DNA of 20,052 nt, from assembly GCF_006345805.1 (NCBI RefSeq), contig NW_021824089.1, positions 1 through 20,052 on the forward strand, in the 5' to 3' direction. The notes beneath the pieces are model-generated. The model was given only the letters and a program-made list of their open reading frames with translations. It did not search any database and had not been told where the DNA came from. This DNA is from Octopus sinensis. Taxonomy: Eukaryota. This document shows positions 1-20,052 of this stretch, in pieces (position 1 is the first letter of the stretch; the number at the start of each line of letters is the position of its first letter). Made by a program: the position numbers and the translations under genes.

Positions 1-95
1 AAGGATCACCAAATAAGAAGGGAAAAGGAGGGGGAAAACCCTTTCTCTGCATCCCTACTGAAAGATGTGTGGATGCTGTTCAATATTTCACAAAA

Positions 96-307
96 GGCGA
101 GCTGGTAGAATCACTAGCGCGCCGGGCTTAGCGGCATTTTGGCCGGCGTCTTTCACGTTCTGAGTTCAAATTCCGCCGAGGTCGACCTTGCCCTTTATCC
201 TTTCAGAGGCGATAAAATAAGTACCAGGTAGGTCCTGGGGTCGATGTAATCGATTTACATCTTCCCTCAAACTTGCTACCCTTGTGTGAAAATTGAAAAT
301 CAATATT
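96..307 (+). mobile_element. tRNA-derived SINE, family B, with 18-bp target-site duplication
   Basis: Head GGCGAGCTGGTAGAATC, B-box-like GAGTTCAAATTCC, central GAGGTCGACCTTGCCCTTTATCCTTTC...GATAAAATAAGTACCAG...CTGGGGTCGAT. Homologous to copies at 16598-16738 and 18725-19752. Flanked by TCAATATTTCA[C/T]AAAAGG at 80-97 and 300-317. Confidence 0.85.
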
Positions 308-643
308 TCATAAAAGGGAGATTGGCCTGCGGAGGCTTTTTCCGAAGTGATGTGATGGAGGAGAAGCGGCATTTTGTTGTTTCGCGAGTCGCGTAGGAAG
401 GTACATAATTCTCATCTTCACAGCCTGTCTGTGCACCAAGATGACAACTTACCACTCACCACATCTGCTGCATCAATCAATAGGGATTTTAGAAGATTTT
501 CTGAGAGGTGATCGATTTTTCGAACTTTCTCTTAGAGAATATTCAGGAACGGTGATTAATGGAATTTCAAGTACCGATTACAGCAGAAATTATAGAACAA
601 ATTCCTAGTTAATTTTTAATCGAAATGTTTTATAAATTACATA

Positions 644-1031
644 CAGTAGAACCTCACAGTACGAGTGCTCCATTGTACGACTAATTTACTTTACGAGCCG
701 AGGCCCTTGAGAATTTTTGTCTTGAAGTACGAGAGGAAACCCGCAGTACGAGCGCACAAATCGTCCCTCTTAAGGTAATTCAATTAATAAACCCAGTTTA
801 CATATTTCTTTTGCATTCCCTTTTTTTTTATAATTGTCATTTTATTTTTAACTACACTGTTTCTGTTTTAAAACCCATAAAACACTATTTTTGAGTGGTT
901 TTCGTGGGGCTGGAACGGATTAATTATATTTTAGTTAATTTCAATGGGGACAAATTGATTTGCAAAACAAGTAAATTGTAAGACGAGCTTGGTCATGGAA
1001 CGAATTAAACTTGTACTGCAAGGTATCACCG
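644..1031. mobile_element. pogo/Tigger-like (Tc1/mariner superfamily) non-autonomous MITE
   Basis: TA at 642-643 and 1032-1033. The left end CAGTAGAACCTCACAGTACGAGT and the reverse complement of the right end CGGTGATACCTTGCAGTACAAGT match at 16/23. Repeated internal TACGAG motifs. No ORF. Confidence 0.7.
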
Positions 1032-1170
1032 TATTTTAAAAAAATATATCAGGATTTCATAGAATCATTTAATTAGTTTGGGTAATCAGGTGTATAGTTT
1101 TAAATTATTCAACATGAAAATATTTTGTGCAACTCTTCAGTTGCTCGCACTAAAAAATAAAATAACAGCC

Positions 1171-1405
1171 AGTAGTAGTAGTAGCAGTAGTAGTAGTAGC
1201 AGTAATAGTAGTAGTAGTAGCAGTAGTAGGAGTGGTAGTAGTAGCAGTAGTAGTAGTAATAGTAGTAGTAGTAGTAGCAGCAGTAGTAGTAGTAGTAGCA
1301 GCAGTAGCAGTAGTAGTAGTAGTAGCAGCAGCAGTAGTAGTAGTGGTAGTAGCAGCAGTAGTAGTAGTGGTAGTAGTAGCAATAATAGTAGTAGTAGTAG
1401 TAGCA

Positions 1406-1491
<86 letters not shown>

Positions 1492-1590
1492 TAGAATAGC
1501 TACTGCTGCTGCTGCTGATGATGATGATGAGCATATGATGCTGATGATAAGATGGTAGCATTCATAGTGGTGGCAGTGGTGGTGCGAGTG
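1171..1590. repeat. compound (AGT)n/(AGC)n microsatellite decaying into (GCT)/(GAT)/(GGT)
   Basis: Direct trinucleotide repeats; the source of the poly-S/V/L/Y/C ORFs. Confidence 0.95.
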
Positions 1591-1719
1591 GTTTTCTTCT
1601 GTTATTCAGCAAATGGTAAACATCTTTAGAGATCTCACCCCAGGCATTCTCCACTCTTTGTAGATTGCTCATTATCCAGATTGTTCACACATATGTACGC
1701 AGGTAAGTACTTACGTACG

Positions 1720-2260
1720 TGTGTATATGTATGTATGAATGTATTTATGCATGTATTATGTATGTATGTATGTATGTATGTATGTATGTGTATGTATGTA
1801 TGTATGTATGTATGTATGTATATATAGTTAGTTGCGTGAATACTCATATGTTTACACGCATACATAAATACATACATGCATACATATACACTCACATACA
1901 TATACACACATCCATATATAGATAATACATATGTATGTGTATATACATACACGAATATATATATATATATGTGTGTGTATGCATACACTCATATATACAT
2001 ACGCTCATATATATATATATACACACGCACACACGTACAGACAAAGGTATATACTGATTCATTCATACATACGCCCATACACTCACATATTTTTTTGTAT
2101 ATATATATATATATATATATACATGCTCGCATCTATTTATCTATCTGTCTATATCTATACATATCTTTCTGCTTTTCTTTCTTTCTTTACATACGTACAT
2201 ACATACATGCATATATGCATGTATGCATACAAACATATATACATTGCATACATATGTGCA
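1720..2260. repeat. (TATG)n/(TA)n/(CA)n compound microsatellite
   Basis: Direct inspection. Confidence 0.9.
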
Positions 2261-2262
2261 TA

Positions 2263-2410
2263 CAGTGGAAGCCACCTGCAGTGACAACTTTAAGATATAT
2301 TTTGTTTAGATAATAATTATCAACTGATAACATAAAGACGACGATAGAAACAACAACCTGAGTGGATTTGTGACCAACATTTTGAAAACAGTAACCGTTT
2401 GATAACATTT
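2263..2410 (+). mobile_element. possible degenerate pogo-like transposon left end
   Basis: TA|CAGTGGAAGCCAC start and two TGATAACAT motifs. No matching right TIR found. Confidence 0.25.
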
Positions 2411-2421
2411 CGTTACGTACT

Positions 2422-2479
2422 AGTTCTTGACGAAGGCGAAATGCCCTTAGTCTTTGTACGTCCTCGAAACCGGTGAACT
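2422..2479 (+). ncRNA. degenerate type I hammerhead-like motif
   Basis: AGTTC-tTGACGA-AGG...CCTC-GAAA-CCGGT-GAACT: 5-bp stem I AGTTC/GAACT and palindromic stem III ACCGGT. C3 is mutated and no H17 base is present. Confidence 0.4.
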
Positions 2480-2741
2480 TGATATCATTTTTCTACTGTT
2501 CGATTTGTTGTCGGTCAGCACCTGCAGAAAAGACTGGAGCAGGGTGAAAATTTCAAGGGATGATGTTATAAGACTGTGCATACTTAGCGTAGCACCGAGG
2601 AGGTGTGGTACGTTAATAATGACGAGACTTGAGTAAATCAGTGGGTTGAGGATACCTGTGTGGGAGAGTTAGGAGATCAGTCAGATCCGAGGATTAGATG
2701 GTGTTGTTGTTGCGATAAAAGAGATAGATTGATATATCTAG

Positions 2742-2759
2742 GGAGAGAAAGTGAGAGAA

Positions 2760-2801
<42 letters not shown>

Positions 2802-3025
2802 GAGACAGAAAGCGTGCGAGATTGAGAGAAAATGAGAGAGAGAAATGTAAGGAAAATATAGAGATGAGAGAAAGAGAGTAAGCGAATGAGGGAGATCGCG
2901 AGTGAGAGAGAGCGCGAGGGAGTGAGAAGGAACGAGAATGAGAAAGAGAATGCGATAGAGAGATAGAGAGATAGAGAGATAGAGAGATAGAAAGATAGAG
3001 CGAGAGAATGAAAGAGAGCATGATA

Positions 3026-3064
<39 letters not shown>

Positions 3065-3130
3065 CGAGCGAGAGTGTGAGAAAGAGGGAAACAGTGAGAG
3101 AATGAAAGAGAGAAAGAGAGGGAGAGAGAG
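2742..3130. repeat. GA-rich / (GA)n, (GAGATAGA)n, (GT)n low-complexity tract
   Basis: Direct inspection. Confidence 0.9.
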
Positions 3131-3964
3131 CATCTTTTTGTAAGATTCACATAAACATTGTTATATTAGCTGTTTGTACATCGAAAGATATACAATGGAC
3201 TGAAATGAAATGAAGACTATTAAGTGTTAATGAAAATTATTTTAAAAAGATATAAGGGAGGTAACTATCGATATTGCAATTTCGGGATTTCTTACTCTTA
3301 TCCTTTTTGAGGGCAATTTTCATTCCTGTTAATGGCCTTTTCATGTCATTTTAGTTACAGTTTTTATTAAATGGCAATATTTCAAAGAAAGCGAACAAGC
3401 AGAATCGGTAAAGTGTTGGTTAAAATAAAGAATAACGCCTTACAGTATTTGCTCCGATTCTCTGGGCTCTGTCTTCAAATGCTGCAAGAAGTCCACTTCG
3501 CCTTTCATCTTTTCGGGTGGATCAACGAGAAAAAAAAAAAAAAAGAAAGAATCTACCCGTTTGAGTGGGGTTGACTGACAGAATTGTTTGAGCTTAGGAT
3601 GGAATGCCTTATGGGTTCTGCACGAGTCTTGTGCATTCTAAGCACAAGTCCAACCCCGTTTACCCCATCAAAAAAAAAAAAAACACACCCACCAATGGTG
3701 ACATTTCTGCCAGGTGTTGTTAACAACAGATCGTATAAGAAAATTTCAAAAAGACAAAAAAAAACAACAACAAAAACCAATAGAAATATAGCTAGAATGG
3801 TTCGATCGGTAGATCGATTGTCACCATAACAAGATTATCCGTTTAACTACCTGAAGTATGAAGTCTGCACTTGACGATATTTTCTTCATGCATAGGAGAC
3901 TCTTGAAAAAACTTAGCAATGTCGTTATTTGTGATTGAATAACTGTAGATTAATCTGTATTTTG

Positions 3965-4126
3965 ATGTCGGTGGTGTCGGTGGTGGCGGTGGTGGTGGTG
4001 GTGGTGTCGGTGGTGGTGGTGGCGGTGAAGGGCGTTACTCAAGCACTGATAACAGGATAGAGAAAGGAGAAGTAGAAGAAGAAGGAGAAAAAAAAGAACA
4101 AAGAACAAGGAGTGGAGCAAAGAAGA

Positions 4127-4159
<33 letters not shown>

Positions 4160-4500
4160 CGTAGAAGGAGTAATAGTTGTAGTAGTAGTAGTATTAGCAG
4201 TAGTAGAAAAAAGAATAAGGAGAAGTAGTAGTAGTAGTAGTAGAAGAAGAAGAAGAAGAAGTAGTAGTAGTAGTAGTAGAAGGAGTAGTAGCAGAAGAAG
4301 AAGGATTAGTAGTAGTAGTGGTAGTAGTAGTAGTAGTAGCAGTAGTAGAAGAAGAAGAAGAAGAAGAAGAAGGAGAAGAAAAAGAAGAAGAAGAAGAAGA
4401 ATGAGAAGAGTAAAAGAAGGAGGGAGGAAGAAGAAGAAATAGAAGTAGAAGGAGAAGGAAAAGAAGAAGAACGAGGAGTAGGAGAAGAAGAAGGAGAAAT
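3965..4500. repeat. (GGT)n then (GAA)n/(GTA)n compound microsatellite
   Basis: Direct inspection; explains ORFs 3950..4540 and 4306..4506. Confidence 0.9.
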
Positions 4501-5585
4501 TCTCACAACGAGATATATTTATAAATTCATAGGAAGCCATATTGAAGACAATAATACGCCATGTCGAAACGAAAATGTGATAAAATCATTATTTGTTACA
4601 GAAAACTTTGTAAGACTTATCCAACATTTCCAAAGATATATTTTAACGTGTGAACTAACAAAATGGAAATCAATGTTGAGTAAATTGTATTAAGTCGAAC
4701 TCTACATGAAACAGACTACATTGTCGATGAAATAAGTGAATATAAATGCATGAAAAATATAGCCATGTTGTAACGGTTGTTAGTCAGATTGTGTTCCGGT
4801 AATTTTCAATTTTCTTCTCTGTCAATTTGTCATTTTAAATATTTACATTAATGGTGGAAAAAAGGAATTAGATGTCACTAAATAATAAATTTACTATAAT
4901 TTAAACACATTTATATTGATTACTTCTGAATAATGTTAGAAAAATTAATCAAAAACACACAACGGCATCAAAGATGAATTTTCCGTTATGGCGCCTTATT
5001 GTTGCTATTGTTGCAACCAACAACAGCAAAAACAACAACAACAACAACAACATTAGACAATATAATGATAAAGGAAAAAGTAAATGACGTTTATAGTAGA
5101 TAAATATTTAATTAGTCTTAATTTCATTTGATTGGTTAATGCATTCTTCCCGTTGTATTTTTCTTTTAATTCGACCAACGTTGATAAAATAATTCTTAAA
5201 TGTAGTTTTTGATGTACTTAAGCAATTATATATGTCTTAAATTCCGGTAATGTAGTAACATTATTCCTGTTCAGCATACTTTTACCGTTATCACTAAGCT
5301 GTTTAAAATGACTCTTGTCACTGTCGTTGATCGTACCAGTAATTACAACAGGGTTCTATAACAGAATCAATGTAAGATGCTACTGTGATTTTTTCATTAA
5401 TTTTCTAAAATTATTCAGAAATAATCAATATTAATTAGTTTAAATTATAAAAAAAAATTATCAGATAGTGACGTGTAACGAAATTTTCCCCACTATTGTA
5501 AATTTTAGAAATGATTGAAAACAACTTTGAAAATGACCGAACATGCTCTGATAGACAACTGCTGCAGGACGTTTATTTATATATA

Positions 5586-5978
5586 CTAGCAGTATCGCCC
5601 GGCGTTGCTCGGGTTTGTTTCGACCCTTTAGAATTAGAATTTTTGAAAAGTAAAAATTTTGCATTATGTAGCTTGTTATTCTCTTTAAGTGAACATTTTT
5701 CTAGTTGAAATACACCGAAAAATGGCGACACAGCAGTAAAAAAATCGTAAAAAATAGGGATTTTCATAGAAAAAAATCCACCTTTTTGATGTAAATAATT
5801 TTTGGTGTTAACATGGTCCGATTTGAATTTTATCTTCTACGGAAGGAAGAGCAAGCCTTCTTCTATCATACTTTCAATTTCGGTCAACTTGCGCCGCAGG
5901 GTCTCGGAGGAGATAGTGTTAGTTGAAGGCTACCAAACCTACCATACACAGACAACTTCAGCTTTATATATAGAGAGA
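5586..5978 (-). mobile_element. non-autonomous Helitron (393 bp)
   Basis: The minus strand reads A|TCTCTCTATATATAAAG...CCCGAGCAACGCCGGG-CGATACTG-CTAG|T. This gives a 5' TC, a GC-rich subterminal hairpin (5598-5613) 8 nt before the 3' CTAG, and insertion between A and T with no TSD. Confidence 0.85.
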
Positions 5979-6213
5979 TTTATACATACTTATTTCATCG
6001 ACAAACAAACGCTGCCTGTTTCATGTTCAAAATGTCATGAAATAATTTAGATTACATCGATTTCCATTTTGTCAGTTCACACGTTAAAATATATCTTTAG
6101 AAATGTGGAATAAATCTTGGGAGGTTTGTTTTCTTTCATGTAATATAGCTTCATTCAGATAACTATATATATAAAAATTGAACCTAGTGTCCATTATAAA
6201 AGAATGTAGCGAT

Positions 6214-6254
6214 TTCCTGAACATTGTATATCCGTTTGGATGCGAAACGTAGAG
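6214..6254 (+). ncRNA. degenerate hammerhead-like motif
   Basis: TTC-CTGAAcA-TTGTATATCC-GTTT-GGATGC-GAAA-CGT-A-GAG. The core has G8>C, stem II is ATCC/GGAT, and stem III is the ACGT palindrome. Confidence 0.3.
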
Positions 6255-6276
6255 CAATTTGAAATTCCTTGACCTG

Positions 6277-6326
6277 CGTAGCAAAAGTAGAGTTTGCCTG
6301 TCGTAGCAAAAGTAGTGTTTGACATT
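6277..6326. repeat. 25-bp tandem duplication
   Basis: CGTAGCAAAAGTAGAGTTTGCCTGT followed by CGTAGCAAAAGTAGTGTTTGACATT. Confidence 0.8.
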
Positions 6327-6594
6327 GGAAACCGAAGCCACAGGTTCTACTACAATATGCAACAAAAGCATTGTTTGTTTTAAATAAACATCTGCGCATC
6401 ATACTTAAAGTAAATACATCACGAAAAGCAAATTAACTGCGGTATTCGTCCGGAGATATCACTTATCACTTATGGACGTGCTGTGTTTAAAAGCACAATA
6501 TATATCGGAGGCAGACGTGAATCGTCCTAGCAGCGGCTTGTGTGAATGCGCGACATGCATTTCTACTTCGGTGTGCGTTGTCAGTAGTCTGTTG

Positions 6595-6677
6595 ACACTT
6601 GCCCAAGGTTCCACACAATGGGACTGAACTCAGAACCGTGTGATTGAGAAGCAAACATTTTACCGCACAACCACATT
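6595..6677 (-). mobile_element. SINE family A head fragment
   Basis: GACACTTGCCCAAGG...GGGACTGAACTCAGAACC...TTACCGCACAACCAC matches the 5' tRNA-like region of the full copies. Confidence 0.75.
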
Positions 6678-6680
6678 GTT

Positions 6681-6964
6681 GAACATCTTATCTGGCTACC
6701 ACAGTCCCCGGATCTCAATATTATTAAACATTTATGGTGCATTTTAGAAAAAACAAGTAATATCCTCCACCATCATCACTACAAGAACAGGAGAGTATTT
6801 TAGCTGGAGAATGGACAAAAATTCATTTGGAAAGAATTCAAACTTGGTACGCGTTCATACATCGTAGAATTCAAGCTGCAATTACTGCCAAAGCAGTCCT
6901 GCCCCATATTAAAATAAATTTGTTTGAAATTTTAAGGTGTTTCCATTATTTTGCCCAACTCCTG
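6681..6964 (+). mobile_element. Tc1-like transposon 3' relic (transposase C-terminus plus right TIR)
   Basis: From 6681 it translates EHLIWLPQSPDLNIIKHLWCILEK (Tc1 WPxxSPDLNPIE motif, catalytic E>K). After a frameshift it reads YPPPSSLQEQESILAGEWTKI...HRRIQAAITAK. It ends GGTGTTTCCATTATTTTGCCCAACTCCTG|TA (TIR 6936-6964 plus TA). Confidence 0.85.
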
Positions 6965-7405
6965 TATATACTTATGTAAATTAAATTAAATCGCCATTTT
7001 TATACAATTTCACCCACGACTGATATAACTTTTTGACAGCCAGTTAAAATATAAAATCTGTATTGCTGTAAAATAGTCACGTGGCTTTTTATATAGTTTG
7101 AATTAAAACACATTTCACATATTTATTAACCCACTTCTTTCAAGAAATTAACACCGTGATTCATTGATAAGAATTGTATTTATTTATCTGCTTTGCGATA
7201 TGATAATTATCAAGAGCATTTCCGGCTTATATGATAACGAAGTGTCATTGAACTTCTCATCTAGAAAGCGGGTAGATATGGTTTCACAGTGCTTCTTTCT
7301 ACTCATTGTGTGAAGTTAATATTCTGTTTTATGTCCCACTTCGATTCTCCTCTTCACCAAGAAGGAAAAAAAAAGCGCTACATCAGGAATGGACAAAGTT
7401 AGTAT

Positions 7406-7796
7406 CTCTTTTGCTCTTTTGCTTGTTTCAGTCATTTGACTGCGGCCACACTGGAGCACCACCTTTGGTCGAACAAATCGACACTAGGACTTATTCTTTG
7501 TAAGCCTAGCACTTATTCTATCGGTCTCTTTTGCCGAACCGTTAAGTTACGGGAACGTAAACACACCAGAATCGGTTGTCAAGCGATGTTGGGGGGACAA
7601 ACACAGACACACACACACACACATACTTATATACGATGGGCTTCTTTCAGTTTCCGTCTACCAAATCCACTCACAAGGCTTTGGTTGGCCCGAGGTTATA
7701 GCAGAAGACACTTGCCCAATGTGCCACGCAGTAGGACTGAACCCAGAACCATGTGGTTCGTAAGGAAGCTACTTACCACACAGCCACTCCTGCACC
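7406..7796 (-). mobile_element. tRNA-derived SINE family A, full length
   Basis: Minus strand: A-box TGGCTGTGTGG, B-box GGTTCAGTCC, TGGGCAAGTGTC segment, internal microsatellite, 3' tail CAGTCAAATGACTGAAACAAG. Six other copies or fragments occur in the window. Confidence 0.9.
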
Positions 7797-7808
7797 TATA
7801 TAAATAAA

Positions 7809-8037
7809 TGTTTCCTCCTTGAGCCATGCCAGGCTCATGAGGGCTGTTTTCCCGGTTTCTATGGCGTATAGTTCCCCCACCTGGACGGGACGCCGATCCG
7901 TATTCATCTGTGCCAGCTGAGTGGACTGGAGCAATGTGAAATGAAGTGTTTTGCTCAAGAACACAACACATCGCCCGGTCCAGGAGTCGAAACCACAATG
8001 TTATGATCATGTCCCTAACACCCCCAACCACTACGCC
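7809..8037 (-). mobile_element. tRNA-derived SINE family C
   Basis: Minus strand: GGCGTAGTGGTT (A box), GGTTTCGACTCC (B box), TGTGTTCTTGAGCAAAACACTT, GGCGTCCCGTCCAGG. Single copy here, so the call rests on motif recognition. Confidence 0.65.
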
Positions 8038-8092
8038 CCCCCCCACATAAGTCAGTATAACGTTTCTATATATTTTATATTAGTATATGGCT

Positions 8093-8660
8093 TTCTTCTT
8101 TTACTTGTTTAGACATTAGACTGCGGCCATGCCGGAGCACCACCTTCAAGGGGTTTAGTCGAACGAATCGACCGTAGCGTTTTTAAAGCTTGGTACTTAT
8201 TCTATCAAACTCTTATTACGAACCGCTAAGTTACGTGGACATTAAAAAAAACTCAATACCGGTTGACAAACGGTGGTGAGGGACAAAAACAAAGTCACAC
8301 ACACATACATACACACATACACACATAAATACACACGCACACGTACTTACATACACACTTACATACGTACATACATACATGTTTACATACATACATGTTT
8401 ACATACATGTTTACATACATACATACACATGCGCACACAGATATATACATACATACATACATACATACATACATACATACATACATACATACATACATAC
8501 TACGCGATGGGTTCTTTTAGTTTCCGTCAACCAAATCCACTCACAAGTCTTTGGTCAGCTCGGGGCTATAGTAAAAAACACTTGTTCAAAGTTTCACACG
8601 GTGAGACTGAACCCAGAACCACGTAGTTGGGAAGCAAACATCTTACCACACAACCACATT
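8093..8660 (-). mobile_element. SINE family A, diverged copy with expanded internal (TACA)n/(CA)n
   Basis: Both halves align to the other A copies; internal microsatellite ~8296-8500. Confidence 0.85.
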
Positions 8661-9049
8661 CAAAAGAAAGAACCTTTCATTAAAGCTTCATTTTCGTATC
8701 TAGCGATCCTCACAAGTATACAAATATCTCCATATATTATGCTCGATCCGGACTGACCTAGTGTTAAACAACGACAGCAATATGAATATAAAAAGTAAAA
8801 CCCATTCTCTTCTCTGAAATATGGGAGCTAAAAGAAACTGCAAGGAATCTTTATCTTGTAGGTCATGAGAATTATAGAGTTGTAGATGTTCTTCCAGTAA
8901 GTCAAGAGAACGAATCTTTGCTAATTTCCTTTTTAAGACATTCAACTGCAGGTGGGGGCGCCACATATCTTATCTCGGTATGTTCTTGTACCAGGAGAAT
9001 TTAATGATAAGGCGCAAATAAAAAAATATTTCTATGAGTTAGAGGCAAT

Positions 9050-9190
9050 GCATTCCGAGTTAAAATATAACCAAAGTCAATTCTGACTTACCTTCTACCG
9101 AATTAATTGATACCAGTAATATAAGTGGATTGATATGATTTTGCAGTGCTTCTTTATACTCTATGTGCTAAGCTAAGAGAAATAAAATAT
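9050..9190 (+). mobile_element. highly degenerate family-B SINE remnant
   Basis: TTCCGAGTTAAAAT...AAGTCAA...TACCAG...TGTGCTAAG resembles the order of B motifs. Confidence 0.3.
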
Positions 9191-9328
9191 TTGTCGATGT
9201 TTTAAGATGTAAAGACGAAGGGTACTGTTTTCCCCTCTGGATACAAGACCAATTTAACGCTAAGAACATTCCGAAAAAATATTGGTTAATATTTTTGAGA
9301 ATTTTAAACTAAAGTTTCTTTCTCTTTC

Positions 9329-9524
9329 TCTCTTACTTGTTTTAGTCATTTGACTGCGGCCATGCTGGAGCACGGCATTTAGTCGAGCAAATCGACTCCA
9401 AGACTTTTTCTTTGTAAGCCTAGTACTTATTCTATTGGTATCTTTTGCCGAACCGCTAAGTTACGGGAACGTAAGCACACCAGCATTGGTTGTCAAGCGA
9501 TGTTGGGGGACAAACAGGGACACA

Positions 9525-9572
<48 letters not shown>

Positions 9573-9793
9573 ACACACACACATATATATATATATACAC
9601 ATATATATATACACACATATATGCGACGGACTTCTTTCAGTTTCCGTCTACCAAATCTTCTACTATAGCCTCGAGCTTTGGTCGGCCCGAGGGTATAGTA
9701 GAAGACACTTGCACGAGATGCCACGCAGTGGGACTGAACCCGGAACCATGTGGTTGGTAACCAAGCTACTTACCACACAGCAACTCCTGCGTC
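9329..9793 (-). mobile_element. SINE family A, full length
   Basis: Colinear with the 7406-7796 and 10665-11109 copies. Confidence 0.9.
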
Positions 9794-10442
9794 TGTTGGA
9801 GAATATTTCAAAAATATTCTTCACAATTTTTCTTTTTATTTTTCCTGGTCCAACCATCGTGGAACATTTCCCTGGTCGATTCCTGTCAATTCTTAATCTA
9901 AGCCAAGCTACGTTATTGTAAGGTGGGAAATTACACACATAGAACAGCATCGAGAGTCCAGGGATAATTTATAACTTGCTGAAAACTATCACTAATTCAC
10001 GAACAGATATAAAACAGTCATTTCTATCGATTTTCCTTTGTACATTCTAGAAACTTGAAACTAATTGGAAATAATTGAAAACCACACGAAGACATGATAT
10101 TACTCCGGTGATATCCTTTCACAAAATGCACATCGCTAATATTTGAAGCGACAAGGTGTTTGTCTTTAAAGCAAATATTCAACTGTTGGACGTTTCATAA
10201 TATTTGTTTCCTCAGCGCCACGAAGAATATAGTAATTTATTACTTGGGTACAAAACCGGTAACTTATTGGAAAAAAATGTAGAAAAACCAAGTGTATGAG
10301 GTCATAATTCAAACGAGTGAGACGAGATAAAAGGCTGTACAAAACTTTTAACGATCAGTTCATTCTGCGTATGAAAATATTCAGCTACCATTTTGTTGTA
10401 GACCTGAGTTAGTCAAATGTTTCTATTTGTTGGAATCGTCTC

Positions 10443-10668
10443 GTTCTTCGTGGGGAAGTTTGATTCAGATAGAGTAGCAACATATCCAGGGAAAACGTAT
10501 TACTCCGGTCTCGTTAATGTTAAGAGGAAACCAGAACATGGAACCATTTCTACGGGCTAAAGTAGCTTGTTAAAATTAACCTAGTCATCTGAAATAGGAA
10601 CCAGTTCTTCGTGGGGGAAATTTGCTTAAGAAAGATTCGCAACATATTCGGAGAAAAAGCATATACTC
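10443..10668. repeat. degenerate direct repeat pair (~64 bp, 161-bp spacing)
   Basis: GTTCTTCGTGGGGAAGTTTG...GCAACATAT...TACTC at 10443-10505 and 10604-10668. Confidence 0.6.
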
Positions 10669-11109
10669 TTTTACTCTTTTACTCTTTTACTTGTTTCAGT
10701 CATTTGACTGCGGCCATGCTGGAGCACCGCCTTTAGTCGAGCAAATCGACCCCGGGACTTATTCTTTGTAAGCCCAGTACTTATTCTATCGGTCTATTTT
10801 GCCGAACCGCTAAGTGACGGGGACGTAAACACACCAGCATCGGTTGTCAAGCAATGCTAAGGGGACAAACACAGACACACAAACACACACACACACACAC
10901 ACACACACAACACACACACACATATATATATATATATACATATATACGACAGGCTTCTTTCAGTTTCCGTCTACCAAATCCGCTCACAAGGCATTGGTCG
11001 GCCGGGGGCTATAGCAGAAGACACTTGCCCAAAATGTCACGCAGTGGGACTGAACCCGGAACCATGTCGTTGGTTAGCAAGCTACTTACCACACAGTCAC
11101 TCCTGCGCC
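10665..11109 (-). mobile_element. SINE family A, young full-length copy with (AAAAGAGT)3 tail
   Basis: Nearly identical to the 14879-15293 copy outside the microsatellite. Confidence 0.92.
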
Positions 11110-11118
11110 TATATGTAT

Positions 11119-11164
<46 letters not shown>

Positions 11165-11174
11165 TTATATGTGA

Positions 11175-11368
11175 AGGCACGATGTGTTCTTCAGCTACGT
11201 AATACTTTCACGCTGTAGCAGTTTACACTTGTGACGCAATAGCCCTCCGATCAGGAGAATATTGGCCTGTCCGCCAAACTAGCGGGATGGTGTAATCCGA
11301 AAGCTAAAACAATATGAAGCGCACTATAACAAGCGATGTATAACCACATCAGTCTGATCGAGACCGTT
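11175..11368 (+). mobile_element. possible degenerate SINE (family D)
   Basis: TGTGTTCTT segment and 3' AAGCTAAAACAAT...AAGCGCA...AGCGATGTATAAC resemble a recurring octopus repeat as I recall it. No second copy in the window. Confidence 0.3.
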
Positions 11369-11379
11369 ATATATATATA

Positions 11380-11548
11380 TTTTCTATCTCTTTTCATTTT
11401 CTCTCCCTGTTTATTTCTGTGTTTTCCCTTCTGTTGAAGAGCATAGGCTCGAAACGTAAACTACTTTCTTACTTCCCGAGCGTTAAACTAATACATCTGT
11501 TTGTTGCTTACACCCTCTTCATCTTTTGTCTTTTTTTGTAAATTCCAC
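11380..11548 (+). mobile_element. Penelope-like pLTR / retrozyme-type fragment with minimal hammerhead variant (11431-11458)
   Basis: Pyrimidine-rich segment between (TA)n tracts containing CTGtTGA-A-GAGC-ATAG-GCTC-GAAA-CGT-A. Confidence 0.55.
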
Positions 11549-11844
11549 TATATATTATAATATAATATTATATATATATATATATATATATTAATATATA
11601 TATATATGTATGATATTGCAGTCAATTCATCTCTCTTACCTGTTTGTGTCTGCCTTCCAAATGCTGTTTTTACTGAGATCTCCCTTTTTAGTAGAGAATA
11701 GCTATAACCCTTGACTGCTATTTCTAATTCGGTATGGTGGTAATGCAACTCGTTGCTAAACCCTTATTTGCTTAGTATATATATATATTATATATATATT
11801 ATATATATATATATATATACATACATACATATATATATATATAT

Positions 11845-12051
11845 TCAAAATGTGACCTCGTGTGTACCTTGGCGATTTTTTTTCTATGTCTTCCCTTCTC
11901 TGGTCTTTCCTTCTCCTGTGTTTCTGACGAAAGCTCCGCTCGAAACGTTAACCCTCCTTCTTCCCTTCTTTCCTGAGCGTCCAATAATACTATATTTGTT
12001 CCACGTCCTCGCGTTGTTGTGTTTTTTTGTGTTTGCTTGTTTGGATTAACT
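11845..12051 (+). mobile_element. Penelope-like pLTR / retrozyme-type fragment with minimal hammerhead (11920-11953)
   Basis: GTTT-CTGACGA-AAGC-TCC-GCTC-GAAA-CGT-T-AAC followed by TTCCTGAGCGTCCAATAATAC, which parallels TTCCCGAGCGTTAAACTAATAC in the 11380 fragment. Flanked by (TA)n. Confidence 0.6.
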
Positions 12052-12088
12052 GTATATATATGCACACACACACATACACACACATATA

Positions 12089-12428
12089 GGCGCAGGAGTG
12101 GCTATGTGGAAGTAGTTTGCTTACCAACCAAATGGTTCCGGGTTCAGTCACTTGGGCAAGTATCTTCAATTATAGCGTCGAGCCGGCCAAAGCCTTGTAA
12201 GTCAATTTGGTAGATAGAAACTGAAAAAAGCCTGACGTATATATATATCTGTTTGTGTGTCTGTGTTTGTCTACTAACCATCGCTTGACAACCGATGTTA
12301 GTGTGTTTACGTCCCCGTAATTTAGCGGTTCGGCAAAAGAGACCGATAGAATAAGTACTAGGGTTCGATTTGTTCGAAAGTCCATGGCTGAGGTCAAGTG
12401 ACTGAAACGTAAAAGAATAGCATAAAGA

Positions 12429-12430
<2 letters not shown>
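12089..12430 (+). mobile_element. SINE family A, diverged with internal deletions
   Basis: GGCGCAGGAGTGGCTATGTGG...GGTTCAGTC...GACTGAAACGTAAAAGAAT. Confidence 0.85.
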
Positions 12431-12459
<29 letters not shown>

Positions 12460-12764
12460 ATAATAACACACCACACACACACATATATATATATCTATAT
12501 GTATCTATATAAGTATGTGTGTGTGTGTATGTTAGTATGCTTTTGTGTGTGTGTGTGTATTTTTTATTCATTAATATTGTCCCATGCGTGTTTACTCCGT
12601 CCTTTGCAGCGTGATGTCAAAGAAAATGCCTCGATTAATTGAGTGAAACGATAAGAGCCAATTTGCCCTCATCACAGAACAGAATAAATGAAGTGCAAAG
12701 GAAACTAATTTTCTTCTCTTCCTTTAGTTTTTTGTCACGCAATCTAATATTTCAAAATATACAA

Positions 12765-12881
12765 TACACAATACACACACACACACACACACACACCACA
12801 CACACACACACACTATATATATATCTATATATATATAAATAATATATATATATAATTATATAATATATATATATATACACA

Positions 12882-12958
<77 letters not shown>
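12765..12958. repeat. (CA)n/(TA)n microsatellite
   Basis: Direct inspection. Confidence 0.95.
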
Positions 12959-13060
12959 TCGGGGTGAGAGTACTTGATAATTATAAGCACCTGTGTATAC
13001 CGTTTGGTGGTGTAGGTGGTGGAGTAAATTGATCAAATAAAACATGATGCGAAGGATTCA

Positions 13061-13139
13061 GCGGTACATATGTTTCGGGCCGTTTATTAGACAGATTTAT
13101 AACAATGCATAATGTATGTCTGTGGCCTTCTTCAGCCGC
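13061..13139 (-). ncRNA. type I hammerhead ribozyme candidate with complete core
   Basis: Minus strand GCGG-CUGAAGA-A-GGCC...GGCC-C-GAA-ACAUAUGU-A-CCGC: stem I GCGG/CCGC, stem II GGCC/GGCC, palindromic stem III and GUA triplet. Confidence 0.72.
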
Positions 13140-13345
13140 GCACAACAGCTTCCACAAGGACATGTGTTACATCAAAAATTCTTGGTTGGGGATGCAAATC
13201 CTCTCATTCGCGTACGACATAATGCGGCAGCAGCATAGAATTGAAGCGTCCATCTCTTTCTTCTCTCAATGTAGAATGAGGAAATTTGGATGTTGAATGT
13301 AATTATAAATAAATACATATATAGACGTGAAGATGGAGGGGCGAG

Positions 13346-13504
13346 AATATATATACACATATATGTATACATATTATATATATACATATATGTATACATA
13401 TATATACATATGTATATATACATATATATTATACATATATATATACATATATATACATATACATATATATATACATATATATTATATACATATATTATAT
13501 ATAC

Positions 13505-13555
<51 letters not shown>

Positions 13556-13579
13556 ACCACACACACACACACACACACA

Positions 13580-13622
<43 letters not shown>

Positions 13623-13633
13623 ATGCATGCTAT

Positions 13634-13726
<93 letters not shown>

Positions 13727-13750
13727 TACGTATGTATGCTTATGTATATA
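13346..13750. repeat. (TA)n/(CA)n compound microsatellite
   Basis: Direct inspection. Confidence 0.95.
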
Positions 13751-14169
13751 TTGAAGCTGGTTAATAATGGATGCCGGACATACTCGCGCGCGCGCACACA
13801 CATACAGACGCACACATGCTATATCGCACATAAATAAACATACACTTCTTTAAAATCAGATCTGTTGTATAAGTTTCTTGAAGACTGGCCATTCCATAGA
13901 ATATGGCACTGTGTGTCTGTGCTGCTGGACGAAAATGTCACAAACATAAAAGGTTGCATAGAATTCTTTGTAAATGTCATACGGAATTGCTGCTAGAATC
14001 TTGGTTGTTCTGACAATAGAAATTAAATGCGAAAAGCAAATATATACACGAATGAATAATTTATATTTTCTTTGATAAATAAAGATATTATATATATATA
14101 GACATAAACGCAATTTCGTTTTCGGAGGAGCAAGTATTAGCTATGCCGGTTTTTGAATGCAAACCCCAA

Positions 14170-14750
14170 AACACGCACACAACACACACACACACACACA
14201 CACACACAACACACACACACACACAGACACACGCACATTTATATAAAAAATCTTGGTTGTGGCTACACATACATATATACATACATACCTACATACATAC
14301 ATACATACACACATACACACACACACACACACACCACACACACACACACATATATATATATACAATATTTTATATATATTTATACATCATATATACCTAT
14401 ATATAATATTTATACATCATATATATATATTATATATATATATATAATATATATATAATATATATATACATGTATGTATCACTCTCTCTCTCTCTCTATA
14501 TATATACATATATATAAACAAAATAAGCATATTCTTGTAATTTTTTTCAATTAATCACCTTTCCCCCTATTTTGAAATTGTATGGAAACACCGTACTAAA
14601 TTCTGGTGCCTCACTTAAATACCATATTCATCTGAATCTAAAATTTGCTATACACACACAACACATATATATATATATATATATATAATATATATATATA
14701 TATATGTATTTATATAAAATAAATATACATACATGCATAGCATCTATATG

Positions 14751-14806
<56 letters not shown>

Positions 14807-14813
14807 TATAGAT

Positions 14814-14878
<65 letters not shown>
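14170..14878. repeat. (CA)n/(TACA)n/(TA)n/(CT)n microsatellite field with a short unique spacer (~14520-14648)
   Basis: Direct inspection. Confidence 0.9.
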
Positions 14879-14880
<2 letters not shown>

Positions 14881-15291
14881 CGCAGGAGTGGCTGTGTGGT
14901 AAGTAGCTTGCTAACTAACCACATGGTTCCGGGTTCAGTCCCACTGCGTGGCATCTTGGGCAAGTGTCTTCTGCTATAGCCCCGGGCCGACCAATGCCTT
15001 GTGAGTGGATTTGGTAGACGGAAACTGAAAGAAGCCTGTCGTATATATGTATATATATATATATGTATGTGTGTGTTTGTCACCTTAGCATTGCTTGACA
15101 ACCGATGCTGGTGTGTTTACGTCCCCGTCACTTAACGGTTCGGCAAAAGAGACCAATAAATAAGTACTGGGCTTACAAAGAATAAGTCCTGGGGTCGATT
15201 GCTCGACTAAAGGCGGTGCTCCAGCATGGCCACAGTCAAATGACTGAAACAAGTAAAAGAGTAATGACTGAAACAAGTAAAAGAGTAAAGA

Positions 15292-15293
<2 letters not shown>
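14879..15293 (+). mobile_element. SINE family A, young full-length copy in a (TA)n tract with duplicated 3' end
   Basis: A box TGGCTGTGTGG, B box GGTTCAGTCCC; AATGACTGAAACAAGTAAAAGAGT x2 at 15239-15286. Confidence 0.92.
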
Positions 15294-15332
<39 letters not shown>

Positions 15333-15684
15333 TATATAATGTACACATGTACAGATGCATTATATATATGCACATACATGCATATTTACATGTATACATA
15401 TATATGCATATATACATAAACATACATGCATACGCAAACAAACCCCAACCCCATTTATATATATACATGTATATATTATATGTGTGTGTGTGTATATACA
15501 TATGCACATACAGAGACACAGACATGCATTCAAGTCGATTCAATTGTATTGCGAAATGTTATTGCTTTCCATCAATGGTAATTCTTCCATCAGTTCCACT
15601 TTTATTCCAAAGGAGCTTGTATGGCTTATCCCGGCACCATCAACACAGTACCAAGTTCAATACGTCATAATCATTATACATTAT

Positions 15685-15698
15685 GTTGCCATAGAAAC
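15685..15698. promoter_or_regulatory. RFX X-box-like palindrome
   Basis: GTTGCCATAGAAAC fits GTHNYY-AT-RRNAAC and lies in an apparently non-repetitive island. Confidence 0.3.
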
Positions 15699-16109
15699 CT
15701 CGTTTATATCGAGAAGCAAAGTTTAACCCTTAATCGAATCACACGTTAGCGAATCGCTTACTACTAAACCATTTGCATCTTCGAGAAATGCATATTTATA
15801 TTCTGCAGGTCTCAGGGCGAAGGCAGAACCGTCCTTACAAGCAAAACCAGAACATAAGCAAAATCTTTTCACCATAAACTGTGATGCTGCTTGAATCAGT
15901 GAAGAATGCATAGATTTTTGAAAGGTTTCACTGGTTTTATATATGAAAAGGTTAGCAATTTTTAGGACTGAAGCCAAATGGTTGCTAGGGTTTGGGCATA
16001 GCAACTGGTGAAAGAATTGCACCGATCACGTTTAACTTCTCGGTTTGGATTCTTACTCTTTGTGATCCTGTATTACATGGGTTTCATGAAAGGTCAGAAT
16101 AGTGACTGT

Positions 16110-16138
16110 GCACGTACACGCACGCACACACGCACACA

Positions 16139-16199
<61 letters not shown>

Positions 16200-16342
16200 G
16201 CATGCACGCAAGCATGCACGCACGCACACACACAAACACACACATACACACACACACACCACACACACAAACGTGAATGTATTTATATATACTTAATTTC
16301 AATAAATCAGAATTTTATCTTCTATTTTATTTAATATATCTT

Positions 16343-16409
<67 letters not shown>

Positions 16410-16440
16410 GAAGAATAAGAATAAGAATAAGAATAATAAA
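16110..16440. repeat. (CACG)n, (CA)n and (AAGAAT)n microsatellites
   Basis: Direct inspection. Confidence 0.9.
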
Positions 16441-16597
16441 ATCAATTTCACATTGATCTGATGGGTTAGTCCATACTTTTGCAGTGTAGAAATTTATTCT
16501 TGAACAAGAGTAGCATTGATAGTAACTTCGAAGTTTCGAGCAGCTTCGGACTACAAAAAAAGGGTATGATTAGACAAAAAATGGGTGTATTAAATGA

Positions 16598-16738
16598 TAT
16601 TTTCTACTCTAGGCACAAGGCCCGAAATCTTTGTGGTGGGGGCCAGTCGATTAGATCGACCCCAGTACGCAACTGGTACTTAATTTATCAACCCCCGAAA
16701 GGTAAAGTCGACCTCGTCAGAATTTGAACTCAGAATGT
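16598..16738 (-). mobile_element. SINE family B, 5'-truncated
   Basis: Minus strand TTCTGAGTTCAAATTC...GAGGTCGACTTTACCTTTCG...GATAAATTAAGTACCAG...CTGGGGTCGAT...TTGTGCCTAGAGTAGAA. Confidence 0.85.
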
Positions 16739-16860
16739 ATATATATATACATATATATATACACACACACACATATATATATATATATAATATATATTAT
16801 ATTATGTATATATCTATATATGTATATATATCTATGTATGTATATATAGTATGTATGTTG

Positions 16861-16895
<35 letters not shown>

Positions 16896-17119
16896 TGTGA
16901 AATAGAAAGATGAATAATCTTATTGCAGATTAATCAAAAGTTTAATCAAAAGTTTAACCGATACCTTGGTAGCAAAAATCACAGCAGAAGACAGCACGGT
17001 TGGAGGTACAACCATATGGTGTTGCAACCATGCGTTGGTGCGGATAATTGAATTTTAATATTATTAGTGAATTGAAGAAATGGAGTTGAACGAAGATTGA
17101 ACAGAAATCGTTTTTTGCA

Positions 17120-17200
17120 TTCTACACGTGTTTTCGAAAGCCACAATTTACCAAATTCCGATTGAATAAGGAGACCATATTGTGGCTTTCTCTTCAGGAA
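17120..17200 (-). ncRNA. type I hammerhead ribozyme, left-arm copy (extra A in the GAAA core)
   Basis: Minus strand UUC-CUGAAGA-GAAAGCCACAAU...AUUGUGGCUUUC-GAAA-ACACGUGU-A-GAA. Confidence 0.7.
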
Positions 17201-17415
17201 GAAATAGGAAATCCGTTGGCAAAAACAAAAACAGAACAGAGGCGCAGCAAAACAAATCGAACGAGGCTCCTAAGAGCCCATGGCCCAACTGTTTTATCAA
17301 TGTATGTTGAAATCGGGTGGTGGGTGCGTTGAAGATTTTAACAGGTCAGCCTCGTTCGATTTGTTTTGCTGCGCCTCTGTTCTGTTTTTGTTTTTGCTAA
17401 CGGATTTCCTATTTC

Positions 17416-17495
17416 TTCCTGAAGAGAAAGCCACAATATGGTCTCCTTATTCAATCGGAATTTGGTAAATTGTGGCTTTCGAAACACGTGTAGAA
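17416..17495 (+). ncRNA. type I hammerhead ribozyme with canonical core
   Basis: UUC(17416-18), CUGAAGA(17419-25), 12-bp stem II GAAAGCCACAAU/AUUGUGGCUUUC(17426-37/17469-80), GAA, ACACGUGU(17484-91), A(17492), GAA. G10.1-C11.1 pair present; predicted cleavage after GUA at 17492. Confidence 0.85.
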
Positions 17496-17560
17496 TGCAA
17501 TAAAACGATTCTGTTCAATCTTCGTTCAACTCCATTTCTTCAATTCACTAATAATATTAA

Positions 17561-17580
17561 TATATATATATCTATTATAT

Positions 17581-17616
<36 letters not shown>

Positions 17617-17643
17617 GATATATATATATATATATATATGTTG

Positions 17644-17680
<37 letters not shown>

Positions 17681-17869
17681 TGTGTATGTACTATATGTAG
17701 GTATATATAATATAATTATGTATATATATATATGTATGTATATATAGGTATGTATATATATCAATATGTATATATATGTATATATATATAGGTATGTATA
17801 TATATATGTATGTAATAATATATGTATGTGTTGTATATATATTTATATACGTATATATATTTATATACG

Positions 17870-17902
<33 letters not shown>

Positions 17903-17952
17903 TATATATAATATATATATATATATACATATATTTATGTGTGTGTGTGTAT
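17561..17952. repeat. (TA)n-rich compound microsatellite
   Basis: Direct inspection. Confidence 0.95.
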
Positions 17953-18356
17953 AAGTATAATAGTGCAAATGTCGCTGCACTACAATGCCGTATACAATGT
18001 ATATGTCTCCTGTAAAGAGTGCGACGCTTCCTGTCTATGAAACCAGCAAACAATACTCCTGTAATATTTGATATGAAGACAACAGTCTATACAAACAAAT
18101 GAAGAATAGGAGAGACGAAGACGTAATGCAAGCAAAATGGCGACAGAATAGTTGGGGAAGAGACGTCGTTGCTCGTCTGGTTTAGCACGGTGGTGGTGGC
18201 AGTGGTGGAGATTAATCACTGGAGTAACGGTTTAAAGAAAAGGAGATGAATAGGAAAAGAGAATGAAGCACAGTACCACTGCACAGGAGATAGACTAAAG
18301 ACTTCAGTTTTATGTTGTTGCTCATTTGCAACTAGTTTGATTGAGCATGCGCGGAA

Positions 18357-18678
18357 ATTTTATTTCATCTAGTTTCAGCTCACGAGCTGTGGCCATGCTG
18401 GGGCACCGCCATTTGGTGTTGCTACATGATTTTACTTCACGAATGCTTTTTAGCAGTTGCCATTTGGTGCATGAGAGAGTTTGATGCAGCTGCCCTCATC
18501 TGCACCTCCTGCCGCGAAGTTGACAGGAAGAGGTCCAGCTTTATTTTGAAGACACCTAAATCAACCCCATGCAGGTCTCTTAGGTCCCTCGGGAGGATAT
18601 TGAAGAGCTGTGGACCTCTGAAGCCCAGGCTATTGCAGTATCTTGTCCTACATCTTGATGGCAAATTTGGAGTCCTTG
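18357..18678 (-). mobile_element. 5'-truncated LINE (CR1/L2-group-like) ORF2 C-terminus plus 3' UTR
   Basis: ORF 18437..18664 NSLGFRGPQLFNILPRDLRDL...VFKIKLDLFLS resembles the post-RT C-terminal 'L(W/F)NxLP...FKxxLD' motif. The 3' UTR ends GGCGGTGCCCCAGCATGGCCACAGCTCGTGAGCTGAAACTAG. Confidence 0.8.
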
Positions 18679-18724
18679 AAGTATTTTTATAATTAGTTTC
18701 AAATTTTAGTCATTACATCCACCA

Positions 18725-18872
18725 CAGTGCTCAACTGGTACTTATTTTATCGACCCTGAAAGAATGAAAGACAAAGTCGACCCTGGCGGCATGCGAACTC
18801 AGAACATGAAATCGGAAGAAATGCTGCTAAGAATTTCTTTCGACGTGGAAACGATTCTGCCACTTTACCACC
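18725..18872 (-). mobile_element. SINE family B (3' part missing)
   Basis: Minus strand GGTGGTAAAGTGGCAGAATCGTT...TTCTGAGTTCG...GTCGACTTTGTCTTTCATTCTTTC...GATAAAATAAGTACCAG. Confidence 0.8.
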
Positions 18873-18902
18873 TTATGTATGTCTATAATTTAAAGAATGA
18901 TA

Positions 18903-19108
18903 AGGAGGTTTAACTAAGGTGAATCGTTAGCGTATCAGACATAATTCTTACTAGCATGACTTCCGGCTCTTTACCGTCTGAGTTCAAATCCTGTCGGCAC
19001 TAACTTTGTTTCATCCTGTCGGTAAACAATCTGCCGGTTGAGCGCTGGGGTCGATACAATTGGTTTACCCGGTCCGCCAAAGTTTCTTGGCTCTATGCTA
19101 AAATTATT
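18903..19108 (+). mobile_element. SINE family B, diverged
   Basis: GAATCGTTAGC...TCTGAGTTCAAATCC...TTTCATCC...CTGGGGTCGAT. Confidence 0.75.
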
Positions 19109-19256
19109 ACGTTCTGAGTTCAAATTCTGCCGAGATCGGCTTTGCCTTTCATTCCCTTAGGGGTCGATGAAATAAGTAACAATTAAATAATGGGATCCAG
19201 GTAGTCGACTACTCATCTCTCACCAACTTCCAGGCATTGTGCCTATAATGGAAAGG

Positions 19257-19309
<53 letters not shown>
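19109..19309 (+). mobile_element. SINE family B, 5'-truncated, with (ATT)n tail (19257-19309)
   Basis: ACGTTCTGAGTTCAAATTCTGCCGAG...CTTTGCCTTTCATT...GGGGTCGATGAAATAAGTA...TTGTGCCTATAATGGAAAGG(ATT)n. Confidence 0.8.
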
Positions 19310-19311
19310 CC

Positions 19312-19515
19312 AGGTGGCGAGCTGGGCAGGTGAAAATCTTAGATGCATTTCGTCCCTCACGTTCTGCGTTCAAATTCCGCCGAGGTCGACTTTACCTTTC
19401 GTTCTTTCGAGGGGTCGATAAAATAAGTATCAGTTGGGTCCTGGGGGGGGGCGATGTAATCGACTTATCCCTTCTCCCGAAGTTGTTGGCCTCGTACCAA
19501 AGATTGGGACCATTA
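19312..19515 (+). mobile_element. SINE family B
   Basis: GGTGGCGAGCTGG...GTTCAAATTCCGCCGAGGTCGACTTTACCTTTC...GATAAAATAAGTA...GATGTAATCGACTT. Confidence 0.85.
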
Positions 19516-19528
19516 AGCGAAGAACGCC

Positions 19529-19752
19529 AAGGCAGCGAACCGGCAGAATCTCTTGCACGCTGGAGAAAACTCTCAACAGAATTGCATCCAATTTTTTTGT
19601 ATGTTCTGTGTTTAAATTCCAGCAACGTTGATTTGGCCTTCATCCTTTCGGGTTTGATAAAATAAGTACTTGTTGGGCACCGGGGCTATAGTCAACCAGA
19701 TCCCACTCCACTAGGAACATTTTCAAGCCATGTGCCTATAGCAGAAAGGATC
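19529..19752 (+). mobile_element. SINE family B, diverged
   Basis: AAGGCAGCGAACCGGCAGAATC...TTCATCCTTTCGGGTTTGATAAAATAAGTAC...TGTGCCTATAGCAGAAAGGAT. Confidence 0.75.
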
Positions 19753-20052
19753 TTAGAAAAATGTAGTGTTAATTATTCCAAACGAAACTTGGAATAAATT
19801 CTCGTCCGATATTCCCAGAGCATAGCGAATCGTCTGCCAGTGAGTCTCTTTGAATTTTGAATTTTATAAACCGATTTACTATTTGTTCTGTATTATGTTA
19901 CTCATCAAACATACAAAGAAAAAAAAAATTACATTAACTCAACAAAAAAAGAGGAAAAACTCATATATTATATTTACGCAGTTCACAATAGAAATCAATA
20001 AAACAATTAGATTATTAACTGAATCAACATCAGTCTTATTGATAATAATAAT

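Follow-up and report, generated by a model that had tools for sequence, protein, structure and literature searches.

The mirrored, hammerhead-bearing structure described here from Octopus sinensis is best read, with a probability of roughly 90%, as a young Penelope-like retrotransposon, one with Hydra-clade motifs, that entered a (TA)n tract as an inverted and doubly 5′-truncated copy. Most likely it goes back to a single event, in which the protein of the element would have primed two short cDNAs on the two target strands. Both arms are the 3′ pseudo-LTR (pLTR) of the element, which bears the hammerhead. The mirror layout is the usual insertion form of the family, and the copy in the window (the whole stretch of 20,052 nucleotides analysed, an entire 20-kb unplaced contig, C560, in a 2.7-Gb genome) is an ordinary one. 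Opposite-strand hammerhead pairs and 5′-inverted copies are already published (PMC4209133 and PMC8557442, respectively).

Layout of the Insertion

In Table 1 we list the parts of the insertion, measured against L066, a natural full-length copy that serves as the ruler. The two mirrored arms reported by the first-pass annotation (17055-17268 and 17348-17560) are borne out by alignment (213 identical positions, 2 mismatches, 3 one-base indels), and so is the 79-nt gap between them. The foldback unit that had been boxed at 17055..17560 is larger than this; its left arm runs about 160 nt further, to 16893, and the left-arm match extends through 16900 at other genomic loci. The gap had been called a spacer. 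It is not a separate part: it is ordinary sequence of the element, confined to the long arm because that arm extends further 5′ before its truncation.

Table 1. Parts of the inverted insertion in the window
Feature	Position	Strand	Basis or remark
(TA)n target, left	16738..16892	.	
Long arm, 5′-truncated 3′ end of Penelope-like element	16893..17349	-	ruler (L066) positions 3209-3650; 93.9% by blastn to the full-length copy
Tail, about 150 nt between short and long ends, one arm only	16893..17054	-	
Mirror hammerhead motif, extra A in GAAA run (17131-17135)	17120..17200	-	CUGAAGA from 17197
79-nt "spacer", long-arm element sequence	17269..17347	-	blastn to the full-length copy and other loci
Inversion junction, 2-nt microhomology AG	17348..17349	.	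single copy in genome
Short arm, inverted 5′-truncated copy	17348..17563	+	ruler (L066) position 3289 to about 3497-3503
Type I hammerhead motif	17416..17495	+	descriptor match
(TA)n target, right	17560..17938	.	

The long arm finishes at the long (tail) end of the family, the class to which 42 of 87 arm ends in our locus sample belong, and the short arm at the short end (44 of 87), its final bases being ambiguous with (TA)n. The tail contains a 12-bp tandem duplication (16930-16957) found in no other fetched locus. The right flank of the insertion is unique sequence, single-copy in the genome, and a search with it for an empty or allelic site matches the window only. Elsewhere the window holds several copies of SINE-like repeats, 120-260 nt long and in either orientation (7406-7806, 8467-8676, 9320-9794, 10674-11119 and 14818-15158). 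The minus strand at 18437-18709 holds an ORF fragment, without a Pfam match, which we take to resemble the C terminus of a reverse transcriptase (RT) of the LINE type.

The Hammerhead Motif

The plus-strand motif comprises CUGAAGA (17419-17425), a perfect 12-bp stem II (17426-17437 pairing with 17469-17480 around a 31-nt insert), GAAA (17481-17484), the palindromic stem III ACACGUGU (17484-17491) and a GUA that ends at 17492; stem I is 3 bp, and cleavage is predicted after A17492. An opposite-strand mirror with one additional A in its core had been claimed, and a descriptor search recovers it; over the 20 kb and on both strands, the same descriptor finds only these two motifs. The first-pass annotation called the motif a canonical type I hammerhead. 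A real type I hammerhead motif it is, but "canonical" says rather too much, since there is no Rfam match and the monomer fold lies above the minimum.

Checked against Rfam at E ≤ 1, the window yields no hammerhead. A genome search with RF00163, in which 74 of 265,813 candidates were scored, missed the arm family and returned seven motifs that do not belong to it; the long stem II is the likely cause of the miss. For a 100-nt monomer, the hammerhead fold is predicted at -17.5 kcal/mol against -22.6 for the minimum-energy fold, a gap of 5 kcal/mol. Few copies share the perfect stem II: the C at the site occurs in 4 of 84 arms, and most copies are mismatched there. The window also has an Rfam match to MIR847 of 59 bits against a cut-off of 184, an identity that we reject as below the cut-off and merely reflecting the hairpin. 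Another hammerhead family, whose stem II is short and which scores above the Rfam cut-off, occurs at L148, L151, L152 and L153 (e.g., L148:1501-1545). Two same-strand copies of it lie 431 nt apart at C16:25.146 Mb, possibly a tandem retrozyme or pLTR.

Is the motif conserved in the family? We aligned 20 copies chosen across subfamilies, down to about 77% RT identity, keeping L135 and L147 despite their stem III changes. The core (CUGANGA/GAAA/UH) is invariant save at position 7 in 20 of 20 copies, and the stem III palindrome varies from CG to TA or TG. Stem II shows the covariation expected of the proposed ribozyme, 6 of its 12 pairs having changed on both sides. Paired cells make up 89.4% of the alignment, compared with 83.1% when shuffled (0/500) and 31-44% when slid, controls that are lenient in that the consensus structure derives from one aligned row and the rows are related; RNAalifold independently recovers stem II plus the inner hairpin. 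Core invariance and stem II covariation across subfamilies therefore indicate that the hammerhead motif has been kept by the transposon lineage. Metazoan hammerheads of Penelope-like elements (PLEs) cleave poorly, or only with protein, in the cases treated in PMC4209133 and PMC11167929. The 5-kcal/mol gap of the monomer fits both the dimeric, low-activity class and the protein-assisted case. The hammerhead belongs to the RNA of the parent element, in which it would probably cleave weakly, as a dimer or with the help of protein.

The extra A of the minus-strand copy occurs in 3 of 591 genomic core copies, all on small contigs. It is probably a sequencing error and possibly a private mutation. 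Two of the loci, L013 (C3328) and L014 (C656), are one locus assembled twice, with flanks 94-97% identical, and the two assemblies differ at the GAAA run. Indels between arms number 8 in 1060 nt for small contigs and 39 in 8780 nt for chromosomes, a modest excess on the former that lends weak support to an error. Some of the small contigs in the assembly are redundant copies of lower accuracy.

The Parent Element

A single arm used as query yields 2219 candidates, with 53 matches of 97-100% among the 40 scored. One locus, L031, joins both arms to RT and GIY-YIG fragments, and a query with the RT fragment gives 150 scored matches, many of them within long open frames. Around these RT matches we fetched 20 loci, and in 17 the arm lies downstream, in sense orientation, of an ORF of 826-923 amino acids (among them proteins of 908 and 914 amino acids). 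Linkage of the arm to an ORF with RT and GIY-YIG, which had been put forward for checking, is thus confirmed. Five loci (L066, L069, L071, L073 and L076) carry a tandem upstream pLTR. In L066 the unit spans about 3.6 kb between the end of the pLTR and the long end, above the Hydra-clade length of <3 kb. The 3′ flanks of family arms are (TA)n, as read by eye from an unfiltered list. The 3′ UTR of the element at L031:5360-5660 has three imperfect tandem repeats of ~100 bp, about 83% alike; these lie upstream of the hammerhead, and length differs among copies.

RDD and xxY-YxG motifs are present in the ORFs. Among 19 examined (including L066-L084, L128 and L134), 17 have SDKT, i.e., DKT in place of DKG, and 17 have CxxCxxE and CxH, the C-terminal endonuclease (EN) lacking CCHH as judged by eye. 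RIRWL, an RWL variant where homologs have RWR or RWK, occurs in 12 of the 19, the remainder being truncated or divergent. The CxCX5C zinc finger of the linker, present in homologs, is found in none of the 19; a long Ser/Asn-rich stretch precedes the site where it is missing. We found 24 protein homologs, one from Argonauta, and those aligned (11 of 24) have the same motifs plus CxCX5C. Pfam matches GIY-YIG weakly, at E 0.14 on a fragment and not on the full protein, and matches no RT domain in the ORF; a profile of 12 family proteins has no match among solved structures. The identity of the protein is based on the motifs and the 24 homologs. By its motifs we call the element a Hydra-like Penelope family; the Hydra-clade marks of PLEs are those given in section 11 of PMC8557442. 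The absence of CxCX5C and the 3.6-kb unit lead us to say "Hydra-like" rather than to claim full membership. The family targets (TA)n without a linker zinc finger, counter to the proposed link between the linker and microsatellite targeting.

Long and Short Ends across the Genome

Genome-wide, the 23-nt hammerhead core is matched exactly 588 times, compared with 0 for a control pattern. Among the first 100 core matches listed, at least 31 have a neighbor within 10 kb, and 31 of 31 are divergent; scaled to 588, this gives an estimate of ~180 loci with an exact core on both strands. We sampled 48 loci, namely every core match on C1 plus those in the first 114 Mb of C2. This sample is restricted to loci with an exact core and, since it begins from core matches, favors pairs. 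At first pass, 33 loci are pairs of one long and one short arm, 2 pair a long with a slightly shifted short arm, and 13 are single; no long+long or short+short pair occurs in the 48. A second look shows that 4 of the 13 "single" loci are long+short with a small or damaged partner. Every resolved inverted pair (37 of 37) thus has one long and one short end, and 9 of the 48 loci are without an inverted long/short partner.

The two classes of arm end lie about 150 nt apart, one per arm; counted from the predicted cleavage site, the short end comes after about 60 nt and the long end after about 215 nt. Older subfamilies retain both end positions; L079 carries a rearranged end. A complete hammerhead is present on both arms in 21 of 33 clean pairs, statistics from which the complex loci L092, L098, L108, L120, L121 and L021 were omitted. 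Junctions vary between loci, and the junction 25-mer of the window occurs once in 2.7 Gb.

Origin of the Inverted Insertion

How do the arms of a pair relate to each other? Of 33 clean pairs, 19 have a short arm that starts upstream of its partner and a long arm that extends beyond it downstream, and in these neither arm could have been made by folding back on the other. Nesting of the short arm within the long one is seen in 10 of the 33 and also in the window; fold-back copying can thus be discounted at the level of the family, though not for the window copy. Within a locus the two arms carry the same allele at 264 of 270 polymorphic sites, where 165 would be expected if they were independent, and both window arms share the rare stem II allele. 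Mean divergence is 0.9% within loci and 2.1% between them, being lower within in 39 of 43 pairs and not in the other 4; of the 49 pairs, which count both L013 and L014 (neither of them in the 48-locus sample), 6 with an overlap of <60 nt were left out of this comparison. Junction overlaps of 1-7 nt, like the AG of the window, are seen in 15 of 33 pairs. Several junctions cluster at a near-palindrome (ruler position 3263-3281). Two independent insertions with different flanks, L011 (C3:78.90 Mb) and L017 (C7:34.89 Mb), have an identical junction with the long and short roles swapped.

The strict long/short rule, the non-nested arms and the shared alleles point to two cDNAs, two target strands and two fixed sites on the RNA. 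We propose a two-primer model, drawn from genomic products only, in which the GIY-YIG nuclease would nick both strands of (TA)n, reverse transcription would begin at two internal sites on uncleaved RNA from one source, both cDNAs would stall early, and their 3′ ends would be joined head to head through microhomology. The arm data fit equally one RNA read twice and two RNAs of one locus. Comparable behavior is described in PMC11167929 for the Poseidon element PAc of Anolis: in vitro its protein cleaves the two strands and extends both, with RT starting at two internal sites, and the same source has a predicted dimer, uncleaved RNA as the template and protein-assisted cleavage. Likewise, 5′-inverted copies, a one-sided tail and (TA)n targeting are among the PLE features treated in PMC8557442. 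An unlikely competitor dispenses with dual priming: one cDNA folds back or switches template, and the endonuclease then cuts at two fixed sites. It would agree with the attribution of the tail to EN-mediated resolution in a passage of PMC8557442 and with the nested short arms, that of the window included, while the high within-locus identity is compatible with any one-template model. However, simple fold-back copying cannot yield the 19 non-nested pairs, and the tail of PAc in vitro is, according to PMC11167929, the stretch between two RT start sites.

Other readings start from the locus itself. The first-pass annotation saw a young non-coding inverted pLTR or retrozyme-like unit, of which the young, inverted, Penelope-like pLTR stands and the retrozyme-like part does not: there is no tandem array, the junction is single-copy, and what the arms represent is the terminal stretch of an element that encodes protein. 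That a non-autonomous foldback unit, retrozyme-like or MITE-like, spreads as such is suggested by how short, non-coding and hammerhead-bearing the window unit is, and retrozymes are reported as pLTR-derived (bioRxiv 10.64898/2026.07.22.740005). We nevertheless regard it as highly improbable, since a junction that occurs once and differs from those of other loci is not that of a spreading retrozyme or MITE; none of the at least 31 close pairs among the first 100 core matches listed is a same-strand tandem, and the arms terminate at retroelement ends instead of shared terminal inverted repeats. An assembly or chimeric-read artefact might be suspected where the window is a whole unplaced contig with 3 indels between its arms, and the junction is unseen among the listed pieces of four public runs, which neither confirm nor deny the locus. 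Such an artefact is very unlikely, and the inversion is most likely genuine: a fold-back chimera would mirror the flank too, which is unique here, each arm stops at one of the two natural ends of the family, and chromosome-scale contigs show the like form with other junctions.

A further reading is a host-selected RNA switch, in which read-through RNA would toggle between a dsRNA rod and a self-cleaving fold. The rod stands as a prediction (-391 kcal/mol), but it is nothing locus-specific, being the same for any such insertion; each arm holds the whole motif, and with 21 of 33 pairs alike in this respect many loci could give hairpin RNA. On either strand, however, the antisense arm precedes the ribozyme; as it is transcribed first, the rod would always win, which would make a block and not a toggle. 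The monomer gap, the youth and single-copy state of the insertion and the poor or protein-dependent cleavage reported for metazoan PLE hammerheads (PMC4209133 and PMC11167929) also count against a switch, to which we give hardly any credence. At the Pfam cut-off no host exon is found among 77 window ORFs (there is one weak 7TM match), and among the pieces listed from the four public runs none crosses the junction, only fragmented family contigs being present; run X12, presumably RNA, has family-level contigs only among those listed. We see no A>G/T>C excess in the public-run contigs, which drop rare variants. A wastewater metatranscriptome run (X20) contains a fraction of 0.22 of the repeat's words and carries no evidential weight. 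The built-in off switch and viroid-like design once suggested for this locus thus give way to the usual integration product, with no host exon and no locus-specific RNA found, and there is no evidence for a selected function of either kind. Under the two-primer model, the two hammerheads at the window locus would be passengers, and read-through RNA would fold as an inactive rod.

Relation to Known Elements

Close likeness is shown by the Hydra-clade PLEs described in PMC8557442 (Craig et al. 2021; e.g., Penelope-13_HM, Hydra-1_Obim). These share with our family a C-terminal GIY-YIG, DKT, the lack of CCHH, CxxC and CxH around the E/N, a hammerhead near the 3′ end and (TA)n targets, and the supplement lists Penelope-13_HM with a 5′-truncated inverted copy and a hammerhead on each strand. 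The family differs in its ORF of about 900 amino acids and 3.6-kb unit (the clade is usually <3 kb), in having RWL instead of RWK, in the loss of the linker CxCX5C, and in a tail of about 150 nt against 30-40 in the clade. Its hammerhead sequence, with a long stem II and an apical hairpin, is also unlike the one listed for Hydra-1_oBim.

The minimal or dimeric type I metazoan PLE hammerheads of PMC4209133 (Cervera and de la Pena 2014) have the same short helix I, long helix II and palindromic helix III, and opposite-strand pairs 100-700 bp apart are reported there from Schistosoma. In comparison, our stem II exceeds theirs in length, with up to 12 bp and an inner hairpin besides, and there is no unpaired base between positions 9 and 10.1. 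PAc (Frangieh et al. 2024, PMC11167929) shares two fixed 3′ ends that define a tail, AT-rich targets and a hammerhead copied intact into insertions. It belongs to another clade, and its hammerhead overlaps the start codon and its RT starts inside the ORF, whereas both ends of our family lie upstream of the ATG. Non-LTR retrozymes are likewise non-coding, pLTR-derived and equipped with a type I hammerhead, but as described in bioRxiv 10.64898/2026.07.22.740005 they are head-to-tail tandem arrays that amplify as units, in contrast to the one-off head-to-head pair of the window.

Implications

It is tempting to hypothesize a more general rule. In this family a long end is strictly paired with a short one in all inverted insertions that could be resolved, and the arms, though often non-nested, would derive from a single source RNA; we are inclined to think that PLEs integrate by paired priming, with one RT start site for each target strand and a likely asymmetric dimer, and that (TA)n targeting survives the loss of the linker zinc finger. 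How the inverted ends and the tail of PLEs form is posed as a question in section 15 of PMC8557442. Our literature search, which covered few subscription papers and repeat databases, found no published count of long/short polarity and no description of this family. The ~180 hairpin loci estimated for this genome may also be a source of RNA through which the family is silenced by small RNAs or edited from A to I. The family itself is a useful model, being young and abundant, with many open ORFs and a clean insertion footprint. If paired priming is true, the polarity rule would be in vivo, genome-scale evidence for it in Penelope-like elements.
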